A stretch of 64,000 nucleotides of DNA, from the NCBI GenBank assembly GCA_937896905.1, contig CALBOE010000006.1:57336-121335 (forward strand), in the 5' to 3' direction. The DNA is from an uncultured Clostridia bacterium (GTDB lineage Bacteria > Bacillota > Clostridia > Christensenellales > UBA1242). Both the position numbers and the translations under genes were made by a program. Of the stretch, positions 1 to 64,000 are shown piece by piece (within the stretch, counting starts at the first letter, position 1; each line of letters starts with the position of its first letter). A model generated the notes under the pieces. That model searched no databases. It was given only the letters and a program-made list of their open reading frames with translations, and was not told where the DNA came from.

Positions 1-105
1 ATTATTTTACAAGAAATAAGTTAATATTACAATATAACTTTTTGTAAATTTGCATATTGCTTGACAAAACTTCTAAAAATTTTAAACTAAATTATAGGAG
101 AAATT

Positions 106-1875
106 ATGAAAAAAAGAAGTCAAATTGCAGAAGAATTGAAATGGGATTTATCTGGTTTAATTAAAAATGAAGAAGAAATTAAAAATATTTTTGAAATAAT
201 GCAAAAATTAACCGAAATTCTGCCAACTTACAGCGGAAAATTAGGAAATAAAGAATTATTATTAGAAAGGTTAACAAAATATCAGCCAGATTTTATTAAA
301 ATTCAAAAATTAGGTTCATATTTAGGCAACTGCTTTAACGTAGATTCAGCCAATGTAAAAATTTTAGAACTCAACCAAAAATTTAGCACTTTAAGCACCA
401 AACTTAATCAGGCAGATTCATTTTTCATGCCACAGATGTATGAGTTAAGCGACGAATATTTAACAAGCTTGCTTAACGATAAAAGATTTGCAGATTTCGA
501 CAATACAATAAAGGAAATTATTAAATTAAAACCGCATAAATTAGATGAAAAAACCACCGAATTGCTAGCAAAAATGGGCAGTTTTCTTGGCAACAATGAA
601 AATTTACACAGCATTTTAAACGATTCTGAAATGACTTTTGCCGACGCAGTGGATAGCAAAGGCAAAACCTACAAAGTGGATAATTCCACCTCGGCACAAT
701 ATTTGCGAAGCAAGGACGGTGTTTTAAGAAAAAGCACCTTCACTTCACGAATGAATGGCTATAAAGCACTAAACAAAACCTTTGCAGAACTTTATATTAA
801 AGATATGGAACTTGATAAATTTAGCACAGAACTAGCCCACTATCCAGACCTTTTAACCAAAGAATTATTGTTAAATGACATTCCTCGTTCCGTGTTTGAT
901 AACATTATAAACACAACCAACAAACAAATTCCGCTTCTTCAAAGTTTTGTTAAAACACAAGCAAAAATTTCTGGCAACAAGCAATTTGCATATTACGATT
1001 TATTTGAAGACAATAAAATTGGCGGGAAAATAGATATCCCACAAGCAAAAGAACTTATTTTAAACGCACTTCAACCTCTTGGTGAAGATTACGTTAGCAT
1101 TGCAAAGCGAAAACTAAACGATAAAACAATCGACTTCCTTCCAAATAAAAACAAATATTCTGGCGCATATTGTGCAAATTGCTTTGATGCCGACACTGTT
1201 ATTTTAATGAACTATCTTTACGATTACGAATCGGTTTCCACCCTTGCTCACGAACTTGGGCATTGCGTTAATGCTGAATATTTTAACAATAATCAGCCAT
1301 ACGAAAAAGCAGAAATAACAATTTTTGCAGCAGAAATTGCCAGCATTGTAAACGAAATTTTGCTTACTCAATATATGCTTAAAAATGCAACAACAAAACA
1401 AAAATCTTACTATTTGCACAAGTTTTTAGATGGCGTTAGAAGCACAATTTATAGGCAGGTTTTGTTCAGCGAATTTGAACTTTTTGCACATCAAAAAATT
1501 GAAAACGAACAACCAATAACCTATGCTGACCTTAACAAGTGCTATGCTGACCTTAACAAAAAATATTATGGCACATCTTGCAAATTACCTGAAGGGCTTC
1601 AATATGAATGGAGCAGAATTCCGCATTTCTATTCGCCGTATTATGTGTATGCCTATGCAACAGGTATGGTAACCGCAATAACCATTGCTTCCAGGGTTTT
1701 AAACGAAGCAAGCTTTGCAGAAAAATATATTAAATTCCTAAAAAATGGAACAAACAAAAATCCGGTTGAAATGCTTAAAGAAATTGGCATAGATTTAACT
1801 ACAACCGCACCGTTTGAAACTGCATTTAAATTCATTCAAACTCAACTAAACGAATATAAATCGCTTAATAAATAA
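106..1875 (+). CDS. pepF: Oligoendopeptidase F (M3B metallopeptidase)
   Basis: 589-aa ORF with zinc motif HELGH (STLAHELGHCVN). Overall PepF-like length and layout. AGGAG RBS at 96-100. Confidence 0.9.
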   Translation: MKKRSQIAEELKWDLSGLIKNEEEIKNIFEIMQKLTEILPTYSGKLGNKELLLERLTKYQPDFIKIQKLGSYLGNCFNVDSANVKILELNQKFSTLSTKLNQADSFFMPQMYELSDEYLTSLLNDKRFADFDNTIKEIIKLKPHKLDEKTTELLAKMGSFLGNNENLHSILNDSEMTFADAVDSKGKTYKVDNSTSAQYLRSKDGVLRKSTFTSRMNGYKALNKTFAELYIKDMELDKFSTELAHYPDLLTKELLLNDIPRSVFDNIINTTNKQIPLLQSFVKTQAKISGNKQFAYYDLFEDNKIGGKIDIPQAKELILNALQPLGEDYVSIAKRKLNDKTIDFLPNKNKYSGAYCANCFDADTVILMNYLYDYESVSTLAHELGHCVNAEYFNNNQPYEKAEITIFAAEIASIVNEILLTQYMLKNATTKQKSYYLHKFLDGVRSTIYRQVLFSEFELFAHQKIENEQPITYADLNKCYADLNKKYYGTSCKLPEGLQYEWSRIPHFYSPYYVYAYATGMVTAITIASRVLNEASFAEKYIKFLKNGTNKNPVEMLKEIGIDLTTTAPFETAFKFIQTQLNEYKSLNK

Positions 1876-1926
1876 TTTATAAAAGATTGCAAAACCTAAT
1901 TGTAAATGCTATAATAGGAGTGAATT

Positions 1927-2295
1927 ATGCTGGATAAAAAGTCAATTTCCGTGTTAAAGGCGCTTAATAAACTGTCAAATGGCACTGCATATAAGGTTAC
2001 AACCAGTGAGGAAATTATATCTTCACTAAACCAAAAATCGCAATATGATACAGATAGCATTAAGCAAATTATGGAGTTTTTAGAAAAGCAAGAGTATTTA
2101 ACAATTAAATTTAGCGAAGAAAACACATACTGCTATTCGCTTTTACCAAAAGCACGAATTGTTTTGGAGCAAGAAAATAGCAAACTTAAACCAAAACAAG
2201 CAAAAACAAAAGTTTGGCACTATGTGTTTGTTATGCTTGCTTCGTTTATTGGAACAATGCTTGCCCTTCTTATCTTCTTTTACGCAGCAATATAA
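1927..2295 (+). CDS. Hypothetical membrane-anchored protein with winged-helix-like N-domain
   Basis: 122 aa with a C-terminal TM helix (VWHYVFVMLASFIGTMLALLIFFYAAI). TTGCAA-17-TATAAT promoter just upstream and a GGAG RBS. Confidence 0.6.
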   Translation: MLDKKSISVLKALNKLSNGTAYKVTTSEEIISSLNQKSQYDTDSIKQIMEFLEKQEYLTIKFSEENTYCYSLLPKARIVLEQENSKLKPKQAKTKVWHYVFVMLASFIGTMLALLIFFYAAI

Positions 2296-2303
2296 GGAAT
2301 GTT

Positions 2304-2669
2304 ATGCTAACCTTTAAAGAAAAATATGTTATGGAATATGTTTATCAAAAGTGCCAAGGCAAGAAATCTTGCCTTATTTCGCCACGAGAAATTATTTCAT
2401 TTGCTGCAGATAAATATGTTTTATACGCCGACGAACTTGAAAAAATTATGACCAATTTAAGTTACGATAATTATATTGAACTTTTAAAGTCGGATAAAAA
2501 AGGTAGCCCAGTTTATTGCGTTTCACTAAAACTTAAAGGCGAAGGCTTTCACAGAGAACTAACAAACAACAAGCGCAATTTGTGGTGGAGCATTGGCTCT
2601 AAGGTGTTGCTTGCAATTGTTGGTGCTGTTGTTGCATTCCTAGTAACCTTGCTATTAAAGCAATTATAA
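2304..2669 (+). CDS. Hypothetical membrane-anchored protein, paralog of the preceding gene
   Basis: ATG at 2304 preceded by an AAGGA RBS; the track start at 2214 overlaps the upstream gene and looks like an artefact. Same layout as the neighbour: ~85-aa soluble domain plus a C-terminal TM helix. Ends 10 nt before uvrB. Confidence 0.6.
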   Translation: MLTFKEKYVMEYVYQKCQGKKSCLISPREIISFAADKYVLYADELEKIMTNLSYDNYIELLKSDKKGSPVYCVSLKLKGEGFHRELTNNKRNLWWSIGSKVLLAIVGAVVAFLVTLLLKQL

Positions 2670-2678
2670 CAAAGAATT

Positions 2679-4634
2679 ATGGAATTTAGAAATTTTGAAT
2701 TAGTAAGTAAATATAAACCCACTGGCGACCAGCCCGAAGCCATAAATTCTTTGGTGGAAGGCATTAAAGATGGCTTAACTTCGCAAGTTTTAAAAGGGGT
2801 TACAGGAAGCGGAAAAACTTTCACAATGGCAAACATAATTGCCCAAGTTAACCGCCCTACTCTTGTGCTTGCGCACAATAAAACGCTTGCCGCTCAACTC
2901 TGCAACGAGTTTAGAGAATTTTTCCCTAACAACAGAGTTGAATTTTTTGTTTCGTATTACGATTACTATCAACCCGAAGCATACATAGTTTCTAGCGACA
3001 CATATATTGAAAAAGACATGAGCGTTAATGACGAAATAGATAAACTTCGCCACAGCGCCACAAGTAGTTTGTTAGAGAGAAGCGACACCATTGTCGTTGC
3101 GTCTGTTTCTTGCATATACGGTTTGGGTGGGCCAGAAGAATATTATAATTTGCACATTTCCTTGCGTGCTGGCGATAAACTTACCCGTGAAGAACTTATA
3201 AGCAAACTTGTTGCAATTCAATATCAGCGCAATGAAATAGATTTTGCCCGTTCCACATTCCGTGCAAGGGGTGATGTTGTAGACATATTCCCGGCAGATA
3301 GCAGCGAACGTGCTATAAGAGTTGAGTTTTTTGACGATACAATTGAACAAATTAGCGAATTTGAAGTTGTTACTGGAAAAGTTTTAAACAGATTACAACA
3401 CGCAGCCATATTCCCTGCCACACACTATGCGGTGGGAAGTGAAAAACTGCAACAAGCTTTAAAACAAATTAAAATTGATGCACAAGAACGGGAAGAATAT
3501 TTTAACGCACAAGGCAAATATATAGAAGCGCAACGCATTAGAGAACGCACCAACTACGACCTTGAAATGATGCAAGAAATGGGCTATTGCTCTGGCATTG
3601 AAAACTACTCCCGCTATTTTGACGGAAGAAGCCCTGGAATGCCACCCTACACCCTTTTAGACTATTTCCCAAATGGTTTCCTTTTGTTTGTGGACGAAAG
3701 CCACATAACAATACCGCAAGTGCGTGGAATGTATAATGGAGATAGAGCCAGAAAAACAAACCTTGTAGATTACGGGTTCCGTCTTCCTAGCGCTTTTGAT
3801 AATCGCCCACTAGATTTTGAAGAATTTAACCGACGACTAACTCAAACAATTTACGTTTCAGCAACACCTAATGATTATGAACTTAACCTTTCGGGCAACA
3901 CTGTTGAGCAAGTTATTCGCCCAACCTATTTGTTGGACCCTGAAATTGAAGTTCGCCCAAGCAGTGGCCAAGTTGACGATTTATATGACGAAATTAACAA
4001 ACAAACGGCCAAAAAAGGCAAAGTTTTAGTTACAACTTTAACCAAGAAAATGGCAGAAGATTTATGTGCATATCTAGGTGAAAATGGTGTTAGAGTTAAA
4101 TACTTGCACAGCGATATAGATACTTTGGAAAGGGTTAAAATTTTAAACGAACTTCGTGCCGACGAATTTGATGTGCTTGTTGGTATTAACCTGTTGCGTG
4201 AAGGATTAGACCTGCCAGAAGTTACACTTGTTGCCATATTAGATGCCGATAAAGAAGGTTTCTTGCGTTCTGCAACCTCCTTAATTCAAACAATCGGGCG
4301 TGCCGCACGTAACAGTGAAAGTAAAGTTATTATGTATGCCGACAACATAACAGATAGTATGAAAAAGGCAATAGACGAAACTAACCGCAGAAGAGAAATT
4401 CAACAAGCCTATAACACTGCCCATAACGTTAAACCTGTTACAGTTAAAAAAGCAATTGTGGATACGCTTAAAATTAGAATGGATAAAAAAGAAGAAAAAA
4501 TGAGCAAGGCAGATATTATTAAAAACATTGAACAAATGAAAGGTATGATGCAAACTGCAGCAAATCAGCTAGATTTTGAAACCGCCATTAAACTCCGTGA
4601 AGAAATTGCCAAACTTAAACGAAAACTGCGATAA
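2679..4634 (+). CDS. uvrB: Excinuclease ABC subunit B
   Basis: 651 aa with Walker A GVTGSGKT, helicase motifs, and the C-terminal UVR coiled coil ([17 protein letters not shown]). Confidence 0.97.
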
Positions 4635-4636
4635 AA

Positions 4637-4673
4637 AAACCGAGATTAAGGGCTAGTAATTTTGAAACTAGTG
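4637..4673. repeat. Left arm of the inverted repeat bounding the radical-SAM cassette
   Basis: aaaccgagattaagggctagtaattttgaaactagtg. Matches the reverse complement of 6140-6175 at about 31/37 positions; the outer 8 nt and inner 14 nt are perfect. Confidence 0.8.
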
Positions 4674-4674
4674 A

Positions 4675-4710
4675 AATCACTTTATTTATAAATAATAAAG
4701 TGATTTTTTT
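4675..4710 (+). terminator. Rho-independent terminator of uvrB, lying inside the cassette
   Basis: aatcactttatt / aataaagtgatt stem followed by a T7 run. Confidence 0.8.
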
Positions 4711-4727
4711 CTTATGCAATACTACTA

Positions 4728-4756
4728 TTGAAATATTTTACCAAATATGCTATAAT
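4728..4756 (+). promoter_or_regulatory. Sigma-A-type promoter of the radical-SAM gene
   Basis: TTGAAA (4728-4733), 17-nt spacer, TATAAT (4751-4756). GGAGAAAG RBS at 4763-4770. Confidence 0.7.
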
Positions 4757-4772
4757 ACTAGCGGAGAAAGTT

Positions 4773-5747
4773 ATGAAGATTAAAGACCTTTGTTTCGAAA
4801 TAATACAAAAATGTCCAAATAATTGTATGTTTTGTTCTTCCGAAAGCAATTTTGAAAAATGTAATATTGTTGATTTTGGAACTTTTAAAAATACAATAAA
4901 TCATTTTATATCTCTTGGTGGCATTAAAGAAATTTCTTTTAGTGGCGGAGAACCGATGTTGCACCCAAATATTTTTGATATGGTTAGATATTGTAGTGAT
5001 TTGGGTATAAAAACAACACTTTATACAAGTGGTATTGTATCAAGAACAGAACAATCACGAAGTGATAACATATATATTCAAAAAATCTTAAATCAACTTG
5101 GTAATTTTAGGGAAATATCTATTGAAGAATTTAATAAATTAGAAAGATGTGGATTGTCGAAAGTTGTATTTGATTTACAAGCAAGCGAAGTTGATGCGTA
5201 TAATGAACTAATGGGCACAAAAAATAATATGCCTTTGCTTTTAAAAACAATTCTTCATGCTTCTTATTTTTCTTTTGATAAGTCTATACATTTTATACCA
5301 AATAAAATAAACGTAAATCAAATAAAAGATGTATTGGAATTAACAGAACTTGCTGGCATTAGTGAGTTGAGAGTTTTAAAATTTGTGCCACAAGGTCGTG
5401 GGAAACAAAATCGAAAAGATTTACAATTAAGCAATGATGAACTACTTGCTTTTGTAAAATATGTAGAACAACTAACCAGTGATATTACAACAATAAAAAT
5501 AGGGATACCACTACTTAGCGAAAATCAACATATTTGCACGGCTGGTTACGATAAAGTTGTCATAAGATATGATGGACAGATATTGCCTTGTCCTGCATTT
5601 AAAGATATTGATTTAAAATCATTAGAACAAAAAGGTTTTAAATCTGTAAATATATTTCATAATTTGAAAGATTATCAAACTACCGAAAATTCTCATAACA
5701 CACCTTTATGTGAACAATTTGGTAGACATGAAGAAAAACAATTGTAG
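4773..5747 (+). CDS. Radical SAM enzyme with Cys-containing C-terminal (twitch/SPASM-like) extension, substrate unknown
   Basis: CPNNCMFC is a CX3CX2C cluster motif. GGEPMLHP SAM-binding motif. C-terminal CTAGY...DGQILPCPAF resembles an auxiliary-cluster region. ATG 4773 chosen over the track TTG at 4728, which coincides with the -35 box. Visibly more AT-rich than its neighbours. Confidence 0.85.
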   Translation: MKIKDLCFEIIQKCPNNCMFCSSESNFEKCNIVDFGTFKNTINHFISLGGIKEISFSGGEPMLHPNIFDMVRYCSDLGIKTTLYTSGIVSRTEQSRSDNIYIQKILNQLGNFREISIEEFNKLERCGLSKVVFDLQASEVDAYNELMGTKNNMPLLLKTILHASYFSFDKSIHFIPNKINVNQIKDVLELTELAGISELRVLKFVPQGRGKQNRKDLQLSNDELLAFVKYVEQLTSDITTIKIGIPLLSENQHICTAGYDKVVIRYDGQILPCPAFKDIDLKSLEQKGFKSVNIFHNLKDYQTTENSHNTPLCEQFGRHEEKQL

Positions 5748-5778
5748 TAAAATTACATATCTTAATATGGCACTTAGA

Positions 5779-5832
5779 CGTGTGCTTGTCATATACAAGT
5801 GTTCTCGCTTCGCTCGAACAGACAAGCACACG
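5779..5832. repeat. Long hairpin (12-bp perfect stem)
   Basis: cgtgtgcttgtc (5779-5790) pairs with gacaagcacacg (5821-5832). The loop contains a tcgcttcgctcga REP-like core. Confidence 0.7.
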
Positions 5833-5855
5833 ACTATAAACCAAATAAAGCAGAC

Positions 5856-5898
5856 AAAAAGCGAAAGTGTTGGTAAACATAACACACTTTCGCTTTTT
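5856..5898. terminator. Bidirectional rho-independent terminator downstream of the radical-SAM gene
   Basis: A5 run, gcgaaagtgt ... acactttcgc stem, T5 run. The stem can extend to about 16-20 bp. Confidence 0.75.
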
Positions 5899-5928
5899 GC
5901 TGTCTATATGTCGGCTAATTTATTCCAT

Positions 5929-6072
5929 GGTGTACTTGACAAGAGTCTCTGAAATGAGTTTTTCTTTTTTTACTAGTTAAGACAGAGAAACGATATTTGT
6001 GCTTATGGCTTTGCTTTTCCCGTTTCTCTGTCTTTTGATATTATGTTTTCATTTCTTCTCTTGTCAAGCACC
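5929..6072. repeat. Nested imperfect palindrome (~145 nt)
   Basis: Outer arms ggtgtacttgacaagag / ctcttgtcaagcacc. Middle block gaaatga / tcatttc. Inner 14-bp stem aagacagagaaacg / cgtttctctgtctt. Confidence 0.75.
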
Positions 6073-6095
6073 TTTCACGGCATAAAGTAGCCAAG

Positions 6096-6131
6096 AAAAA
6101 AGAGAACTAGATTTGATATTCTAATTCTCTT
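6096..6131 (-). terminator. Terminator of the 167-aa gene, lying inside the cassette
   Basis: On the minus strand: aagagaa ... ttctctt stem followed by a T-run. Confidence 0.65.
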
Positions 6132-6139
6132 AATTATTA

Positions 6140-6175
6140 CACTAGTTTCAAAAGTGCTAGACTAAACCTCGGTTT
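6140..6175. repeat. Right arm of the inverted repeat bounding the radical-SAM cassette
   Basis: Its reverse complement, aaaccgaggtttagtctagcacttttgaaactagtg, matches 4637-4673. It overlaps the last four codons and stop of the 167-aa gene. Confidence 0.8.
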
Positions 6176-6665
6176 CTTTTTCTTCCTTTCTTTTAAAAGT
6201 TATTGGTGAACCAATAACTTTAAAGCCATTTGTTGCCGCATATTCACCTAAAAAATATTCCAATTCTGCTTTTTTCTGTTCTTCTTGAATTAATTTAAAA
6301 TACTTAATATACTCTGCACCTATAACTTCACTATTAAATCTAACCCAATCTCTAGTGTCTTCTTTAGAGTAATAGCCATCAACATAAACCACAAAGTTTT
6401 TAAAAATATAGTTTTGGCCAGCAATGCACATTGTGTAGAACATATTGCCATCTTCATCTTTTCTTAATCTTAAACTCTTAATGCTTTTTTCGCCTGCCTT
6501 TGCCATTTGCATTTTATATTCTCTTTTTGCAAGCATTCTGGAAAGAATACCTTTCTTTTCAACTTCTGGCAAAACTTCTTGTTGGTAAGTTAACGTAGCA
6601 TTAACTCGTTTCCATCTTAAAAATTGATCCATATGTTGCTCATCAATTTCATAACCTATATACAT
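6162..6665 (-). CDS. Hypothetical protein (167 aa)
   Basis: Own TTGACA-16-TAAAAT promoter and AAGGAG RBS in 6666-6720. No motif recognised. Confidence 0.6.
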   Translation of the reverse strand: MYIGYEIDEQHMDQFLRWKRVNATLTYQQEVLPEVEKKGILSRMLAKREYKMQMAKAGEKSIKSLRLRKDEDGNMFYTMCIAGQNYIFKNFVVYVDGYYSKEDTRDWVRFNSEVIGAEYIKYFKLIQEEQKKAELEYFLGEYAATNGFKVIGSPITFKRKEEKETEV

Positions 6666-6728
6666 ACCTGCTCCTTAAAAGTGAAAACATTTTAGCACAT
6701 AATGCAAATTTGTCAATATGCCATCAAC

Positions 6729-6760
6729 AAAAAAAGAGTTAGAAATCTAACTCTTTTTTT
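6729..6760 (-). terminator. Terminator of the giant surface-protein gene
   Basis: aaaaaaagagttagaaatctaactcttttttt: a perfect hairpin flanked by A and T runs. Confidence 0.8.
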
Positions 6761-6762
6761 AA

Positions 6763-9700
6763 TTATTCAACGTCACCAGATTTAGCTTCGTCGTCGTTTT
6801 TGCTTTCTTCTTTTGCTTCTTCAACTTCAGCAACTTCTTCTTTAACAGTTTCTTCAACTTTTTCAACTTCAACTTCTTCAGTTTTGGTTTGTTTAGCTGC
6901 TTTAAATGTTTTGTTGCTTAATTTTTTACCTTTGCCGTTGCCACCTTTCTTTCCTGTGAAAGTGAAGAATAGGATTACGCCAGCAAGAATAACAAGAGAA
7001 ACAATAATTAGAACTACGCCAACAACAGTGTCGCTAACTTCTTTCGAACTGCCTTTGCTAATAACTTTGAATTTAAATTCCTTTACAGATTCATTTTGGT
7101 AACCATCTTTAGCTGTTATTTTTAGAATACAAGTTCCAGTTCCTTCAATGAAGAATTGGTGAGTTTCATCGCCTGGTTTAACAATTCCATCTTCACTTGT
7201 TAAGGTAACTTGTAAGTTTTCCCACAAAGTGTATAGATTTGTTGAATCTTCGCCACTGTCGTCTAAGTCGCTAAGGGTTAAACCTGTGTTATAAGTGTAA
7301 ACTTTTTTGCCATTGTTTGTAACAACAATTTCAACTTTTCTGCTACCAGATCTAACAATGTTAACTTTATATTCAAGTTTATCGCCAGTGTAGGTTATTT
7401 CTTGTTCTAAAACAGATTTAGCATCATTGTTTAAGGACATAATTGGTCCACGGTTATCTCCAACTTTAATTTCTAAAGTTTTTGTTAGTGGAACATCGCC
7501 ACAAGTTGCAGTGTACACAATTTTATAGGTACCAATATCTTCTGTTGTGTTAAATTGGTAAACTGTGTAGCCGTTAACAATAACTTCTTTAATGTCGTTC
7601 TCAGCTTTTAAATCTTTACCATTGAAGGTTGCCTTAACAGTAACGTCTGCTTTAATGTTGCCCTTGTGAGCGGTTAAATATGGTACTGTTACTGTTGAAT
7701 TTGTGCTTGCTTGTTTATAGTTATCCACATCAACGTCAGTATCCCATTTAAGTTCTGCATTTTCAATTTGAACTTTCCATGTTACTGGGTTAGATGTATT
7801 TTCGTTTCCAGCATAAGAACCCACAAAACGGAATGTGTAAGTTCCTGCTGAATAGAAGGTGTAAGAACCATCTGCATTTTGAACCCAATCTAAACCGTCA
7901 GCTTCAACAGTTGGATTTTTGGTTAGGTTTTGTTCACTGTAATCTTCTTTGGTTACAGGTGAGGTTAATTTAGCATCAAACGAAATTGTTGTTCCGTTGC
8001 TTCCTTTAATAATTCCACCATCATTATCGTCTTTAGAAACTTCTCCGTTATTAATAACTGTTGGAGTTACAGCCAAGTGTGGAGGAGTTGTATCTTTAAC
8101 ATTAAATGTGAAGTAAACATGAGTAGAATTGCCTGCATCGTCCATTGCTGTGTAAACAACATAATATGTGCCAACAGCTTTAGGAGTTATTGTTCCACCT
8201 GTGAATGATGTGTTAGAAACATATCCTTTGCCAGATGTTGAACGGAAGTTAATTGTTGCATTGCTTAGTGTTGCATCTGTTGGAAGAACGTAATATTTAA
8301 CGTCCCAACCAAGAGTGGTGTCTGCATCTGCAAATGAAATTTCTGGTAATGTAACAACAGATTCTTCTTCCCCGTTGTTACCATATAGTTTGTTAAGGTC
8401 AATTGTTTCTCCATTAACGAACGAACCGCCATTAATAATGGTTGGAATTGGAGCAGACGCATCTGTTAAGTCATTAATTTTTAAAGTTCTAACATCGGTT
8501 TTAAAGTTGTGTGCATCGTTAAGTGCCACTGCAACAACTGTTGCTGTGTCAATTTTTGCACGGCTTGCATCTAGTTCTGCTTTATTAAGTTCTGCATAAT
8601 TGTTAAGTTTTAAGTTGAAGGTTTTGCTATTTGCTTCGCTTGCTTCAACCATTTCAAAGCCTAGATATCTTGCTTCCATGTATGCTTTGAAAGCATCTAA
8701 GTCTAAGGCATTACCCACGCCATAGAAAGCACAAACATTGTGTTTAGAAGCTGCAATAGCTGCCGAGATGTCTGCTTCTAAAGTTGTTGCCGCATCTTTA
8801 GCTTTGTAGTAATAGAACATAGCATTTTTCAATCTATCGTCAGTTTCGTCTGAACTTGTAATGCTAATAGCCATTGAACCATCACTATCAATAGTTGCGT
8901 TGTTGTTTAGTTTGGTAAACTCAACTGTTGGTTTTGCACTTGTTGCGCTAACTTTATCGGTTGAAAGCACTTCAAGTTTATATCTGGTTGTGCCAGATTC
9001 GTAAAGGTAAGAAGTTTGTTTGCTAATTGTGTTAGAAACAACTTGATAGTACAACACATATTCGCCAGCATATTTGCTTCCGTCTTCAACGTTTTCTGCA
9101 AATTGGAAACGAACTGCTTTGTTAATTTTACCAATGTTTGCATCGGCAGAATAGTTGTAACCGTCTTCACCTTCTGCAACAGGAACTAAATTTGTATCTT
9201 CTAATTTGAGGTTATCTACATAGAACATTTTGTTGTCGCTAACTCTTCTTAACATACGAACAAAAGTAAATTCTTTAAATTCGCTAACCTTGTCTTCTGC
9301 ATAAACTGCTGGAAGATATAGTTCTGTGTAGCCGTATTCTTTTCTTAAATCTACAGCTGCATTTGTGTTAACATCGCCAACAACAGCTTTAACTGCTTGT
9401 GCGTCTGTGTCGGTTGTTAGTACATAGTCGTAAGCAATTTTAATTGATGGCTTAGAACTATCTGTAACAGTAAAGTTTTTAGGTGTTACTTCAATAGCTT
9501 TTCTTGTGCCATAAGCTGTTTTAACATTGTATTTAATTGTAACTTTACCAACAAGGTCGGCATAACTTTGAACGTTAAATGCTTCTTTTGTCATATCAAA
9601 AGTGTAGCAGTTGTTTTGCAAAGTTAAGGTTTTGTTACCAATTTTAATTTCAATGCTTTCAACGTTATGAGAAATGTTTTTGCCATAAGTGTCGTTTAAG

Positions 9701-10632
9701 GTTAATTTTGGAAGAGTAATGTCCTTATCGCCCAACTCGAATGACTTAATTGCTGGGGTTGTGTAAGTGATATCGTCTTCTTCTGGAGTTTCATAATCGT
9801 TTGCAGATTTAACAACAATTTTAAATGTTTTTGTTGGAGGGTTGCTGCCAAATTGATAAGTATATTTAACTGTGTAAATAGCTTCTTCTGTTGGATTAAT
9901 GCTATAAACCCCATTAGCTAGTGAAAGGTTGCTGTTTGCAGTTTCGGTTGTAATAATGCCACCATCTTTTCTAACTTCCATTTTAACGTCAACGCCAGTT
10001 TTAACATTGCCATTAGCATCGACAACTTTTGGTGTTGGAAGAACAATTGCACCTGAATCTTCTGCAACATATTCTGGAACAAGTTGGTTTAATTTGCCAA
10101 TGTATTTACCGGTTTCTGTTGGATCAATAGAAAAATCTAAGGAATATGAAACATTTTTAACAGTTACATTGTATGCATTAGAGCAGTAAATCTTGTGATT
10201 TGCTGCGTCTTCGATAATGTATAAAATGCTATATTCGCCTTCGTTAAGAGATTTAACTGAAATTTTGCCATTGTCGTTATATTCAAAATAGTTTGATACA
10301 TTTTCGTTAAGTTCGTCCAAAGCCACCTTGCTTATTGTGCCACTAACGCGATAGTCGTGCGCTTTATTAGCAGGGTCTAAAACACGAATTGTGTAGCTTT
10401 TAGCATCTTGCCATGTTGTTTCAAGCAATGGAATTTCGAAATTATCGCCTTTACCAACATCAATGGTTGCTTTTGGCATTTTCAATGAGTTAATTAACAC
10501 ATTGTAGCCAACTTGTGCGGTAATCATAGCAGCGTCGGCACTTAAAGATGGGCTAAAAGTGCAGGCAAAACTTAACACTGCGAATGCAACAAAGCACAAA
10601 ATAAATTTAAAATACTTTTTAATAACTTTCAT
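6763..10632 (-). CDS. Giant cell-surface protein with multiple Ig-like (HYR/DUF5011-type) repeats, signal peptide and C-terminal membrane anchor
   Basis: 1289 aa. N-terminal signal peptide (KKYFKFILCFVAFAVLSFA). Repeated 'GTYxVxYTAxDxAGNxxxxxFxVxVxDxxxP' signatures, e.g. GTYYVVYTAMDDAGNSTHVYFTFNVKDTTPP. C-terminal TM helix (VVGVVLIIVSLVILAGVILFFTF) plus an acidic/Lys-rich tail. Confidence 0.8.
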   Translation of the reverse strand: MKVIKKYFKFILCFVAFAVLSFACTFSPSLSADAAMITAQVGYNVLINSLKMPKATIDVGKGDNFEIPLLETTWQDAKSYTIRVLDPANKAHDYRVSGTISKVALDELNENVSNYFEYNDNGKISVKSLNEGEYSILYIIEDAANHKIYCSNAYNVTVKNVSYSLDFSIDPTETGKYIGKLNQLVPEYVAEDSGAIVLPTPKVVDANGNVKTGVDVKMEVRKDGGIITTETANSNLSLANGVYSINPTEEAIYTVKYTYQFGSNPPTKTFKIVVKSANDYETPEEDDITYTTPAIKSFELGDKDITLPKLTLNDTYGKNISHNVESIEIKIGNKTLTLQNNCYTFDMTKEAFNVQSYADLVGKVTIKYNVKTAYGTRKAIEVTPKNFTVTDSSKPSIKIAYDYVLTTDTDAQAVKAVVGDVNTNAAVDLRKEYGYTELYLPAVYAEDKVSEFKEFTFVRMLRRVSDNKMFYVDNLKLEDTNLVPVAEGEDGYNYSADANIGKINKAVRFQFAENVEDGSKYAGEYVLYYQVVSNTISKQTSYLYESGTTRYKLEVLSTDKVSATSAKPTVEFTKLNNNATIDSDGSMAISITSSDETDDRLKNAMFYYYKAKDAATTLEADISAAIAASKHNVCAFYGVGNALDLDAFKAYMEARYLGFEMVEASEANSKTFNLKLNNYAELNKAELDASRAKIDTATVVAVALNDAHNFKTDVRTLKINDLTDASAPIPTIINGGSFVNGETIDLNKLYGNNGEEESVVTLPEISFADADTTLGWDVKYYVLPTDATLSNATINFRSTSGKGYVSNTSFTGGTITPKAVGTYYVVYTAMDDAGNSTHVYFTFNVKDTTPPHLAVTPTVINNGEVSKDDNDGGIIKGSNGTTISFDAKLTSPVTKEDYSEQNLTKNPTVEADGLDWVQNADGSYTFYSAGTYTFRFVGSYAGNENTSNPVTWKVQIENAELKWDTDVDVDNYKQASTNSTVTVPYLTAHKGNIKADVTVKATFNGKDLKAENDIKEVIVNGYTVYQFNTTEDIGTYKIVYTATCGDVPLTKTLEIKVGDNRGPIMSLNNDAKSVLEQEITYTGDKLEYKVNIVRSGSRKVEIVVTNNGKKVYTYNTGLTLSDLDDSGEDSTNLYTLWENLQVTLTSEDGIVKPGDETHQFFIEGTGTCILKITAKDGYQNESVKEFKFKVISKGSSKEVSDTVVGVVLIIVSLVILAGVILFFTFTGKKGGNGKGKKLSNKTFKAAKQTKTEEVEVEKVEETVKEEVAEVEEAKEESKNDDEAKSGDVE

Positions 10633-10850
10633 TCTTGTCTCCTATTAAATTAAGTCTAAAACATTGTAATAAATAACGAGAATTTTGTCAATCAAAATAC
10701 GCTGATATTTGAAAAAGTTTACATAAATAGTTTAAGTTTTTTTAATGGTTTTATTGAAAGAAAAAAAACTAGTTATGTCGAAAAAGAAAAACATAACTAA
10801 TTTTTTGTTTGTAGTTTTTAAAATAATGGCTTTTGAGTTATAAAAACAAC

Positions 10851-11378
10851 TTAAAGCAGATTCATTTGCGCTTCGGCATAATCTTTGGTAATAAAATTAA
10901 ATGCATCGCTGCTTGCAAGAAAATACTGTTTTTCCCTGTGTTTATTTAACTTGCTAAGGAAGTTACTGTCTAAAAGTTTAAATCGTTCCAACAAAATTTT
11001 GTTTAATGTGCCAAAATCTATGGATTTTGCATCTATAAACGCTTTTGCTGTTTCAATTGCCCATTCGTTTGGTTCAACTTCACCAGATTTATCAAATTCA
11101 CAAATAACATTCATTGCTTCTGGCGATGTGGTTAAACGGCTAACAACTTTAATCTTTTCCAAAACTGTGCGTGGAAGTTCTTTAACGGCATTTGCGTCCA
11201 TATAATAGAACTCGGCAAGTTTGTCCGCTTCGGCAAAAATGCTTTCTGCTCTTCTGGGGCGCCTTAAAATAACCCTATCGCCATAAACGCCTCTGCCACG
11301 TTTATATTCCACAATTTCATAGAAGTTGTTAATTAAAAAATCTAATTGCCCCCAATTTTGCTGATTTACTTTGGTCAT
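10851..11378 (-). CDS. Hypothetical protein (175 aa), downstream partner of the HicB-like gene
   Basis: Starts 11 nt after the HicB-like stop and has an AGAGG RBS. No motif recognised. Terminator hairpin at ~10761-10800. Confidence 0.6.
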   Translation of the reverse strand: MTKVNQQNWGQLDFLINNFYEIVEYKRGRGVYGDRVILRRPRRAESIFAEADKLAEFYYMDANAVKELPRTVLEKIKVVSRLTTSPEAMNVICEFDKSGEVEPNEWAIETAKAFIDAKSIDFGTLNKILLERFKLLDSNFLSKLNKHREKQYFLASSDAFNFITKDYAEAQMNLL

Positions 11379-11389
11379 GGCAACACCTC

Positions 11390-11659
11390 TTATGCTAATG
11401 CGTCAACCAACAAAACAATGTGATTTCTGTTTGCCTTGTAAACAGTTTCAAAGTCGGTTGGGCTTTCAATTTCACAATCAAACTTAATTGCACAATCCAC
11501 CATAGCGCAAAGATATTCTTTTGCTTTTATGTAGGCATCAACAACAGTTTCACCTTCTGTAACAATTCCTAAATCCTGAATGGCAATAGTAAACCAACCT
11601 GTGTTGGTACCTTTTTCGTCGTCTTTAATAATAATTGCAGGATAAACTAAATTCTTCAT
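11390..11659 (-). CDS. HicB-like (UPF0150) antitoxin-fold protein lacking a DNA-binding domain
   Basis: 89 aa. The pattern YPAIIIKDDEKG...FTIAIQDLGIVTEGETVVDAYIKAKEYL resembles the HicB N-terminal domain consensus. Confidence 0.5.
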   Translation of the reverse strand: MKNLVYPAIIIKDDEKGTNTGWFTIAIQDLGIVTEGETVVDAYIKAKEYLCAMVDCAIKFDCEIESPTDFETVYKANRNHIVLLVDALA

Positions 11660-11776
11660 ATTCCCTCTTTTAGATATAATTAATCACTATTAGTTTATCA
11701 CAAAATTTTCATTAAGTAAAATAAATTTACACATTTTTTAAAAATGAAAAACTTCCGCCTAAACGGAAGTTTAAAA

Positions 11777-12094
11777 TTAAGCCATAAGCTCAGCGTCTTT
11801 ACCCATAACAGAGGCCTGCATTGCAAGTTCGTCTATGCCAACTTTAAGCATTTTGCTTCTTTTAGCCTTATTATTGGTTTTCTCTAGCATGCGGCCAAGC
11901 AATGAAGATATTTCGTTAACGTGGCCTCTAAATGTTTCGCAACCAGCCGATAATTGTTTAGGTGTTGTGCCCGAACGTTTAATTGAAGGAACTTGATAAA
12001 ACTTTCCATTTTGCGCATTTTTAACACGCGTTGTTCTCCACGCAATTAAGCCCATTGCAACTTCGGTGGCATTTGTTGTTTGAGTATTATTCAT
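11777..12094 (-). CDS. Hypothetical protein (105 aa)
   Basis: AAGGAGGA RBS and a TTTACA-17-TAATAT promoter upstream. Terminator at ~11746-11770. Confidence 0.55.
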   Translation of the reverse strand: MNNTQTTNATEVAMGLIAWRTTRVKNAQNGKFYQVPSIKRSGTTPKQLSAGCETFRGHVNEISSLLGRMLEKTNNKAKRSKMLKVGIDELAMQASVMGKDAELMA

Positions 12095-12296
12095 AAGTCC
12101 TCCTTATTTATATGTCCACATATTAACACAAAAAAATTAATTTGTAAATAGTTTTAAGGTAAATTTTAAAAATTAATTAAAAATTGTGTAGTTGCCTATA
12201 AAATAGATTTTTAAAGCATTTTTTAATTAATTTAATTTATATTTTTATTAACAAATGTGAGAAATAAAATTGTTTTGTATTTTTATTTATAATCAA

Positions 12297-12320
12297 ACAA
12301 AAAAAGCACATTGCTGTGCT
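12297..12320 (-). terminator. rpoC terminator
   Basis: On the minus strand: agcaca-gcaa-tgtgct hairpin followed by a T-run. Confidence 0.7.
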
Positions 12321-12330
12321 TAATTTGTTA

Positions 12331-15300
12331 TTATTCTTCGTCTAAATCTTCAAACTTAATGTTAAAGTCGGAGTTTGCAAACATTGCAGAATCCTCTTTA
12401 ACTTGCTTTGGAAGAATGTTTCTATACATTGGTGCGCCTGTTCCGGCTGGAATCATTTTACCAATGATAATATTTTCTTTTAATCCTTGAAGTTTATCTA
12501 CTTTACCCTTTAAGGCTGCTTCGGTTAACACGTTGCTAGATTCTTGGAAGGATGCAGCAGATAAGAAACTTTCTGTTGTTAAAGATGCTTTGGTTATACC
12601 TTGCAATTCACGTTTAACAGTTGCAGGAACACCGCCATCTTGAAGCACTTTTAAGTTTGCTTCTTCTGCAACTCGAATATCCACAATGTCTTGTGGAAGA
12701 AGACTTGTGTCGCCCGGATTTTCCACTTTAACTTTTCTTAACATTTGTTTAATGATAATTTCCAAGTGTTTAGCATTAATAGAAACTGCTTGAGATTTAT
12801 ACACTTCTAAAACTTCGTTAAGCAAATATTCTTGAACCGCCTTAACCCCCCTTGTTTTTAGAACGTCTTTTGGATTTAGTGGTCCTTCTGTTAATGCTGT
12901 TCCAGGGGTTACAACATCACCCGCCTTAACTTTAATTGTAGAGCCGAATGGAAGAATGTAGCTTTCTTCGGTTGTGCCTTTAACAACAACTTCAAAGCGT
13001 TTGTCTATTTGATTAATAGAAACTTTACCACCAATTTCTGTCATAACAGCAGCACCTTTAGGGTTACGTGCTTCGAAAATTTCTTCAACCCTTGGAAGAC
13101 CAGTGGTTATGTCGGCAGACGCAGTACCACCGCTGTGGAAAGTACGCAACACCAACTGTGTACCTGGTTCACCAATAGATTGAGCAGCAATAACACCAAC
13201 CGCTTCGCCAATGTGAACAATATCGTTAGTAGACATATCTCTACCATAACACTTAGAACAAACACCGGTTTTTGCCTTACAAGTTAACAAGCTTCTAATG
13301 TTAACTTTTTCAATGCCTGTTGCAATAATTTCTTTTGCAAGTTCATTGGTAATGAACACATCTGTTCCACAAATTTCTTTTTTGGTTTTAGGGTTAACAA
13401 CTGGGCTTGCTGTGAAACGTCCAACAATTCTGTTTTCCAATGTTTCAACAATGGTTCCATTAGATTTAATTGCTGTAACTTCAATACCTTTAATAGATTC
13501 GCCAAGATTTTCAAAGCAATCGTGTTCGGTAATGGTTACGTCTTGCGCAATATCAACCAATCTTCTAGTTAAGTAACCAGAGTCTGCTGTTTTAAGCGCA
13601 GTATCCATAAGTTGTTTACGAGAACCACGTGCAGCAGAATAGTATTCTAATGCAGATAAGCCACGGCGGAAGTTAGATTTAACTGGAACGTCAGAAATGT
13701 CGCCACTTGCTGCCGCCATGTTTCCTAGCATACCGCAAAGTTGTTTTAATGAATCGTCGCCACCACGAGCTTTTGATGTAATAATCATTTTTAAAGGATT
13801 AAATCTATCTAACTCTGCAGAGGTGCATTTCATAATTTTGTTGGTTGCTTGTTCCCAACTATCCATATTCTTACGGCGTTTATCGTCCTGACTTATGAAC
13901 CCTTGTTCATACAAGCTATCGGTTTGACGAACAAGTTTATCTGCTTCTTCAATAATTGCTTCACGTTCGTCTGCTTCTTTAAGGTCGAAAATAGAGAACG
14001 AAACACTTGCCAAAGTTGCATATTTATAACCCATGTTTTTGATGTTATCAATCATTGTAACAGTGGTGTTTGTTCCGTGTTTACGATAGCAAGTTTCAAT
14101 TAAGTTGCCGTAATAACCTTTTTTAACGTCGTCGTTAACTTCAAAAGTTAAAGCGTTTTCACGTTTGGTTCTATCAACAAAGCCCAAATCTTGTGGAATT
14201 ATGCTATTAAAGATTATTCTTCCCAAAGTTGTTTTTGTTCTGCCAACAATTGTTTCGCCTTCAAATTCAACTTCTCTTCTTAAATTGATTAATGCTTGCA
14301 AGCTTAATTCGCCATTTTCGTGTGCTAATTGAGCTTCTTCAACGCTACCAAAGGTCATTCCTTCTCCCTTAGCGCCTTCTCTAACAACGGTTAGATAGTA
14401 GTTACCAATAATCATATCTTGGCTTGGCACCATATTTGGCGCACCATCACTTGGTTTTAGCACGTTGTTAGAAGCTAGAAGCAACATTCTTGCTTCTGTT
14501 CTTGCTTCCACAGAAAGTGGAACGTGCATACTCATTTGGTCACCGTCGAAGTCGGCGTTAAAGCCGCCGCAGGCCAAAGGTGGTAGACGAATTGCCTTGC
14601 CTTCAACTAAAATAGGCTCAAATGCTTGCACAGACAATTTGTGAAGTGTTGGCGCACGGTTAAGTAGAACTGGGTGGCCTTGCACAACTTCACTAAGAAT
14701 ATCGTAAACAATAGGACGTTCCTGATCTATCATTCTGGTTGCTTTTTTAAGGTTGTTGGTTGCATTAAGTTCCAACAATCTTTTAATAATGAATGGGCGG
14801 AACAATTCCAAAGCCATCATTTTTGGCAAACCGCATTGATAAATTTTAAGTTCTGGGCCAACAACAATAACTGAACGGCCAGAATAGTCCACACGTTTAC
14901 CCAACAAGTTTTGACGGAAACGTCCGTGTTTACCCTTTAAACTTGCGGTTAAAGATTTTAAATCTCTTTGACGGCTTCCTTGCACCGCTCTGCCACGTTT
15001 ACCGTTATCGAACAATGCGTCAACCGCTTCTTGTAACATACGTTTTTCGTTTCTAACAATAATTTCTGGAGCACCAAGTTCCATTAACTTTTTCAAACGA
15101 TTATTACGGTTAATAACTCTGCGATACAAATCGTTCAAATCGCTTGCTGCAAATTTTCCGCCATCAATTTGCACCAATGGGCGTAAATCTGGTGGAATAA
15201 CAGGAACAACGTCTAAAATCATCCAACTTGGTTTATTTCCGCTTTTAATGAACGCTTCAATAACTTCCAATTTTTTGGTGGCTTTAAGTTTTCTTTGACC

Positions 15301-15900
15301 TTTAGAGTTGTGCATAATGTTAAAAAGTTCTTCTCTTTCTTTTTCAAGGTCGATATCGTTTAAAAGTTCTTTAACAGCTTCTGCACCCATTCCAGCGCGG
15401 AAACCATTAGGGCCATACTTTTCAACTGCTTCGCGATATTCTCTATCACGAATAACTTGTTTATAAGTAAATTCTGTGTTTTTAGGGTCTAAAACCACAT
15501 AGCTAACATAGTAAAGAACTTCGTCTAAAAGTTTTGGCGACATATCTAATGCAATACCAATTCTGCTTGGCACACCTTTGAAGAACCAAATGTGGCTAAC
15601 TGGGCAAGCAAGTTCAATATGACCCATTCTTTCGCGGCGAACTTTACTACGTGTAACTTCTACGCCACACTTATCACAAACAACGCCTTTATATCTAACT
15701 CTTTTGTACTTTCCGCAATGGCATTCCCAATCCTTTTTAGGCCCAAAAATACGTTCACAAAACAAACCATCTTTTTCTGGTTTTTGTGTGCGGTAATTTA
15801 TGGTTTCGGGTTTGGTAACTTCCCCACGAGACCAACTTCTAATTAGTTCGGGTGAAGCTATTGCAACGCGAATTGAGTCAAAATTGTTTAATTCAAACAT
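12331..15900 (-). CDS. rpoC: DNA-directed RNA polymerase subunit beta'
   Basis: 1189 aa. Catalytic NADFDGDQM motif and a zinc-binding Cys cluster ([20 protein letters not shown]). Confidence 0.98.
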
Positions 15901-16038
15901 AAATTTTTTCTCCTAAATAACTTTGTGTTAATTGTTTTTGTTTTCTAGATATAAATATCTAGGCATTTTGGTATACACAACCCTAACCGCCAGCCACACC
16001 GTTAAGCGTGGCATAGCGGAGAGAATTGATACACATTA

Positions 16039-16242
16039 TTAGTCGTCTAAATCGTCAAACAATTCAGATTGACAGCCACATTTTATTAAATATGGCTGGA
16101 CGAACTGAATTGACAATTTTAAAATTAGTCATCCAAATCGTCGAACAATTCAGATTGACAGCCACATTTTGTTAAATATGGCTGGACGAACTGAATTGAC
16201 AATTTTAAAATTAGTCATCCAAATCGTCGAACAATTCAGATT
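16039..16242 (-). repeat. 86-bp tandem repeat (2.4 copies) duplicating the rpoB 3' end plus a 54-nt hairpin spacer
   Basis: Copy 1 is 16039-16124, copy 2 is 16125-16210, and the partial copy 16211-16242 is the real rpoB terminus. Copies 1 and 2 differ at 4 of 86 positions. Each unit contains caattcag/ctgaattg and cagccatat/atgtggctg helices. Confidence 0.9.
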
Positions 16243-19200
16243 CGTCGAAAGCGGTGCTATTAACATCGTTTTCGTAACTATTTTGAATGTCGTCAAATTC
16301 AAGTGTAACGTCTTCAAGTGCTTGTTTGTTAACTGGTTCAACAACAGAAATTTCTTCACCTTCTTCGCTAACTTCATTAATTGTTAATTCGTGGTTATCT
16401 GCCGTTAAAATCTTAACATCTAAGCACAAACCTTGCATTTCTTTAACCAAAACTTTAAACGATTCTGGCATGCCTGGTTCTGGAATTGGTTCGCCTTTAA
16501 CAATAGCTTCGTAGGTTTTAATTCTGCCTTCAACGTCGTCCGATTTAATAGTTAACATTTCTTGCAATAATCTAGATGCACCATAAGCTTCTAATGCCCA
16601 CACTTCCATTTCACCAAATCTTTGTCCACCAAGTTGGCTACGTCCGCCAAGAGGTTGTTGAGTGATTAATGCGTAGGTTCCAATGCCACGAGCGTGGATT
16701 TTATCGTCAACCATGTGGTCTAGTTTTAACATATACATAACACCAACTGTGGTTTTATTTTCGAATGGCAAGCCAGTTCTTCCATCGTATAATTGCATTT
16801 TACCGTCTTCTGGCAAGTTGTTTTCTTTAAGCAATGCTTTAATGTCTTCTTCTGTTGCGCCATCGAATGCTGGAGTTGCAACTTTCCAATCTAGGTGTTT
16901 TGCCGCCCAACCCAAGTGAACTTCCAACAATTGGCTTAGGTTCATACGAGAAGGAATACCCAATGGGTTTAAGCAAATGTCAACAGTTTCACCGTTTGGC
17001 ATGTATGGCATATCACATTCTGGAAGCACAACCGAAATAACACCTTTGTTACCGTAACGTCCAGCAAGTTTATCTCCCACTTGAAGCACACGTTTTTGTG
17101 CAATATACACTTTAACACACATATTAACGCCTGCATCTAGTTCGTCTTTATTCTTTCTAGAAAGAATTTCAACATTAACAACAACACCTTCTTCGCCGTG
17201 TTTAACTTTTAAACTTGTGTTTTTAACTTCTTTGGTTTTTTCACCAAAAATTGCTTTTAACAATCTTTCTTCTGGGGTTAGGTCGGTTTCGCCTTTTGGA
17301 GTTACCTTACCAACAAGGATATCTCCAACTTTAACTTCTGTTCCAATTCGAATAATTCCGTTTTCGTCTAAGTTCTTTAATGCTTCTTCGCCAACGCCAG
17401 CAATATCTCTTGTTATTTCTTCGTCGCCAAGTTTAGTTGTTCTTGCTTCTATTTTAACTTGTTGAATTGCAATTGATGTGAACACATCGTCTTGCACTAT
17501 TCTTTTGTTAATTAAAATAGCGTCTTCAAAGTTGTAACCTTCCCAGTTCATAAATGCAACTGTTAAGTTCTTGCCAAGTGCAACTTCGCCCTTATCTGTA
17601 GAGCCACCATCTGCAAGCACATCGCCTTTTTTAACCTTTTCGCCTTTCTTTACAATTGGTTTTTGGTTAAAGCTTGCTTTTTCGTTCGTTCTTTCAAACT
17701 TTCTTAATTTGTGGTTAACAATGCTTCCGTCGGCATATTCCATTGTGATATAGTCGGCCGACACATATTTACAAACACCATCTTGGCTTGCAAGCACCAT
17801 GGCGCCTGAATCCACCGCAATTTTGTGTTCTATTCCAGTTCCAACAATTGGACTTTCTGCTCTTATTAATGGAACGGCTTGAGATTGCATGTTTGCACCC
17901 ATCAATGCACGGTTACCTGGTGAGTGTTCAATGAAAGGAATTAAGTTTGTTCCTGGTGCAAGAAGTTGAGTTGGGGTTAATTCCACCAATGTTACCATGC
18001 TTGCATCCACACGAACTGGTTGTCCGTTATGACGGCACTCTAACAAACCTTCTTTAATGGTTTTGTCGTCGTTTAAATCCACAGTTGCTTGCGCAATGTA
18101 GTGCCCACGTTCTTCGTCTGCCATTAAGTAAACAACTTCGTCGGTAACTTTTCCGTTTGCGTCAACTTTTCTAAATGGAGTTTCAATAAATCCATACCTA
18201 TTAATACGTGCGTAAGCAGCAATAGAAGTCATCAAACCAATAGGTTGTCCTTCTGGGGTTTCTGCCAAACAAATTCTGCCATAGTGAGATGGGTTAATAT
18301 CACGCACTTCAACAGTTGCACGTTCTTTTTTAACACCGCCTGGGCCAAAAGATGATAACCTACGTTTATGCCTTAAGCTAGATGCTGGGTTAATTTGGTC
18401 CATAAGCGCACTTAATTGGCTGGTTGCCATAAATTCTTTAAACACCTTGTTAATGTGCCTTGCATTAACAATTTGGCTTGGTGTTATATCGGTTAAATCT
18501 CTGCTTTGAAGAGATTCACGAACTTGTGCTTGAAGTTTTGTCATACCTCTACGGAATTCGTCACGTAAAAGTTCGCCACAAGTTGCAACTCTTCTCATAG
18601 ACAAGTGGTCAATTTCATCAGTTTCGCCAATGCCGTCTATTAAATTTAGGTGATAGCTTACTGTTGCAAGCATATCGTCTAAAGTAACTTGGTAATCTTC
18701 AAGTTTTCTAGCATTTGTGCTTATTGCTGCCTTTAAAGCTTCTTCGTTGCCTTTGTTTTCTTTCATAATTTCTTGCAACAATGGAAGATAAACAAGTTCT
18801 GTTATGCCAAATTCGGCTGGGTTAAGTTTTGCGTATGCTTTAAGGTCTACCCTGGCATTACCAACAACTCTAATAACTTTGTCGTCCACAATAATATCTA
18901 CTGCGTTAACACCAGCATTTTGAATTGCCCATGCGGTTTGTTTATCTATAAATTCGCCCTTAGAAACATAAACCTTTTTGCCAACTTTTACGTCAGCTGC
19001 AGCAATTTGGTCGGTAATTCTGTTTGCAAGCGACAATTTTTTGTTAAGTTTAAAACGGCCAACTTTTTCCATGTTGTAGTGTTGTTGGTTAAAGAAACGG
19101 TCGTTAATATATGCCAATGTGTTTTCTGGGTTAGGAATTTCACCCGGACGAGTTCTACGGCCAAATTCAATTAAAGCATCTTCTTGGGTGATTTGTGCTT

Positions 19201-19882
19201 CCTTATCCAATGTGTTAACAATGAATGGGTGATTTGCAAAAATATCCAACAATTCTTCGTTGGTGTAGCCAAAGCATTTGAAAAGAACACCCAAACTCAT
19301 TTTGAATTTGCGTTCAACAATAACACGCATGCTGTCGCCTGTTACTTGTTCTGTTTGAACCCACATTCCATAGCTTGGTTGGATTGCACCAGTGTAGTCC
19401 ATGCGGCCATACTTGTTAAGTTCGCCACCAAAAATTGCGCCTGGTGCTTTAATTAGTTGATTCAAAACAACCCTTTCAACACCATTGCAAATAAAGCCAC
19501 CGTCTTGGCTCATATATGGAATGTCGCCCATGAATACTTCTTGGTCCATAATTTGCCCGGTTTCTTTAACAAGCAAACGAACTTTCACTTTAAGCGGAAC
19601 TGTGTAGCTTGTTTGTTTGGTTTTGCATTCTGCCCAAGAATATTTTGGGGTTCTGTCGATAGAATAACCCAAAAAAGACAACTCTGCTTTGTTAGAGTAG
19701 TCTATAATAGGGTTATATTCGTTCAAAATTTCGCCAATATCCTCGGTTAAAAACTTTTCGTAGGACTTTTTTGGAACTTCCAAAAGGTCTGGCATTGGAT
19801 AGTTGCCGCCCTTTTTGGCAAAACTATATCTTTCTGCTTTGCCTTGTTTTAGTTTTTTAATGTTGAGCTCATTTGAATTCAT
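16211..19882 (-). CDS. rpoB: DNA-directed RNA polymerase subunit beta
   Basis: 1223 aa with conserved beta-subunit blocks ([37 protein letters not shown]). Confidence 0.98.
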   Translation of the reverse strand: [1223 protein letters not shown]

Positions 19883-19977
19883 TAATTAACTCCTTATTCA
19901 GTTGTATTGTTCACCACAAGTTATACATAGTATAAAACTGCCAACTTGCCTATGGCGAACATTATTCATACTGCACG

Positions 19978-20006
19978 ATTTTAACACATTGAACAAGTTA
20001 TGTCAA
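19978..20006 (-). promoter_or_regulatory. Promoter of rpoB-rpoC
   Basis: Minus strand: TTGACA (20006-20001), 17-nt spacer, TAAAAT (19983-19978). The leader to the rpoB AGGAG RBS is ~90 nt. Confidence 0.65.
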
Positions 20007-20174
20007 TAGATTTAACGAAAGATTTTTAACGATTTTTAAAAAAAATTATTGCCTATTTAATAAAATTAAATAACCATTTTGCCACCAAAAATTCCCAACA
20101 GGAACAATTTTTACTCAAAAAAGGACGGATTATCCGCCCCTTTTTGCATTAAACCACTTTTTGTAAATTAGATT

Positions 20175-20390
20175 TTAGCAATTAAAATCTTTTTTGTCTC
20201 TGCCGCAGCCACAACCACAGCCACAAATTAACAATAAAATGATAATTAGTAAGCATGGGTCAATTTTGCAGCCACAGTTGCATAGTAACAAGATTAAAAC
20301 AATTAACCAAGTGCAGTCGTTGCAACCATTTCCGCCCCAGTTGCCACCATCGTGACCACAGTCGTTGCCTCCAAAAAATTTGTTAAACAT
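20175..20390 (-). CDS. Small Cys/Gly-rich hydrophobic protein (YjcZ-like?)
   Basis: 71 aa with 14 Cys. Two hydrophobic helices (WLIVLILLLC, CLLIIILLLIC) flanked by GGN/CGCGCG tracts. Strong AAGGAGGA RBS. Terminator at ~20117-20140. Confidence 0.6.
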   Translation of the reverse strand: MFNKFFGGNDCGHDGGNWGGNGCNDCTWLIVLILLLCNCGCKIDPCLLIIILLLICGCGCGCGRDKKDFNC

Positions 20391-20522
20391 TTTTCCTCCT
20401 TAAAGTGTTTCGTTATGTACTACAAAAGTTTTAATCTTTAGTGCTTAAAATTTCTTTTGTATAATACATATTACGCAAAATAAAAAAAAGTGTTACCTAA
20501 GTTAGATAGCACTTTTTTGTTT

Positions 20523-21605
20523 TTAATATGCAAATTCATTTAGTTTTTGCTTAATCATTTGTTTAAGCTGAACAATGTTTTTGTTGCTTTTTGCAGCAAC
20601 ATAGCAGGTGTCGTATGGGTAGGACTTTAATTTTTGAATGTCGGCGTTTGTTAGTTTATCCACCTTATTATAAACCAAAATAACCCTGTTAGGATCTATT
20701 GCCAACCTTGAAAACTCTCTTTCAACCACTTCAATTTGTTCATATTTATGTTCGTCGCTAGCATCAACCACCATAAGAAGAACATTAGAATCCAGCGTTT
20801 CTTCCAAAGTTGCCGAAAACGCATACATAAGTTCGTGCGGAAGATTGCTAACAAAGCCAACTGTGTCTATAAGCACATACTCAGTTCCATCGTCCCAAAC
20901 CTTTTTTGTTAAAACATCTAGCGTTGCAAACAACCTATCGTCCGCATACGTTCCGGCTTTTGCAATTGTGTTCATTAATGTGGATTTTCCAGCATTTGTG
21001 TAGCCCACCAAGGCAACGCTTTTCATTTTGCTTAACCTTTGTTTTCGTGTGGTTTGGCGGTGGCGCTGAATGTCTTTAATTTCCTTTTCTAACCTTGCAA
21101 TGTCTTCTTGCACTTTTCTTCTATCCAACTCTAATTTAGTTTCACCTGCTCCCCTCATTCCAACGCCCGTGCTGGCACGCTCGTTGTTCATATTCAAACT
21201 TGCAAGCCTTGGCAAACTATATTTAAGTTGCGCTAGTTGCACTTGAAGTTTTCCCTCTCCAGATTTTGCCCTGCCTGCAAAAATGTCTAGTATAAGCATG
21301 GTGCGGTCTATGGTTTTAACGCCTATAATTTCGTTTAAATTCCTTAATTGAGAGCCGGTTAAAGGGCAATCGAAAATAACAACATCTGCGCCCAAACGTG
21401 CAACTTCGTCCCTAATTTCTTCCGCCTTGCCAATGCCCATATATAATCTTGCATTAATTTCTTTTAACTGAAAAAGATTGCACTTAACAATTTCTAGCAG
21501 TGCCGATTCGGTTAAAAGTTCTAATTCTTTAGTTTTGTAGTCCGCCCCAATTAAGGTTGTGTATGGGCAAACTAAATACGCCTTTTCTTTTATAACTTCT
21601 TGCAT
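20523..21605 (-). CDS. hflX: GTPase HflX
   Basis: HflX N-domain (GKLQVQLAQLKYSLPRL) and G1 motif GYTNAGKST; DTVGF G3 motif. Confidence 0.9.
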   Translation of the reverse strand: MQEVIKEKAYLVCPYTTLIGADYKTKELELLTESALLEIVKCNLFQLKEINARLYMGIGKAEEIRDEVARLGADVVIFDCPLTGSQLRNLNEIIGVKTIDRTMLILDIFAGRAKSGEGKLQVQLAQLKYSLPRLASLNMNNERASTGVGMRGAGETKLELDRRKVQEDIARLEKEIKDIQRHRQTTRKQRLSKMKSVALVGYTNAGKSTLMNTIAKAGTYADDRLFATLDVLTKKVWDDGTEYVLIDTVGFVSNLPHELMYAFSATLEETLDSNVLLMVVDASDEHKYEQIEVVEREFSRLAIDPNRVILVYNKVDKLTNADIQKLKSYPYDTCYVAAKSNKNIVQLKQMIKQKLNEFAY

Positions 21606-21640
21606 AAGGATATTTTACTTCAAATCCTTTAATTTGTCAA
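21606..21640 (-). promoter_or_regulatory. Promoter placing the transcription start at the hflX ATG (leaderless layout)
   Basis: TTGACA (21640-21635), 17-nt spacer, TAAAAT (21617-21612), 6 nt, ATG at 21605. No SD sequence. Confidence 0.6.
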
Positions 21641-21650
21641 AGAAAAACCA

Positions 21651-21685
21651 TTGCAAAAAAAATCGTTCTTTGCTATACTTTGATT
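21651..21685 (+). promoter_or_regulatory. Promoter placing the transcription start at the MBL-hydrolase ATG (leaderless layout)
   Basis: TTGCAA (21651-21656), 17-nt spacer, TATACT (21674-21679), 6 nt, ATG at 21686. Confidence 0.6.
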
Positions 21686-22483
21686 ATGCGTGTGTGTAAT
21701 TTGGCAAGTGGAAGCAGCGGCAACTGCACCTATATAGAAACTGAACAAGCAAAAATTTTAATAGATAACGGCAAGCCGCTATCTTATGTTTTTAATGCGC
21801 TAAACGAACTTAATGTTGCACCCGAAATGATTGACGCCATACTAATCACCCACGAACATAGCGACCATATTAAAGGTATTCAAAAGTTTGCCAAAACCTA
21901 TAATACAAAGGTTTATGCGCACACCGAACTTAGCGAAGTTGTGCAAAATCAAATACACATTCCAAGCGAAAATTTTGTGTTTTTTAATAGCGACTTTGAA
22001 CTTAACGGGCTTAAAATTCAACCTTTTGTGCTTCCGCACGATAGCCGCCACTGTGTGGGATATAGAGTTAGCGAAGGCGACGCCGTGGTTTCCATTTGCA
22101 CCGACTTGGGGCATTTTAGCGAACAAACGTATCAAGCAATAAAATCTAGCGCACTTGTGTTTTTAGAAGCGAACTACGACCCCGAACTGCTTATGAGCTA
22201 CCCTGGTTACCCTATATTTTTAAAAAGACGAATTAATGGGCAAAATGGGCATTTATGCAACCTAGATTGTGCCAAAGCAATAGAACAACTTGCAAATTCC
22301 GGCACAAGATTGGTGGTTTTAAGCCACATAAGCGAACACAGCAACACAACAAGCCTTGCCGTTTCCACCATTGCAAACTACTTAACCAGCAAAAATATAG
22401 TTCCAAATGTTAACATTAAGTTAGACATAGCCCATCACGAAAAACGCGGAACAATTTTTAGAATTAACCCAACAAAAAACTAG
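21686..22483 (+). CDS. MBL-fold metallo-hydrolase (YycJ-like)
   Basis: HEHSDH metal-binding motif and the N-terminal LASGSSGNCTYIE pattern. ATG 21686 preferred over the track TTG at 21680. Confidence 0.85.
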   Translation: MRVCNLASGSSGNCTYIETEQAKILIDNGKPLSYVFNALNELNVAPEMIDAILITHEHSDHIKGIQKFAKTYNTKVYAHTELSEVVQNQIHIPSENFVFFNSDFELNGLKIQPFVLPHDSRHCVGYRVSEGDAVVSICTDLGHFSEQTYQAIKSSALVFLEANYDPELLMSYPGYPIFLKRRINGQNGHLCNLDCAKAIEQLANSGTRLVVLSHISEHSNTTSLAVSTIANYLTSKNIVPNVNIKLDIAHHEKRGTIFRINPTKN

Positions 22484-22491
22484 CAAAATTG

Positions 22492-23292
22492 CTAGTTTTT
22501 TTCTTTGTTCTTTTTCCTAAAAATGGTGTTTAAACTTTGCTTCAACTTTGTTTTTGCTTTTTGCAACCTTTCGTTGTGCTTTTCCTCAAATTGCGCTTTT
22601 CTGTCCTCTTTTAATTTTTCTTTTTCATCCTTGTAACATTCCACTAATTGTTTAATTTCTTCTTTTATTTCAAGTTCTTGCATTTCTTGTTTAGATAGTT
22701 CAACTTTGTCAACCGAATTGTCAACTCCGCTAATTTTATTTGCTAATTTCTCAAAAGGTTTTGCAACAGCTTCCATGATTTTTGCTTTTGCAAGCCCCTT
22801 TTTGTCTGGTTCAAAAAATGGTTTAATAGGTTCAACGTCCATATTTATGGCAACGCAAATTTTGTTGTAGTAACTTTTAACAAGTTTCTCCACAAAAATA
22901 AGCACAATTTTAAACAAGACAGAAATAAACGAAAATACCATTAAAACAACGCCCAAAGCAGTTCCGCCAAATATTGCAAATTCCACAATCTTAATTATAA
23001 GCATTGCAAATTTGTCTAGGTCGGCACAATATTTAAACACCTTTTTGGTGGTTTTAACTTTGCCACTTTTTCGCTTTTTATATGAGGTGACATTAAAAAT
23101 CAAACTTGCAAACGACAATGCGGTTAAAATAATATATGGAATTAATAGCGACAAATGGTTTAAATTGGTACAAATTGAATATCCATATAACACTAAAAAC
23201 AACGCTTGAACAACAACGCTTACCCCCAAAATTGCCTTTTTAATGTCCTTAATTATGGCATCGCCAACTGCCAAAGTATTTTGAAATAACAT
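22492..23292 (-). CDS. Hypothetical membrane protein with Lys/Glu-rich coiled-coil C-terminus
   Basis: ATG 23292 preceded by an AGGAGAAAAAGA RBS; the track TTG at 23343 lies upstream of the predicted promoter. Several TM helices followed by a charged tail. Confidence 0.65.
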   Translation of the reverse strand: MLFQNTLAVGDAIIKDIKKAILGVSVVVQALFLVLYGYSICTNLNHLSLLIPYIILTALSFASLIFNVTSYKKRKSGKVKTTKKVFKYCADLDKFAMLIIKIVEFAIFGGTALGVVLMVFSFISVLFKIVLIFVEKLVKSYYNKICVAINMDVEPIKPFFEPDKKGLAKAKIMEAVAKPFEKLANKISGVDNSVDKVELSKQEMQELEIKEEIKQLVECYKDEKEKLKEDRKAQFEEKHNERLQKAKTKLKQSLNTIFRKKNKEKN

Positions 23293-23311
23293 TCTTTTTC
23301 TCCTTACGCAA

Positions 23312-23339
23312 ATAATATCACCCCCCCCCTCAATGTCAA
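23312..23339 (-). promoter_or_regulatory. Promoter with a G9 homopolymer inside the -35/-10 spacer
   Basis: Minus strand: TTGACA (23339-23334), 16-nt spacer ttgaGGGGGGGGGtga (the C9 run on the plus strand is 23321-23329), TATTAT (23317-23312). Confidence 0.6.
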
Positions 23340-23524
23340 GCAAATTTATGTTTTTTGTTTAAATTTGGGGCTTTGTGTTCAAAGGTGATATTTTATTGTG
23401 AATTATAATATAACAAAAGCAATTTGTCAAATTTGCGTTTTTTGTGATTAATTAAAAAAATGTTTGCAAAATTTAATAAATGTGTTAATATGAACATAAC
23501 AAGCAGTAATGCAAAGGAGTTTTT

Positions 23525-24427
23525 ATGGAATTAGTTATTATGGCTGCTGGAATGGGCAGCAGATTTGGTGGACTTAAACAAGTTGAGCCAATGAACGAAG
23601 ATGGCGAATTTATTATTGACTATTCGGTTTTTGATGCAATTCGTTGCGGTTTTACCAAAATAATTTTCATTATTAAGGAAGAAAACTACGACTTATTTAG
23701 GGAAACCGTTGGAAAACGCATAGAAGATAAAATTGAAGTTGAGTATGTTTTCCAAAAATTAACCAACATTCCAAAAGGTTTTAGTGTGCCAGAAGGAAGA
23801 GAAAAACCTTGGGGAACGGCACACGCAATTCTAGAATGTGCAAATGTTGTTAAGGACGATTTTATAATTATTAATGCAGACGACTTTTACGGTTACGACG
23901 CCTTTAAACAAGCAGCCAACTTCCTAAAAAATAAGAAAAAATCAAGCAACAACTATGCAGTTATTGCCTACGCGTGCCAAAATACAATAAGCGACAATGG
24001 CTCTACAAAACGTGGCGTGTGCACAGTTAAAAACGGAGTTCTAACCAACCTTGAAGAAAGTGTTGTGGAAAAGAAAAATGGCAAAATTTATGCCACTCCG
24101 CTAGATACAACCAACACACGTGAAATTGACCCTAACACCCTTGTTTCTATGAATATGTTGTGCTTTAGCCCAAAACTTTTTGATTATTTAAAAGAGCAAT
24201 TCCCAATTTTCTTAGAACAAAACTTAAAAACCAACCCAATGAAATGCGAATTTTTAATTCCTAACATACTTGCAGAAATGATAGAAAAAAATTTAATAAC
24301 CGTTTCTGTGGAAAGCACCAGTGCAAAATGGTATGGCGTAACCTATAAAGAAGATAAACCTATGGTTGTTAAGGCTCTTAAAGATATGGCAAAAGCAGGC
24401 GAATACCCTGCTCACCTTTGGGCATAA
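23525..24427 (+). CDS. Sugar-phosphate nucleotidyltransferase family protein
   Basis: N-terminal MAAGMGSRFGGLKQ matches the G-x-G-x-R NTP-transferase signature. 300 aa. AAAGGAG RBS. Confidence 0.8.
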   Translation: MELVIMAAGMGSRFGGLKQVEPMNEDGEFIIDYSVFDAIRCGFTKIIFIIKEENYDLFRETVGKRIEDKIEVEYVFQKLTNIPKGFSVPEGREKPWGTAHAILECANVVKDDFIIINADDFYGYDAFKQAANFLKNKKKSSNNYAVIAYACQNTISDNGSTKRGVCTVKNGVLTNLEESVVEKKNGKIYATPLDTTNTREIDPNTLVSMNMLCFSPKLFDYLKEQFPIFLEQNLKTNPMKCEFLIPNILAEMIEKNLITVSVESTSAKWYGVTYKEDKPMVVKALKDMAKAGEYPAHLWA

Positions 24428-24511
24428 AATGGCAACAAATAAAAATCTATAACGCAAAAAGGAAGAAATTTAGATTCTTCCTTTTTTCTTGTTTTTTAAG
24501 GTTATTTCAGT

Positions 24512-25102
24512 TTAGAACAAACTGAAATCAATTCGATAATATCCTTGCCCCATACGGCAAAGCGGGCAGGTTTTTGGTGCGCACTTATCTTTAATAATTG
24601 TTCCGCACTCATCACACTTAAATGCAACTTCGCCATCTTTGCATTTATATAGGCAGTTGCAACTTAAACCTGCGTGTAATTTTTCTAGCGTGCGTTGATG
24701 TGTTATTTCAACTTTGGCAATAAGGTCGAACAAATCTGCCACATCGTTAAACCCTTCGTCCCGTGCAATGTTGGCAAAAGTTGGATAAATTGTTTCGCCG
24801 CTAGATTTTTCATTTTCCGCTTCTAATTTAAGCACTTCACACACATCGCCGCTTTTAAAAGGGTAACCTGCACAAATTTCAATGTTCTGCGTTTGATTTC
24901 CACCCAATTCCACAATTTTATTAAAAAACTGTTCGGCGTGAGCCATTTCGTTATGCGCTAAGGTTCTAATTAACATACTCATATATTGATAACCTTGCTG
25001 TTGTGCCATTTTTGCTAAAAACTGATACCTTGCCCCTTCCTGACATTCGGCAGCAAAACTTCTTGCCAAATTTTCCTTTGTTTTACTCTCTTGAAAATTC
25101 AT
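24512..25102 (-). CDS. rbr: Rubrerythrin
   Basis: Ferritin-like diiron helices (ENLARSFAAECQEGARYQF, HNEMAHAEQF) plus a C-terminal rubredoxin-type CxxC...CxxC (CDECG...CPLC). ATG 25102 with a GGAGGA RBS; the track start at 25183 is an extension. Confidence 0.9.
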   Translation of the reverse strand: MNFQESKTKENLARSFAAECQEGARYQFLAKMAQQQGYQYMSMLIRTLAHNEMAHAEQFFNKIVELGGNQTQNIEICAGYPFKSGDVCEVLKLEAENEKSSGETIYPTFANIARDEGFNDVADLFDLIAKVEITHQRTLEKLHAGLSCNCLYKCKDGEVAFKCDECGTIIKDKCAPKTCPLCRMGQGYYRIDFSLF

Positions 25103-25203
25103 ATTTCCTCCTAACAAATATTTTTGCCAGAAAGAAGAATTTAATTCACAACCGAAACGTAAAAACAAAAAAAATCGCAGCATGCGAGTTTTTTATCTTT
25201 GTT

Positions 25204-25280
25204 TGGTGGAGAATATCGGGCTCGAACCGATGACCTCCTGCTTGCAAGGCAGGCGCTCTAGCCAACTGAGCTAATCCCCC
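25204..25280 (-). tRNA. tRNA-Ala (UGC)
   Basis: 77-nt cloverleaf. Anticodon loop cuUGCaa. G3:U70 identity pair. CCA encoded. Confidence 0.9.
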
Positions 25281-25300
25281 ATATTTTGAAAGTTAAGTTT

Positions 25301-25366
25301 TGGTAGAGATGAGTAACTACCACGACGCCCACTTAAACTGAAAGGTGTGCGCCGGTGTTGCATCTC
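25301..25366 (-). pseudogene. Decayed, internally deleted tRNA-Ile copy abutting the intact gene
   Basis: gagatg...gcacacctttcagtttaagtgggcgtcgtggtagttactcatctctacca aligns with the tRNA-Ile acceptor, anticodon-arm and 3' regions but lacks the D-arm and T-loop. Confidence 0.45.
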
Positions 25367-25443
25367 TGGTAGAGATGAGTGGACTCGAACCACCGACCCC
25401 CACCTTATCAGGGTGGTGCTCTAACCTGCTGAGCTACATCTCT
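25367..25443 (-). tRNA. tRNA-Ile (GAU)
   Basis: 77-nt cloverleaf. Anticodon loop cuGAUaa. A1:U72 acceptor pair. CCA encoded. Confidence 0.9.
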
Positions 25444-25570
25444 ATATTAAGTTTGCATTTTAATGTGCATGCATTTTAACTCACCCAGATAAGGTGGGAA
25501 CCCACTTATAAGGCAATCGCAAGCGATTTTGCCTTGGCGTTCGCAAGAAGTTTCACAACTTGCTCGGCTA

Positions 25571-25608
25571 CAGGGTGGTGCTCTAACCTGCTGAGCTACA
25601 TCTCTATA
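25571..25608 (-). repeat. Perfect 38-nt copy of the tRNA-Ile 5' half (positions 1 to ~34), truncated in the anticodon loop
   Basis: Identical to 25409-25446. Sits directly downstream of the strong promoter at 25635-25663. Confidence 0.85.
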
Positions 25609-25634
25609 TCGCACATTTGCACAAATGCAATCTT

Positions 25635-25663
25635 ATATTAGCAAGTTAAAAAATATTTGTCAA
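25635..25663 (-). promoter_or_regulatory. Promoter of the tRNA-Ile/Ala cluster
   Basis: Minus strand: TTGACA (25663-25658), 17-nt spacer, TAATAT (25640-25635). Confidence 0.75.
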
Positions 25664-25707
25664 TAAATTTTTAAAACTTTTTGAATTTTTTTGAAAAATT
25701 TTTAATT

Positions 25708-26013
25708 TTATAAACCAGGGTTAAATTCGCCACCGGTTAATTTATAATATAAGTGGCCACATTTTGCCTTTGCATCATTGTAACATACATCTGCTTTAGC
25801 ATAGTTTTGTTTAAATATTGGCAAGTTGCAAAAACGTGGAATTAACATTGTGCGCCTTGCTTGGGCATAATCTTTGGTTGCACCCAAGTAGTAATAGTAT
25901 GCGTCAGTTTCTCTGCCCCACTTTTCGGCTTCTCTTCCAAGTTGCATATTCTCGTTGCCACTTATAATATATTTTGTAAATTCATTCAAATAACTTTCTT
26001 GCGATTTTTTCAT
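25708..26013 (-). CDS. Hypothetical small helical protein (101 aa), paralog of the upstream gene
   Basis: Shares the pattern LGR..E..W.E..YY...Y..A...NL...A..Y..AK..YY with the 94-aa neighbour. 12-nt intergenic gap. Confidence 0.55.
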   Translation of the reverse strand: MKKSQESYLNEFTKYIISGNENMQLGREAEKWGRETDAYYYYLGATKDYAQARRTMLIPRFCNLPIFKQNYAKADVCYNDAKAKCGHLYYKLTGGEFNPGL

Positions 26014-26025
26014 AATTTATATCTT

Positions 26026-26310
26026 TTATAAGAAACGACTACAGTGGGCATCAAGCGCACGGTAGTAAGCACTCTTCGCCCTTTTGTATGACACCTGCGC
26101 ATCTTCAAGCAAATCCTTGTTAAGATTGTGAATTTTGCAAGTTTGAATAGCCTTCAAATACCAATCTATGGCCGTAGAATAATAAAACCCTGCCTCCTGC
26201 CAACATTTCGCCGTTTCACTTTGCCTACCCAATAATACCTGGTCTAGTGCTTTGTGAACGCATTCTTTATAAATTAATTCGGCTTTTTTTTGCAACTCTT
26301 TATTTTCCAT
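26026..26310 (-). CDS. Hypothetical small helical protein (94 aa)
   Basis: AAGGAG RBS and a TTAACA-17-TAAATT promoter upstream. Confidence 0.55.
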   Translation of the reverse strand: MENKELQKKAELIYKECVHKALDQVLLGRQSETAKCWQEAGFYYSTAIDWYLKAIQTCKIHNLNKDLLEDAQVSYKRAKSAYYRALDAHCSRFL

Positions 26311-26431
26311 AACAACTCCTTAATGAATAATCGTAATTTATCACGCTAAATAAAATTTGTTAATAGCCCATCATTTAAAAAGCACTATTAAAACACAAAA
26401 AACACCAAGTGAATGGTGTTTTTGTTTAATT

Positions 26432-28132
26432 TTATTGTTTTACTTTTGTTTTAATTGGTTTTGCCGGGGTTTTTTCAACTTTAACCCGGTTGTTTTCCAC
26501 CACATAAGTTAAATCGGCAATTGAATCGTATTTATTGTCATGCGTAAACAATACTATTGTTTTGGTGTTAAGCACTTTGTTTTTCACAATCTTTTTAATT
26601 TTTGTTTTAAATTGCCTAGAAACTCCTTCTGGCAATTCATAAATAAGCAAAATTTTGCAACCCGAACATATTGCCCTAATAAGTCCCAACATAAACAAAT
26701 CTTCTGCCGAATTTACAACTGAAATGTCTGTGTTAAAACCGCTTGGTAAAGCCATAATGTCGTCTAAAAATTCTAATTCTTCACAAACCTGTTTAACCTT
26801 GTTAAAATCGTTTTGCATAACGCACAAATTTTCTTTAATTGTGCCACGAATAAAATGTGGGTGCTGACTGCAATACGATATGTGATTGTGGAAAGTTTTT
26901 TCGTTGTAATCATATAAATTTAGGTTATCTAACAAAACAATTCCACTATCCGGCATAATGTCGCGCCTTAGCATATTGAATATTAATCTTTTGCCACTTT
27001 TCTTTGCCCCTTTAATTACATTAATTCCGCCCATTTTAAACGAAATATCCACATTTTTTAACAAGCCAAAGTTGTTAGATAGTTCACTTTTGTTTTCATA
27101 GTTAACATCAATTAAACCTAAATTATAGGCATCTACTTCTTTGTTAATTTCGCCATATTGTTTTTTTTGCTTATCGGTTAAACCTAAAATTAAATTCACC
27201 CTGTCCACATCAACTCGCATGTTTTCCAACGAATTGGTTTTATCGAATAACGTGTTTAATTTATCCGTGCAAGTTGTTAAGTATGGAACTATAATTAAAT
27301 AAGTTTCTATGCCCAAACTGCCTTTGGTTACAAAAAACATCATTAACGCAGCAATTGCATAAACAATAACATTCCACGCCGCATGCCAGAGATTTGATTT
27401 ACAAGAATTAACATTATAATAATTAGTGTAAGCCTTCGCTTGATTATCCACACTTTTAATAAGTTCGTCTTCATATCTGCTGTTGTGTGACAAATTTTCA
27501 ATAACTGTTTTCCCATCTAAAACATTGGTGTAGGAGGATAAAATTAAATCTTTTTTCTCATTTCTCTCTTTCAATATTTTTCCAAGACGCTTATTAAATT
27601 TATAATAAGCAAAGAAATTAATAACGCCTAATGCAAGCACCAATACACCTGCCAACCAATTAGCCGTAAACACATTAACTAATGCAATAATAACTAACAC
27701 CGAATATGCAATAAAAGACGAAACCGCATCTGGAAATTCACTTAAATTACCAACGTTGTTCAGTGCAATGTTAACTATTCTATCCTTTGTTAATCCTTTT
27801 ATTGAACTATCGGAACTCCTTATAATTTTATTGTAAATTTTTCGTGCAACCACATGCCGGATTTGTTCAACCTGCCTGCTCCAAAAAGTATGTTGAATGT
27901 GCATAAAAATAGTCCTAAGCACAATACTGGCAAGCTCAAACCCTAACCACATAAAAGCATGTGGCCAATCTTTAACATACATGCAGTTAATGGTTTTGGC
28001 TGCAAAAATTGTGAACAAAGCCAACATAATTGTGTGGGCGGCATAGAAAAACGTTTGCCAAAACCATATCATTTTATTTGGCTGACATAACTTATACCAA
28101 CTTTTTAAAATATTCTCTTTTTTTCTTTTCAT
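26432..28132 (-). CDS. ABC-type transporter fusion (6-TM domain plus degenerate nucleotide-binding domain)
   Basis: 566 aa. N-terminal ABC membrane-domain-like helices. Walker A-like GAKKSGKR (R replaces S/T). No recognisable LSGGQ signature. Walker B-like ILLIYE. Terminator at 26386-26413. Confidence 0.7.
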   Translation of the reverse strand: MKRKKENILKSWYKLCQPNKMIWFWQTFFYAAHTIMLALFTIFAAKTINCMYVKDWPHAFMWLGFELASIVLRTIFMHIQHTFWSRQVEQIRHVVARKIYNKIIRSSDSSIKGLTKDRIVNIALNNVGNLSEFPDAVSSFIAYSVLVIIALVNVFTANWLAGVLVLALGVINFFAYYKFNKRLGKILKERNEKKDLILSSYTNVLDGKTVIENLSHNSRYEDELIKSVDNQAKAYTNYYNVNSCKSNLWHAAWNVIVYAIAALMMFFVTKGSLGIETYLIIVPYLTTCTDKLNTLFDKTNSLENMRVDVDRVNLILGLTDKQKKQYGEINKEVDAYNLGLIDVNYENKSELSNNFGLLKNVDISFKMGGINVIKGAKKSGKRLIFNMLRRDIMPDSGIVLLDNLNLYDYNEKTFHNHISYCSQHPHFIRGTIKENLCVMQNDFNKVKQVCEELEFLDDIMALPSGFNTDISVVNSAEDLFMLGLIRAICSGCKILLIYELPEGVSRQFKTKIKKIVKNKVLNTKTIVLFTHDNKYDSIADLTYVVENNRVKVEKTPAKPIKTKVKQ

Positions 28133-28167
28133 ATTATAATTTTACCATTTTCAATTTAGTTTATCAA
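28133..28167 (-). promoter_or_regulatory. Leaderless-layout promoter of the ABC gene
   Basis: TTGATA (28167-28162), 17-nt spacer, TAAAAT (28144-28139), 6 nt, ATG at 28132. Confidence 0.5.
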
Positions 28168-28336
28168 ACAAATTTAATTTGTTTATTGCAATTTTCACCA
28201 ACAACACAAGCAAAAAGTGGCAAATTTTTCAACAATGCCAACGGTTAATTAGTTGCCAAAATATTCAAAGTTTGCTACAATAACCTTAATTGTGTTTAAA
28301 AACAATAAATTCACGTATTAAAAAGGACAACTAAAC

Positions 28337-31033
28337 ATGGGACTATTTTCTTATCTATTCGCTTCGGACAACAAGCGAAGCTTAATTAAAATTGATAAAA
28401 TTATTGCTCAAATTGACGGAAAAGCAGAAACCTACGCAAAGATGGACGACGCCACTTTGCAGGCACAAACCCAAATTTTGAAGGAAAGATTGGCAAATGG
28501 CGAAACAACCGACCAAATTTTGCCAGACGCTTTTGCCGTTGTTAGAGAAGCTTCTACTCGCGTGCTTGGGCAAAAGCACTTTAAAGTTCAGCTTATTGGT
28601 GGCGTTGTGTTGCACCAAGGCCGTATTGCCGAAATGAGAACTGGTGAAGGTAAAACCTTAACAGCAACCACAGCAGTTTATTTAAATGCTTTAACCGGCA
28701 AAAACGTTCACGTTATTACAGTTAACGAATATTTGGCAACTTATCAAGCAGAATTAATGGGAAGATTATATAAATTCCTTGGCCTAACCATTGGCGTTAC
28801 CCTATCTGGCCAAAGCCCAGAACAAAAAAAGCAGGCATATTTGTGCGACATTACCTACGGCACAAACAACGAATTTGGTTTCGACTATTTGCGCGACAAT
28901 ATGCAAGTTGAAAACAAATATAAAGTTCAACGTGGGCATCATTTCTGCATCGTGGACGAAGTGGACAGCATTTTAATTGACGAGGCAAGAACTCCACTTA
29001 TCATTTCTGGAATTGGCGGAAAAACTAGCGAACTTTATGCCGTGGCAGACAATTTTGTTAAAAGATTAAAAGACGAAGATGTGGATATAGACCAAAAGCA
29101 CAAACAAATTCGTTTAACCGAAACTGGTGTTACCAAAGCAGAAACCTATTTTAAACTTGAAAATCTTTCCGACATTAACAACCTTGAAATTAACCATCAC
29201 ATAAACAATGCTCTTCGTGCAAACTATTTAATGAAGAAAGACATTAACTACATTGTTCGTGAAGATGAAATTTTAATTGTTGACGAATTTACTGGCCGTG
29301 TTATGCAAGGCAGACGTTATTCAGACGGTTTGCACCAAGCAATTGAAGCAAAAGAGCACGTAAAAATTAAAGACGAAAACAAAACTCTTGCAACCATCAC
29401 CTTCCAAAACTACTTTAAGTTATATTCAAAATTAAGTGGAATGACTGGTACTGCAAAAACAGAAGAAACCGAATTTAACAAAATATATAGTTTAGACGTT
29501 GTTACAATTCCAACCAACAAGCCGGTTCAAAGAGTTGACGAACAAGATATGATTTTCTTCACAGAGCAAGCAAAGTTTAAAGCCATTGTGGAAGAAATTA
29601 AGGAAAAACACGAAAAAGGTCAACCAATTCTTGTAGGCACTGCTTCGGTTGAAAAGTCTGAGCGCATTAGTGCCGACATTAAAAAATTAGGCATTCCACA
29701 CAACCTATTAAACGCAAAAAACCACGAACTAGAAAGCCAAATTATTGCGCAATCTGGCCGTGTTGGAGCGGTTACAATTGCCACAAACATGGCAGGCCGC
29801 GGAACCGACATTTTGCTTGGCGGCAACCCAGAATTCTTGGCAAAACAAAAATTGTTAAACGAAAACGTTGAGCAAGCGGTTATAGATAAAATAACAACCT
29901 ACAACTCCACCCTAACCGAAGAAGAAAGCATTGCAAAAGAAAAATACACCAAATACTTGGCAGAATTTAAACAAAAAACTGACGAAGAAAAACAAAAAGT
30001 TATTGAACTTGGCGGGCTTCACATTCTTGGCACAGAACGCCACGAATCTCGCAGAATAGATAATCAGTTGCGTGGCCGTGCTGGACGTCAGGGGGACGTT
30101 GGTTCTAGCATTTTCTTCATTTCGTTAGAAGACGATTTGCCTCAACGTTTTGGCGAAGATAGAATGAAAAATTGGTTCTCTATTGTTTTCCGCGGAAATG
30201 AAGATATGCCTATTCAATCTAAACTTTTAACAAAGTTCTTCGAAACCGCACAAAAGAAAGTGGAAGCAATGAACTTTGGCATTCGTAAAAACGTGCTTGA
30301 ATATGACGACGTTTTAAATAAACAACGTCAAATTATATACACAGAAAGGGATAAGGTTTTAAACGATGTGGATATCCACCCACAAATCATCGAAATGATG
30401 AAAGAATACATTGCAGAACAAACCACCACCTACCTAGACGAAACCAAACCATACTACGAGTGGGATTTAGAACCTTTAAACAAAGCCCTTGAAGATAAAT
30501 TCTTTGCAAAAGGAACCAACCTTGTTACAAAAGAATTTGTGGAAGAGTTAGACGTTCAAACAGTGGCACAAAACATTTACGAAAAAGCTTTGGAAATTTA
30601 CGAAAAGAAAATTGAAGAAGTTAAAAAGTTGGGGCTAGATTTTGCAATTGTAGAACGTAGCACACTGCTTAGAGTTGTTGATAAGTTCTGGACAGACCAT
30701 ATCGACGCAATGAACACACTAAGAAACGAAATTGGAATTTTATCCTACGGCCAAAAGGACCCTATTGTTGCCTACAAAAACCAAGGTTTTGATATGTTCG
30801 ACAAAATGATTGATGAAATACGCAACTACACCGCTTCTGGCTTGTTCCGCACACAAGTTAAGGTTAACATCGTTCCAGCAAAACCAAAAGGACCAATTGC
30901 AATGGGCAACGTTAACAAAACCGAAAACAATGCAGCAAAAAACAACTCTTCCCACATTGGAAGAAACGACCTTTGCCCTTGCGGAAGTGGCAAAAAATAT
31001 AAAAACTGCTGCGCATTAAAAGACCAAAAGTAA
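28337..31033 (+). CDS. secA: Preprotein translocase ATPase SecA
   Basis: 898 aa. MRTGEGKT Walker A. DEVDSILIDEARTPLIISG. C-terminal zinc finger CPCGSGKKYKNCC. Confidence 0.98.
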   Translation: MGLFSYLFASDNKRSLIKIDKIIAQIDGKAETYAKMDDATLQAQTQILKERLANGETTDQILPDAFAVVREASTRVLGQKHFKVQLIGGVVLHQGRIAEMRTGEGKTLTATTAVYLNALTGKNVHVITVNEYLATYQAELMGRLYKFLGLTIGVTLSGQSPEQKKQAYLCDITYGTNNEFGFDYLRDNMQVENKYKVQRGHHFCIVDEVDSILIDEARTPLIISGIGGKTSELYAVADNFVKRLKDEDVDIDQKHKQIRLTETGVTKAETYFKLENLSDINNLEINHHINNALRANYLMKKDINYIVREDEILIVDEFTGRVMQGRRYSDGLHQAIEAKEHVKIKDENKTLATITFQNYFKLYSKLSGMTGTAKTEETEFNKIYSLDVVTIPTNKPVQRVDEQDMIFFTEQAKFKAIVEEIKEKHEKGQPILVGTASVEKSERISADIKKLGIPHNLLNAKNHELESQIIAQSGRVGAVTIATNMAGRGTDILLGGNPEFLAKQKLLNENVEQAVIDKITTYNSTLTEEESIAKEKYTKYLAEFKQKTDEEKQKVIELGGLHILGTERHESRRIDNQLRGRAGRQGDVGSSIFFISLEDDLPQRFGEDRMKNWFSIVFRGNEDMPIQSKLLTKFFETAQKKVEAMNFGIRKNVLEYDDVLNKQRQIIYTERDKVLNDVDIHPQIIEMMKEYIAEQTTTYLDETKPYYEWDLEPLNKALEDKFFAKGTNLVTKEFVEELDVQTVAQNIYEKALEIYEKKIEEVKKLGLDFAIVERSTLLRVVDKFWTDHIDAMNTLRNEIGILSYGQKDPIVAYKNQGFDMFDKMIDEIRNYTASGLFRTQVKVNIVPAKPKGPIAMGNVNKTENNAAKNNSSHIGRNDLCPCGSGKKYKNCCALKDQK

Positions 31034-31037
31034 AAAC

Positions 31038-31069
31038 AAAAAAATCGAGTGAAATGCTCGATTTTTTTA
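31038..31069. terminator. Bidirectional terminator between secA and recR
   Basis: A-run, atcgag...ctcgat stem, T7 run. Confidence 0.8.
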
Positions 31070-31092
31070 TTAGTATTACTCTTATTTTAAAT

Positions 31093-31686
31093 TTACATTT
31101 CTCGGCGGGAGGTTAAGGCTTTGGAAAGTGTTGCGGGGTCGGCGTATTCTAGTTCACTTCCCATGGCAACCCCTTGTGCAATTCTTGAAACTTTAACGCC
31201 AAGTGGTTTTAGCAGGTTAGCAATGTAAATTGCGGTGGCTTCCCCTTCAACGTCCGGGTTAGTGGCAACAATAACTTCTTTAATGTTCTCTTCACCTACT
31301 CTTGCAAGTAGCGAACGCAAATTAATGTCGTTTGGCCCCTTACCTTCTAGCGGATTTATAACTCCATGCAAAATGTGGTAAGTTCCATTAAATTCTCTAA
31401 CCTTTTCAAGCGCAATAACGTCCTTTGGCTCTTTAACAACACAAATAATTGGCTCTTTTTTAGGATTGGAACAAATGTCGCAAACTTCTTTATCTGTAAA
31501 ATTAGCGCACACTTTGCAATAGTGAATTGTTTGCTTTGCTTCTAGCATGCTTCCGGCAAATTCTTGAACTTCTTCGTCGCTCATTGTTAGCAAAAAATAG
31601 GCATATCTTTGTGCGGACTTTTTGCCCACACTAGGTAGCCTAGAAAATTCATTAACAAGACGTTCAAAACTGCTAATGTTGTTCAT
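31093..31686 (-). CDS. recR: Recombination protein RecR
   Basis: LPSVGKKSAQRYAYFLL helix-hairpin-helix, a C4 zinc finger (CKVC...CDIC), and a Toprim region. Confidence 0.95.
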   Translation of the reverse strand: MNNISSFERLVNEFSRLPSVGKKSAQRYAYFLLTMSDEEVQEFAGSMLEAKQTIHYCKVCANFTDKEVCDICSNPKKEPIICVVKEPKDVIALEKVREFNGTYHILHGVINPLEGKGPNDINLRSLLARVGEENIKEVIVATNPDVEGEATAIYIANLLKPLGVKVSRIAQGVAMGSELEYADPATLSKALTSRREM

Positions 31687-32018
31687 TACATTAATCCGCC
31701 CAAACCGCCCATTGGAGATTTTTCCTTAGAAAGTTCGTCCGCTTTTGCCATTGCGTCGTTAAACGCAACAACCAACAAATCTTCCAACATTTCAACATCA
31801 TCAGGGTCTACTGCATTTTTGTTAAGTTTAATGCTTTTTAATTCCTTTTTGCCAGACATTATAACGGTTACCATTTCACCGCCAGCTTTGCCCACAACTT
31901 CAGCTTCTTCCAATTCTTTTTGCGCTTTTTCCATTTGTTCTTGCATTTTGCGGGCTTGTTGCATAAGCGCATTCATATTCATTCCGCCACCAAAACCGCC
32001 AAAATTTCCGTATGCCAT
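31686..32018 (-). CDS. ybaB: Nucleoid-associated protein YbaB/EbfC
   Basis: 110 aa with the MQQARKMQEQMEKAQKELE pattern. Conserved dnaX-ybaB-recR order. Confidence 0.9.
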   Translation of the reverse strand: MAYGNFGGFGGGMNMNALMQQARKMQEQMEKAQKELEEAEVVGKAGGEMVTVIMSGKKELKSIKLNKNAVDPDDVEMLEDLLVVAFNDAMAKADELSKEKSPMGGLGGLM

Positions 32019-32021
32019 AAA

Positions 32022-33509
32022 TTACTCCTTAAATTTTATTTTGCTTTTAAATGCTTCCCGCAAATTGTCCTTAACGTCCTGCGCGGAAACATTTGATTTA
32101 TCATATTCAACAGCAACTTGTTCAATGCTGTCGTCAAATAATTTAACTAAATTTAATAATACATTAATTCTTTCTTTGTTGTCAATCATTTGATAACTGC
32201 CCAAATCGTTTGTGTAGATTTTAATTGTGTTAAGCACCTTTTCCACTTTATTAACAGTTATTAACGCATTGGAAAGAGCAAATAAATTGTTTTCCTTAAC
32301 TTTTCTTAAAACATTGCCCCAAATTTTTTCCGCCTCTGTTTTGTTTTCAACAGTAATTGTTGGTGCTTGCTGAATTTGCGCCACTTTTGGTGCCGATGTT
32401 TCCACCGAAGTTGCTTGTTGTGGAACCTGCTCGAATTTAACCAAATCTAAACACGCACTTTCAAATAAATTTTCTGGGTTTATGCTATATTTTAAGTCCA
32501 ATTCAATGTTGGCAAACTTGCTGAACGCCGCTTTTAAATAGTTTAAATCGAACTTATTGGCAAGCTCTGCATATCCGGCATATTCTCCCGGCAAAATGTC
32601 TAGCACGGCATAATCGCCAACTCCAACCTTAATCATAACAAGGTTCTTAATAAAATCCGCCATTTCCTTGCACAAAACTTGAATGTTTTTGCCAACACCT
32701 AATGCTTTTTTAACCGCAACAAACAGCCCATTAATGTCCTTATTAATAATCGACAATAAAATGTCTTTAATACTATCCTTGCTGGAAAGTCCAATAACCT
32801 TTTCTGTGGCAGCATAGGTAATGTCGTTATCGCAGTATGCCGCAACACTGTCGGCAATAGAAAGCATATCTCTAACGCTTCCCTCGCCCGCCTTTGCAAT
32901 TAAGTGCAAACTTTTTTCATCGCACTTAATGCCCTTTTTGTTGAACACAAACTTTAAATGATTTGTTAAAGTTGCCACATCTAGAAGTTTAAAATCGAAC
33001 CTCATGCAACGAGATAATATTGTTGCTGGCAATTTGTGAATTTCGGTGGTTGCCAAAATGAATATAACAAACTTTGGTGGCTCTTCTAATGTTTTTAAAA
33101 GTGCATTAAAGGCGCTGTCGGTTAACATATGAACTTCGTCTATAATATAAACCTTATATTTGCCAATAAGCGGTGGATAACTAACTTTTTCCCTTAAATC
33201 TCTAATTTCTTCAACCCTGTTGTTGCTGGCTGCGTCTATTTCAAAAATGTCGGTGTTTGGTTCGTTAAGCGCCACACATTCGCCACACATTCCGCAAGGG
33301 TTGCCATCATTAGAATGTGTGCAATTAACTGCCCTGGCAAAAATTTTTGCCATACTGGTTTTACCCGTGCCTCGTGGGCCACAAAATAAATATGCGTGCG
33401 TTAATTTGTTGCCTTTAATTTGATTTTTTAAGGTTTTAACAATATATTCTTGGCTAACAATTTCATCAAAATTTTTTGGTCTAAACTCTCTGTATAATGC
33501 TAATGCCAT
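32022..33509 (-). CDS. dnaX: DNA polymerase III subunit gamma/tau
   Basis: GPRGTGKTS Walker A, a Zn module (CGMCGEC), and an SRC motif. The ATG at 33509 overlaps the sigH TGA (GTGATG). AGGAGAG RBS. Confidence 0.93.
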   Translation of the reverse strand: MALALYREFRPKNFDEIVSQEYIVKTLKNQIKGNKLTHAYLFCGPRGTGKTSMAKIFARAVNCTHSNDGNPCGMCGECVALNEPNTDIFEIDAASNNRVEEIRDLREKVSYPPLIGKYKVYIIDEVHMLTDSAFNALLKTLEEPPKFVIFILATTEIHKLPATILSRCMRFDFKLLDVATLTNHLKFVFNKKGIKCDEKSLHLIAKAGEGSVRDMLSIADSVAAYCDNDITYAATEKVIGLSSKDSIKDILLSIINKDINGLFVAVKKALGVGKNIQVLCKEMADFIKNLVMIKVGVGDYAVLDILPGEYAGYAELANKFDLNYLKAAFSKFANIELDLKYSINPENLFESACLDLVKFEQVPQQATSVETSAPKVAQIQQAPTITVENKTEAEKIWGNVLRKVKENNLFALSNALITVNKVEKVLNTIKIYTNDLGSYQMIDNKERINVLLNLVKLFDDSIEQVAVEYDKSNVSAQDVKDNLREAFKSKIKFKE

Positions 33510-34108
33510 CACACCTCTCCTTTAATTGTTTTAAGTTTACGTTTTATTGCTTGCAAGTTGTTGTCCACTTGTTTTACGGTTAAATTTGCAGCTTTTGCCA
33601 TATGTTCATATGAATATCCGTTCAAAAACTGTTTTAAAAGATTAAATTGTTCTTCTGTTAAAATGTTTTTAACCTTGCTTATAACAATTGTTTGCATTTC
33701 TTTGTTTATAATGTTTTGTTCTATGTTGCTTTCATCGTCGGCAATAACAAGTTTTAGCACCTCTTCGTCGTCGTTTCGGTCGTCAAATCTGGAAATTGGA
33801 ACGTAACTATTCAGCGGAGCATTTTTCTTTCGTCCTGCATTTTTAACCGCATTTTGAAGTTGGCGGTGAATGCAAAGCGAAGCAAATGAGGCAAAATTAT
33901 GGTTTTTTTGTGCATCATACACCATAACCGCCTTATACAACCCAATCATACCCTCTTGAATAAGGTCGTCAAAATCTGCGCCCAGCAAAAAGTATTCACG
34001 AGAAATGGCGGTAACTTTTGGCTTAAACATTCTCATTAATGTTTCCATTGCCTGCTCGCCGTGATTTTGTGCTCCCAATATTGTTTCGTTTAGCACCTCT
34101 TCTTGCAA
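33509..34108 (-). CDS. sigH: RNA polymerase sigma factor SigH-like
   Basis: The block YFLLGADFDDLIQEGMIGLYKAV...SFASFASLCIHRQ closely parallels Bacillus SigH regions 2.1-2.4. A region-4 HTH is present. TTG start abuts the rlmB stop. Confidence 0.85.
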   Translation of the reverse strand: MQEEVLNETILGAQNHGEQAMETLMRMFKPKVTAISREYFLLGADFDDLIQEGMIGLYKAVMVYDAQKNHNFASFASLCIHRQLQNAVKNAGRKKNAPLNSYVPISRFDDRNDDEEVLKLVIADDESNIEQNIINKEMQTIVISKVKNILTEEQFNLLKQFLNGYSYEHMAKAANLTVKQVDNNLQAIKRKLKTIKGEV

Positions 34109-34828
34109 TTATTTTCTCCTTTGCCTAACAACTTCATAAATTCCAATGGCACTTGCGCAACTTGCATTTAAACTGTTAACGCTTCCAAACATATCTAGCG
34201 AAAGAACTTCGTCCACAGTTTCTTTAACAAGGCGAGAAACTCCTTTACCTTCGCTTCCAATCACCAAACAAGTTGGATATGTGAAATCTGCTTCATAAAT
34301 GCGCTTATTGCCCGCTTCCAAAGCATAAGTCCACACACCGGCTTGTTGCAAATCTTTAACCGTTCTAGTTAAATTTGTTACCATTGCCACTGGCATATTA
34401 ACAACCGCACCAGCGCTTGTTTTATAAACTGTTTCGTTAATTTCACACGCGCGGTTTTCTGGAATAATAACCCCATCAACTCCTGCGCATTCGCAAGTTC
34501 TTATAATTGCACCAACGTTGTGCGGATCCACAATGCCATCTAGCATCACAATAAAGGCAGGCTTATTTTTGTTTTCTGTCAATTTTAAAATATTTTCCAC
34601 AGTTGTGTATTTAAAATTAGGAATAAACGCTAAAACTCCCTGATTTTTGCCCTTAAAAATGCGTTCCACATCTCGCTTTGGCAAAACTTCCACCTTAATG
34701 CCAACACTTCTTGCCCTATCTACTAAATTTATAATGTCCTTATTGCCACAATCCTCGGCAATAATTTTTTCAATTCTTTTGTTAGCGTTTAATAACTCTC
34801 TAACAACATTAACTCCTTCAACAATCAT
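34109..34828 (-). CDS. rlmB: 23S rRNA 2'-O-ribose methyltransferase, TrmH/SpoU family (YacO/RlmB-like)
   Basis: SpoU motifs (LDGIVDPHNVGAIIRT, LVIGSEGKGVS, SLNASCASAI). Conserved mrnC-rlmB-sigH synteny. Confidence 0.85.
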   Translation of the reverse strand: MIVEGVNVVRELLNANKRIEKIIAEDCGNKDIINLVDRARSVGIKVEVLPKRDVERIFKGKNQGVLAFIPNFKYTTVENILKLTENKNKPAFIVMLDGIVDPHNVGAIIRTCECAGVDGVIIPENRACEINETVYKTSAGAVVNMPVAMVTNLTRTVKDLQQAGVWTYALEAGNKRIYEADFTYPTCLVIGSEGKGVSRLVKETVDEVLSLDMFGSVNSLNASCASAIGIYEVVRQRRK

Positions 34829-35217
34829 AATGTTTCCACCACAAACCTTTTAAACATTTTCTCTAATTTTTCTTTTTGGCCCGATAAATGCCAATACCCC
34901 ACCAAAGCCTCGAACTGAGTTGCAAGGTTATATTCTTCCAACGTGCTGTTTTTTGCCTTATTATTTGTGTGGCTGTTTCTTGCCCTTTTAATAATATCCA
35001 TTTCGTCGTCGGTTAAATCTTCCTTAATTTGGTTAAGAATTTCTGCCTGATTTCTTGCGCAAACAATTTCGTTTGCCCGCTTATTTAACCCGTTAGATTT
35101 ACAGTTGAACTTTTCAATTAAAAATTCCCTAACCATCAACGTGAACACAGCATCGCCCAAATATGCCAAAACCAGCACATTTCGTTGATATGGGGAAGAT
35201 ATATCTGTTTTATCCAT
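34825..35217 (-). CDS. mrnC: Mini-ribonuclease III
   Basis: 130 aa. LAYLGDAVFTLMVREFL matches the RNase III signature region. Synteny with rlmB. Confidence 0.85.
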   Translation of the reverse strand: MDKTDISSPYQRNVLVLAYLGDAVFTLMVREFLIEKFNCKSNGLNKRANEIVCARNQAEILNQIKEDLTDDEMDIIKRARNSHTNNKAKNSTLEEYNLATQFEALVGYWHLSGQKEKLEKMFKRFVVETL

Positions 35218-35252
35218 AATCTACTTATAACACAATTTGCGAAAAATGTAAA
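35218..35252 (-). promoter_or_regulatory. Leaderless-layout promoter of mrnC
   Basis: TTTACA (35252-35247), 17-nt spacer, TATAAG (35229-35224), 6 nt, ATG at 35217. Confidence 0.55.
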
Positions 35253-35319
35253 GAAGTTACGAAAAAACTTTGACATTTGAAAAAAAAAGGTATAGAATAT
35301 AAAAAATTAGGGGAGATTT

Positions 35320-35829
35320 ATGGAATTTATACACAGAATGAAAAAACGCGAATTCATTGAAATGACACTTAAAACAGTTATTGCCATTTTAGCGTCATTC
35401 ATTGCAATTATATTAATGGAAGGCATGATTTATAGCATAGAACTAAATTCATATATGAAATATGGAATTATGACGCTTAAACAACCAACCTCAACCATTG
35501 CCTACTGTATTGAACGTGGCGACGACGAATATTTCGTTCTTTACTACAATGAAGATAGTGAACCATTGTGGACTGCCGATGCAAAAGCTCCTCTTTTGTC
35601 AAAAGCAGATTGCCTAGCAATGGAAGGAACTGACGTTAAAGAAGTTGTGTTCCACGCACCTAACGCTTTCCAATTCTCAATAAGTGGCATTCACTTTGTT
35701 GTTATGGCAGTTTTCGTTGCCTTAATTGCAGGCTTCTTTGTATATAAATTTATTGCTTTGGGCAAGGAATATAAAAAGATTGAAGAAAACTTTAGAAAAA
35801 CTGGCACAATTGAAATTAACAACATTTAA
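35320..35829 (+). CDS. Hypothetical membrane protein (169 aa)
   Basis: TTGACA-17-TAGAAT promoter and an AGGGGAG RBS. N- and C-terminal TM helices. Terminator at 35838-35865. Confidence 0.6.
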   Translation: MEFIHRMKKREFIEMTLKTVIAILASFIAIILMEGMIYSIELNSYMKYGIMTLKQPTSTIAYCIERGDDEYFVLYYNEDSEPLWTADAKAPLLSKADCLAMEGTDVKEVVFHAPNAFQFSISGIHFVVMAVFVALIAGFFVYKFIALGKEYKKIEENFRKTGTIEINNI

Positions 35830-35874
35830 TAAAAACAAAAGCACCAATTATTTGGTGTTTTTTTTGTTCTTAAA

Positions 35875-36056
35875 ATAAAAAATAAGCCATATACTCAAAC
35901 GAACATATGACTTATTAAGGACTAATAAATAGAAATAAGCATATTGCACAAACTAACATATGGCTTATTAAATAGAAATAAGCATATTGCACAAACTAAC
36001 ATATGGCTTATTAAATAGAAATAAGCATATTGCATATACTATGCATATGGCTTATT
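35875..36056. repeat. Array of four tandem ~43-bp hairpin-containing repeats
   Basis: Units at 35927-35969, 35970-36012 (identical) and 36013-36056, plus a degenerate unit at ~35875-35926. Each carries aataagc(c)atat ... atatggcttatt arms. Confidence 0.85.
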
Positions 36057-36265
36057 ATAACTATCACGCAATGGCAAAACACCTAATTAATGCGGGGAAT
36101 TGCATTTCGGCAACAGTTTTTAAACAATATCACCACATTTACCCCGCACTTGTTCTATACTTTGAAAATCATCGCCCCATTCCAATTAGGCAATACAAGT
36201 GGGCAGAATATTTACCACTGCTAACACGACTTAATATTCCAATTAACAATCCAGAAAATGTGCAA

Positions 36266-39200
36266 CTAAACTAATTCGCCCGTATTAATTGAATATATGT
36301 ACATATGCTCAACCGGCTTTTTAAACGCCTTTTCCACAGCCAGTTTATACAATTTAAGTTGTTCCATATATTTTTGCTTTAGTATTTTTGCAGGCAATGA
36401 GGAAAATTTATAGTCCACAATGTCAATGTAATTATCTTTTTCAATAATCAAATCCACAACACCTTGAACAAGCACTTTATCTGATATATTGCTATTAACA
36501 ATTTCGTTATATGGCACATAAAGCATAAACTCCGCTTCTTTTTTAATTGCCGTTGCGCCTTTTGCCAAAAGAGATAACGCCTCGTGAGCTTTTTGAATTT
36601 TATCATAATCCACATCGACAAAATCTGTGCATTTAACAAATGCGGCGGATAAATTCAACTGTTCTAGTGCGGAATGATAATGTGTTCCTACAAGCGCCCT
36701 ATCTTCTTCGGCGTTATATTGATTTTTGTGCGTTAACCATTCTTTTGTGTCGAACTTAACAGATTCTGCTTGTTTGCTGTTCAAACCAGTAACCGTATTT
36801 TTAAAAGGAATGCTAAATTTTTCAGCGTTGGCATAAACGAAATCTTTATTAACCCACTCAAAATTTTCGCTTTCCTCAGGTTGAATTAGCGAAACCTTTT
36901 CAGCACCATCAAGCAAGCATATTTTGCAATATTTAAAGTCGTTTTCGCCAAAATTTAAGCGATCTAAATAGCAACTTAAAATTAAGTTCGCAAAACTTGT
37001 GTTTTTAATTACTCTTTCTTCTAATATCTTTGGATTATATTGCCCCGTTATTATCAACTTGTTTTTAGCACGTGTTATTGCAACATACAAAAGGCGTAGC
37101 TCTTCTTTTGCTCCCTTTTCTATGTTTTTAAGTTTAATTGCAAATTGTGGAACACTGTTTTCTTTGGTTCTGTCGGCAGAATTAAAATAATCCACACCCA
37201 AACCAATATCTGCATTAAAATTAACTTCGTCCGTTTCCCGCAAATGTTGAAACATTTTGCTAGAATTAAACATAATAACAACCGGATATTCAAGCCCTTT
37301 ACTTTTGTGAATTGTTTGAATTGTAACACTGTTTTCAAGGTCTGCCTCAGCAAAATCTGCCCCGCGTGAAACATTGCTTTCAACAACTGCAATAAATTCT
37401 GCCAAACTTAAACCGCTTTCAACAGTAAGTTTTTTCAAAAACTCTTCTAATAAAGCAATTTCTTTTGCTCCGTTTTCGTGTGTTAACAAATAATATCTTA
37501 ATTGCTTTTCATTTAAAATATATCTAATAAGGTCACTATTAGATTTGGTGTAGGTTTTGGTTTTAATATCATTTAACGCGTCGAAACCTGCTTGAATTGC
37601 TGGATTGTTTATGTTTTCTTTCAAATTTTCAAACAACGTTTTATCCTTATTTCTAAATGAAACAAGTTCGTCCATCGTTAGTGGTGTTAACGCCATAAAA
37701 CACGCTAAATAGTCAACATCGTCTGCCAAATTTGCCACGCACTTTAAAATTGAAACAACCAATTTAATGCATTCGCTTTTATTCGTTTCCAATTTATTGT
37801 TAAGTTTAAGCGGAATTCCATTACTTCTTAATAAATCTATTAAAATTTTTGCACTTTCGTCCCTTTCCGAGCGAGATAGAATTGCAATATCGGCATAAGT
37901 TAATTCTCTTTCCGCTTTAAGGTTAGCGTCATAGAATTTTGTGCCAACAAGTTCGGTTATTTTTTTAAGCACCAAAAATGCTTCCAATTCCTTTGCCGTT
38001 GTTGCTTTTTCTGTTGCATCATTTTTAACGCTGTAAATTCCTTTTGCAAAAACGTCTTCCTTATCGGCAGCAACCAAAAGCATTTCTGTTTTATCGTCAA
38101 TAATATCAGTTCTTTTCGCATCTATAACACAATCTTTGGCATAGTCAATATCCGAAGCTTGCTTTGTCATAAGTTTAGAAAAAATTTCATTTGCAAATTC
38201 CATAATTTTTGGGTTAGAACGGAAATTAACATTCATATCAAACGCCGTTCCCAAATTAGAATTTTGCTTATAGGAATTATACTTTTTTATAAACCACTCT
38301 GGGCTTGAACCCCTAAATCCATAAATGGATTGTTTAACATCTCCAACTGTGAAAAGGTGTGCATTTTTGCCTACTAAACTAGACATCAATTTGTCTTGCA
38401 ACGGGTTAACGTCTTGATATTCATCAATGAATATATATTGATATTTCTCTTGAAGTTCTGCTTTAACCTTTTCGTTTTCTAAAAGTTTTAACATTAATCT
38501 ATTTAAATCATTAAAATCAATTAAATTATTTTTTTCTTTAATTAAATTATAATTTTTAATAAAAATTTTTAAAATTTCAATAAAATAATTAAAACATTCA
38601 ATTATTTTTGCATTTTTTTCATTAAAATTGAAATTAATTCCATTTTCTTGCAGATTAGTTTTATTTTCTAAAAATGCTTTTAATTGATCATTAATTTCTT
38701 TAAGCCCTTCGTTTTCTTTACATTCCTTTGCGCTAAATGTTGAACATTCAAAACTTTCCAACAACCTTAAATTATATTCCAAACTTGCATTTTGGTTAAA
38801 CTCATTTAACTTTTGAACGCATTCCGCAAGTTTGTTTTTAATGCTTTCCGAACAACTTGCACCAGAATATATAATCACTTCTTTTAACCGTCCAACCTCG
38901 TTTAAAATGTAATTGTTAACAACGTTTTGCGACCTAAATCCATTAACATATTCCTGCACCGATTGTTCCAAAAACTCTTCATACTTTTCAAGATTAACAA
39001 TGTTGAAATAGGTGTTTAAAATCATTTCTTGCAACTTATTAAAGTTTCTTGCATTGCCTCCAAAAAGGTCTAGCAAAACATTAATTTTATCCGCACTTTT
39101 GCCATATTCGTCCAGTGTTTTCTTCATGGCAATAGAAATATAATAATCCCTAGTTGTGTCGCTTATAATTTCTATGTTTGGCGATATGCCTAATTCGTAA

Positions 39201-39535
39201 AAATATTTCTTTATTGTTTTTGCACTAAAGCCATCTATTGTGTCTATGCTGGCAGTTTTAACTTGGTCTATTAAACTTAGAATATATGCCTTGTTTTGGG
39301 CCGTTTTCAACTCTTCATTAAGTTTTGCCACCAACCTATCTTTCATTTCTGTGCCAGCAAGAACTGTAAACGTAACCACCAAAAGTGAAGATATTGCAAC
39401 GTTCTCTTTAATTATTAGATTTGCAATTTTTTCAATCATAACAGTGGTTTTTCCACTGCCAGCACCAGCACTGACAAGTTGGTGGGAAGCGGTTGAATCT
39501 AAAATGTCTTGTTGTACTTTTTCAAACTTCTTCAT
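36266..39535 (-). CDS. addA: ATP-dependent helicase/nuclease subunit A
   Basis: 1089 aa. UvrD-type Walker A GAGSGKT. C-terminal RecB-type nuclease motif (GVVDLIIEKDNYIDIVDYK). Confidence 0.93.
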   Translation of the reverse strand: MKKFEKVQQDILDSTASHQLVSAGAGSGKTTVMIEKIANLIIKENVAISSLLVVTFTVLAGTEMKDRLVAKLNEELKTAQNKAYILSLIDQVKTASIDTIDGFSAKTIKKYFYELGISPNIEIISDTTRDYYISIAMKKTLDEYGKSADKINVLLDLFGGNARNFNKLQEMILNTYFNIVNLEKYEEFLEQSVQEYVNGFRSQNVVNNYILNEVGRLKEVIIYSGASCSESIKNKLAECVQKLNEFNQNASLEYNLRLLESFECSTFSAKECKENEGLKEINDQLKAFLENKTNLQENGINFNFNEKNAKIIECFNYFIEILKIFIKNYNLIKEKNNLIDFNDLNRLMLKLLENEKVKAELQEKYQYIFIDEYQDVNPLQDKLMSSLVGKNAHLFTVGDVKQSIYGFRGSSPEWFIKKYNSYKQNSNLGTAFDMNVNFRSNPKIMEFANEIFSKLMTKQASDIDYAKDCVIDAKRTDIIDDKTEMLLVAADKEDVFAKGIYSVKNDATEKATTAKELEAFLVLKKITELVGTKFYDANLKAERELTYADIAILSRSERDESAKILIDLLRSNGIPLKLNNKLETNKSECIKLVVSILKCVANLADDVDYLACFMALTPLTMDELVSFRNKDKTLFENLKENINNPAIQAGFDALNDIKTKTYTKSNSDLIRYILNEKQLRYYLLTHENGAKEIALLEEFLKKLTVESGLSLAEFIAVVESNVSRGADFAEADLENSVTIQTIHKSKGLEYPVVIMFNSSKMFQHLRETDEVNFNADIGLGVDYFNSADRTKENSVPQFAIKLKNIEKGAKEELRLLYVAITRAKNKLIITGQYNPKILEERVIKNTSFANLILSCYLDRLNFGENDFKYCKICLLDGAEKVSLIQPEESENFEWVNKDFVYANAEKFSIPFKNTVTGLNSKQAESVKFDTKEWLTHKNQYNAEEDRALVGTHYHSALEQLNLSAAFVKCTDFVDVDYDKIQKAHEALSLLAKGATAIKKEAEFMLYVPYNEIVNSNISDKVLVQGVVDLIIEKDNYIDIVDYKFSSLPAKILKQKYMEQLKLYKLAVEKAFKKPVEHMYIYSINTGELV

Positions 39536-42500
39536 TCTTCCTCTCCTTTAAAACTTTCTAAATTAACCTTATTTTCTTGCCTTAATTTAATGTTGTTGCA
39601 CGACTTTAAACAAATATGTGAATACGGGCAAAAGTTGCATGGTTCACTTACGCTCGATGGCGTTGGCTTAATGAAGCCGGATTTAATTTCATCAACTGCC
39701 AAAGCAGAAACGGCTTTAGAATATTCTTTTAAGTTGTGCATTTCTTTAAACTGCAGTTCTTTATATCCCTTTGTTTTTCTTGCTAACTTCGCGTTAGTTA
39801 GCGTAACATTAACAATATCGCTTTTATTTGTTGACGTTCCAAGCCGTGTGTCGAACGCTTGCAAAACTTTTTCATCTTGAACAAAGAACCCTTTTAGTGA
39901 ATATGGATTTTTGGGTTCTCTTCTATACTCATTATGCAGTGGCAAGTAAAACTGACCAGCAACATAGTTGTTACTAACATTTTCCATTGCGCAAGAATAT
40001 AAAAATAATTGCAACTTGTTTCCGTAATATAATTCCTTTAAACTTGCATCTGCCTTGCCGGATTTGTAATCCACAACACGCAAATAATCTTCAAATTTAT
40101 CCACCCTATCCACTTTGCCAACAAGATTAACGTTCCCCAAGTTTAAAGCAGTTTTGCCTTTAAATTCAAATTCAAACAAATGCGGTTTGAACGAAGAATT
40201 TTCGTCGATGTAATTTAGCCCATTAATCACCCTCACCGCCTCATCAATCAAAGCTATTAAAATTGGACTATTGACGTTTATCCTTAACCTATCGTTAGCA
40301 TCTACAAAGTTAAAAATCTGTGTGCGGCAAAAATCGTATATATCGCCAACCTGTTTTTTGCGTTTGTAATATTCAAACAAAATTTCATGCAAAATGTTAC
40401 CAACGTCTAACGACTGAATTTCTCCACTCAACCTTGGTTTAACTTTTAAAATGTTAGAAGCAAAATAATAGAATGGGCATTTAAAATAACTTTCTAGCTG
40501 AGAGGCAGAAATTGTTTTCATATTTTCATAAATAATTAAATTGTCTTTAGAAATATTAGAAAAATCTTTTTTAATTAAAATATTGTTTAAAATTTCATTT
40601 TTATTTAAATTATTTAATGAAAAATTGCAAATTTTTGCTATATTTTGATTATTTTTTAAATTTTTACAAGCATTTTCAATAAAATCATTTTTGCTTAACA
40701 ATTTATACTCACCCAAATTAAACGCATTAATTGGAACTAAATTAACTTTTTTCCCAGCAATTTCAACTTGAATTTTATTAATAAATTCTCTTATTAATTC
40801 GCTTGGAATTTTGCTGTAAGTTACAGTTAAAGAATCATTAAACATTAACGCCGTGTTAAACAATCTTAGTTTGCTTAAACTGTTTATATGTGCAATTGTT
40901 GGCGAAAGCTTATTTTTAAAGTTAAGTTCTGGAATTTCTGTGTCTAAAATAATTCCGCAATCGAATTTTAAACTTGGTGCAACATCTGCATTGCAACCAA
41001 CCAGATACAACCTACTAAAAATTTCACTAAAACTATCCGCGTCCACCACTTTAACTGCGTCTAAAGTTAGTGGCAAATTATTAATACTAACAACGCTAGA
41101 AATATGCGAATAAATGTCATAAATCTCTGCAAGACCAGCAAAAGGATAAAATTTTTCAATTTCGTCTAGCAAACTGAATACTGCTTCTTTACTTTTACTT
41201 AAAAGTAACCGCTCGGCTATGTGCACGTGTTGCGATAAGTTCTCTAAAACTTCGTCAAACTTAATTTGCTGATTTGCAGATATTAGCATTTGCTTTATAT
41301 TGGTGGCAGAAATGTCTTTATCCATAATGAACAAATCAACAAAATCTAATAGTTGTTGTTTTGCCTCTTCTAGTTCAGAGCCCAAATTAAAATCCCTTGA
41401 AATTTTGCCTTTAAAGTTCATTAAGGTGAATTTTTCTATAAGTTTGGTTTTTAACTCGTTTTCCATTGCAAAAAATGGAGAGTTAATAATGTCCACCAAA
41501 TGCACAAGATTATAGTTTTCTAAATTAAATTTAAACACAGTTAGCAAAAATTTATAAAAAATACTGTTTGAAAGTGAAAAAGGCACGTCAAAATATGCAT
41601 TTATTTCGTATTTGTTAAAAATTTCTTTAATTTTTTCTATTTTGTTTTCCAACCCGTAAACTGCAACGCCATAATTGGAATAATTTTTTCCTTGCAAAAT
41701 TCCCGCCCGAATTTCCCTTGCAACAAACTCCAATTCGTCAGCATCATCTTTGGCTGAATATATTTTTATTGTTTCTTTATTTAAGCAGAATGTTGAATTC
41801 TCTATTCCAAATAGATTAGTTTGCAAAAATGTTTTTAATTCGCTGTTGGTAGGATTTGCATATTCGACCTTAAACTCCAATTCGTTTACATACGCAATGT
41901 TTTTAAGTTGTTCATAAATTTCGGCATTAAAAATGTGCTTGTTTGCCCCATTACCCCAACAAGTTAAAATGTTAACATTGTTGTTGAATGCAAGTCGTTC
42001 AATAATTGCATATTCGATTGCTGTAAAATCGTCAAACCCAACAAATAAAATAGTTTTGTTAAAATGCACTTTTTCAACAGTTAGCGCAGACATTAAAAAT
42101 AAATCGAAACTATCTAAAAGCCCCGCCTTTCCATTTTCATACTCCTCGAAAATTAGTGCCAAATCTGCAATTTTATCGTTTAACTGTTGATTGACACTTT
42201 TAAATGTGCTCATTTCTTGCCATGTTATTTTGCTAGCTTTAAGTTGCGCTATAGTTTTATAAATGTTTTCGGCATAACTAAAAGAATAAGCCTTGCTTTT
42301 TAACGCCTTTAAATTGTTAATGTTTTCGGTTAAAATTTTATGAATTAGCACAATGCTTCCAACTTTGGAAATTTGACTATCCTTTCCAATCTGATTGCTT
42401 CTTTTTGCAAATCTGTTTAAAGTGCTTACTTTAATGTTAAAACTGCACTCTAACTGCATTTGTTCAAACAAAAATTTTTCCATAAACAAACTAAGTTTGT

Positions 42501-42603
42501 CTGGAACAACAATTTCAATCTTTTCTTTTTCGTGCTTTTGGCAAAACTCAACCGCTTGCATTAACCCTGCATTAAAAGAGGGAACATTAATTAATTTTAT
42601 CAT
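39532..42603 (-). CDS. addB: ATP-dependent helicase/nuclease subunit B
   Basis: 1023 aa. C-terminal nuclease motif (GKVDRVD...VVDYKSGK) flanked by Fe-S Cys residues (CPFYYF ... CNFCPYSHIC). 4-nt overlap with addA. Confidence 0.9.
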   Translation of the reverse strand: MIKLINVPSFNAGLMQAVEFCQKHEKEKIEIVVPDKLSLFMEKFLFEQMQLECSFNIKVSTLNRFAKRSNQIGKDSQISKVGSIVLIHKILTENINNLKALKSKAYSFSYAENIYKTIAQLKASKITWQEMSTFKSVNQQLNDKIADLALIFEEYENGKAGLLDSFDLFLMSALTVEKVHFNKTILFVGFDDFTAIEYAIIERLAFNNNVNILTCWGNGANKHIFNAEIYEQLKNIAYVNELEFKVEYANPTNSELKTFLQTNLFGIENSTFCLNKETIKIYSAKDDADELEFVAREIRAGILQGKNYSNYGVAVYGLENKIEKIKEIFNKYEINAYFDVPFSLSNSIFYKFLLTVFKFNLENYNLVHLVDIINSPFFAMENELKTKLIEKFTLMNFKGKISRDFNLGSELEEAKQQLLDFVDLFIMDKDISATNIKQMLISANQQIKFDEVLENLSQHVHIAERLLLSKSKEAVFSLLDEIEKFYPFAGLAEIYDIYSHISSVVSINNLPLTLDAVKVVDADSFSEIFSRLYLVGCNADVAPSLKFDCGIILDTEIPELNFKNKLSPTIAHINSLSKLRLFNTALMFNDSLTVTYSKIPSELIREFINKIQVEIAGKKVNLVPINAFNLGEYKLLSKNDFIENACKNLKNNQNIAKICNFSLNNLNKNEILNNILIKKDFSNISKDNLIIYENMKTISASQLESYFKCPFYYFASNILKVKPRLSGEIQSLDVGNILHEILFEYYKRKKQVGDIYDFCRTQIFNFVDANDRLRINVNSPILIALIDEAVRVINGLNYIDENSSFKPHLFEFEFKGKTALNLGNVNLVGKVDRVDKFEDYLRVVDYKSGKADASLKELYYGNKLQLFLYSCAMENVSNNYVAGQFYLPLHNEYRREPKNPYSLKGFFVQDEKVLQAFDTRLGTSTNKSDIVNVTLTNAKLARKTKGYKELQFKEMHNLKEYSKAVSALAVDEIKSGFIKPTPSSVSEPCNFCPYSHICLKSCNNIKLRQENKVNLESFKGEEE

Positions 42604-42638
42604 ATAAGCATATTAACACATTTAACTTAATTTGGCAA
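42604..42638 (-). promoter_or_regulatory. Leaderless-layout promoter of addB-addA
   Basis: TTGCCA (42638-42633), 17-nt spacer, TAATAT (42615-42610), 6 nt, ATG at 42603. Confidence 0.55.
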
Positions 42639-42704
42639 TAGAATAAATTTTAACTTTGAGGATAATATTTAATGTTTCGCACATAATACAATTGGAGGTG
42701 CTAG

Positions 42705-42869
42705 ATGTCTAACAGTAAACAATGGAGACCGGGCGAAACCGTTCCAGAAAGCGCAACTTATGTCGCTTTCGACCGTCAAGGACACAATGGTGGCAGCCTT
42801 TACCTAGAAAAAGGTAAAAGATTTCCAGCCACACAATCGTCTGGTAGCTATTACACATTAGGTGAATAG
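42705..42869 (+). CDS. YjzC-like small protein (54 aa), absent from the ORF track
   Basis: GGAGGTG RBS at 42694-42700. MSNSKQWRPGETVPESATYVAFDRQGHNGGSLYLEKGKRFPATQSSGSYYTLGE resembles the YjzC family pattern (PG..P..G.Y.......G....L..G..FP.T). Followed by a strong terminator. Confidence 0.7.
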   Translation: MSNSKQWRPGETVPESATYVAFDRQGHNGGSLYLEKGKRFPATQSSGSYYTLGE

Positions 42870-42890
42870 TACTAGCCCGCTTGGGCAACC

Positions 42891-42919
42891 AAAAAACCGC
42901 TGATTCCAGCGGTTTTTTT
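42891..42919. terminator. Terminator after the YjzC-like gene
   Basis: aaccgctg-attc-cagcggtt stem with flanking A6 and T7 runs. Confidence 0.85.
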
Positions 42920-42984
42920 ATGGTATTTTGACTTTATTAACCATTTATTTAATAACTTTTTACGGTGACGGTTTATGCATTTTT

Positions 42985-44067
42985 TTATTGTATAAGTTCA
43001 TTAATTCTTCCGCCACCAAAGCATTTGCCATCTTCGTCATATAAAACCGCAAACTGCCCAATTGTAACTGCCCTTTGCCTGCTGTTAAACGTTAATTTTA
43101 AGGTGTTTTCGTTTAAAACTTCAACTTTTGTTGCCTGATCTGGCTGACGATAACGGAGTTTAACGTTGCAATTAAATTCTTCTGTTAGTTTGTCGGTTAT
43201 CCAATTAAATTCTGTAACAATGCAACCAGAAGAATACATTTCTTCACATTCTCCACAGTTTACATACAAAATATTCTTTTGAATATCCTTTTTAACAACA
43301 AACCAACGGTCTGCCTCATAACCATTTTTGCCACCCAAATTTAAGCCTCGGCGCTGACCAATTGTGTAGTACATTGCGCCATCGTGAACACCAATTGTGT
43401 TGCCAGAAAGATCTTTAATTTCGCCCTTTTGTGCTGGAAGAAAGTTCTTTAAAAATTTTCTAAAATCTCTTTCACCAATAAAACATATTCCTGTGCTATC
43501 TTTCTTTTCGGCCGTTATTAATCCTAGTTCCTTTGCAATTTTTCTAACTTCGGTTTTGTCTATGCCCGCAAGCGGGAACAAGGTTTTTGAAAGCTGCTCT
43601 TGGTTAAGTTGGTTTAAAAAATATGTTTGGTCCTTATTTTTATCGAATGATTTATATAAATACACCTTTCCATCTTTATCCACACGTTTGCAGTAGTGCC
43701 CTGTTGCAATGTAATCCGCACCCAATTCCATGGCATGTTTTAAAAATGGACCGAATTTAATTTCTTTATTGCACATAACATCGGGGTTTGGAGTGTAACC
43801 TTTGCTGTATTCTTCAAGGAAATAACTAAACACTCGCTCCTTATATTCCTTTGCATAGTTAACTGTGTAATATGGTATTCCAATTTTGTTGGCAACTCGT
43901 TTAATGTCTTCAAAGTCTTGCTCGGCTGTGCAAGCGCCAGTTTCGTCTTGCTCTTCCCAATTAAGCATAAACAAACCAACAACGTTATAACCTTGCTTTT
44001 TTAATAGATATGCTGCAACGGAAGAATCTACCCCGCCGCTTAATCCAACAACAACTGTTTTGCTCAT
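42985..44067 (-). CDS. mnmA: tRNA 2-thiouridine(34) synthase
   Basis: PP-loop GLSGGVDSSVAA and conserved catalytic Cys. 360 aa. Confidence 0.95.
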   Translation of the reverse strand: MSKTVVVGLSGGVDSSVAAYLLKKQGYNVVGLFMLNWEEQDETGACTAEQDFEDIKRVANKIGIPYYTVNYAKEYKERVFSYFLEEYSKGYTPNPDVMCNKEIKFGPFLKHAMELGADYIATGHYCKRVDKDGKVYLYKSFDKNKDQTYFLNQLNQEQLSKTLFPLAGIDKTEVRKIAKELGLITAEKKDSTGICFIGERDFRKFLKNFLPAQKGEIKDLSGNTIGVHDGAMYYTIGQRRGLNLGGKNGYEADRWFVVKKDIQKNILYVNCGECEEMYSSGCIVTEFNWITDKLTEEFNCNVKLRYRQPDQATKVEVLNENTLKLTFNSRQRAVTIGQFAVLYDEDGKCFGGGRINELIQ

Positions 44068-44076
44068 ACTCCTCCT

Positions 44077-44553
44077 TTATTTCAATTCCCTGCTAACGGG
44101 AATTTTAAACTTATTAAACATTATGTTAAACACATCAATAATCCACATAACTGTAACAACTGCCCAAACAAGCACCGCCACCATAAAAATTTGCCACAAA
44201 TCTCCGCTTGGCAGAAAATTTAAGGTTGACGTAATAACTGTGTAAATCACACCAACAATGCAAAAAACGCTATATAGAATACCCTTTCCTGTTCTTCCAA
44301 CTCTGTATAAATGCGCACCTGTGTATCCTAAAAAAATTGCCAAAGCAAGCAATGCAAATTTATTAACATCTGTTGGGCAACCTTTCCTATACAACACCCT
44401 TTCCTTTTCGCCTTGTCGCAATGCTTTTTTGCCTTCTAAATTGGTTGCGGAATTAAACTTTTGAAAGTTTAGTTGGCAAGAAGGGCAAACAACAGTTTCT
44501 TGCGAAAGCTTTAAATTGCATCTTGGGCAATGTTTGTTTTTGGCTTTTATCAT
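44077..44553 (-). CDS. Zinc-ribbon plus TM2-domain membrane protein
   Basis: CPRC...CPSC zinc ribbon. TM2-like LALAIFLGYTGAHLYRVGRTGKGILY. ATG 44553 chosen because a consensus promoter ends 6 nt upstream; the track GTG at 44571 lies inside that promoter. Confidence 0.8.
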   Translation of the reverse strand: MIKAKNKHCPRCNLKLSQETVVCPSCQLNFQKFNSATNLEGKKALRQGEKERVLYRKGCPTDVNKFALLALAIFLGYTGAHLYRVGRTGKGILYSVFCIVGVIYTVITSTLNFLPSGDLWQIFMVAVLVWAVVTVMWIIDVFNIMFNKFKIPVSRELK

Positions 44554-44588
44554 ACACTTAGTATAGCACACAAACAGAAATTTGTAAA
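44554..44588 (-). promoter_or_regulatory. Leaderless-layout promoter of the TM2-domain gene and mnmA
   Basis: TTTACA (44588-44583), 17-nt spacer, TATACT (44565-44560), 6 nt, ATG at 44553. Confidence 0.55.
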
Positions 44589-44671
44589 TATTAAATGTTT
44601 TAACTTAACAAAATTATAAATTTTGCTAGATTTTTTTTAATATTTTATATACAATAATTTTAGGAGCGATT

Positions 44672-45097
44672 ATGATTTATATAACTTGTGACCATGGTGG
44701 GTTTGACTATGCCCAAAAATTAATGAAATACTTTAACTCGCAAAAAATTGAATATAGATATATGGGGCCAAAAGAATATGACAAAGACGACGACTATCCA
44801 GATTTTGTTTTCCCAGCCTGTAAGGAAATTTTAAAAGACGAAAAACATTGTGGAATTTTCTTTTGCGGAAGTGGAATTGGCGTTAATATGGTTGCAAATC
44901 GCCACAAAGGAATTCGCGCCGTTAATGCTCAGGATTACGCCACAGCATTTTTGGCACGAAAAGACGAGGACGCAAATGTGTTAACACTGGGTGCGCGCCT
45001 TGTTAGTTTTAGAACAGCTTTAAAAATTATTAAGGTGTTTTTAACCAGCGAATTCGAGGGCGGACGACACATTCGCCGTTTAAATAAATACAACTAA
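44672..45097 (+). CDS. rpiB: Ribose-5-phosphate isomerase B
   Basis: 141 aa of the RpiB/LacA/LacB family (CGSGIGVNMVANRHKGIRA). Confidence 0.92.
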   Translation: MIYITCDHGGFDYAQKLMKYFNSQKIEYRYMGPKEYDKDDDYPDFVFPACKEILKDEKHCGIFFCGSGIGVNMVANRHKGIRAVNAQDYATAFLARKDEDANVLTLGARLVSFRTALKIIKVFLTSEFEGGRHIRRLNKYN

Positions 45098-45957
45098 AAT
45101 TTAGGTGTATATTTCGAGTTTGCGCTAGATAAGTCTTGCGTAAAACAATTATTCATTTTTAAATTTAATGCGTGATTAATCACTCTTTTATATTCCAAAG
45201 GAGTGATTTTTCTGTTTATTTCTGGGTGATTAATTGCATCGTATCTTGGCTCGTACTGGCTCATAATGCTAACAATGGTGTTCTGCCCCAAGTTATTGTA
45301 AATCCAATTTAAACATTCAATGCTGTCGCTTGTGTGAGTGGGCAAAATAAGATGCCTAACAATAACTCCCTTTTTCATATATCCATTTTCCACAACATCT
45401 TTTGGTTGCAGTTGTTTCATTTGTAAAATTGCAGAATGCGCCGTTTCCACATAGTTTGGAGCTTTGCTATATTTCCCTGCTAATTCATTGCTTGAATATT
45501 TTAAATCCACCAAAAAAACGTCTACCAAACCTCGCAGTTTGCTTATAGTTTCTGCAGATTCGTAGCCACTAGAATTCCACACAACGGGGATTTGCGGCTT
45601 ATAGATAATTAACGCTTTAATAATTTGGTTAGAAAAGTGTGTTGGAGTTACAAGATTAATGTTTAACGCGCCCTTTTTTTCCAACCTTTTAAAAATGTTT
45701 GCCAACTTTTTAACTGAAATAACTTTACCTTTGTTTTTGTGGCTTATTGGATAGTTTTGGCAAAAAACACATTTAAGGTTGCACCCAGCAAAAAAAATTG
45801 CACCACTGCCTTTATCTTGGCACGCGCCACTTATGGTTGGCTCTTCGTACTGATGAAACATAACTTTGCTTATGCGAATTTTTCCGTTTTGCCCGCAAAA
45901 CCCTTTTTGCGAACTTCTATCTATTGCACATTTTCTAGGACAAACCTCACAATTCAT
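45094..45957 (-). CDS. Radical SAM protein, pyruvate-formate-lyase-activase-like (PflX type)
   Basis: CNLKCVFCQN is a CX3CX2C motif. 287 aa. Confidence 0.85.
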   Translation of the reverse strand: MNCEVCPRKCAIDRSSQKGFCGQNGKIRISKVMFHQYEEPTISGACQDKGSGAIFFAGCNLKCVFCQNYPISHKNKGKVISVKKLANIFKRLEKKGALNINLVTPTHFSNQIIKALIIYKPQIPVVWNSSGYESAETISKLRGLVDVFLVDLKYSSNELAGKYSKAPNYVETAHSAILQMKQLQPKDVVENGYMKKGVIVRHLILPTHTSDSIECLNWIYNNLGQNTIVSIMSQYEPRYDAINHPEINRKITPLEYKRVINHALNLKMNNCFTQDLSSANSKYTPKF

Positions 45958-45992
45958 ACTGCTAGTTTAGAAAATTTGGCTAAATTTGTCAA
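45958..45992 (-). promoter_or_regulatory. Leaderless-layout promoter of the PflX-like gene
   Basis: TTGACA (45992-45987), 17-nt spacer, TAAACT (45969-45964), 6 nt, ATG at 45957. Confidence 0.6.
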
Positions 45993-46042
45993 CCTGTTGT
46001 TCTAAATGAAAGGACAAGCAAATAGATTATTTTGAGGTATTT

Positions 46043-46729
46043 ATGAAAAAGAAAATATTTTTATCTTTATTAATTGGCATTTGCCTAATAGGGTTTACTG
46101 GCTGCGGAAATGCAAAAGTGGATTTAAACAACTGCCTAATTGAAGAACGCAACAACCTATTCACGGCTCAGGACGAACTATACTGCGCAACGTTTTCGTC
46201 TGGAAAGCGGGAAGAAAACTATGCCCTAGACGGAATTGTTAACAATAAAACAGATTTTGGCATTATCTCTTTTGCCAGGTTAGACAGAAACCCCATGACT
46301 AACGACAACTACACATACGTTGTTAAAATTAACGACCAAACCTTCACAGGATTTTTAGAAAAAAGCACCGTGGACAATTCTTGCTCTGCCGACCTTGCCT
46401 TTGCCGCACCCGACACTGCCACCATTTCTGTTCAAGTTTCCTTCACAGGATACACGTTTAACAAGGAATTAATGAACACATCTAACAACTTTGCCGTTGA
46501 CAAAACAACTGCCATAAACATTGCCAACAAAGAATTAAAAAACGAACTAAAAAACCTAACCAGCAACAAAAACAACAAAATTGAAGCCGTTATGAAAGTT
46601 TTAAAAGATTATTCCGCTGGCGAAGTTAAAAATTATTATTGGTACGTTGGCGTTGTTTCCACCAATGGCGACACATTGGGCGTTCTAATTAACGCGCTAA
46701 ACGGCGAAGTTACTGCAAAAAAGGTTTAA
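46043..46729 (+). CDS. Putative lipoprotein
   Basis: Signal peptide with lipobox LIGFTGC. C-terminal PepSY-like segment. Bidirectional terminator at 46733-46763. Confidence 0.65.
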   Translation: MKKKIFLSLLIGICLIGFTGCGNAKVDLNNCLIEERNNLFTAQDELYCATFSSGKREENYALDGIVNNKTDFGIISFARLDRNPMTNDNYTYVVKINDQTFTGFLEKSTVDNSCSADLAFAAPDTATISVQVSFTGYTFNKELMNTSNNFAVDKTTAINIANKELKNELKNLTSNKNNKIEAVMKVLKDYSAGEVKNYYWYVGVVSTNGDTLGVLINALNGEVTAKKV

Positions 46730-46761
46730 ATTAAAAAAGCTCACCTGATTAGGTGAGTTTT

Positions 46762-47157
46762 TTAGTTATAATATTTTTCATAAATTTCATTCATAATTGG
46801 TTTGTTGTTATCTATTAAATTGAATATATCAATAAAAGCTTCGTCCTTATCTTCATTTTGCAACAAGCGCATAGCTTCATTAACAAAGTTAATGCCATTA
46901 TATCTAACCAACCTTAAACAATCTGGGGCAATTTGCAAATTTATTTTAAGCACATTACAAACCGCTTGCCCAGTTATTATTGCAAAAAAGTTCATAAACT
47001 TATTTTTTATGTTAAATTGGCACCTAATGCCAACTGCTTTGCAAAATCTTATTAAACATAGTTGCTTAATTTGTTCGTAAATGTCTGTTTGGGCAATTTC
47101 GGTTGCTTCAATTTCCAAAAAGGTTTGAATTGTTTTTGTAACATGGCTTGTATTCAT
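46762..47157 (-). CDS. Hypothetical protein (131 aa)
   Basis: ATG 47157 lies 6 nt after a TTGACT-17-TATATT promoter (47192-47164). The track start at 47205 would lie upstream of that promoter. Confidence 0.5.
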   Translation of the reverse strand: MNTSHVTKTIQTFLEIEATEIAQTDIYEQIKQLCLIRFCKAVGIRCQFNIKNKFMNFFAIITGQAVCNVLKINLQIAPDCLRLVRYNGINFVNEAMRLLQNEDKDEAFIDIFNLIDNNKPIMNEIYEKYYN

Positions 47158-47241
47158 ACTTACAATATAATACAAATTTGTACAAAAGTCAATGGTAAAG
47201 TACAAATAAATTTATATTTTTTTTAAAAAATCCTTGTTTTG

Positions 47242-47580
47242 CTAGATATTAGAGGCCTGCATATATTCATGTTCTCGCTCGTATCTAACCTTCATTTCTT
47301 TATATTTTGCCGATAAATCGAATATGTATTTTTGCTTACCTTCTAACGACAAACTATTGTAATATTTATTATCCACAAGTTCTTTAATTGGATTAATAAT
47401 AATTTCCGCACTAGAAAGCATTTTGCAAACTTTACCATATAATTCCTGCTCTTGAACGCTGAGCGATGCCTTTGCATAAGGTATTTGTTCAAAAATTGAC
47501 TTTCCCTTATTGTAGTTTTTCATCCTGCTTTTTGCATCTTTTGCAAGAAGATATAATTTACCTTTAATTTTCTTTCTCAT
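47242..47580 (-). CDS. Hypothetical protein (112 aa)
   Basis: AGGGGGA RBS. Lys-rich N-terminus. No motif recognised. Confidence 0.55.
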   Translation of the reverse strand: MRKKIKGKLYLLAKDAKSRMKNYNKGKSIFEQIPYAKASLSVQEQELYGKVCKMLSSAEIIINPIKELVDNKYYNSLSLEGKQKYIFDLSAKYKEMKVRYEREHEYMQASNI

Positions 47581-47733
47581 ATTTTCCCCCTACACAAACT
47601 AGCATACAATGTTAAAGCAAAAACTCAAAAACTTTGGTGCGTAATATTTGCTCGAACTTTAACGAAAATTGTTGAATGTGGGAAAATTGTTAGGAAAATG
47701 AAATTTATAACAAAAAACCCACCATACGTGGGT

Positions 47734-48396
47734 TTATAAAGAAATTATAATCCAATTGTTTGTTTTTAGCCATCTCCTTAAAGTTTTATAGTTTGGCAAA
47801 ATTTCTGCCACCAACTGCCAAAACTTTAAACTATGGTTTTTTTGTTTTGTGTGGCACAGTTCGTGAACAACAACATAGTCCACAACCTCTATTGGGCAAA
47901 GCATTAATTTAAACGTAAAGTTAAGGGTGTTTTTTCCTCCGCACGAACCCCAACGAGAAGTTGCGCTCGTTATACTAATGCCTTTATGGCTAAACCCATA
48001 TCGTTGAGAATAAAATTCCACTCTATCGTTTATATATTTTTTTGCTTGACCTTTTAAAAAGTTAACAAACTTAGTTTGCGAATTTTGGTTTGGAACAATA
48101 ATGTCACAATTGCTAAACTTGCACCTTGAAACATTCTGCAACCTTATTGTATACGTTTGCCCCAAAATAGAAATTTCCTTATCATTTTCAATAACTATTT
48201 TGCGATTAATGCTATCTTTAGCTTCTTGTTGTTTTTTTAATATCCAGGCCGATTTTTCTGCAATAAATTTAGCAATATGTTCTTCTTTGCATTTTAACGG
48301 AGCCTTCACAATAAGTTCGCCGGCAGAATTCACCATCAAAACAAGTGTTTTTCTTTTGGATTTTTGAATTGCTTTAGGCTGTATTTCAAATTTCAT
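47734..48396 (-). CDS. YgjP-like (DUF45) zinc metallohydrolase
   Basis: HExxH motif in VVVHELCHTKQKNHSLKFW, typical of the DUF45/WLM-like family. Terminator overlaps the stop codon (47712-47734). Confidence 0.8.
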   Translation of the reverse strand: MKFEIQPKAIQKSKRKTLVLMVNSAGELIVKAPLKCKEEHIAKFIAEKSAWILKKQQEAKDSINRKIVIENDKEISILGQTYTIRLQNVSRCKFSNCDIIVPNQNSQTKFVNFLKGQAKKYINDRVEFYSQRYGFSHKGISITSATSRWGSCGGKNTLNFTFKLMLCPIEVVDYVVVHELCHTKQKNHSLKFWQLVAEILPNYKTLRRWLKTNNWIIISL

Positions 48397-48403
48397 AGTT
48401 CAC

Positions 48404-49315
48404 CTAAAACACCAATTCAAATAAAGCATTATATGCTGATATTTTGCCAGATTTTATTTTAAGGTCAAGCTCTACATACTTTTGATATAACTGAATGTAA
48501 TATTTAAGTCCGTTTTTTGCAACGTTCTGCCTTGCAAGTTTAACCGCATAAGGTTTAATTCCTAAAATGTTACTTATCTCGTTGTCGTTTTTATTAACCG
48601 CCACATATTGCATTCTTTTAAAATATTTGCCCATAAAAGAAAATATTTCACCATAAGATTGCGATTTTGCCATTGAATTTAAAATGGTTTGATAGTTTGC
48701 GTAATTTTTTCCATCTATTGCATTGGTTAGCATAAATATCACATATTCAGTAGAGTTAGAAACCAAATTAGTTACAGTTTGAATGTCTATAACTTGGCTG
48801 TCCATTGCATAGGCAGAAAGTTTGCCAAGCTCATTAACAATTTGAGCAACGCTTCCGCCTGTTGCGTTAATTAAATAGTCCAACGCTTGCTCTTGAATTG
48901 AAAGGTTTTGCTTTGCAAGATAATTTAAAATGTATTTATTTAAATCGGCACCATCTAGCTTTGAACAATCCACAACTTGTGCATTTTCCAGTTTTTCAGC
49001 GTTAACGCACACCACAACAAGTTCCTCGCTAAATTCATACCCATTAACAAATTTAACAATCTCCGCATTAGGATTAACTAAAACAATAACCCTGTAATCG
49101 TTCCCCATTGGCAAACTTTCAAATTGAAGCTGAACTTCGCTTGCTTTAAGTTTTTCGGCATCTAACTTAACATAGTTAAATTCTTCAAAATTCTTAACTG
49201 TTGCCAATTTAATTAAATTAATTGCTTGCCTAATTAAGAAAAAATCTTCACCTTTTAAATTGTAAAGGTTATTAATTTTCTCTTTTAAACTTTTATTTAA
49301 TTCAATAAATTTCAT
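48404..49315 (-). CDS. holA: DNA polymerase III subunit delta
   Basis: 303 aa with a HolA-like pattern, in the conserved position downstream of comEC. ATG 49315 lies 6 nt after TATAAT (49327-49322). Confidence 0.75.
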   Translation of the reverse strand: MKFIELNKSLKEKINNLYNLKGEDFFLIRQAINLIKLATVKNFEEFNYVKLDAEKLKASEVQLQFESLPMGNDYRVIVLVNPNAEIVKFVNGYEFSEELVVVCVNAEKLENAQVVDCSKLDGADLNKYILNYLAKQNLSIQEQALDYLINATGGSVAQIVNELGKLSAYAMDSQVIDIQTVTNLVSNSTEYVIFMLTNAIDGKNYANYQTILNSMAKSQSYGEIFSFMGKYFKRMQYVAVNKNDNEISNILGIKPYAVKLARQNVAKNGLKYYIQLYQKYVELDLKIKSGKISAYNALFELVF

Positions 49316-49322
49316 AATCACA

Positions 49323-50837
49323 TTATAGCAAACAAACGAAGAAAATTGCAAGCAATGGCAAGGTGTAAACAACTTTATTTGTTTCGCTTGCTGTGCAAAT
49401 TCGGCTAATTAAAAGCAAAAATAGGAAATAAACAACAATTGCTATGTAATTAAACGAAATTGTTGAAAAGTTAGCAATTGGCAAGTTTCCAAGCACAACC
49501 GCAACCAGATTAAGAAAATCATAAACAAAACCAATTGGATATAATAAATAGGTTATAAATGGAAGAACTAAACTAAACAACGCCAAAACAAATGTAATTG
49601 AAAATGCAACCGTGAAAATTGGAATTAAAATAATGTTTGCAATTAAAGAAATTATGTTTAAATTATTAAAGAAAAATGCCATAATAACCAACATGGCAAT
49701 TGAAGTTGAAGCACTTAACGCCAAACTTTTTGCCAACGCATTTGGAAATTTAACCTTTGCAAGTGCAAGTGAAATGGATTTATATAGCAAAACTATTCCT
49801 GCAATGCACGAAAAACTCATTAAAGCACTAACATCAAATGCCAATAGTGGATTAATTGCAAAACAAATAATGCCAGCAATCCCTAGCGCACTTAAACTAT
49901 CATATCTTCGTTTAACAATTGGCGCAAGCAAAAGCAAAACACTCATTATTGTTGCCCTAACCACCGAAACGGCAAAATTGCAAACATACATATAAAAAAT
50001 TAACATTAAGCAAATAATAATAAAACTAATTTTAGGTTTAACTTTTAAAAGTTTAAATAATTTACTTAATAACCCAACAATAATTCCTACATGTAAGCCA
50101 GACACAGCTAACATATGTGCAATTCCGCTCATTTTGTAAGCATTATATTGGTCTGGCGAAAGCATTGTCTTGTCGCCAAACAACGCAGAATAGGCAATTT
50201 CAACATTTTCATTGCTTAAACCGTTGTGTAAATTTTCTTTAATTTTTAGCCTTATCTGTTCCGCAAAAGTTTTGTCGTGCCCAATTTCGTTAACATCACC
50301 AGCAGAAACAATTATTGAATATTTCAAATTGTCGGCATAATATTTTGCATTGGGAGTTTTGTAAAAAAATAAATCAGTTGCATAAATTTTAGATGGATTT
50401 AGCGAAAGAATGTCACCAATTTCAAAGGCAGAAAAATCGTTTGTAGTATCGTAAAGGCGAATAATTAAATTAAAGTTTTGTTTGTTTTCGTCAAACTTTA
50501 TACTATCAGCATATAAGGTTAAAGTTCCATCTTGTGGCACTCCTACATTATAAATTCTTGCTTCCACCACACTTGGCAGCGCCGTTTCTTTTGGCGCAAA
50601 TTGTAAGGTTGCCATAAAATATGCTCCAGCTCCAACCGCAAAAGCCAATGCTGAAATTATAATAAACTTTGCACTTTTATTTTTAATGCAAATAAAAATT
50701 AAAACGCTTAAAACTAAAATGCTAACCAAAACGGTTATTAGAGTGTTGCTTGCAACATAAAATGAAAAAATTGTGCCTAACAACAAAAAGGCAAAAATTA
50801 AACATAATGGTCTAAAATTCAGCCACTGGTCTTTCAT
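49323..50837 (-). CDS. comEC: ComEC/Rec2 competence channel protein (membrane domain only)
   Basis: Polytopic membrane protein with HMLAVSGLHVGII, the ComEC signature. No C-terminal MBL domain. Confidence 0.85.
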   Translation of the reverse strand: MKDQWLNFRPLCLIFAFLLLGTIFSFYVASNTLITVLVSILVLSVLIFICIKNKSAKFIIISALAFAVGAGAYFMATLQFAPKETALPSVVEARIYNVGVPQDGTLTLYADSIKFDENKQNFNLIIRLYDTTNDFSAFEIGDILSLNPSKIYATDLFFYKTPNAKYYADNLKYSIIVSAGDVNEIGHDKTFAEQIRLKIKENLHNGLSNENVEIAYSALFGDKTMLSPDQYNAYKMSGIAHMLAVSGLHVGIIVGLLSKLFKLLKVKPKISFIIICLMLIFYMYVCNFAVSVVRATIMSVLLLLAPIVKRRYDSLSALGIAGIICFAINPLLAFDVSALMSFSCIAGIVLLYKSISLALAKVKFPNALAKSLALSASTSIAMLVIMAFFFNNLNIISLIANIILIPIFTVAFSITFVLALFSLVLPFITYLLYPIGFVYDFLNLVAVVLGNLPIANFSTISFNYIAIVVYFLFLLLISRICTASETNKVVYTLPLLAIFFVCLL

Positions 50838-50883
50838 TTAATGCATTATATCACAAAAATTTAAACAATTTAAGTGAATGTGC

Positions 50884-50912
50884 TTGAAAATTTAAAAAAT
50901 GTGTGATAAAAT
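50884..50912 (+). promoter_or_regulatory. Promoter of tRNA-Glu
   Basis: TTGAAA (50884-50889), 17-nt spacer, TAAAAT (50907-50912). Confidence 0.7.
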
Positions 50913-50943
50913 GCATGCAAGTTTAACAACAAACTTAACATTT

Positions 50944-51018
50944 GGCCTCATTGTCTAGAGGTTAGGACGCGACCCTCTCACGGTTGAAACCGGGGTTCGA
51001 TTCCCCGTGGGGCTACCA
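50944..51018 (+). tRNA. tRNA-Glu (CUC)
   Basis: 75-nt cloverleaf. Anticodon loop cuCUCac. T-arm cgggg-ttcgatt-ccccg. CCA encoded. Confidence 0.9.
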
Positions 51019-51024
51019 AAATTA

Positions 51025-51047
51025 ACGCACCGAAAGGTGCGTTTTTT
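51025..51047 (+). terminator. Terminator after tRNA-Glu
   Basis: acgcacc-gaaa-ggtgcgt stem followed by T6. Confidence 0.85.
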
Positions 51048-51089
51048 ATGGTTGGCTCAAGTTTGCAATATGTTGAGTTTTACGAAACA

Positions 51090-51109
51090 TATTCCCCGTG
51101 GGGCTACCA
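51090..51109 (+). repeat. 20-nt direct repeat of the tRNA-Glu 3' end
   Basis: attccccgtggggctaccaa is identical to 51000-51019. It is followed by its own terminator hairpin (cacacc-aaca-ggtgtg plus T6) at 51114-51137. Confidence 0.85.
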
Positions 51110-51234
51110 ACCAGTGCACACCAACAGGTGTGTTTTTTGTTTTAATATCAGTAATTTAATAAACGCAAAACGTAATATAATTAAAACAAACAACTCAATG
51201 AAAAAAATCCACGTTTATGTGGATTTTTGTTTTA

Positions 51235-52494
51235 TTAGTTCCCAGCAAGTTTTAACCAGCTTTCCATGTTGTTTTCCAACAAGCAAACTGGGTAGCCATT
51301 TTCTTCTTTTTCCATTTCTCTCATTTCGAATAGATTGCTTGTGTATCTTCCTTCTGCTGTAGATTTACTAATTAAGTTCATATAAGACGCTGCCATAATG
51401 TCTATGGTGTTAACATGGCCTGTTAAATCATAGAACGTTTTTGCAAAAATGCCAAACAACACTTTGTCCATAGATAGTTTTTTGTTGTAAGATTTAATAT
51501 CTCTAAACGCATAATAAGCAAGACGAGTAAATTCGTTAATATCCTTAACCGTGAAATTTTTAAGTTTTAAGCCAAATCTTTCTTTATCTTTGATTGTTTG
51601 TTGGAACAACTCTTCTTCAAAAATGCCTTGTAGGGTGCAAGCGATGTAATCTTCTTTAACCCTATTTTTTGCCATCATAACAAAATCCCAGAAGAAGAAA
51701 TCGAAACATCTAACATATTGCATATCTTTAAGTTTTTCTGGAAAGAATTTTGTTATAGATTTAACTCTATAAGGATAGTTTTTCATTCCCATATGCCAAA
51801 TTGTGCACTTCTTTTCCCAAAATTTATCTGCTGAATAAAGTGAATTAACTGCACTGGCTTCTGCATTTGGATTGTATGGCGCGCAATAGTAGTTGTGATA
51901 AACTTCATCGATTAATGCAATCTTTTTAATGTTATGAAGATTATCTAAATTGAACAATTCGTCTTCGTTAAATTTAACACCAACAACAAATTCTTCTGTT
52001 AAGCACTTTCTTCTTGTAATTTTATTCCAAGGAACACCATGAGCAAAGAAATCTTGATAGAAAACCATAAACAAATTGTCGTCGGTCATATCATACACGC
52101 CCGCTGGCAAATATTGTTCGAAACAAGGGTGAGTGAAATTGCAAACAACCATGTCTGCCCCAGTTCTTTCAAGTTCTTTAGCCATATTGCTAAGCACAAA
52201 CGGATGAGTGTAGTTATCGTCGGCATCTAAAAACACAACATAATTTCCTGTTATGTTCTTCAAGCCGTTATTTCTAGCAACCGACACGCCCGCATTTTTT
52301 TGATTAATAACTTTAAAGCGTGGATCTATGCCAGCATATTTATTAGCAACTTGTAATGTATCGTCTGCACTTCCGTCGTTAACAATAACAACTTCTAAGT
52401 TTTTATAGTCTTGTTCCCTAACACTGTTTAAAGTGCGAGCCAATGTTTTTCCTGCATTATAGCAAGGAATAATAATAGATATTTTTTCGTTCAT
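51235..52494 (-). CDS. Family 2 glycosyltransferase
   Basis: N-terminal GT-A signature IIIPCYNAGKTL...VIVNDGSADDT and a DAD motif (FLDADD). 419 aa. Confidence 0.85.
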   Translation of the reverse strand: MNEKISIIIPCYNAGKTLARTLNSVREQDYKNLEVVIVNDGSADDTLQVANKYAGIDPRFKVINQKNAGVSVARNNGLKNITGNYVVFLDADDNYTHPFVLSNMAKELERTGADMVVCNFTHPCFEQYLPAGVYDMTDDNLFMVFYQDFFAHGVPWNKITRRKCLTEEFVVGVKFNEDELFNLDNLHNIKKIALIDEVYHNYYCAPYNPNAEASAVNSLYSADKFWEKKCTIWHMGMKNYPYRVKSITKFFPEKLKDMQYVRCFDFFFWDFVMMAKNRVKEDYIACTLQGIFEEELFQQTIKDKERFGLKLKNFTVKDINEFTRLAYYAFRDIKSYNKKLSMDKVLFGIFAKTFYDLTGHVNTIDIMAASYMNLISKSTAEGRYTSNLFEMREMEKEENGYPVCLLENNMESWLKLAGN

Positions 52495-52809
52495 TAATAC
52501 ATCCCCTTCGATATTTATTAAACTTACGAAAGATTGCCCTTTCGCTGTTGATATGTTACCAATATAAACTGCTTTTTACAATAGAAAATGCCTAAAACTG
52601 TTCTAAACTTGAAAAACGTCAAATTCTAGCCAACTCTACTGTTAAGAGAGTTGGAAAAAGTTGTCCAATTCTGCGAGAATTTGCTAAATTGTTTGCATAT
52701 TTTTTAGGTTTGTGCTACAATTTTTAATATAAACTATAAAAATTTGAAGATTTTACAGCAATTCACTTAAAAACATCACATATCAAAATCTAATTTTATA
52801 AGGAGATTT

Positions 52810-53565
52810 ATGGAAGATATTAATAAGGTTATTGGAAAAAATTTATTAATTCTAAGAAAACGTGCCAAGTTAACACAGGTGGAATTGGCCGATAAATTTA
52901 AGTATTCCGACAAAACTATATCCAAATGGGAAACTGGCGAATCGCTGCCTAGCATTGAAATTTTGCACGAGTTGGCACAATTTTATAATGTAACTTTAAA
53001 CGATTTAGTTAGCAAAGAACCAATACCCAATGAAACGGAAAACAAAAAATCAACAAACAAACCATTCCCAACCAAATTGGTTATAACACTTCTTGCGGTT
53101 AGCGCAGTTTGGTTGTGTGCAACAGTTCTGTTTGTTTGCTTTAATATTGTTTTAGACGTTAACTACGGAATGGTGTTCTTTTGGGCCGTGCCAGTTTCAT
53201 GCATTGTTTTAATTGTGTTTAACAGCATTTGGGGCAAAAATAAACTGCTGTTTCCAATTTTAACAGTGTTAATTTGGACCACTCTTGCCTGCATTCATAT
53301 TCAGTTAATAAAATATCAACTTTGGGTAATTTACATTTTGGGCGTTCCTCTTCAAGTTGCAGTAACTTTGTGGGGCGCATTATTAACTAAAAAACCAAAT
53401 CTCCAAAAAACTAATAAATCAGCCAAAATTAAAAAAGAAAAGGAAACAAAAAAAGAATTAAACCAAAAAGAAACTCAACAAAAAGAGTCAAACACTTTAA
53501 CCCTTAACAATGTTGATAAAAAAGAGGACACAATTTCTGTTAGCCTAACAAACAAAGAACAATAG
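52810..53565 (+). CDS. XRE-family HTH regulator fused to a 4-TM membrane domain
   Basis: HTH_3 pattern (LRKRAKLTQVELADKFKYSDKTISKWETGESLPSIEILHELAQFYNVTLNDL), then TM helices and a Lys-rich tail. Confidence 0.8.
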   Translation: MEDINKVIGKNLLILRKRAKLTQVELADKFKYSDKTISKWETGESLPSIEILHELAQFYNVTLNDLVSKEPIPNETENKKSTNKPFPTKLVITLLAVSAVWLCATVLFVCFNIVLDVNYGMVFFWAVPVSCIVLIVFNSIWGKNKLLFPILTVLIWTTLACIHIQLIKYQLWVIYILGVPLQVAVTLWGALLTKKPNLQKTNKSAKIKKEKETKKELNQKETQQKESNTLTLNNVDKKEDTISVSLTNKEQ

Positions 53566-53651
53566 AATAAACATTAAAAAAGTATGGGTACATTTCCATA
53601 CTTTTTTTGTTTTTCCAATATAATTTTATTTGTTTTATAAGATTTTTAGTT

Positions 53652-54353
53652 TTATCTTCTATTTTGATCCTGCGGTGGCATTGGCCTTGGCATAGGTCTT
53701 TGTGGTGGTTGTGGATAATTGCCTTGTGGTGCACCTTGAGGATATTTTGGTTGTTGAGGATTTCCAGCTTGTTGTGGATATCTTGATTGTTGAGGATTTC
53801 CTACTTGTTGAGGATATCTTGGTTGTTGTGGCATTGCTGGACGTGCAGCATATCCGCCTTGTGGCATTTGTTGTGGCCTTACCTGTTGTGGTTGAGCTGG
53901 GTATGGAAGTTGAGAATATCCAGCTTGTGGCATAGGTTTAACATCATTTGAATTAACTTCAACACGTTTTGCCACAATTCCAAGAATTGATGCAACAAAA
54001 GTTTCAATTAATGGAATTATAGTTGGCATAAGTGTAATAATTGATGTATTTAACATTTCTGGGTTTGAAGCGTATTGGATCACATAGTAAGCAACTGCCA
54101 ACAATGTGCCAACCAGCATTAACACTCCACCAAGACGAGATTTTTTTAGGCAGAAGCAAGAACCAATAAAAGTTAACAAGCTTGCAACTGCAAACACTAC
54201 AACAATCACCATTGCAATTGTAAATTCAGTTCCACCCATACCCATAAGGCTCATCATAACAACTGCAGAAACTAATGGAACTGCTGCAGAAATTAGCGAC
54301 AAACTGCCAATAAATCCCAAAACAAAGGCAGCAACGCTTTCTCTTTTTTTCAT
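53652..54353 (-). CDS. Membrane protein with a C-terminal Pro/Gln-rich repeat tail
   Basis: About five TM helices followed by PQQ(V/M)..., RYPQQ(V/A)GNPQQ(S/P) repeats. The DNA-level ~33-nt periodicity lies at ~53700-53830. Confidence 0.65.
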   Translation of the reverse strand: MKKRESVAAFVLGFIGSLSLISAAVPLVSAVVMMSLMGMGGTEFTIAMVIVVVFAVASLLTFIGSCFCLKKSRLGGVLMLVGTLLAVAYYVIQYASNPEMLNTSIITLMPTIIPLIETFVASILGIVAKRVEVNSNDVKPMPQAGYSQLPYPAQPQQVRPQQMPQGGYAARPAMPQQPRYPQQVGNPQQSRYPQQAGNPQQPKYPQGAPQGNYPQPPQRPMPRPMPPQDQNRR

Positions 54354-54434
54354 ATAAACACCCCTTTTTTACTTACATTTATTTTAACACTATTTTATAT
54401 TAAATACAAATAAATTTAGTGTTTTTGTTAAAAT

Positions 54435-56843
54435 TTAAACAACAATATTAAATATGCGCCCAGGAATATAAACCATCTTCTTATAGCCGTTTTCTACCCA
54501 AGTGGCAACTTCTTTAAGTGCAGTTTGTTTAATTTCCTCTTCTGGTGCGGTTTTGCTAACTGTAATTTTTCCACGCAATTTACCATTAACTTGAATTGGA
54601 ATTTCTATTGTTGAAATTTCTAGTTTGGTTTTGTCGTATGTTGGCCAACTTTCGAATGCCACTGTTTTATTATGGCCTAAACCTTGCCACAATTCTTCGG
54701 TTAAGCATGGGCAAATTGGATTAAGCAGTTTAACAAACCCTTCGGCGTATTCACGTGGGAAAGATTTTACTTTAGAAACAGCATTAATAAATATCATCAT
54801 TTGAGAAATTGCCGTGTTAAAGTTTAAGCTTTCATAATCTTCACTAACTTTTTTAACGGTTTGGTTATAAACAAAATCCAATTCGCCATCGTTTTCGTTT
54901 GTGATTGGCTTTTCTTGATATAACCTAAACACTCTATCAAGGAATTTTCTTGCACCGTTAACACCATTTTCGTCCCACGGTTTAGACGCTTGAAGTGGCC
55001 CCATAAACATTTCGTATAGGCGCAAGGTGTCTGCCCCATATTTTTTAACAATAACGTTAGGATCTACAACATATTCTGGGAAACGCTTGCCCATTTTAAT
55101 GCCATTTGCACCCAAAATCATTCCCGGGTGAACAAGTTTTTTGAAAGGTTCTTTAACCGGAACAACACCCTTATCAAACAAATAGTTATTCCACATTCTT
55201 GAATATAACAAATGCCCAACTGCGTGTTCTGGCCCACCAACATAAAGGTCAACCGGAAGCCAATGTTTTAAAAGTTCTTTATTTGCAATCTCGTTATTGT
55301 TCTTAGGGTCGATATATCTTAAATAATACCAACTAGAACCAGCGCTTCCTGGCATTGTGCTTGTTTCTCTTTTGGCTGGCTTGCCATTAACAACAACATT
55401 AACCCAATCTTCTGCTTTTGCAAGTGGACTACTTCCGTCCTTTGCTGGCTTATAATCATCTAAAACAGGAAGAACAAGAGGAAGTTCGCTGTCGCTCAGT
55501 GCTGCAGTTGTGCCATCTTCAAAATGAACAACCGGAATTGGCTCGCCCCAATAACGCTGACGGGCAAATATCCATTCTCTAATTCTAAAATTAGATTTTA
55601 CCCTTCCAACTCCCATTTTAACAACTTTGTCGGTTATTGCTTTTTTTGCTTGCTCAACAGTTAGCCCATTAAATTCTTCACTGTTAATAAGAGTGCAACT
55701 CTTTCCTAAATAATCCTGCTTTTCAAATGCGTGATTACTCACATCTGCACCAGCAATAACCTGAATCATTGGAATGTTGTGAGCAATTGCATATTCAAAA
55801 TCTCGCTGGTCGTGGCTTGGAACTGCCATAACTGCACCAGTGCCATAACTTGCCAAAACAAAGTCGCCAATAAACAATGGAACTTTTTTGCCGTTAACCG
55901 GGTTAATTGCATAAACTCCATCTAGTTTAACACCAGTTTTGCCTTTGTTTAGTTCTGTTCTTTCCAAGTCGCTTAACTTGGCGGTTTCTGCCCTGTACTG
56001 CGCAACTTCTTTCCAGTTTTTTATTCTTGGTTTAAGTTCGTCCACCAACTTACTTTCTGGCGCAACAACCATAAAGGTTATGCCATAAATTGTTTCAATG
56101 CATGTGGTGAAAATAGAAAACTTTCCGCCACCAACCAAATCAAAGTCCACTTCCACGCCGTTAGATTTGCCAATCCAATTTTTTTGCATAAGTTTGGTAG
56201 ATTCTGGCCAATCAATTTCATTTAAACCTTCTAACAATCTGCCGGCATACTTTGGAATATCAATAACCCATTGTTTCATATTCTTTTTAACAACAGGAAA
56301 TCCTCCTCGTTCACTTTTGCCATCAACAATTTCGTCATTTGCAAGCACGCATCCCAATTCTTCACACCAATTAACAGGCATTTCAACACAGCGTGCTAAC
56401 CCGTCTTGATATAGTTGTTTAAAAATCCATTGAGTCCATTTGTAAAAATCGGGCGCACTGGTTTGAATATTCCTGTCCCAATCGTAAGAAAATCCAATGT
56501 TTTTTAATTGATTGGTGAAATATGCAATGTTCTTTTGAGTGAAACTATCAGGGTGATTACCTGTTTCAATAGCAAACTGTTCTGCTGGCAAACCAAAAGA
56601 ATCGAATCCCATTGGGTGCAAAACGTTATACCCTTGCATGCGCTTCATTCTGCTAACAATGTCTGTTGCCGTGTAGCCCTCTGGGTGGCCAACGTGAAGC
56701 CCTGCGCCAGATGGATACGGAAACATATCTAACGCATAGAACTTTGGCTTGGAAAAATCCCAAATATCTGTTTTAAAAGTTTCATTTTCTTCCCAATATT
56801 TTTTCCATTTTGCTTCAATTTCAATGTGATTATATTCTTTCAT
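54435..56843 (-). CDS. leuS: Leucyl-tRNA synthetase
   Basis: 802 aa. HIGH-type motif (HVGHPEGYT), a KMSKS-like KMGKR, and a CP1 editing domain. Confidence 0.98.
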   Translation of the reverse strand: MKEYNHIEIEAKWKKYWEENETFKTDIWDFSKPKFYALDMFPYPSGAGLHVGHPEGYTATDIVSRMKRMQGYNVLHPMGFDSFGLPAEQFAIETGNHPDSFTQKNIAYFTNQLKNIGFSYDWDRNIQTSAPDFYKWTQWIFKQLYQDGLARCVEMPVNWCEELGCVLANDEIVDGKSERGGFPVVKKNMKQWVIDIPKYAGRLLEGLNEIDWPESTKLMQKNWIGKSNGVEVDFDLVGGGKFSIFTTCIETIYGITFMVVAPESKLVDELKPRIKNWKEVAQYRAETAKLSDLERTELNKGKTGVKLDGVYAINPVNGKKVPLFIGDFVLASYGTGAVMAVPSHDQRDFEYAIAHNIPMIQVIAGADVSNHAFEKQDYLGKSCTLINSEEFNGLTVEQAKKAITDKVVKMGVGRVKSNFRIREWIFARQRYWGEPIPVVHFEDGTTAALSDSELPLVLPVLDDYKPAKDGSSPLAKAEDWVNVVVNGKPAKRETSTMPGSAGSSWYYLRYIDPKNNNEIANKELLKHWLPVDLYVGGPEHAVGHLLYSRMWNNYLFDKGVVPVKEPFKKLVHPGMILGANGIKMGKRFPEYVVDPNVIVKKYGADTLRLYEMFMGPLQASKPWDENGVNGARKFLDRVFRLYQEKPITNENDGELDFVYNQTVKKVSEDYESLNFNTAISQMMIFINAVSKVKSFPREYAEGFVKLLNPICPCLTEELWQGLGHNKTVAFESWPTYDKTKLEISTIEIPIQVNGKLRGKITVSKTAPEEEIKQTALKEVATWVENGYKKMVYIPGRIFNIVV

Positions 56844-56865
56844 AAAATCTCCTTAAATGGTTATT

Positions 56866-56893
56866 AAAAAAATGACAGCCACCCATGCCGTCA
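56866..56893 (-). terminator. Intrinsic terminator in the leuS leader (attenuator)
   Basis: Minus strand: tgacggc-atgggtg-gctgtca followed by T7. It lies 22 nt upstream of the leuS start codon at 56843. Confidence 0.75.
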
Positions 56894-56941
56894 ATTTTAA
56901 CTTTCGGCACAAGCAAAATAAGTGCCAATGCTAGGCACCAT

Positions 56942-56977
56942 TTACCATAAGAGCAATGCCAAAGTTTTAATTATCAT
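56942..56977 (-). CDS. Candidate leaderless leader peptide MIIKTLALLLW (4 Leu in 11 codons)
   Basis: The ATG sits exactly 6 nt after the -10 box. Codons are TTG GCA TTG CTC TTA, and the stop lies 4 nt before the first attenuator helix. Confidence 0.35.
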   Translation of the reverse strand: MIIKTLALLLW

Positions 56978-56983
56978 GTTATT

Positions 56984-57012
56984 ATATTATCACATTGAAC
57001 TGCCGTTGTCAA
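56984..57012 (-). promoter_or_regulatory. leuS leader promoter
   Basis: TTGACA (57012-57007), 17-nt spacer, TAATAT (56989-56984). Confidence 0.75.
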
Positions 57013-57027
57013 GAAAAGATGCAATGT

Positions 57028-57378
57028 TTACCTTGGAACAAAACTATTGCATGGAGCATTAGATTGCTCGCTTCCAACAAAAATACCATTAGAAAAACAT
57101 TCGCCCTCCTTGTTAAAAACACAATTAGAAGTATCACACATTATATTCATGGTTTTACAATGATGAAAAGGTGCAATGTCTGGTTCGTGCATAAACATAT
57201 CCCTAGAAACGTCCTGAACTTCTTTGGTTGTATCTATTCTTAAATCGTTACAATCGGCACAATTATCAATTTGCAGGTTTTTTCTGCTGCATTTTGCCCT
57301 GTCGTTATATTGGCAACTATATTTTCTACACATTACGTCCATAAATCTATTTTTGCCAACATATAACGTTTTATTCAT
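57028..57378 (-). CDS. Cys-rich protein with two DUF1540-like modules
   Basis: The pattern C..S.C.(Y/F)N....C is repeated (VMCRKYSCQYNDRAKC; IMCDTSNCVFNKEGEC). Confidence 0.7.
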   Translation of the reverse strand: MNKTLYVGKNRFMDVMCRKYSCQYNDRAKCSRKNLQIDNCADCNDLRIDTTKEVQDVSRDMFMHEPDIAPFHHCKTMNIMCDTSNCVFNKEGECFSNGIFVGSEQSNAPCNSFVPR

Positions 57379-57440
57379 AATATTAAATTTGACACGAGCC
57401 TATTTGTGTGTTATAATAAAACCACATAAACGGAGAACTT

Positions 57441-57884
57441 ATGAAAGTTATTTTAATAAAAGAGCTTAAAGGAAAAGGAAAAAAGGGTGACATTATTGAA
57501 GTTAACCCAAACTATGCACTTAATGTGCTAATTAAACAAGGAATTGCAAAAGAAGCAAACGCCAGCAATTTAAACGACCATAAAGGTCAGCAACAGGCAA
57601 AAGAATTTCACCATAACGAACTTGTTAAGGAATATCAAGCGCTTGCAAACAGCATAAAAAACAAAGAGTATAATTTCACTTTAAATGTTGGCGCAAATGG
57701 CAAAGCATTTGGTTCTATAACCAAACAAGAAATTTTAAACAAACTTGTTGCAGACGGTGTTAAAATTGAAAAGAATATGATTAAAGATTTTCCAACCATT
57801 AAAAGCGTTGGGCAGTATAAAATAACACTTCAATTAATTAAAGAAGTTTCGGTTGAAATTATTGCAAATGTTAATATAAAATAG
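57441..57884 (+). CDS. rplI: 50S ribosomal protein L9
   Basis: MKVILIKELKGKGKKGDIIEV is an L9 N-domain. 147 aa. TTGACA-17-TATAAT promoter upstream. Confidence 0.93.
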   Translation: MKVILIKELKGKGKKGDIIEVNPNYALNVLIKQGIAKEANASNLNDHKGQQQAKEFHHNELVKEYQALANSIKNKEYNFTLNVGANGKAFGSITKQEILNKLVADGVKIEKNMIKDFPTIKSVGQYKITLQLIKEVSVEIIANVNIK

Positions 57885-57894
57885 AAGGTAACAA

Positions 57895-58224
57895 ATGAAA
57901 AATATACGATGTTCTTCTTGTGGCGCAAACATACAGCCAAAGGAAAATTCCAGCACTATCGTTTGCCCATATTGCGACTCTGCATTGGTTTTAGATTCTT
58001 CCGAGCAAATAAAAAAGGAATTCACACCTCAAGTTTCACAAAGCACGCACACCACACAAAGCCCAACAGCCAGCACACAACCACGCATGGCTACAAAATC
58101 CCGCCCAAAAGCTAATGTGTTTTTGTTTTTCTTTTTGTTGTGTTGCTCGTTTTGGCCTGGCATAATTTATTTGGTTATTATTGGAGCAAAACAAAAAGAG
58201 TGGGACAGATTGTATAAAAAATAA
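57895..58224 (+). CDS. Zinc-ribbon membrane protein
   Basis: CSSCG...CPYC zinc ribbon at the N-terminus and a C-terminal TM helix. Co-transcribed with rplI. Confidence 0.65.
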   Translation: MKNIRCSSCGANIQPKENSSTIVCPYCDSALVLDSSEQIKKEFTPQVSQSTHTTQSPTASTQPRMATKSRPKANVFLFFFLLCCSFWPGIIYLVIIGAKQKEWDRLYKK

Positions 58225-58228
58225 TACG

Positions 58229-58343
58229 AAAAAACACGCAACATAAGTGTCATTCTGAACGAACATACTGTCATTCTGAACGCAGTGAAGAATCTGAAAG
58301 ATACTTCGTTTCACTCAGTATGACATTGATTGCGTGTTTTTTT
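58229..58343. repeat. Composite hairpin: terminator-like stem enclosing three REP-like copies
   Basis: Outer arms aaaaaacacgcaa / ttgcgtgttttttt. Inside are gtcattctgaacg at 58249-58261 and 58270-58282, and an inverted diverged copy at 58307-58324. Confidence 0.8.
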
Positions 58344-58563
58344 AATTTTCTAAACCTAATAAATAATCTGTTGAAACTTTAAAATATTGTGCCAAAATAG
58401 ACAAATAAACAGCACTTGGTAAACGCTTTTTTAAATTCCAACTATTTATTGTTGACCTTGGAATATTTGTTTCTTCGGCAAGTTGTTTCATGTTAAGATT
58501 TTTATCTTTCATTAAATCTAAAAATCTTTCCATAAAGATTCCATATACAGTTTGTTCCCTCAT
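58342..58563 (-). CDS. Small XRE/Cro-type HTH regulator (73 aa)
   Basis: HTH_3 pattern (MKQLAEETNIPRSTINSWNLKKRLPSAVYLSILAQYFKVSTDYLLG). ATG 58563 lies 6 nt after an extended -10 (TGtCAATAT, 58578-58570). ATG 58533 is the alternative start. Confidence 0.75.
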   Translation of the reverse strand: MREQTVYGIFMERFLDLMKDKNLNMKQLAEETNIPRSTINSWNLKKRLPSAVYLSILAQYFKVSTDYLLGLEN

Positions 58564-58596
58564 GAAAATATATTGACACATTTGTGCCACTTTTAT

Positions 58597-58626
58597 TTGA
58601 CAAAACACAAACGTGTTTTATATAAT
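58597..58626 (+). promoter_or_regulatory. Divergent strong promoter with a palindromic operator in its spacer
   Basis: TTGACA (58597-58602), TATAAT (58621-58626). The spacer holds aaaacac-aaac-gtgtttt (58602-58619). Confidence 0.65.
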
Positions 58627-58632
58627 TAAAAC

Positions 58633-58782
58633 AGCATATAATTGGCGAACGCTAATTATGTGTTATTGTTGGGCAAGGAAATCGAAAGATACAGTGTGTT
58701 TTTGCTAGCAAACCTTTGCAACGAGAACGAGAGTAAACCCAGCAAGGAAAAACACGCAGTTATTTCTGCGTGTTTTTCTATT
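58633..58782 (+). ncRNA. Candidate ~150-nt small transcript (sRNA or micro-peptide mRNA)
   Basis: Bounded by the promoter at 58597-58626 and the terminator at 58748-58778. Contains a 5' imperfect hairpin (catataattggcg...cgctaattatg). The only ATG ORF is the 16-codon MCYCWARKSKDTVCFC, which has no SD. Confidence 0.35.
58748..58778. terminator. Bidirectional terminator (glyQS and the candidate sRNA)
   Basis: aaaaacacgcag-ttatttc-tgcgtgttttt. Confidence 0.85.
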
Positions 58783-58803
58783 TTTTATTTATCAATTTTG
58801 CAA

Positions 58804-60168
58804 TTAATCATTTACCTTTTTGTTAACATATTCAACAAGTTCGTCTATGCTTAGGCGGATTTGCTCCATTGTGTCGCGGTCACGAACTGTAACTGTGTTA
58901 TTTTCTAACGTGTCGAAATCGATTGTAACACACATTGGCGTTCCAATTTCGTCCTGACGGCGGTAACGTTTTCCAATTGAGCCCGCTTCGTCGTAGCTAA
59001 CCATAAAGTGCTTTGCAAGTTTTGTGTAAACTTCGTTTGCTTTTTCGCTTAAATTCTTTTGAAGCGGAAGAACAGCAACCTTATATGGCGCAATGCTTGG
59101 GTGGAAGTGCATAACAACACGAGTATCTCCACCTGCTAAAACCTCTTCGTCATACGCTTCGCATAAAACTGCCAAAGTTAAACGGTCGGCACCAATGGAA
59201 TATTCTATAACATTTGGAATATATTTTTCGTTGGTGAAAGGGTCTAAATATAACATAGATTTACCGCTGTATTCTTGATGACGACTTAAATCCCAATCTC
59301 CCCTGTGGTGAATGCCATTTAATTCTTCCCAACCAATTGGATAGTGATATTGAATGTCGCAAGCGGCTTTTGCATAGTGCGCAAGTTTGTCGTGATCGTG
59401 GAAACGTAAATTTTCTGCCTTAAAGCCTAAAGAAAGCAAGAAATTGAATGCTTTTTCTTTAAACTGAGCATAGAAATTCATGCTATCGTCCGCCTTGCAG
59501 AACCATTGGTGTTCCATTTGTTCAAATTCAATTGTTCTAAAAATAAAGTTTCCTGGTGTAACTTCATTTCTAAACGCTTTACCAATTTGAGCAATTCCAA
59601 ATGGCACCTTTGCACGCATACTACGTTGAACGTTAAGGAAGTTAACAAATTCCCCTTGCGCAGTTTCTGGGCGCAAATAAATTAAATTTTGACTATCTTC
59701 TGTTACGCCACGAGAAGTTGAAAACATAAGGTTAAAGTTACGAATTGATGTCCAATCGTGCTTACCACATTTTGGGCAGTTAACTTTGTGTTCTGCAATG
59801 TATTGTTCCATTTGTTCGTTGCTCATTGTGTCGGCATTAACTGTTCCTTTGCTATGCGCTTCAATTAAATTATCTGCTCTGTGGCGAGTTTTGCAAGATT
59901 TGCAGTCCATTTTAGGGTCGGAAAAACTTGCAGTGTGGCCACTTGCGTCCCACACTTTGCTATTCATAAAAATGTCGGCATCAACACCATACGAGTTTGG
60001 CGATAACTGCACAAACTGTTTCCACCAAGCGCGCTTAATGTTGTTTTTAAGTTCCACACCAACAGGACCATAATCCCAAGTGTTGGCAAGGCCATCGTAA
60101 ATGTCGCTTCCTGGGAAAATTAATCCCCTACTTTTGCATAAGTTCACAATTTTATCAAAGTTTTGCAT
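58804..60168 (-). CDS. glyQS: Glycyl-tRNA synthetase (class II, homodimeric GlyQS type)
   Basis: 454 aa with class II motifs (FRNEVTPGNFIFRTIEFEQME; GADRL). Confidence 0.97.
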   Translation of the reverse strand: MQNFDKIVNLCKSRGLIFPGSDIYDGLANTWDYGPVGVELKNNIKRAWWKQFVQLSPNSYGVDADIFMNSKVWDASGHTASFSDPKMDCKSCKTRHRADNLIEAHSKGTVNADTMSNEQMEQYIAEHKVNCPKCGKHDWTSIRNFNLMFSTSRGVTEDSQNLIYLRPETAQGEFVNFLNVQRSMRAKVPFGIAQIGKAFRNEVTPGNFIFRTIEFEQMEHQWFCKADDSMNFYAQFKEKAFNFLLSLGFKAENLRFHDHDKLAHYAKAACDIQYHYPIGWEELNGIHHRGDWDLSRHQEYSGKSMLYLDPFTNEKYIPNVIEYSIGADRLTLAVLCEAYDEEVLAGGDTRVVMHFHPSIAPYKVAVLPLQKNLSEKANEVYTKLAKHFMVSYDEAGSIGKRYRRQDEIGTPMCVTIDFDTLENNTVTVRDRDTMEQIRLSIDELVEYVNKKVND

Positions 60169-60195
60169 AAATTTTCTCCTTAATAATTTAAAATG

Positions 60196-60365
60196 CTATG
60201 CCATAAGAAAAACCCTTACAGCATTATTTTGCCGTAAGGGACGATTTTTACAAACCGCGGTTCCACCCTAATTGGATAATTCCCACCTTATTTTCTTGTT
60301 ACGCCAAGCGGAGCGGATATCTTTTCAATATCTCCAGATAAATCGCCACTTTATCTATAGGATTA
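60196..60365 (-). promoter_or_regulatory. T-box riboswitch (Gly, GGC specifier) controlling glyQS
   Basis: The reverse complement of 60256-60273 reads AATTAGGGTGGAACCGCG, the T-box consensus. Terminator cccttacgg...ctgtaaggg plus T5 (60208-60240). GGC lies on the 3' side of stem I (60305-60303). TTGACA-17-TAATAT promoter at 60399-60371. Confidence 0.85.
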
Positions 60366-60432
60366 TTTTTATATTATTCCATTTTTATTAGTTTGTCAAC
60401 CATTTTTCTAGATTTTAGCATTTTGTTAAAAC

Positions 60433-63400
60433 TTACCACTCAAATAAGGTTTCTTCATAATCTAAACCATACTTGTCTTTATTCTCTGCCTCTAACTCTT
60501 CCGCTGTTGGCTTTTTCTTTCTTCCACGCTTTGCAGTTGTTTGTTCTGTTTGTGTTTGTTCAACAGAATCATCTTGTTTTTCTGTGGGTTCTACTGGCGT
60601 AGGTTCAACAACTGTTTCTGGCTGATTTGCAGGCGCAGTTTCAACTTCAAGTTCTTGTGAAGAAGGTTTCTCCGCTTTTTTTGCTTCCGCTTTAAGTTTT
60701 TTGTATTTATTAAACCTTTTGTTTATTTGCTTATAAATTGCCTTATCTGTTTCATCTTCACTTGTTTTAAGTTCTTTTAAAATACCTCTTACGGATTTTT
60801 CAATATCACGTTTTAACTTAGCGTCAACCTTATCTCCATTCGCTTCAAGTTTATCTATTAAAGCCAAGTATTTTTCAACACCAGCCGCCTTAATTTCTGC
60901 CGACATAGACATTGCGTCAGTTTTTGTTCTTGTTGTGCCTGCTGCATCAACATATTTTGTTTTAACTGTTTTTGAAATAGCTAAACCATCTACAACTTTT
61001 CGTATAACATTTTTGCTGTTAACAATGACTTTATCGTTAGAAGAATTTAATGTGAATATAGATAGATTGTTAACTCTTTGCAAAACCGCTTCAACTCTTC
61101 CCATTATAGATTCGTCAATTTCTCCAGCATCTATAGTAAGTTGCAAGTTGTTAAGATTTAATTGCAAGAAAGAAATAATCTTATCTTTTAATGGTTTTTT
61201 GTTTTCTCCATCTAGTTCTCCATTTTCTAATTCGCTTAAAATTTTCTCAATTCTTGCCAAGTTATTTTCGGTGAACTTAACTGAAGAGATGGTTGTTTTT
61301 GCTTCTTGCACATCAAAGGTTTCGCCAACGCCCGCTTTAATAACTGCCGTTTCACTCAATTTTAAGTTTGCATATGTTGTTTTACCTTTAAGCATTGGTT
61401 TTAAGGTTCTAGCCGAAGATTTTGTAACTTCTTTATTTTCTTCAACATCTTCTTGATTATCTTGCTCTATTTCAACTGGGTCTGTTTGATGTTCGGTTTC
61501 TGTGCCAACAGATAAATCATCTGTTTGATTTTGGTGTTCTTCCATAGCTGTTGTAACAATACCAACTTCGTCTTTATTGCCATTAGATGTAGCCGTCCAG
61601 ATGTGCAGTTTGCCATCTTCAACACCGTCAGATCGTTCACCAAATTGCATATTAGAAAATTGTTCCATTTTATCAAGCAAACTTGCATATGCAGCCGAAT
61701 ACTGTATGCCATTTTTTGCAAGTGCAGCATAGAATCCTTTGTTGTTGATTAATTTTCTAGCAATTTGATGTTGAGTGTTTAAATATCGCAACAAAACTTG
61801 CTCTTGTGCGGAAACCTCTTTGCCCGCAGCCAGCAATGCAGTCTCTGTTATGTGCTGTGCTAAATTTTCAATCTTTGCTGCTGTGGCTTGCTTCAACACT
61901 TCTTCTTTTTGTTCTTTCGACAATCTGCCACCATTTTTTTCTCGTGCTTCTTTTAACACTTTTAACTCTTCAGCCCTTGTTAACTGCCCTTTTTCGGTTG
62001 CTTGCAACATAATGTCATTCTTTTCTTCTTCTGTTAGCTCCCTTGGAACAATATCGTATTGCGCAAAAATGCTTTCTATGTTGCCATTGGCATCTTTGTT
62101 AACAACAGGAGTGTAAGTTAATCTTGTTAGCAAACCATTAATAATGGAATCCACTTCTTCTGGCTGAACTCCCATTTCTTTGGCAAGCCAAACCTTATCT
62201 TTAACCGAAAATTTACCAACTTCAAAATCTAAATCCATACGGCTTAAGAATGCAGTTTCATCTTCGGATATTTTTGCAGATGCAACCAATAATTCTTGTT
62301 CTTTTTCGTCTTCAGTTAACTCTCTTCCCAATCTTTCCTGTGCCGATTGTAAAATATACGACTTTTCTTCTTCTGTTAATTCTTTATGTTTAATAGAATG
62401 TTTTGCACTAATAACCGCATTGCCGAATTCGTCATATTCCACAGTGCAAGCATAAGCAACCCTATTTGCAATGTTAAATAGTTGCTGATCGAACGCAACC
62501 TGCGCCTTTCCGGTTAATTTATATTCACAGGTGTTAATGTTAAACACCATGCTGTCTAATATTCTTAATTCGTCTTCCGTTAATTCGTCACGCTTAATAT
62601 ATTTCGCCATCATAAAGCCCTTTGCGCGCTTCATTTTAGCAATATCTTCTTGCAAGTGTTTGTCCTCTGGCTTAAACGAGCCAGAAGAGGTGTAGTTGAT
62701 TTTCATTTCTTTTAGTTTGGCTTCTAACACTTCACACTCTGGAATTAAGTCAGGATTTCGTTTTGCTTTGCGTTTTAATTTTTTAAGCTTAGCTTCAAGC
62801 CCTTTAATCTCCTCCAAATATTGTGTGAATAAATAGGCATTGCTTTCGTTAACTTGACCCTTTCCGTTAATCATTTTAAACTCTGCAATATATTCACTTT
62901 CCGAAAGTGTTGAAACAAGCCCATGTTCAAGCTGGCTGAATTTATGCAAAAATGCAATTTCTCTTCTTGCCTCTGGAGTTTCTGCCCTAAGTTGAGCTTC
63001 TAAAGCCTTTAACTCTTCAAACGATTGCTTACGGCACTCTTTACGTTGAAAATCTAATTTGTCTGGATATTTTGTTGTTCTTCCGTTAACAAGCCCTGCC
63101 CTAACAGCATTAACAATGGGAGTTCCTATTGCAACTCCAGCAGCCGTAACTGCCGCAGCCGCAAAAAGTGGAGGAACTGCCAACATAAGCAAAATTCCTG
63201 GGCCAGAACAAACATTAACTAAAGTTGTTACGGTAACTTCGCCCAATTTAGAGTACACTGAAGCATTTGCTTTTTTTCTATCAAAATGTGGGCCACCTGT
63301 TAATTTCCCATTTTCATAGATTAAAGGATTTTCTTTTAAAAATTTATATTTCCAATGTTCACTAGAATAGTCGTCTGTTATGGTTGTTGTTGAAAATTGA

Positions 63401-64000
63401 TATCTTTCATTTTTAGAATCCACTTCACAAAACTCGCCATTAACAATAACTTCATCAACTTCGTAATTACCACCTTTATATTGTTCAACAAAATCTCTTT
63501 TTGCATTAAACAATCGTTCTTCTTTTTCTTCGGTTGAAAGTTCCCTAGCATAAACTGCTTTAGCGTTAGCGTCTAATTCGTAATCATTAATTAAAACACA
63601 TTGTTCAGCCTTGTCGCCTTTGTTTGTTGTTTTAATAACATCGCAGGAAGCCATATCTCCTTTATGCAACACTAATGGAACAACATCTTCTGGATTAAAC
63701 CTGGCAGAATACTTAATTGCTTCTTCTGTGTTTGCAATAATTCTATATTCCACCGTGCTACCATTTTGATATTTTATTAAGAAAGCATCGCAGTTTTGTG
63801 CCGTGGAAGAATATTTATAGCAATATGGGCGAACAGCTTGGTTTTCTTGAACAAAACGACCATCTTTAAGTTTTATGAATGTGCCGTCTTTCAAAACATC
63901 TTCTTTATTTTCAGTTGTTTGTAGAGTTCTTTCGCTGTTATAGGTAAGGTTTGCATCTTCAGCGGATAGCGGTTCACTAATATGAACAACATCTCCAATT
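60433..64000 (-). CDS. Giant uncharacterised protein, 5'-partial (more than 1188 aa) with a central TM hairpin and a long charged/coiled-coil C-terminal region
   Basis: The reading frame stays open from the track's TTG at 63894 to the window edge. Hydrophobic segment GPGILLMLAVPPLFAAAAVTAAGVAIGTPIV. Repeated (R)ELTE(E/D)EK modules. Basic and acidic C-terminal tail. Confidence 0.7.
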   Translation of the reverse strand, partial: IGDVVHISEPLSAEDANLTYNSERTLQTTENKEDVLKDGTFIKLKDGRFVQENQAVRPYCYKYSSTAQNCDAFLIKYQNGSTVEYRIIANTEEAIKYSARFNPEDVVPLVLHKGDMASCDVIKTTNKGDKAEQCVLINDYELDANAKAVYARELSTEEKEERLFNAKRDFVEQYKGGNYEVDEVIVNGEFCEVDSKNERYQFSTTTITDDYSSEHWKYKFLKENPLIYENGKLTGGPHFDRKKANASVYSKLGEVTVTTLVNVCSGPGILLMLAVPPLFAAAAVTAAGVAIGTPIVNAVRAGLVNGRTTKYPDKLDFQRKECRKQSFEELKALEAQLRAETPEARREIAFLHKFSQLEHGLVSTLSESEYIAEFKMINGKGQVNESNAYLFTQYLEEIKGLEAKLKKLKRKAKRNPDLIPECEVLEAKLKEMKINYTSSGSFKPEDKHLQEDIAKMKRAKGFMMAKYIKRDELTEDELRILDSMVFNINTCEYKLTGKAQVAFDQQLFNIANRVAYACTVEYDEFGNAVISAKHSIKHKELTEEEKSYILQSAQERLGRELTEDEKEQELLVASAKISEDETAFLSRMDLDFEVGKFSVKDKVWLAKEMGVQPEEVDSIINGLLTRLTYTPVVNKDANGNIESIFAQYDIVPRELTEEEKNDIMLQATEKGQLTRAEELKVLKEAREKNGGRLSKEQKEEVLKQATAAKIENLAQHITETALLAAGKEVSAQEQVLLRYLNTQHQIARKLINNKGFYAALAKNGIQYSAAYASLLDKMEQFSNMQFGERSDGVEDGKLHIWTATSNGNKDEVGIVTTAMEEHQNQTDDLSVGTETEHQTDPVEIEQDNQEDVEENKEVTKSSARTLKPMLKGKTTYANLKLSETAVIKAGVGETFDVQEAKTTISSVKFTENNLARIEKILSELENGELDGENKKPLKDKIISFLQLNLNNLQLTIDAGEIDESIMGRVEAVLQRVNNLSIFTLNSSNDKVIVNSKNVIRKVVDGLAISKTVKTKYVDAAGTTRTKTDAMSMSAEIKAAGVEKYLALIDKLEANGDKVDAKLKRDIEKSVRGILKELKTSEDETDKAIYKQINKRFNKYKKLKAEAKKAEKPSSQELEVETAPANQPETVVEPTPVEPTEKQDDSVEQTQTEQTTAKRGRKKKPTAEELEAENKDKYGLDYEETLFEW

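Follow-up and report, generated by a model that had tools for sequence, protein, structure and literature searches.

A non-autonomous mobile gene cassette inserted in a bidirectional terminator, from a family that apparently carries accessory genes between uncultured gut Clostridia

Results

A 1.5 kb cassette at the centre of a terminator

Positions 4650-6162 of the 64 kb stretch of DNA analysed here (the window) constitute a 1.5 kb non-autonomous mobile gene cassette, located exactly at the centre of the terminator common to uvrB and a 167-aa gene (Table 1). We assign a probability of roughly 0.85 to the reading that joins this anatomy, the insertion, and membership in a wider family with mobilisation in trans. 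The family is large and apparently undescribed, and it apparently carries many accessory genes between uncultured gut Clostridia.

The insertion was defined by a conspecific contig that lacks the segment (L146), which was reached through the second member of the 167-aa protein cluster and whose flanks are 99.7% identical to the window. In L146, the uvrB stop is followed by an A-tract, CCGAG, the loop ATTAAAC, CTCGG, and a T-tract (gataaaaaaaccgagattaaacctcggtttcttttt), and the 167-aa gene adjoins the site as it does in the window. This empty site is an intact bidirectional terminator. In the window, 1513 bp (4650-6162) lie inside the terminator loop and are flanked by a duplication of TAA, and the filled and empty sites differ by precisely 1516 bp, with TAA present twice and once, respectively. 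The locus is thus polymorphic within the species, and the duplication had escaped a preliminary description of this DNA, which reported no obvious target-site duplication. That description also took the right arm of a longer inverted repeat to supply the last four codons and the stop of the 167-aa gene. The four codons come from the target, because the outer 8 nt of that repeat (AAACCGAG / CTCGGTTT) are the pre-existing stem of the L146 terminator, now split, and do not belong to the repeat of the element; the right half of the terminator also encodes the last codons of the gene. What the element does contribute is the C of the stop codon, which is TAA when the site is empty and TAG when it is filled. 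The empty site rules out that the flanking palindromes were made by the element. Insertion after a complete terminator, in the style of class C group II introns, is likewise ruled out because the two stem halves lie on opposite sides of the element.

Exact look-up of the 324-aa and 167-aa proteins of the window returned no record, and members of their clusters were used instead. The sole match of the 167-aa protein among 5.8 billion clustered proteins was its own cluster of two sequences. Searches with the flanks (tblastx) revealed no empty sites among the collected loci.

The inverted repeat described earlier was reproduced in all particulars, pairing 4637-4673 with the reverse complement of 6140-6175 at 31 of 37 positions, with one 1-nt gap and perfect agreement over the inner 14 and outer 8 nt. 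The repeat that belongs to the element is the inner ~24 nt, an imperfect match in which arms A and B have the core TTTTGAAACTAG in common and start differently (GGGCTAG... in arm A and AGTCTAG... or GTCTAG... in arm B). Unlike palindromes of the REP or BIME type, the two arm motifs have no further copy in the 64 kb window. By within-window statistics alone the repeat is unimpressive, and its reality is established instead by comparison with other sequences; arm A is kept in all copies of the cassette and in elements bearing other cargos.

Inward-facing terminators had been proposed inside the arms, and both are present, one on the uvrB side (4674-4706 and a T-run), whose stem is a perfect 13-nt inverted repeat, and one adjoining the arm B side (hairpin 6131-6100, minus strand). 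Other members of the family have an equivalent hairpin of different sequence 3' of arm A. The proposed TTGAAA-17-TATAAT promoter was also located, and it is conserved along with the ORF even in the repeat-less copies L003 and L005.

Table 1. Features of the cassette and its surroundings, in window positions
Feature	Position	Strand	Basis or remark
uvrB, left flanking gene	2679..4634	+	ORF list; stop TAA 4632-4634; outside element
Left half of old bidirectional terminator	4633..4646		A-tract 4633-4639, stem CCGAG 4640-4644, loop AT 4645-4646; target DNA
Left copy of duplicated target TAA	4647..4649		Family-invariant part is AA 4648-4649
Arm A, true left terminal inverted repeat	4650..4673	+	GGGCTAGTAATTTTGAAACTAGTG; core TTTTGAAACTAG
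Inward intrinsic terminator for uvrB	4674..4712	+	13-bp stem 4674-4686 / 4694-4706, then T-run
Cargo promoter TTGAAA-17-TATAAT, upstream TG	4728..4756	+	Promoter scan, 11/12 matches
Radical-SAM enzyme, partial SPASM/twitch domain, 324 aa	4773..5747	+	Most plausible start ATG 4773
Conserved ~400-nt structured backbone module	5750..6139		Folding, family alignment, covariation, terminator/promoter scan
H1 of module	5779-5832		Watson-Crick covariation in inner helix
H2 of module, terminator-like hairpin	5855-5899		A- and T-runs flanking
H3 of module, long hairpin	5912-6092		Encloses H3a 5979-6034
Promoter-like site in module	6067-6040	-	
H4 of module, inward terminator for 167-aa gene	6100-6131		
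Arm B, true right terminal inverted repeat	6140..6162	-	Reverse complement GTCTAGCACTTTTGAAACTAGTG
Right copy of duplicated target TAA	6163..6165		Empty-site comparison
Right half of old terminator	6166..6181		Loop AC, stem CTCGG 6168-6172, T-tract; target DNA
167-aa right flanking gene	6162..6665	-	Lineage-restricted ORFan; outside element

The cargo gene encodes a radical-SAM enzyme

The only convincing ORF of the window element encodes a protein that matched Pfam Radical_SAM at 8.8e-14 and SPASM weakly, with no specific NCBIfam or PADLOC family. Its structural model (pLDDT 90.6) has SuiB, SkfB, BlsE, viperin, and MoaA as nearest folds, with query TM-scores of 0.6-0.67. Identity with the prokaryotic viperins was rejected: the NCBIfam model viperin_w_prok gave 39.5 bits against a cut-off of 180, the best match to PADLOC pVip covered only the N-terminal radical-SAM core (residues 7-94) with a weaker one over residues 8-236, and the fold is as close to SuiB, SkfB, BlsE, and MoaA as to viperin. 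The gene had been called an orphan, which does not hold, as it has at least 586 homologues; a metagenome scan with the protein found at least two loci. Its AT-rich appearance was borne out by measurement. The ORF has 28.1% G+C compared to a window mean of 35.1 ± 3.1%, which places it in the lowest 1.7% of equal-sized windows. Spread between hosts and with a confident model, this radical-SAM family is a candidate for functional study.

The same cassette occurs at other sites and in other hosts

The radical-SAM cassette was found at about six other sites with 84-99% identity, by recR, by clpC, by an alaS-like gene, and by a gene for a 159-aa protein, plus the loci L084 and L100. In L001, recR/ybaB are 68% identical to those of the window and the cassette is 97% identical. 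The flanks at the insertion sites, the window included, are halves of site-specific palindromes (CCGAG, CAAGGA, TACGGAA, GAAAAGG, and others); those in L001 are not a good palindrome. No inverted copy was present at any sampled site, including ten contigs with the L011-type insertion, in which the neighbouring gene order is identical wherever flanks are present.

These results bear on the two layouts that had been put forward for the segment. The precise empty site, the multiple sites and hosts, the family, and the lack of a mobility gene in the cargos tested together support a non-autonomous cargo element mobilised in trans. An invertible segment is without support, given the single orientation at every sampled site. 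An invertible phase-variation switch, or a fixed REP-like or terminator-associated repeat with immobile cargo, would agree with two ~37-nt inverted repeats that bracket a segment and are statistically unremarkable within the window. Both are effectively refuted by the presence/absence polymorphism with its precise empty site, and we consider them extremely improbable. Identical cassettes at different sites in divergent hosts, the missing inverted copies, the lack of a recombinase motif in the loci, and arms that invariably enclose cargo or a miniature unit, with no scatter over the gene junctions of the window, all argue in the same direction.

One backbone carries many unrelated cargos

A species-genome scan with a strict arm pattern, which an autonomous relative with diverged arms could escape, found at least 119 loci with arms and several matches per genome. 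The hosts are gut and rumen Clostridia (Christensenellales-like). Among the listed loci are ~55 arm pairs, spaced 72 bp to 5.7 kb apart, which hold ~67 unrelated cargo clusters in either orientation, restriction-modification systems included; alongside these elements there are miniature units without cargo. In 45 of the 55 listed pairs, an arm A (AAGG...) has an arm B (TTAGTC...) as its partner. Across these pairs and in the window, arms A and B have a perfect common core of 12-14 nt within ~24 nt overall. Members have in common the two arm types, inward-facing terminators, and an AA that is invariant at the two junctions, and a structured module of ~400 nt is usual. The arm is not a REP dispersed without cargo, a condition under which the preliminary description would have withdrawn its proposal; paired arms bound cargo or miniature units. 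BLAST of the radical-SAM cassette against phage, plasmid, and viral collections gave no match. The strict arm pattern had no match in viral contigs, a looser pattern had six single-arm matches that resemble chance, and a 72-nt arm-B query gave chance matches only among plasmids.

The family target consists of an A-tract, a palindrome, and a T-tract at gene 3' ends. The A-tract lies at a fixed distance on both sides of the element (74-94% A at positions -11 to -16), and the inner 8 nt of the targets vary freely. Of the 39 elements whose flanks are long enough, 19 are enclosed by convergent genes and 11 adjoin a single gene end, the gene on the far side being directed outward; in no case are both neighbours directed outward. 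The stop codon lies a median of 21 nt from the element. The junction dinucleotide consists of A/T only, and its strand is tied to arm type in 138 of 167 arms (TT+AG in 84 and AA+GG in 54, with the cross types in 5). Because the third junction position varies across the family, the fixed TAA duplication of the window must be relaxed to AA. In tandem arrays, a single 3-nt spacer ending in AA separates arm B from the next arm A (TAA in L045 and AAA in L071). The T-runs of the arms and the T/A-tracts of the targets are at equal distance from the AA.

The strong hairpins that had been noted over ~390 bp form a conserved module beside arm B. Folding of 5745-6165 was far better than that of shuffled sequence on both strands (plus, z = -10; minus, z = -12), and the module is predicted to make a minus-strand RNA of ~180 nt (6033 to about 5850). 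The module is 80-92% identical in ~50-70 of the at least 119 family loci irrespective of cargo. In some copies, two hairpin loops of the element have the flipped orientation. The RNAalifold covariation term of the module alignment was ~0, a consequence of this high conservation. Rfam gave only tRNAs at gathering score and chance-level matches over 4550-6250, which implies that the module is neither a group II intron nor a ribozyme nor any other known RNA family. We also considered that the module might contain a guide or bridge RNA and rejected this, as none of the top mutual-information pairs showed the module to covary with the variable part of arm B.

The earlier statement that the segment holds no transposase or recombinase extends to every cargo tested among the listed loci. 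Pfam searches with 50 representative cargo proteins found no transposase or recombinase family, and motif searches for serine recombinases and for the N-terminus of IS110-type enzymes found no mobility gene in or beside the listed elements. Clustering of all ORFs of at least 250 aa in the 119 listed loci gave no recurrent mobility gene. Neither these 119 loci nor the plasmid, phage, and viral collections yielded a cognate insertion sequence, autonomous and with ends that match those of the element.

Discussion

Possible routes of movement

We infer that the mobilising enzyme is encoded elsewhere and acts in trans. Between a DDE transposase and a recombinase with a 2-nt crossover core, we think the latter the likelier, as an identical asymmetric dinucleotide is present at both junctions and fixes orientation. 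The most likely route, to which we would give even odds, would begin with excision of the cassette to a circle, followed by integration by such a recombinase. The predicted circle joint, armB-AA-armA (...CAAAAGTGCTAGACT AA GGGCTAGTAATTTTG...), would be an imperfect palindrome of the form AAAA-N10-AA-N10-TTTT. A site-specific enzyme, either a serine recombinase or an IS110-type DEDD enzyme, would then integrate the circle at sites that mimic this joint (A-tract, short palindrome, AA, and T-tract), which in practice would be bidirectional terminators. Insertion would be near-neutral for the flanking genes, since the terminator is split but the element brings two of its own. Serine integrases normally require a specific attB sequence, and the freely varying inner 8 nt of the targets count against an enzyme of that class.

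DDE transposition, too, classically leaves inverted terminal repeats, a 2-3 bp duplication, and miniature units without cargo, and the many copies per genome also fit it. The cassette could then be a non-autonomous derivative of a DDE insertion sequence, of the mobile insertion cassette or MITE type, moved by cut-and-paste by a cognate transposase encoded elsewhere that would recognise hairpin or cruciform targets and make a 2-3 bp staggered cut in the loop. Elements of the mobile insertion cassette type form an established class, and structure-directed insertion of DDE elements into terminators or palindromes has precedents, in Firmicutes and elsewhere, in TnSha1/IS1272 (PMC4923244, PMC5678879) and IS1397/ISKpn1 (PMC1525189). 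However, an asymmetric AA that is strictly tied to element orientation is hard to square with a two-fold symmetric transpososome, and no partner insertion sequence was found in the 119 listed loci. Moreover, IS1272 deletes part of the hairpin and makes no duplication, the opposite of the window element. We therefore regard a DDE origin as possible but rather unlikely.

Transposition of single-stranded DNA by an HUH/Y1 enzyme, of the IS200/IS605 or RAYT type, seems improbable to us. Terminator hairpin loops might be targeted by such an enzyme because they are accessible single-stranded DNA, consistent with targets that are hairpins of variable sequence and with a hairpin-rich element in which two loops can be flipped; in REP/RAYT systems, a host enzyme encoded in single copy is reported to be able to disperse palindromic repeats that are non-autonomous (PMC3333891, PMC2817692). 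However, the ends of the present elements are true mutual inverted repeats and not same-strand subterminal hairpins, and the cargo Pfam searches, an indirect test, showed no Y1 gene among the listed loci. In addition, IS200/IS605 elements are not known to leave a duplicated core, whereas here the core is duplicated at both junctions.

The recombinase favoured above could also be part of something larger, although we are doubtful of this. The family might be a hitherto unrecognised, dispersed, integron-like exchange system, in which a single host-encoded AA-core recombinase would shuttle cassettes equipped with promoters and terminators between bidirectional terminators, across genera. Targets would be known by A-tract/palindrome/T-tract geometry and not by sequence, the RNA or DNA structure of the 400-nt module might assist the recombinase, and the cassettes would carry restriction-modification and other accessory genes.

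Significance

Judging from this family, accessory genes, including restriction-modification systems, seem to pass between poorly known gut Clostridia as self-contained cassettes of 1-6 kb. This movement should be near-harmless to neighbouring genes, because insertion is inside terminators and replacement terminators are brought along. In metagenome-assembled genomes, the arms and the 400-nt module provide a simple signature for recently acquired genes, and they probably explain some contig breaks. If the enzyme does read DNA shape and a 2-nt core, it could offer insertion at predictable, benign sites.

Comparison with known systems

Mobile insertion cassettes (MIC231 of Bacillus cereus, and the Xanthomonas and qnrD 'mic' elements) and MITEs are a recognised kind of element with terminal inverted repeats, passenger genes, a short target duplication, and no transposase; their mobilisation is presumed to be in trans, and miniature cargo-free versions coexist with them. 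The window element corresponds in its terminal repeats, its passenger gene without transposase, its empty site and duplication, and its multiple sites. In contrast to mobile insertion cassettes, no cognate insertion sequence was found in the searches above, arms A and B are differentiated and coupled with an AA core that is asymmetric, insertion is at terminator centres, and one backbone with a 400-nt module and built-in terminators serves ~67 cargo families.

TnSha1/TnSha2 and IS1272 (IS1182 family) of staphylococci integrate in terminator hairpins without primary-sequence specificity (PMC4923244, PMC5678879). They are IS-related and, like the present family, are cargo-carrying elements of Firmicutes with such hairpins as targets. 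They encode a DDE transposase, which the window element does not have. Their cuts fall within the stem or at its foot, so that the hairpin is removed in part or completely, and they make no duplication; here the element opens the hairpin at its loop without any loss of sequence, and TAA/AA is duplicated. IS1397 and ISKpn1 (IS3 family) insert into extragenic palindromes (PMC1525189). These two, and IS621, ISPpu9, and ISPpu10 (IS110 family), insert in REP palindromes, and the present family is likewise palindrome-targeted. All five are autonomous and target one repeated sequence family; the targets here are unrelated terminators with only A/T-tract geometry in common, and the window element, with its clear inverted repeats and its cargo, encodes no recombinase. 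In IS110-type elements, donor and target have a 2-nt core in common, and the target is similar to the junction of the circle.

Integron cassettes and pdif (XerCD) modules are also small and recombinase-less, with imperfect inverted repeats, diverse accessory or defence cargo, a short core in common, and the possibility of head-to-tail arrangement. By contrast, the present elements have no attC-type GTTRRRY core, no intI/attI platform, and no 11-6-11 dif-like site. The window element instead ends in AAGG.../...CTAA around the core TTTTGAAACTAG and has no integrase nearby. Unlike integron cassettes, the elements have their own promoters and terminators and are singly dispersed at terminators rather than stacked in one array.

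Tn4451/Tn5397 and IS607 are moved by a serine recombinase through a 2-nt crossover, and they encode this enzyme. No serine-recombinase gene or motif was found in or beside the listed elements, which in this respect are unlike them. The likeness lies in the identical junction dinucleotide, the orientation fixed by an asymmetric core, the predicted joint with dyad symmetry, and the targets that resemble the joint.

Structure of the window segment and its empty site

Alignment recovered the inverted repeat described between uvrB and the 167-aa gene, with 31 of 37 positions matching and one 1-nt gap; no mismatch falls in its inner 14 nt (TTTTGAAACTAGTG) or its outer 8 nt (AAACCGAG). The repeat is statistically unremarkable inside the window, where chance alone would yield about two occurrences of a 14-mer with ≤2 mismatches, and no second copy of either arm motif occurs elsewhere in the 64 kb. 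The interior is also as described, with an inward terminator inside each arm, a cargo promoter (TTGAAA-17-TATAAT), and an AT-rich radical-SAM ORF, whose G+C content of 28.1% compares with 35.1 ± 3.1% for the window and falls within the lowest 1.7% of equal-sized windows. The strong hairpins extend over ≈400 nt downstream of the ORF and have folding z-scores of -10 and -12 relative to shuffled sequence.

An empty site is present in L146, a conspecific contig (Logan SRR32406220) that carries the second member of the 167-aa protein cluster. Both flanks of this contig match the window (3192-4649 and 6159-14665) at 99.7% identity, and the segment is missing. Its junction (...cgaaaactgcgaTAAaaaaaccgagatTAAacctcggtttctttttc...) consists of the uvrB stop, an A-tract, the stem CCGAG, the 7-nt loop ATTAAAC, the stem CTCGG, and a T-tract, and is, judged by its sequence, an ordinary bidirectional intrinsic terminator between convergent genes. 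Compared to L146, the window contains 1513 bp inserted within the terminator loop, with TAA on both sides; hence, a target-site duplication, of which no obvious trace had been noted, does exist. The outer 8 nt of the repeat match as described, but they are halves of the pre-existing terminator stem and not part of the element. Likewise, the last four codons of the 167-aa gene, which had been ascribed to the right arm, belong to target DNA. The sole effect of the insertion on this gene is a change of its stop from TAA to TAG, which leaves the protein unaltered. The final codons and stop of this gene sit within the terminator stem and loop, and its product is an ORFan, whose only match among 5.8 billion clustered proteins is its own two-member cluster. 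Since the element supplies terminators of its own, transcription of uvrB and of the 167-aa gene would still be expected to stop, which would make the insertion near neutral.

Coordinates of features in the window and of individual observations in comparison loci
Feature	Coordinates	Strand	Remark
uvrB	2679-4634	+	Left flank
Inverted repeat, left	4637-4673		
Inverted repeat, right	6140-6175		Compared as reverse complement
Cassette	4650-6162		1513 bp
Arm A	4650-4673		
Arm B	6140-6162		
TAA duplication	4647-4649, 6163-6165		
Left inward terminator	4674-4712		Hairpin and T-run
Cargo promoter	4728-4756		
Radical-SAM ORF	ATG at 4773 (likeliest start)		324 aa
Conserved module	5750-6139		Next to arm B
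H1	5779-5832		
H2	5855-5899		
H3 (H3a)	5912-6092 (5979-6034)		
H4, right inward terminator	6131-6100	-	
Near-consensus promoter	6067-6040	-	TTGACA-16-CATAAT
Predicted RNA	6033 to ≈5850	-	≈180 nt, ending at H2
167-aa gene	6162-6665	-	Right flank
recR/ybaB	31126-31989		
Cys/Gly-rich hydrophobic small protein, 70 aa	L001:1003-1215	-	Between recR and the cassette; absent from window
Resemblance to tRNA gene 3' half (TGGTGCTCCCTGTAGGAATCGAACC...)	L001:3008-3055	-	Just past the cassette, then VWA-domain genes
Truncated serine-recombinase N-terminus (MIKAVIYARYSSSSQ...)	L003:1872-2252		With PLD/SHOCT pair and uncharacterised downstream ORF (KQHYIWRKYLRAW...)
Miniature units abutting arm A of a second element	L045:2316-2445, L071:106-240		Cargo-free
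Composite element	L133:676-3234, L137:1453-4010		Same in two MAGs
H1 loop, reverse-complemented	L066:5503-5908, L141:6594-7000		Columns 39-72 of module alignment A1
H2 loop, reverse-complemented	L111:5259-5670		Columns 124-139 of module alignment A1

The same cassette occurs at other sites

The radical-SAM gene is not the orphan it was taken for, since a protein search found at least 586 homologues. Contigs encoding near-identical proteins bear the entire cassette at other sites: downstream of ybaB-recR (L001/L002; 97% identity to the window cassette), convergent with clpC (L008; 90%), convergent with an alaS-like gene (L009/L010; 97.6%), convergent with a 159-aa gene (L011-L020; an 84% subfamily), and next to different flanks in L084 (98.8%; at a contig end) and L100 (87%). 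The recR/ybaB genes of L001 are only 68% identical to those of the window, compared to 97% for the cassette, and therefore the cassette has moved recently between distantly related hosts. The empty site and these additional locations bear out one proposal of the preliminary description, a non-autonomous cargo element mobilised in trans; of the other, an invertible or excisable segment, the invertible reading is effectively excluded, as is a fixed repeat. We conclude that the window segment is a mobile, non-autonomous cassette that lies in a terminator loop and carries two inward terminators of its own.

No complete tRNA was found by ARAGORN at the tRNA-like stretch of L001, which may be what is left of the attachment site of a different integrated element. 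More distant copies of the radical-SAM gene, in L003/L004 (88%) and L005 (85%), lack arms and have only the promoter and ORF in common with the cassette; therefore, the gene itself acts as accessory cargo. Their neighbours are a PLD/SHOCT pair, a truncated serine recombinase, and a type I restriction-modification system, and the L003 setting is a variable region with defence-island-like genes.

The radical-SAM protein gave a confident structure model (pLDDT 90.6) and contains a CxxxCxxC cluster and, within a short SPASM/twitch-like C-terminal region, three further invariant cysteines. Its scores against curated families, including PqqE, MoaA, and prokaryotic viperin, are far under all thresholds, and its fold is about equally near SuiB/SkfB, BlsE, viperin, and MoaA (query TM-scores 0.6-0.67). 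Gene context suggests a possible role in defence.

A family of cassettes with diverse cargo and a conserved module

A scan of species-representative genomes with one degenerate arm pattern, which biases the sampling, gave at least 119 arm-bearing stretches; the related sequences all come from metagenome contigs or MAGs. Among the matches listed, nearly all sources are gut or rumen MAGs (Clostridia, Christensenella, Candidatus Onthoplasma, Candidatus Caccovivens, and similar), and several genomes matched on two or three contigs each. In ≈55 of these matches, a reverse arm lies 72 bp to 5.7 kb beyond a forward arm, and 45 of 55 pairs join type A (nAAGGGCTA....TTTTGAAACTAG) with type B (TTAGTCACTGCATTTTGAAACTAGTGTAATAA). 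Interiors in this set hold one to four genes, and ≈85 ORFs form ≈67 unrelated clusters. Cargo includes C5 DNA methyltransferases with NgoFVII-like, HNH, or type II restriction enzymes; an Eco57I-type methylase; a PD-(D/E)XK, WYL, and DnaB_C trio matching a PADLOC candidate system; an ABC transporter pair; SDR, GNAT, methyltransferase, and 2-hydroxyacid dehydrogenase enzymes; nucleoside hydrolase, 5'-nucleotidase, and HD proteins; EEP nucleases; an arginine-metabolism fusion protein; and numerous proteins without any family. The same cargo can occur in either orientation relative to A-to-B. The lack of a visible mobility gene extends to the family loci sampled: annotated cargo gave zero transposase or recombinase family matches, and no serine-recombinase motif, IS110-type motif, or recurrent large ORF was found in the loci among the matches listed. 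The single serine-recombinase-like match is the truncated gene in L003.

Miniature cargo-free units consist of arm A, a terminator hairpin, and arm B, with ≈72-79 bp between cores. Some directly abut a second element, and therefore short head-to-tail cassette arrays are possible. The outer flanks of the composite element in L137 are not mutually complementary (AAAAAAAACGCC versus GTCCATCTTTTTTTTT), which suggests that elements at separate sites recombined and rearranged the locus. One ≈283-aa flanking protein family adjoins elements in seven loci from different MAGs (including L030, L034, L083, L089, and L090), sometimes with the same SDR cargo, and could mark a hotspot or an old shared insertion. 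Many MAG contigs start or end at an arm or in the module (L043, L047-L050, L060, L062, L072, L099, L105, L122, L125, L131, L144, and L145), consistent with a multi-copy repeat that breaks short-read assemblies.

The ≈400-nt module is not confined to radical-SAM cassettes and recurs at 80-92% identity in some 50-70 of the at least 119 loci, regardless of cargo. In an alignment of 45 copies, mean column identity is 85%, and H1, H2, H3/H3a, and H4 are kept. The high sequence conservation leaves little covariation; nevertheless, three consecutive pairs in the H1 inner helix covary as Watson-Crick pairs (TA/GC, TA/CG/AT, and CG/GC). The H4 hairpin is kept while its stem sequence differs between copies. 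The reverse-complemented H1 and H2 loops point to palindrome flip-flop at the DNA level. The -35 element of the minus-strand promoter is invariant in the 45 copies, and as a lead, this putative promoter could drive a short RNA containing H3a followed by a conserved single-stranded stretch. The module has no Rfam match.

Target rules and a possible mobilisation route

Sequence directly outside the arms differs at each site, yet forms palindrome halves with an A-tract ahead of them and a T-tract behind (AAAAAAACAAGGA/TCCTTGTTTTTT, AAAAAAATACGGAA/TTCCGTATTTTTTT, and AAAAAAAAGAAAAGG/CCTTTTCTTTTTTTT); L001 is the single imperfect case among those compared. On both sides, A makes up 74-94% at flank positions -11 to -16 (64 A arms and 91 B arms), and ≈8 variable nt separate this tract from the junction. 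When 167 arms were aligned on their core alone, with the outer part unconstrained, the two junction positions were A or T in nearly all and were coupled to arm type (TT before AG, 84; AA before GG, 54; cross types, 5), and the position one further out was variable. Thus, the family-wide invariant is AA on the A-to-B strand at both junctions, extended most commonly to TAA, as in the window. Among the 39 elements whose flanks were long enough, 19 are located between convergent genes, and 11 adjoin a single gene end, the gene on the other side being directed away; no element separates two genes that are both directed away. Stop codon and element are separated by a median of 21 nt. Selection alone could not put insertions precisely on the centre of the dyad, and targeting must therefore be mechanistic.

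The mobilising enzyme must act in trans. The likeliest candidate (probability about 0.5) is a serine recombinase or an IS110-type DEDD enzyme, in either case one that performs conservative site-specific recombination across a 2-nt crossover core. The asymmetric core would fix element orientation, and excision would produce the joint armB-AA-armA, an imperfect palindrome of the form AAAA-N10-AA-N10-TTTT. The A/T runs of this joint and the A/T-tracts of the target would be equidistant from AA, so bidirectional terminators would naturally mimic the joint. Tandem units, in which arm B meets the next arm A across a single 3-nt core ending in AA (TAA in L045 and AAA in L071), fit this route. Movement by a DDE transposase that recognises hairpins has precedents in IS1272/TnSha1 (PMC4923244, PMC5678879) and IS1397/ISKpn1 (PMC1525189), and is a possible but less probable explanation; single-strand HUH transposition is improbable.

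Comparison with known systems

The cassette is the same kind of element as mobile insertion cassettes and MITEs, here targeted to hairpins, and both ideas have already been published. IS1272/TnSha1 enter staphylococcal terminators without sequence specificity, with partial deletion of the hairpin and no duplication (PMC4923244, PMC5678879), and IS1397/ISKpn1 insert in REP sequences (PMC1525189). The literature searched did not describe the combination found here: A and B arms that differ from each other and have an oriented AA core; insertion that splits A-tract/palindrome/T-tract terminators at the centre of the loop without loss of sequence; replacement terminators carried by the element, together with a conserved 400-nt structured module; and integron-like cargo diversity across many uncultured Clostridia with no associated mobility gene. 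There is a real chance that the mobilising system itself is newer than the known kinds.

Follow-up and report, generated by a model that had tools for sequence, protein, structure and literature searches.

The window, i.e., the whole 64,000-nt stretch of DNA analysed here, includes rpoB and rpoC, which encode the beta and beta' subunits of RNA polymerase. Both genes lie on the minus strand and are separated by a gap of 310 nt, the length that had been read from the letters alone in a preliminary description and that is borne out by the NCBIfam gene boundaries. The RpoB protein ends in ...SELFDDLDD-stop. The last 32 nt of rpoB (T) and a spacer of 54 nt (Sp) make up an 86-nt unit, and this unit occupies the gap in 2.4 copies. 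Tandem Repeats Finder reports it at 16038-16242 with a period of 86, 2.4 copies, 96% matches, and a score of 382. It is a single unit whose copies lie head to tail, that is, a tandem repeat. The features of the locus are as follows, with the evidence for each in brackets.

16211-19882, minus strand: rpoB, RNA polymerase beta subunit, 1223 aa (NCBIfam NF001616/TIGR02013, E = 0; ORF listing)
16242-16211, minus strand: T(A), the true rpoB terminus, which opens the first 86-nt unit, aatctgaattgttcgacgatttggatgactaa (sequence, Tandem Repeats Finder)
16210-16157, minus strand: Sp(A), the 54-nt spacer (sequence, pattern match at 16159-16184, folds)
16198-16191, minus strand: invT in Sp(A), caattcag, an inverted copy of part of T (sequence)
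16184-16176 and 16167-16159, minus strand: the two arms of the P2 hairpin in Sp(A), with the loop ttaaCaaa (folds)
16156-16125, minus strand: T(B), a second, untranslated terminus with the same sequence as T(A) (sequence)
16124-16071, minus strand: Sp(B), the second spacer copy (sequence, pattern match)
16112-16105, minus strand: invT in Sp(B) (sequence)
16098-16073, minus strand: P2 in Sp(B), with the loop ttaaTaaa (sequence)
16070-16039, minus strand: T', an old untranslated twin of the terminus, ttt..tta gac (sequence)
15971-16038, minus strand: X, a G+C-rich hairpin of ~27 bp (fold and alignment to Sp)
15944-15962, minus strand: a short A+T hairpin, ctagatat-tta-atatctag, after X and before the rpoC ribosome-binding site (sequence)
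15914-15910, minus strand: Shine-Dalgarno sequence of rpoC, aggag, with the ATG at 15900 (sequence)
12331-15900, minus strand: rpoC, beta' subunit, 1189 aa (NCBIfam TIGR02386, E = 0)

The preliminary description counted two extra 86-bp copies in the gap. There is one extra full unit, and the third 32-nt terminus is also there. T(B) is identical to the true terminus, as had been noted, and Sp(A) differs from Sp(B) by a single C/T, located in the loop of the hairpin. Between T and T' there are three differences (ttc/ttt, ttg/tta, and gat/gac), all of them at synonymous third positions, again in agreement with the first reading. The core of the hairpin is found in only two places within the window, where 0 are expected, and no second copy of the 86-nt unit exists in the rest of the 886-kb genome. 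The A+T hairpin at 15944-15962 appears in the minimum-energy fold of the whole rpoB-rpoC spacer.

Genome-wide, the 86-nt array is one of about five strong tandem repeats with a period of at least 30. At ~35926-36057 of the window (C6:93261-93392 in genome coordinates), a 43-nt unit is repeated three times with 95% identity. Each of these units has a hairpin, ataagcatat..atatggcttat, and the repeat lies between or overlaps short ORFs just upstream of a 1089-aa minus-strand gene. Outside the window, at C6:421963-422239, there is an 80-nt tandem repeat of 3.5 copies with 91% identity, whose consensus resembles part of a tRNA gene plus spacer.

For comparison, 64 species-level genomes of one genus of Clostridia (~0.8-1.1 Mb) were used, including that of the window (G000). 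The RpoB sequences of the relatives are labelled 'Clostridia bacterium' or 'Candidatus Onthoplasma sp.', and NCBI taxonomy places them in Christensenellales. The rpoB-rpoC spacer is mostly 11-63 nt long in the 56 genomes with the junction. In eight genomes (G000, G005, G042, G056, G058, G059, G060, and G061), it contains T, a ~54-nt spacer with invT and P2, and a second copy of the terminus, T'. These carriers and the strains L073 and L075 form one clade with 100% ultrafast bootstrap in a maximum-likelihood tree based on the nucleotides of the rpoB 3' and rpoC 5' parts. The genomes of this clade are ~1 Mb and Christensenellales-like. L072, the sister species of G000 (87% identity), is the only member of the clade without the T-Sp-T' layout. 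Because the carriers form one clade, within which only L072 lacks the layout, a single origin before the species split and a single loss are indicated. The old duplication that had been suggested from the window alone thus proves to be older than the split of ~8 species, between which 21-47% of the 4-fold degenerate sites differ. Spacers that are unrelated among relatives, with no conserved structure, would have spoken against that suggestion; what is found is a layout common to all of these species.

The conservation is confined to the junction. Exact matches to a conserved 17-mer of the spacer occur at the rpoB-rpoC junction only, in 5 of the 64 genomes. The unit is single-copy per genome and is thus not a dispersed repeat of the REP/BIME, BOX, Correia, or MITE kind. 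A mobile or dispersed element is rejected on the lack of a second copy in the 886-kb genome and on the confinement of the 17-mer. An apparent vestige of T' in L074 is taken as a chance resemblance, L074 being outside the clade. No other contig was found by exact RpoB look-up, and a scan of JGI metagenomes with the G000 hairpin gave no match. No Rfam family matched (best scores of 10-24 bits against thresholds of 43-440, E >= 0.2), and full-text literature searches yielded nothing on rpoB-rpoC hairpins or processing in bacteria.

Other features were seen between rpoB and rpoC in the relatives. In 11 of the 64 species, the two genes are separated by a small ORF of 55-79 codons that in most cases has a ribosome-binding site of its own (L039:1805-2044; L040:1660-1887, minus strand; L047:1680-1901, minus strand; L012:1813-2028; also in L019, L023, L031, L044, L049, L053, and L064). 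The lineages having it are scattered and include four of the eight T-Sp-T' species, in which it is ~71-79 codons long, has its own ribosome-binding site, and is located just downstream of T'. It has no other location in these genomes and no Pfam match, and it is absent from G000. Its copies share a loose pattern, ..LT....LL.K......G..V.K.TY..I...L. In a neighbouring group (L050, L051, and L052, representing G049, G047, and G050) and in L072:5240-5305, the rpoB-rpoC spacers have two copies of a small palindromic motif, which in that group reads tggcgrtagcca .. aggcgayagccat.

Elements that integrate into gene ends typically duplicate the 3' end of the gene. T and T' could be read in this way, as att-like repeats or duplicated target sites that a mobile or integrative element, possibly one related to the small ORF cassette of the relatives, left behind on entering the 3' end of rpoB. 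The gene-end duplication is typical of such insertions, and the small ORF follows T' directly in four species of the clade. The distance between the repeats, however, is 54-56 nt, with neither cargo nor recombinase. The small ORF lies outside the repeats and occurs without T' in other lineages, while the unit is found at this locus only. Copy number changes by whole units, in tandem-repeat fashion, and among the 64 genomes there is no Sp flanked by duplications of other gene ends and no excised circle. The footprint of an integrative element is a very improbable explanation.

The number of units differs between close relatives. L073, a Logan assembly from another sample, is 99% identical to the window over 6.7 kb. 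Its spacer is 224 nt long, which is 310 minus exactly one 86-nt unit, and T(B) is absent. Its T reads ttc..ttg gaC, while its T' is the same as that of the window. As a strain with 99% identity has one unit fewer, the extra unit of the window is a recent strain-level duplication made after T gained gat. The second, recent duplication of the preliminary description is thereby supported. A collapse of the repeat could in principle have produced this one-unit contig, but a de Bruijn loop at this repeat is more likely to cause a contig break than a collapse. In a second, G058-like species, L084 has T-Sp-T-Sp-T and L081, L082, and L085 have T-Sp-T, with RpoB identical in all of them. Aligning the spacers of related strains, a check that had been proposed, thus reveals copy-number variation in two species.

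Assembly programs do falter at this place. A scaffold gap (a run of N) lies exactly at the repeat in L083, the G042 contig terminates inside the second spacer copy, and the Logan contig L087 stops 7 nt past the rpoB stop codon. One might then ask if the extra unit of the window comes from a mis-resolved repeat or from a strain mixture. The window, however, is part of a 487-kb contig in an assembly of 10 contigs. A single base separates its two spacers, the gat private to this strain is present in both T copies, and a two-unit array was independently assembled in L084, which is another species. Since, besides the one-base difference between Sp(A) and Sp(B), one-unit and two-unit arrays were assembled independently in each of two species, we consider an artefact hardly credible and take the 86-nt array to be real.

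The preliminary description also proposed a recurrent duplication hotspot, and this is supported. L084 and the G042 contig are further cases of duplication, and another is found outside the T-Sp-T' clade. In G011 (L018:1460-1521), a 23-nt tandem repeat of 2.5 copies (tttagatgatt..tctaaaaga) spans the last rpoB codons and the start of the spacer, and it is independent of T-Sp-T'. The T' copy itself can be replaced. In L075, T' keeps gaC gaG, while in conspecific strains T' is the same as T (gaT gaA), which shows that T' has been overwritten by T in some strains. This would be the outcome if the array expanded and then lost its distal unit.

Such dynamics are those of a slippage-prone minisatellite (VNTR), and the array may be nothing but that, having no function, being homogenised by expansion and contraction, and forming hairpins only incidentally. 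Strain-variable copy number within species is seen in two species, among near-identical strains, and the resetting of T' to T in some strains points the same way. The module has been lost in L072; T' is visibly decaying in G005, G059, and L086; and G011 has an unrelated short repeat of this terminus. Homogenisation alone could keep T' like T. Against this, the insert is one of 85 nt between perfect direct repeats of 29 nt, which should vanish fast in streamlined genomes of ~0.9 Mb. Instead, it persists in species with 21-47% divergence at 4-fold sites. Two further lines of evidence, the rate of change and the pattern of change, bear on this alternative.

The three differences between T and T' give a relative chronology. 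T' keeps the codon states of the relatives and T carries the derived changes, as expected from the synonymous drift of the coding copy that was postulated from the window. The derived synonymous changes in T differ in age: ttc is common to G000 and L072, ttg is common to G000 and L073, and gat is private to this strain, which makes three ages in all. As ttc is common to both species, it would be older than the split of G000 and L072 unless it has arisen twice; the polarity of all of these changes presumes no homoplasy at fast-changing third positions. The synonymous-only signature follows if T' is an earlier snapshot of T, with T changing only synonymously and T' changing little.

How little T' changes is seen between species. 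The T' copies of G000 and G060 differ at 3 of 29 positions and their coding T copies at 6 of 30, while 4-fold sites differ by 0.47. From the Jukes-Cantor 4-fold distance of 0.54 on the G000 lineage to L072, T' should have gained ~7.8 neutral changes after the L072 split. None is evident (P(<=1) = 0.004), and T' is therefore under constraint and more than a passively decaying fossil. The T' of G000 has older codon states, so it has not been recently re-copied from T, and the missing ~8 changes are not what a merely homogenised repeat would give. The spacer core has a divergence of 0.05-0.13 against 0.21-0.36 at 4-fold sites in four species (G060, G058, G005, and G042), i.e., it is 3-6 times less diverged, which also speaks against a minisatellite without function. 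The spacer core of G000 against those of other species gives 0.38 compared to a neutral 0.36-0.47 and is no lower. Note that the arguments from rates, as well as those from covariation below, draw on ~8 lineages and short sequences.

The spacer and the terminus copies can fold together. invT (caattcag) is the reverse complement of ctgaattg in T, and P2 is a 9-bp stem, cagccatat/atgtggctg. The 8+9-bp helix of the preliminary description (caattcag..cagccatat / atgtggctg..ctgaattg) is present, and its outer 3' arm lies inside the next terminus copy, as described there. RNAalifold recovers both P1 (invT:T') and P2. The fold in which invT is paired with T' around P2 is called H2 here. In G000, it is a predicted, nearly continuous hairpin of ~25-28 bp, consisting of a 10-bp helix of T' with Sp5' (aaattgtcaa:ttgacgattt), a 7-bp stem at caattcag/ctgaattg, and P2 (10+7+11 bp; in silico folding energy of -28.1 kcal/mol, z -6.1). 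The ttt of T' suits the 10-bp Sp5' helix better than the ttc of T. The folding energy of H2 is -25.0 in G060 and -21.8 in G058. In G056 and G059, the caattcag/ctgaattg helix (P1) is gone and is replaced by other pairings.

P2 has changed on both sides in four of its nine pairs (e.g., CC:GG, GG:CC, and AG:CT), with 96.7% of cells paired. Its covariation score is 0.278 against 0.098 after shuffling (0 of 500 shuffles reach it), and controls with slid partners give at most 0.08. The alignment of 10 sequences from ~8 lineages was guided by a covariance model and so is fitted to the model, for which reason this covariation is taken as good but not overwhelming evidence of a selected pairing. The best match of the covariance model in the window is at 16039-16154, with 114 bits. 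Since P2 has no coding template, homogenisation cannot yield its compensatory changes. Together with the slow spacer core, the unchanged T' of G000, and the long retention of the insert, this makes a minisatellite devoid of function rather unlikely.

The hairpin X, between T' and the A+T hairpin, is predicted at -35.5 kcal/mol with z -6.9 and an ensemble frequency of 0.6. Of 2000 shuffles, 16 align locally with Sp as well as X does or better, and X is probably a third spacer copy that is much older and has diverged. L073 has one SNP in X. In G058, G056, and G060, no significant homology to Sp was found in the region after T'. At the position equivalent to X, G056/G059 and G058 have long hairpins that look unrelated.

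The invT motif has a second possible partner. Pairing with the translated T upstream gives the fold H1, with the stop codon in the loop, at -8 to -15 kcal/mol across species. With two partners, the element might work as a ribosome-sensing RNA switch, in which invT pairs either with translated T (H1) or with the untranslated decoy T' (H2). The fold past rpoB would then report a ribosome on the last codons and couple beta translation to downstream expression or processing, such that processing or stability of the rpoB-rpoC junction would depend on ribosomes finishing beta. Selection would keep the decoy T' matched to T, and the number of units would set how strong the effect is in a given strain. 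H1 and H2 are each predicted in all carrier species. In all of them, invT starts 10-12 nt past the stop codon although the intervening stretch differs at 33-92% of positions; this distance presumably puts invT at the edge of a terminating ribosome, judging from footprint size. T' is nearly identical to T, and Sp5' pairs better with the T' of its own species than with those of other species (66 of 5040 permutations, p = 0.013). The corresponding fit of Sp5' to own-species T, however, is not significant (1058 of 5040 permutations, p = 0.21). A second-tier T:Sp5' helix seen by eye (TAGA:TCTA, TGGA:TCCA, and CTTGA:TCAAG) is set aside on this permutation result for T. H1 in G000 is weak at -10.6 kcal/mol with z -1.8, neither a terminator nor a sequestered ribosome-binding site was found that could serve as output, and the pairing register is altered in G056 and G059. 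We regard a switch of this kind as unlikely.

Several other functions were considered for the array. The preliminary description mentioned partial termination between the two genes, which is unlikely. No intrinsic terminator is found on the minus strand in 15700-16400, where the hairpins are followed by ttcgac.. or taataatg; an intrinsic terminator or attenuator is rejected as no G+C-rich hairpin with a T-run exists on the transcribed strand. A gene for Rho was detected in none of the eight carrier genomes (best TIGR00767 score of 21 bits against a cut-off of 509), so these genomes lack the factor on which Rho-dependent polarity relies. Translation of T' is rejected since unit lengths of 81-87 nt give no constant frame and there is no conserved start codon or Shine-Dalgarno sequence. 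Reading on through Sp in the T' frame meets no stop codon in G000, G060, or L075, and meets a TGA in G058. A promoter in T/T' is rejected as well. TTGACG is located in the coding tail, only weak 9/12 matches occur here, and no -10 is conserved in the relatives.

The reading that we favour, and consider somewhat the better bet on folds, covariation, and rates, is that the array forms a double-stranded RNA element under selection in the rpoB-rpoC mRNA, with T' as its 3' arm. Most likely it is a site for RNase III, a protective 3' hairpin, or both. All eight carrier genomes have a gene for RNase III (TIGR02191, 161-170 bits with a cut-off of 166), in G000 at C2:51905-52504. An RNase III site would be expected to have ~20 bp or more of double-stranded RNA, a length that the H2 hairpin exceeds in silico. 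In the ancestor of the clade, a segment comprising the last ~30 nt of rpoB (T), invT, and the 9-bp P2 was duplicated in tandem, and T' has been kept since then. Unequal recombination or slippage between T copies would have shifted the copy number from time to time. On the mRNA, H2 would be a processing or stability element, and in G000 two H2 hairpins would precede the older hairpin X. Ribosomes finishing rpoB may push invT from T (H1) onto T' (H2). As an RNase III site and/or a barrier to 3' exonucleases, its most likely role, H2 would set apart or stabilise the rpoB portion and the portion downstream of it, which is rpoC or, in relatives, the small ORF and rpoC. We infer that the array could modulate rpoC translation or RNA processing, as the preliminary description proposed. 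Note that the element is dispensable, L072 being without it and P1 being lost in G056/G059, and that differential processing has no obvious need because beta and beta' are required 1:1.

If the array is such a processing or stability signal, it would imply a lineage-specific handling of rpoB-rpoC in very small, Rho-less genomes of gut Clostridia. The array illustrates the retention, apparently by selection, of a tandem duplication of last codons as the arm of a structured RNA in a core transcription operon. T' is an unusually clean example of a non-coding twin in which earlier synonymous states of an essential gene are preserved. In practice, the array is a marker that varies between strains, and short-read assemblies of these organisms break there.

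The array shares features with several known systems. Like the minisatellites used as MLVA loci, it has head-to-tail units, one or two full units in near-identical strains, and homogenised copies. Unlike these, its unit starts in the last codons of an essential gene, its layout is kept in ~8 species, and it has a covarying hairpin and an untranslated twin of a coding end that changes more slowly than neutral. RNase III hairpins in polycistronic mRNAs, among which we count the rplL-rpoB site of E. coli rplJL-rpoBC and R1.1 of phage T7, also have a stem of ~25-28 bp with a small internal loop and are found between cistrons of an RNA-polymerase operon. The enzyme is encoded in all carrier genomes, and the hairpin is a predicted one here. 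The present array lies between rpoB and rpoC and not upstream of rpoB as the rplL-rpoB site does. There is no sequence relation to these hairpins, and one arm of the array has been copied from coding sequence.

Intercistronic stem-loops and REP elements, e.g., in malE-malF, stabilise the upstream mRNA. As in malE-malF, a stable hairpin without a T-run is located just past a stop codon inside an operon. While REP elements are dispersed in many copies, the unit described here is single-copy at one locus. Alternative hairpins that depend on translation are known from attenuators such as the trp leader and ermC. Similarly, invT has two possible partners, one of which would be covered by a translating ribosome. 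The translated partner, however, is the end of a 1223-codon gene and not a leader peptide, the array has neither a terminator nor a masked ribosome-binding site, and support for T:invT pairing is weak. All of the ingredients (VNTRs, intercistronic hairpins, and concerted evolution) are known, and the array is no new class of system. What is unusual is their combination: a unit that begins in the last codons of an essential gene, a constrained untranslated twin as helix arm, a covarying inner stem, and a copy number that varies between strains in at least two species.

Follow-up and report, generated by a model that had tools for sequence, protein, structure and literature searches.

Within the 64-kb stretch of DNA analyzed here (the window), a run of nine G residues (G9) lies in a promoter spacer ahead of an accessory gene for a four-helix membrane protein. 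Two tandem candidate promoters of the sigma-70 type precede this gene, a distal one (P1) and a proximal one (P2), and the run separates the −35 and −10 boxes of P2. The gene and both promoters belong to a single segment that varies between strains. We propose that the tract could act as a slipped-strand "dimmer" on the proximal promoter, much as in porA of Neisseria meningitidis, and we hold this reading tentatively, at somewhat less than an even chance. The features of the locus and their positions are collected in Table 1.

Table 1. Features of the promoter region, the membrane-protein gene, and the strain-variable segment, with positions in the window
Feature	Position or length	Strand	Basis
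Strain-variable segment, 959 bp (gene, P2, and P1)	22502..23460	.	Comparison with L009/L010
Bidirectional terminator hairpin, shared with the convergent metallo-beta-lactamase-fold gene	22474..22501	.	Terminator scan, strain comparison
Gene for 266-aa four-helix membrane protein with K/E-rich helical tail	22492..23292	(-)	ORF, alignment, hydropathy, AlphaFold2
Shine-Dalgarno sequence AAGGAG, 7 nt 5′ of ATG 23292	23300..23305	(-)	Sequence
P2 extended −10: TG (23320-23319), a, TATTAT (23317-23312)	23312..23320	(-)	Sequence and consensus scan
G9 homopolymer (C9 on the + strand), within P2 spacer	23321..23329	(-)	Sequence and run-length census
P2 spacer	16 nt	(-)	Sequence
P2 −35 box TTGACA	23334..23339	(-)	Sequence and consensus scan
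18-nt A-rich element ACAAAAAACATAAATTTG, immediately upstream of P2 −35 box	23341..23358	(-)	Repeat search and alignment
Distal promoter P1, TTGACA-17-TATAAT, 12/12	23402..23430	(-)	Consensus scan
18-nt element, second copy ACAAAAAACGCAAATTTG; the P1 −35 box begins with its final 3 bases	23428..23445	(-)	Repeat search and alignment

On the minus strand, the P2 region reads cTTGACAttgaGGGGGGGGGtgaTATTATttgcgtAAGGAGaaaaagaATG (direct sequence reading), with its elements in the order TTGACA-ttga-G9-tga-TATTAT, followed by AAGGAG and the ATG at 23292. P2 scored 11/12 in the consensus scan, and the TG preceding its −10 box makes this an extended −10. The initial annotation had described TTGACA, a 16-nt spacer with G9, and TATTAT at 23312 to 23339, and the sequence bears out all of these coordinates. 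SSR promoter-spacer loci of the porA/opc type are marked by a homopolymer of about 8 or more between −35 and −10, and G9 is such a run. Judged from the usual distance between −10 and +1, the P2 transcript would start at or just before the Shine-Dalgarno sequence and would have a leader of about 13 nt.

The same run can also be read as coding sequence. An open reading frame of 283 amino acids (aa) that begins at TTG 23343 passes in frame through G9, and one public record (P0005) annotates the gene in this way. If translation did start there, the tract would encode Gly-Gly-Gly, and a one-base change would produce a frameshift, making the tract a translational switch. We regard this as highly improbable. 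TTG 23343 has no Shine-Dalgarno sequence or other ribosome-binding site (RBS), whereas AAGGAG stands just before ATG 23292, and the N-terminal extension of the 283-aa product is not conserved. In a four-sequence alignment, the family N-termini coincide with ATG 23292; most of the 150 family matches listed begin at residue 1, and an alternative public gene call of the same protein (P0001) is 266 aa long. The RBS position and the family N-termini indicate that the true start is ATG 23292 and not TTG 23343, and the coding reading of the tract was rejected on these grounds.

Prokaryotic genomes in general contain fewer poly-G/C runs than expected (PMC2831843). In a run-length census of the window (35% G+C), no G/C run other than C9 reached a length of 7, in line with the initial annotation, which called it the only long G/C homopolymer seen, and the second-longest was a single C6 (12846-12851). 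Runs of at least 9 are expected at 0.022 per window with independent bases and at 0.036 with a first-order Markov model; the tract is therefore clearly nonrandom as a feature of composition.

No feature of an assembly, especially a long-read one, is less reliable than homopolymer length, and the contig of another organism (L002) ends inside a G10 tract, so such tracts do disturb assembly. The run might on these grounds be an artefact of assembly or sequencing, or its length might be miscalled, in which case the true length could be G10, with an ideal 17-nt spacer. We consider this very unlikely. The run lies deep within its contig between clean and meaningful flanks, whereas the poly-G of two-color chemistry is generally known to occur at the ends of reads or contigs and to be much longer. 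In addition, public annotation P0005 translates across exactly nine G's, and an error of one base in either direction would still leave the tract in place.

Promoter matches of at least 11/12 number 15 in the window and 7.1 in shuffles, an excess of about twofold, and hexamer matches by themselves are therefore weak support for a promoter. At this locus, P1 and P2 each have an 18-nt A-rich element ahead of the −35 box, with 16/18 identity between the two copies and an alignment score reached by 0 of 2,000 shuffles. Because of this shared element, P2 looks like a partly duplicated promoter module, not two chance hexamers. P1 sits 90 nt upstream of P2 on the same strand, with no terminator-like site before the gene, and would yield a leader of about 100 nt containing the entire P2 sequence. 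The predicted fold of this leader is no better than that of shuffles (z = −0.9). An RNA element in the leader was considered and rejected on this score and on an Rfam search, which returned only a sub-threshold chance match.

Upstream DNA was read for three relatives of the gene. P0004 (contig L008) is preceded by TTGAAA-17-TATAAT and P0155 (L091) by TTGACA-17-TATAAT, each with no tract, and the upstream region of P0002 (L001 to L007) is likewise plain, has no tract, and is identical in seven samples. Compared with these three relatives, the G tract is, from the sequences read, specific to the present copy. A search of metagenome contigs for the flank pattern, with 4 to 16 bases allowed in place of the tract, gave no match, and no relative turned up when genome, metagenome, and viral contigs were scanned at the protein level. 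Exact look-ups of the 266-aa and 283-aa products likewise returned nothing. A Logan contig of 8,658 bp is listed as carrying the same protein and is the only other contig known to carry it. Taken as a proxy for homopolymer change among strains, the 8 kb shared with Logan contig L010, from another sample, contain a single 1-bp indel, which lies beside an A8 run.

Much of this evidence is also compatible with an incidental tract, that is, a G9 run that is real and may slip and has no meaningful regulatory role. We take this to be a serious possibility, if a little short of an even one. In one version, transcription would come mainly from P1, and the P2 sequence would simply be part of the long leader; P1 matches the consensus perfectly and resembles the plain consensus promoters of family members, and no terminator stands between it and the gene. 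In another version, P2 would fire at any nearby spacer length by way of its extended −10, and the TG motif that this calls for is present. The near-consensus matches, at only twice the chance level, and the three homologues with tract-free upstream DNA speak for the same conclusion, and by our estimate a few coincidences of a tract with a spacer would be expected by chance over very many windows. Against it stands the placement of the tract exactly between the boxes, for a G/C run of 9 that is 25 to 50 times rarer than one per window. The duplicated 18-nt element likewise argues for P2 as a genuine promoter module, and the P1 leader shows no significant folding through which the G run might serve some other purpose.

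For the tract to act as a dimmer, we infer that P2 fires, that the length of its tract varies, and that expression follows. P1 and P2 would together drive the strain-specific membrane-protein gene, and G9 would be intrinsically prone to slippage, gaining or losing one G at replication. Each such step would change the spacing of the P2 boxes, to 15 nt with G8, 16 nt with G9, 17 nt with G10, and 18 nt with G11, and the strength of P2 would be altered in a heritable and reversible manner. G8 would be expected to be weaker and G10 to be the canonical optimum, with G9 as the present state. The outcome would be graded, between expression from P1 only and expression from P1 plus P2.

We describe this as a graded dimmer rather than an on/off switch because transcription from P1 can continue into the gene and the −10 of P2 is extended. 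With a perfect promoter upstream and no terminator after it, the gene could stay active even if P2 were lost. A TG at an extended −10 lessens the dependence of a promoter on its −35 box and on spacing. Among promoter matches with 15- to 16-nt spacers near gene starts in the window, 4/4 carry TG, including that of the NTP-transferase gene; since the other short-spacer matches have this motif, P2 may already work with G9. The initial annotation had proposed a slipped-strand phase-variation switch, and mentions neither the extended −10 nor P1, the shared 18-nt element, or the absence of the gene and its promoters from a close strain. The anatomy of the spacer tract, which is exactly that of known poly-G/C spacer switches, its outlier status, and the accessory, strain-variable nature of the membrane-protein gene support that proposal in part; a clean on/off action is what P1, the extended −10, and the TG at other short spacers speak against.

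The closest known parallel in layout is found in N. meningitidis porA, where expression is high with 11 G's between −35 and −10, 2.2-fold lower with 10, and 13-fold lower with 9 (PMC3639595). Both loci have a G/C homopolymer within the range of 9 to 11 in the sigma-70-type promoter spacer of a membrane-protein gene, and in porA one-base steps shift the spacing and give graded expression, not an on/off response. The two differ in host, here an uncultured gut bacterium of low GC and Gram-positive type, and in product, here a four-helix protein of the inner membrane instead of an outer-membrane porin; the present locus also has a second, perfect promoter upstream in addition to the extended −10. 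Poly-C promoter tracts also occur in N. meningitidis opc and fetA. In Mycoplasma hyorhinis vlp, a poly-A run in the promoter spacer, about 17 to 18 nt long, controls lipoprotein families. The vlp system resembles the present locus in having a spacer homopolymer, a gene for a membrane or surface protein, and a low-GC, Firmicutes-related lineage, but the locus here has G9 on a single orphan gene where vlp has poly-A on lipoprotein families.

The membrane-protein gene is an accessory one. Logan contigs L009 and L010, which come from another sample, are 98.7 to 99.7% identical to the window over hflX, the metallo-beta-lactamase-fold gene, and the NTP-transferase gene. In these contigs, positions 22502 to 23460 of the window are wholly absent, and 15 bp stand in their place. 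With the 959-bp segment missing from a strain of 99% identity, the gene and its two promoters constitute a strain-variable accessory segment. Look-ups of the flanking genes returned this as the sole close strain, without the membrane gene; the nearest relatives of a neighboring gene are from gut "Clostridia/Bacilli/Mycoplasmatota" MAGs, at no more than 62% identity. Ancestral synteny was examined in related species, at 80 loci surrounding the NTP-transferase gene, and was rejected, as 0/80 have a family member beside that gene, which favors acquisition at the site over ancestral presence. An accessory, strain-variable gene for a membrane protein would fit a contingency locus.

The terminator hairpin at the edge of the segment holds the stop codon of the membrane gene and is kept in the strain that lacks the gene. 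Positions 22492 to 22501 of the window, which are the stop and the last two codons (K-N-stop), fall inside this conserved hairpin, and the boundary of the segment therefore lies within the 3′ end of the gene. Terminator-targeting mobile gene cassettes offer a comparison, in that the present segment is about 1 kb long, has a single gene with its own promoter(s), varies between strains, and is located at a terminator hairpin between housekeeping genes. It differs from terminator-loop cassettes in lying beside the hairpin, which stands intact at one edge of the segment, and not in its loop, and in having no convincing terminal inverted repeats. Of the best inverted pairs flanking the segment, one is 76% identical over 17 nt and the other is 14 nt long, with one arm inside the neighboring gene. 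No further copy of the segment ends was found within the window. A mobile cassette of the terminator-loop kind with terminal repeats is not supported, on three counts: the intact hairpin, the weak inverted repeats, and the lack of end copies.

A second small strain-variable insert lies less than 2 kb from the 959-bp segment. In L009, positions 3532 to 4059, which fall between positions 21619 and 21640 of the window, hold an additional 528 bp, located between hflX and the lactamase-fold gene. This insert carries a divergent pair of genes, one encoding a 67-aa Xre-type HTH protein and the other a product of 65 aa. A strain-specific indel abuts the hflX promoter, TTGACA-17-TAAAAT (window 21605-21640, minus strand; L009 3517-3560), so that the −35 box and spacer sequences of this promoter differ between the strains. 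In both strains, it ends 6 nt before the hflX ATG, which makes the hflX mRNA a candidate leaderless transcript.

Another promoter with a homopolymer in its spacer is found elsewhere in the window. At 35270 to 35298 on the plus strand, TTGACA-tttg-A9-ggta-TAGAAT has a 17-nt spacer and a layout like that of P2, and it is followed by GGGGAG and the ATG of a 169-aa membrane protein with two transmembrane (TM) segments (gene 35320-35829). This A9 is the only one in the window, and another sample (L092, SRR31940141), which holds a near-identical strain, has the same sequence over the tract and the surrounding 160 bp. Short leaders seem to be normal in the window, and the A9 promoter shares the geometry of P2, a point in favor of the dimmer reading.

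The 266-aa protein has hydrophobic stretches at about residues 16 to 44, 44 to 69, and 95 to 140 by hydropathy, of which the third could hold two helices, and a basic loop separates the second from the third. Its tail (residues 151 to 266; 116 residues) contains 29 K/R and 24 D/E. The AlphaFold2 model (pLDDT 90) places helices at residues 4-42, 47-72, 79-108, 112-153, 168-188, and 201-265, forming a four-helix bundle followed by long helices. Hydropathy, tail composition, and the model agree with the initial annotation of a multi-TM protein with a charged coiled-coil tail, insofar as they point to several TM segments and a charged helical tail. Under the positive-inside rule, the N-terminus, basic loop, and tail would be cytoplasmic, and only very short loops would face outward. 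With so little predicted to be exposed, the protein is not an obvious surface antigen, and from hydropathy and the model, immune or phage selection on a surface epitope would not be obvious either.

When 1.84 billion representative proteins were searched with a profile, 648 clusters were recovered at E ≤ 0.001, of which 322 were at E ≤ 1e-10, with clusters defined at 50% identity. The family is thus large, and it is uncurated. The protein has no usable match in Pfam or in PDB sequences, Foldseek against PDB and BFVD gave nothing at E ≤ 0.001, and PHROG and PADLOC gave only coiled-coil noise. In tblastn searches against phages and plasmids, the gene had zero matches. A phage, plasmid, or defense origin of the gene received no support from tblastn, PHROG, or PADLOC.

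The closest homologue, P0002 (44% identity; L001 2135-5929), lies in a different context, with a gene for a 96-aa protein upstream and genes for an FRG-domain protein, a TasA-like protein, and a reverse transcriptase (RVT_1) downstream. Seven metagenome samples share identical sequence across the P0002 gene and the DNA upstream of it, so the locus may be a mobile or defense island. On the same contig, which has a GC content of 27%, a G10 tract is located 44 nt upstream of a gene for a 240-aa protein (L001 3894-3960). The tract lies 16 nt upstream of a TATAAT and so overlaps the −35 position. From its N-terminus (…GGTYAYFTA), the 240-aa protein looks like a TasA/camelysin-type secreted fiber protein. 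The independent contig L002 terminates within this same G run.

A broader reading would have poly-G spacer tracts serve uncultured low-GC gut bacteria as contingency dimmers for single-gene cassettes that are passed on by horizontal exchange. We consider it rather unlikely as it stands, at roughly one chance in a handful or slightly better. On this reading, the 18-nt element and −35 box would have been duplicated, with the proximal copy bearing the G tract, and the G10 tract upstream of the TasA/camelysin-like gene in L001 would be a second instance. The four-helix protein could then be a costly envelope or phage-exclusion factor, with mixed expression in the population.

Slipped-strand promoter switches are textbook in a few pathogens (Neisseria, Bordetella, Mycoplasma, and Treponema). 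To our knowledge, they are barely documented in gut commensal Firmicutes, whose phase variation is discussed mostly in terms of invertible promoters. The locus described here is one more well-formed candidate switch. If real, it would be an SSR promoter-spacer switch of known type in an uncultured low-GC gut bacterium. If verified, it would give these uncultured lineages a further, cheap way to generate population heterogeneity with no recombinase and would flag the membrane-protein family, with its at least 648 clusters, as one with a cost-benefit (contingency) function.

Follow-up and report, generated by a model that had tools for sequence, protein, structure and literature searches.

The stretch of DNA analysed here (called the window, 64,000 nucleotides) carries on its minus strand a leuS gene encoding a leucine--tRNA ligase, downstream of a gene encoding a DUF1540 protein. 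A look-up of proteins identical to the window LeuRS gave no record. The leader located between the two genes comprises a promoter, a very short ORF rich in Leu codons, a hairpin designated P2, three pairing elements (A, B and C) and an intrinsic terminator, which precedes the Shine-Dalgarno sequence of leuS. The positions of these features are listed in Table 1.

Table 1. Features of the leuS leader and of its flanking genes, in the order of transcription. Positions are those of the window.
Feature	Position	Strand	Remarks
Upstream gene, DUF1540	57028-57378	-	Same strand as leuS; no own terminator ahead of the leuS promoter
-35 hexamer TTGACA	57007..57012	-	TTGACA or TTGACT in 22/22 related leaders
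Extended -10, TGa TAATAT	56984..56992	-	17-nt spacer from -35; TAnnnT in 22/22 leaders
TAATAT hexamer itself	56989-56984	-	TG-extended
Leader ORF MIIKTLALLLW*, 11 codons	56942..56977	-	ATG ATA ATT AAA ACT TTG GCA TTG CTC TTA TGG TAA
Leu codons of the leader ORF	TTG 56960-56962; TTG 56954-56956; CTC 56951-56953; TTA 56948-56950	-	
Element A ACUUUGGCAU, inside the ORF	56956..56965	-	5' strand of the outer anti-antiterminator helix; partner 56900-56910; from MFE structures
Hairpin P2 (helix 1:2 of the first-pass annotation), GGUGCC-UAGCAUU-GGCACU, then a U-rich stretch	56921..56939	-	Terminator-like for the scanner
Element B UUGCUUGUGCCG	56905..56916	-	Antiterminator 5' strand; most conserved alignment block
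GTGCC(G) of element B	56910-56905	-	
Intrinsic terminator TGACGGC-ATGGGTG-GCTGTCA, then U7	56893-56873; U7 56872-56866	-	7-nt loop; scanner agrees
Element C CGGCAUGGGUGG	56879..56890	-	Antiterminator 3' strand; overlaps terminator 5' arm and loop; accounts for GGGUGG
CGGCA of element C	56890-56886	-	
leuS Shine-Dalgarno AAGGAG	56849..56854	-	
leuS, leucine--tRNA ligase, 802 aa	54435..56843	-	TIGR00396, 974 bits vs cutoff 548

A first-pass annotation of this DNA had noticed a TTGACA-17-TAATAT promoter ending exactly 6 nt before an ATG. This promoter was indeed present on the minus strand, the spacer between the -10 hexamer and the ATG at 56977 being AATAAC, and an independent scanner called the same promoter with 10/12 matches and the TG present. 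The leader ORF displays the signature of leaderless mRNAs, i.e. a TANNNT motif starting some 12 nt ahead of the ATG in the absence of a Shine-Dalgarno sequence; in the published signature of leaderless genes, TANNNT begins 12 nt 5' of the start codon (PMC3160421). This arrangement is found elsewhere in the window, where 11 strong promoters have an ATG at a distance of at most 15 nt. The gap is exactly 6 nt for six of the 11, and five of these six open ORFs of 131-566 aa. The geometry had been credited to about 11 bona fide genes; its recurrence at bona fide long ORFs was retained, but the number falls to 5 under strict criteria, or to 6 if a weaker -35 is allowed. The first nucleotide of the transcript is probably A56977, the first letter of the start codon, which would make the leader ORF leaderless.

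The peptide opened by this ATG, MIIKTLALLLW-stop, was present as previously described, including its four Leu codons. Leu represents 37% of the leader codons vs 9.2% in the long ORFs of the window, and CTC, one of the codons used, accounts for 0.6% of the Leu codons in the genes of the window.

The GTGCC/GGCAC helices and the TGACGGC/GCTGTCA terminator with its U7 tract, all proposed in the first-pass annotation, were found on the minus strand. Element B (the stretch also being given as GCUUGUGCCG) contains a conserved UUGUGCY block, and its 3' part, GUGCC, has two alternative partners, namely the GGCAC of P2 (helix 2:3 of that annotation) and element A. The latter pairing, which is an outer helix between ACUUUGGCAU and GUGCCGAAAGU, is an addition to the helices listed previously. 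Two anti-antiterminator pairings appear available, A:B on the one hand and the P2 3' arm with B on the other. Element B can also pair with element C to form the antiterminator, in which GGUUGUGCUG is engaged with the terminator 5' arm and loop over 12 contiguous bp in the window. This helix had been recorded as a 5-bp TGCCG/CGGCA pairing (3:4); it does exist, but its real length is 10-12 bp. Element D corresponds to the terminator 3' arm and is followed by U7. P2 is probably an RNA polymerase pause hairpin, and its 5' arm would be hidden by a ribosome parked at the stop codon of the ORF.

The leader was then studied within a family of 22 leuS leaders, made of the window and of 21 sequences from gut Christensenellales-like genomes, all of them located directly upstream of leuS. 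A metagenome scan using the pattern GGCACAN{3,4}TTTGGTTGTGCT gave 45 matches, three of which were real (L081, L101 and L107) and all upstream of leuS, while the other 42 were chance matches inside unrelated sequence; this pattern scan provided no indication that the motif also precedes genes other than leuS. A search with the covariance model R1, covering the window plus 83 loci (0.69 Mb), found the 22 sequences used for its training and no others, the top-ranking match after these having an E of 0.15. One candidate member, L029, was discarded, its regex match being a false positive. Close relatives without any attenuator at leuS were also encountered (L001, L003, L057 and others). The leaders of four related loci, L022, L023, L077 and L080, gave no Rfam match at E<=0.01 and no tRNA with ARAGORN. 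A tRNA-like T-arm plus ACCA was seen in the leuS leader of L077.

T-boxes are the standard control of aaRS genes in Bacillota, and the same Rfam library detected true T-boxes, with scores of 103-135 bits, upstream of the outgroup leuS genes of L062, L064, L067 and L076. Together with the presence of GGGUGG in the window and the drastically shortened Stem I of glyQS in the same window, these data speak for a degenerate or compact T-box, in which the antiterminator would be stabilised by uncharged tRNA-Leu, base-paired to both a Leu specifier and GGGUGG. The glyQS element had been presented as a textbook T-box; it is a real T-box, but hardly a textbook one, with 51 bits for a gathering score of 93 and a truncated Stem I, and an Rfam scan of the whole window at gathering thresholds returned three tRNAs only, the glyQS T-box remaining below threshold. 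At leuS, no match to the T-box (RF00230), Leu_leader (RF00512) or leu/phe-leader (RF01743) models was obtained between 56600 and 57300 at E<=10, in agreement with the earlier statement that this leader is not a T-box and has GGGUGG only in a terminator loop. Neither a Stem I platform nor a Stem I with a specifier loop showing one codon was found in the leuS leader, and the conserved T-box sequence AGGGUGGNACCGCG, which forms the bulged antiterminator, is absent from it, GGGUGG alone being present. GGGUGG is unique to the window leader, the relatives carrying AUGACCG, AUAACCG or CACAACC at this place, and it is explained as the complement of GCUUGU in the antiterminator. Moreover, the antiterminator is a continuous helix without a conserved UGGN bulge, and the synonymous variation of the Leu codons described below is incompatible with a single specifier. 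We consider the compact T-box as effectively refuted, with a next to negligible probability of being correct.

The ORF, its Leu run and the position of its ATG were kept in 22/22 leaders, and the -10-to-ATG gap was of 6 nt in 20/22, with spacer letters differing in nearly every one. Across the family, the ORF is 9-12 codons long and has a core L-A-L-L-L, ending as ...L-A-L-L-L(x0-2)-stop, the stop codon of the 22 leaders being always placed just before hairpin P2. The codon following GCA encodes Leu in all of the 21 unique ORFs, five different Leu codons being used at this position, and the distance from the ATG to GCA is 18 nt (16 ORFs) or 21 nt (5 ORFs), which corresponds to an in-frame 3-nt indel. 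When the unconserved N-terminal codons were considered, no stop was present in frame 0 among 89 triplets, vs 12 stops in each other frame; such an absence of frame-0 stops would have a probability of about 1e-4 for independent sequences, which these related leaders are not. Two leaders contain only two Leu codons, L027 (MNKANILALPVC) and L081 (MKKNIFKALL). The Leu codons belong to a long conserved hairpin, in its 5' strand, and an RNA-level constraint therefore adds to their conservation. A codon-level (column) shuffle was not retained as a proof of Leu-specific choice, being too weak alone (estimated p of about 0.1) because the second codon position is an invariant T in both cases. A function of the small peptide itself was rejected, its N-terminal half not being conserved.

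Conservation was also observed at the level of RNA structure. Neither P2 nor the divergent terminators are correctly aligned in the MAFFT alignment A1, and these helices were analysed sequence by sequence. A hairpin at the position of P2 is present in 21/22 leaders, and its inner pairs co-vary in this per-sequence analysis (G-C/A-U/U-A and A-U/C-G). A tRNA-anticodon-like reading of the P2 loop was rejected, this loop not being conserved. Element A pairs with its partner as GGCA/UGCC, GGCA/UGCU or AGCA/UGCU, and A-C never occurs. The terminator hairpin and its U-run were found in 22/22 leaders with several different stem sequences. Although these stems belong to several unrelated sequence types, the B:C pairing persists over 7-13 bp in all 22 leaders, and B:C is the sole helix predicted by RNAalifold on the unbiased MAFFT alignment. 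Its cells are 96.8% paired, vs 27-58% in controls with slid partners; double changes are seen at two pairs, and the observed count of compensatory cells was matched in 0/500 shuffles. Between the ORF and leuS, the leader has an intrinsic terminator and a mutually exclusive, co-varying antiterminator, which are two features of attenuators. Conservation of the mini-ORF and of the helices in related leaders had been put forward as a way to challenge the first-pass reading, and this reading withstood it, the ORF being kept and the helices co-varying or persisting despite the change of terminator.

The helices being real and conserved, they could also be toggled without translation by a trans factor, such as LeuRS acting on its own leader, a small molecule or uncharged tRNA, in which case the mini-ORF would be incidental. 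E. coli ThrRS binds its own leader, the T-arm and ACCA of L077 suggest that protein- or tRNA-mimicry may exist in the clade, and the conservation of the Leu codons could partly reflect their pairing in the long hairpin. However, the mutually exclusive helices already explain every conserved block, and conservation is lacking in the P2 and terminator loops, leaving no candidate pocket for a ligand or a protein. Such a switch would also leave unexplained the invariant ATG exactly at the promoter-defined +1, the indel of a multiple of 3 nt, the depletion of stops specific to frame 0 and the constant placement of the stop codon before P2, and it appears unlikely to us.

Equilibrium folding of the naked window RNA gave a P(terminator) of 0.98. 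When a ribosome with its A-site on the first Leu codon after Ala was masked in the folding, P(antiterminator) was 0.75, and with the A-site on the stop codon P(terminator) was again 0.98, via the GGCAC:GUGCC helix. Masked folding of the window sequence therefore reproduces the three-state logic formulated in the first-pass annotation, including the formation of helix 2:3 with a ribosome on the stop codon. Family-wide, the expected state was obtained at equilibrium in 20/22 leaders for the naked RNA, 16/22 for the Leu-stalled ribosome and 17/22 for the ribosome at the stop codon, the complete three-state pattern being present in only 10/22. The antiterminator was never favoured in some leaders (L044, L081, L010, L004 and L002), and L036, L045 and L019 favoured it despite a ribosome placed on the stop codon.

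The strong preference of the naked RNA for the terminator would also suit a constitutive partial terminator or insulator placed between the DUF1540 gene and leuS, devoid of any sensing and accompanied by a chance AT-rich mini-ORF. The same holds true for the absence of a terminator between the DUF1540 gene and the leuS promoter, and for the element being missing altogether in several close relatives. Nevertheless, a dedicated consensus promoter lies between the DUF1540 gene and the terminator, a conserved and co-varying antiterminator would be pointless in such a device, and the constancy of the ORF, of the Leu run and of the ATG position over the whole family argues against a chance ORF. This explanation is in our opinion very unlikely.

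Taking into account the sequence elements with their conservation and covariation, an ORF conserved in the manner of coding sequence and three thermodynamically plausible states, the leuS leader is very probably a ribosome-mediated (leader-peptide) transcription attenuator, which would tune leuS to the supply of charged tRNA-Leu. We infer three states, as well as pausing at P2, a translated ORF and responsiveness to leucine. According to this attenuator model, the 11-codon MIIKTLALLLW would be translated as a leaderless message from the putative transcript start. If no ribosome were present, an A:B helix would enclose P2 and C would pair with D as the terminator, causing transcription to stop. 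When Leu-tRNA-Leu is plentiful, the ribosome would get to the stop codon and hide the P2 5' arm; the freed GGCAC of P2 would then pair with the GUGCC of B, leading to formation of the terminator and again to a stop. When Leu-tRNA-Leu is scarce, the ribosome would stall at the Leu codons and mask A while P2 remains folded. Element B, left unpaired, could then engage in the B:C antiterminator of 10-12 bp, allowing the polymerase to read through into leuS.

On a broader scale, we think it reasonably likely that these leaders form an undescribed family of leaderless Leu leader-peptide attenuators, which replaced an ancestral leuS T-box in gut Christensenellales-like Bacillota (Candidatus Onthoplasma and relatives), independently of Streptomyces, and was later lost repeatedly. 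If true, leuS would be the first example, among the aaRS genes of Bacillota, of demonstrated control by a leaderless leader peptide. The mechanism is already known and its understanding would be unchanged, the novelty being its occurrence in a group which normally uses T-boxes for this task. The lineage appears to have replaced the direct sensing of tRNA at leuS by sensing through the ribosome, a truncated T-box being kept at glyQS. It would also provide more evidence for leaderless translation in an uncultured low-GC gut clade, regulation included, as well as a new cis-regulatory family, not in Rfam, which would help to annotate gut metagenome-assembled genomes.

Several known systems resemble the leader of the window. 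The enterobacterial trp, leu, his and thr attenuators have in common with it the regulatory codons, exclusive helices of the 1:2/2:3/3:4 type and an intrinsic terminator. In classical attenuators, as predicted for the window leader, the lack of translation leads to termination (super-attenuation). Enterobacterial leader ORFs are preceded by a 5' UTR and a Shine-Dalgarno sequence, whereas the ORF of the window would begin at the putative +1; the two anti-antiterminator pairings that appear available in the window are a further difference. The attenuation principle has been applied to an aaRS gene in the case of pheST, with its pheM leader (cited in PMC1262725). Within the same phylum, His leaders have been predicted at his operons and hisS paralogues of Firmicutes (PMC2965389, PMC9413887), as has a leu/phe leader in Lactococcus lactis (RF01743, PMC2864571). 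These Firmicutes leaders likewise consist of a short ORF with a run of cognate codons before terminator/antiterminator hairpins, and represent 'regular' leader peptides in place of T-boxes, but they concern other amino acids and genes. In the literature searched, we found no case of leader-peptide attenuation of leuS in this phylum and no report of leaderless translation of the leader ORF for those Firmicutes leaders. The T-box (RF00230) is likewise a sensor of tRNA charging acting by antitermination at aaRS genes, and it occupies the same genomic position at the outgroup leuS genes; it differs in binding the tRNA directly, whereas the translating ribosome would be the sensor in the window leader.

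The closest counterpart is the leuS gene of Streptomyces, for which a classical attenuator with a leaderless leader peptide, leuL2 (MRAVRLLLSEPR), has been described (Seliverstov et al. 2005, PMC1262725; Droste et al. 2021, PMC8079986). The gene is the same, the ORF, of about 12 codons, includes three consecutive Leu and was reported to be leaderless, and it is followed by a hairpin and a U stretch, with a predicted classical antiterminator/terminator switch. In contrast, Streptomyces belongs to another phylum, the high-GC Actinobacteria, and the leaders described here to low-GC Christensenellales-like Bacillota, in which the element sits where outgroup Bacillota have a T-box. When the published peptide MRAVRLLLSEPR was compared with MIIKTLALLLW, only the Leu run was found in common. 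The likeness is probably convergent and without evident sequence relationship, both the peptides and the helices being different, and the leuS leaders of the two groups would represent a clean natural case of convergence.

The leuS leader is very likely a classical ribosome-mediated attenuator, with a leader peptide translated from a leaderless transcript. Support for this mechanism is in silico and comes from the elements themselves, from how they are conserved and co-vary, from the coding signature of the mini-ORF and from thermodynamic consistency. All elements listed by the first-pass annotation, which had proposed attenuation instead of a T-box, were located by sequence read-out, at the coordinates it gave. 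An independent pattern scanner agreed on the promoter (10/12 matches, TG-extended) and on the terminator, and also flagged P2, the hairpin after the mini-ORF stop codon, as terminator-like. A gene for a Cys-rich DUF1540 protein (57028-57378, minus) lies on the same strand immediately 5' of the leuS promoter, with no terminator of its own ahead of that promoter. Read-in transcripts from this gene would carry the mini-ORF AUG internally, without a Shine-Dalgarno sequence, and therefore should terminate. The attenuator's terminator may double as an insulator of leuS against read-through.

Features of the leuS and glyQS leaders in the window
Feature	Position	Strand	Details
leuS	54435-56843	minus	802-aa ORF; TIGR00396, 974 bits (cutoff 548); ATG at 56843
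-35 TTGACA	57012-57007	minus	sequence read-out and pattern scanner
17-nt promoter spacer	between -35 and -10	minus	TGa at its end
-10 TAATAT	56989-56984	minus	TG-extended
6-nt spacer AATAAC	-10 to mini-ORF ATG	minus	
Mini-ORF MIIKTLALLLW-stop	56977-56942	minus	ATG ATA ATT AAA ACT TTG GCA TTG CTC TTA TGG TAA
Hairpin P2 GGUGCC-UAGCAUU-GGCACU	56939-56921	minus	U-rich stretch next
GCUUGUGCCG	56914-56905	minus	
Terminator TGACGGC-ATGGGTG-GCTGTCA	56893-56873	minus	
U7	56872-56866	minus	
AAGGAG before leuS	56854-56849	minus	
glyQS T-box	60234-60396	minus	5' of glyQS (58804-60168); Rfam 51 bits (gathering score 93), E = 1.9e-10

A T-box at leuS was not recovered: Rfam searches of 56600-57300 on both strands (E<=10) gave only noise and no match to the T-box, Leu_leader or leu/phe leader models, and the same library found T-boxes at leuS in four more distant genomes (103-135 bits). 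The GGGUGG of the terminator loop was considered as a T-box remnant and rejected, since it is conserved in none of the relatives and is explained by pairing with the antiterminator GCUUGU, of which it is the complement (with G-U pairs). The glyQS leader, previously described as a textbook T-box, does have a terminator and a AGGGUGGAACCGCG box without mismatches. It scores below the gathering threshold, however, and its promoter (TTGACA-17-TAATAT at ~60398-60370) leaves no space for a normal Stem I. Its 5' element is apparently a 7-bp hairpin, AGAUAAA-GUGGCGA-UUUAUCU, whose terminal loop contains the Gly codon GGC. This would be an 'ultrashort Stem I' arrangement, as in actinobacterial ileS T-boxes.

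A LeuRS-based scan of species-representative genomes gave 80 loci (LeuRS identity 67-84%), most of them from gut MAGs labelled Clostridia, Christensenella or Candidatus Onthoplasma (order Christensenellales). The same leader is present in 18 of these loci, and a DNA pattern search recovered it in three metagenome contigs, in all 21 cases directly 5' of leuS; the remaining 42 matches to the pattern were dismissed as chance. No extra copy was found by a covariance model trained on the 22 leaders (0.69 Mb searched, whole window included).

The Leu-rich mini-ORF was kept in every one of the 22 leaders. In each, TTGACA or TTGACT is separated by 17-18 nt from TAnnnT; the gap from there to the ATG is 6 nt in 20 leaders and 7 or 8 nt in the other two (one each), while the six intervening bases vary in almost every leader. 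The ORF spans 9-12 codons, fits the pattern M-x(4-5)-L-A-L-L-L-x(0-2)-stop, and uses all three stop codons at variable positions. Leu follows an invariant GCA codon in 21/21 unique ORFs (TTG, TTA, CTA, CTT or CTG), and the same pattern is seen in each of the next two codons, where position 1 is Y, position 2 always T and position 3 variable. From the ATG to GCA there are 18 nt in 16 unique ORFs but 21 nt in the other 5, a length difference of one codon. The N-terminal codons are unconserved and 63% A; none of their 89 frame-0 triplets is a stop, versus 12 stop triplets in frame +1 and 12 in frame +2 (P~1e-4 from composition for 18 unique variants, milder once relatedness is counted). Leu accounts for 37% of leader codons versus 9.2% in the window's long ORFs, where CTC, present in the window's leader, makes up 0.6% of Leu codons. 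RNA-level selection also acts on these Leu codons because they belong to a long, conserved hairpin (its 5' strand), and Leu specificity was not significant on its own in a simple column-shuffle test.

RNAalifold, applied to an unbiased MAFFT alignment, predicted a single consensus helix, B:C, in which the conserved block GGUUGUGCUG (B, the antiterminator 5' strand) pairs with the terminator 5' arm and loop (C, consensus CAGCAYRACC). In this alignment 96.8% of cells were paired, versus 27-58% when the partner was slid by 1-3 columns. Double changes were seen at two pairs (U-A to C-G in three sequences, G-C to A-U in the related locus L045), giving four compensatory cells, a count matched in 0/500 shuffles; the second pair of the window goes from G-C to C-G once the indel is correctly placed. 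A contiguous run of 7-13 bp between B and C exists in 22/22 leaders. The terminator stems are of several unrelated types (GACAGC/GCUGUC, GCAACC/GGUUGC, GAGCAC/GUGCUC, CAGCAC/GUGCUG and AGCGC/GCGCU), and the register of the C box shifts between leaders, from the arm with the loop to the arm alone; what keeps it conserved is therefore its pairing to B and not the terminator. P2 is present in 21/22 leaders and shows covariation at its inner pairs (G-C/A-U/U-A at one position, A-U/C-G at the next), and the invariance of its outer GGCAC arm would be expected if the arm had a second partner, GUGCY in B, which the first-pass annotation had proposed. An outer helix joins UUGGCAY in the ORF to GUGCYRAA, with one pair occurring as G-C, G-U or A-U and never as A-C.

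Each transcript was folded from the ATG to the U-tract; to represent a ribosome, all nucleotides between the 5' end and a point 9 nt beyond the A-site codon were barred from pairing. For naked RNA, the terminator was favoured in 20/22 leaders (window P=0.98). In the window, a ribosome with its A-site on the first Leu codon past Ala gave the antiterminator a probability of 0.75, and one on the last Leu 0.44, against 0.51 for the terminator; at either Leu position the antiterminator was favoured in 16/22 leaders. With the A-site on the stop codon, the terminator was again favoured (17/22; window P=0.98), and the window's predicted structure holds exactly the GGCAC:GUGCC helix postulated earlier for this state. 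The three expected states occurred together in 10/22 leaders. These are equilibrium folds of full-length RNA and under-rate the antiterminator, because in vivo its formation precedes synthesis of the terminator 3' arm. The modelled ribosome-position logic is plausible.

Transcription would start at the A of the mini-ORF ATG and a 70S ribosome would load onto the 5' AUG, while P2 and its U-rich tail could act as a pause synchronising ribosome and polymerase. Scarce Leu-tRNA-Leu would lead to stalling on the Leu codons and, as LeuRS makes Leu-tRNA-Leu, the loop would be homeostatic, the same function as that of a T-box.

This genome may plausibly use leaderless translation. Of the 11 strong window promoters followed by an ATG no more than 15 nt after the -10, six have a gap of exactly 6 nt; one is that of the leuS mini-ORF and five open ORFs of 131-566 aa (starts 21605, 28132, 44553, 45957 and 47157, all minus). 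The long ORF 39532-42603 (minus, start 42603) shares this geometry with a weaker -35. The geometry noted previously is real, although the count of about 11 genes was generous (five long ORFs, or six with the weaker -35). These genes lack a Shine-Dalgarno sequence, AGGAG being found in most other window genes, and their geometry is the same as the published bacterial leaderless signature, a TANNNT starting ~12 nt 5' of the start codon (PMC3160421). About a tenth of window genes look leaderless, an apparently high share for a member of the Bacillota; leaderless genes average 4.2% (range 2.4-16.6%) in Firmicutes genomes where detected (PMC3160421). A 23-codon putative ORF, MNNVRHRQVGSFILCITCGEQYN-stop (19969-19898, minus), was also observed 8 nt after a TTGACA-17-TAAAAT promoter, preceding a large gene with its own Shine-Dalgarno sequence (1223-aa ORF, 16211-19882).

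On a LeuRS neighbour-joining tree, attenuator-bearing genomes form three clusters with attenuator-free lineages between them. Five very close relatives (L001, L003, L016, L030 and L057; LeuRS identity 80-84%) keep the DUF1540 gene and a consensus promoter without the attenuator, with a 5' UTR of ~30 nt before leuS (position 3001); the attenuator is therefore dispensable and patchy in distribution. Taken together, this suggests an old element that was lost repeatedly. Other leuS leaders were seen. Locus L077 has at ~1090-1200, just 5' of leuS at 1245, a tRNA-like top half (GCUCCU...ACAGG-UUCGAUU-CCUGU-AGGGAGC-ACCA, i.e. T-arm, acceptor-like stem and A73-CCA) preceded by a long hairpin with UUCAAU in its loop. 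Neither ARAGORN nor Rfam called a tRNA there; the element may mimic tRNA-Leu or be the remnant of a tRNA gene. Loci L022 and L023 share a third type ~200 nt upstream of leuS (position 3001), with a long-range helix AAAGUUUA/UAAACUUU and a faintly T-box-like AAGUACCGCU, and without any Rfam match at E<=0.01.

Our literature search found neither a leuS leader-peptide attenuator nor a leaderless one described for Bacillota, and in 2005 no aminoacyl-tRNA synthetase gene of Firmicutes was known to use classical attenuation (PMC1262725). His leader peptides have been predicted for hisS paralogues of bacilli, 'replacing T-boxes' (PMC2965389), and, in several lineages of Firmicutes, for his operons (PMC9413887); the Lactococcus leu/phe leader is an Rfam entry (PMC2864571). 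Classical attenuators were predicted before leuS and trpS in Streptomyces (PMC1262725), and RNA-seq of S. lividans revealed a leaderless LeuL2 peptide, MRAVRLLLSEPR, 5' of leuS, with a hairpin and a U stretch after it (PMC8079986). This Streptomyces leuS attenuator is the nearest analogue and is functionally almost identical to the leader of the window. The mechanism is thus already known; what is new is the sequence family, the host clade and the apparent replacement of a T-box.
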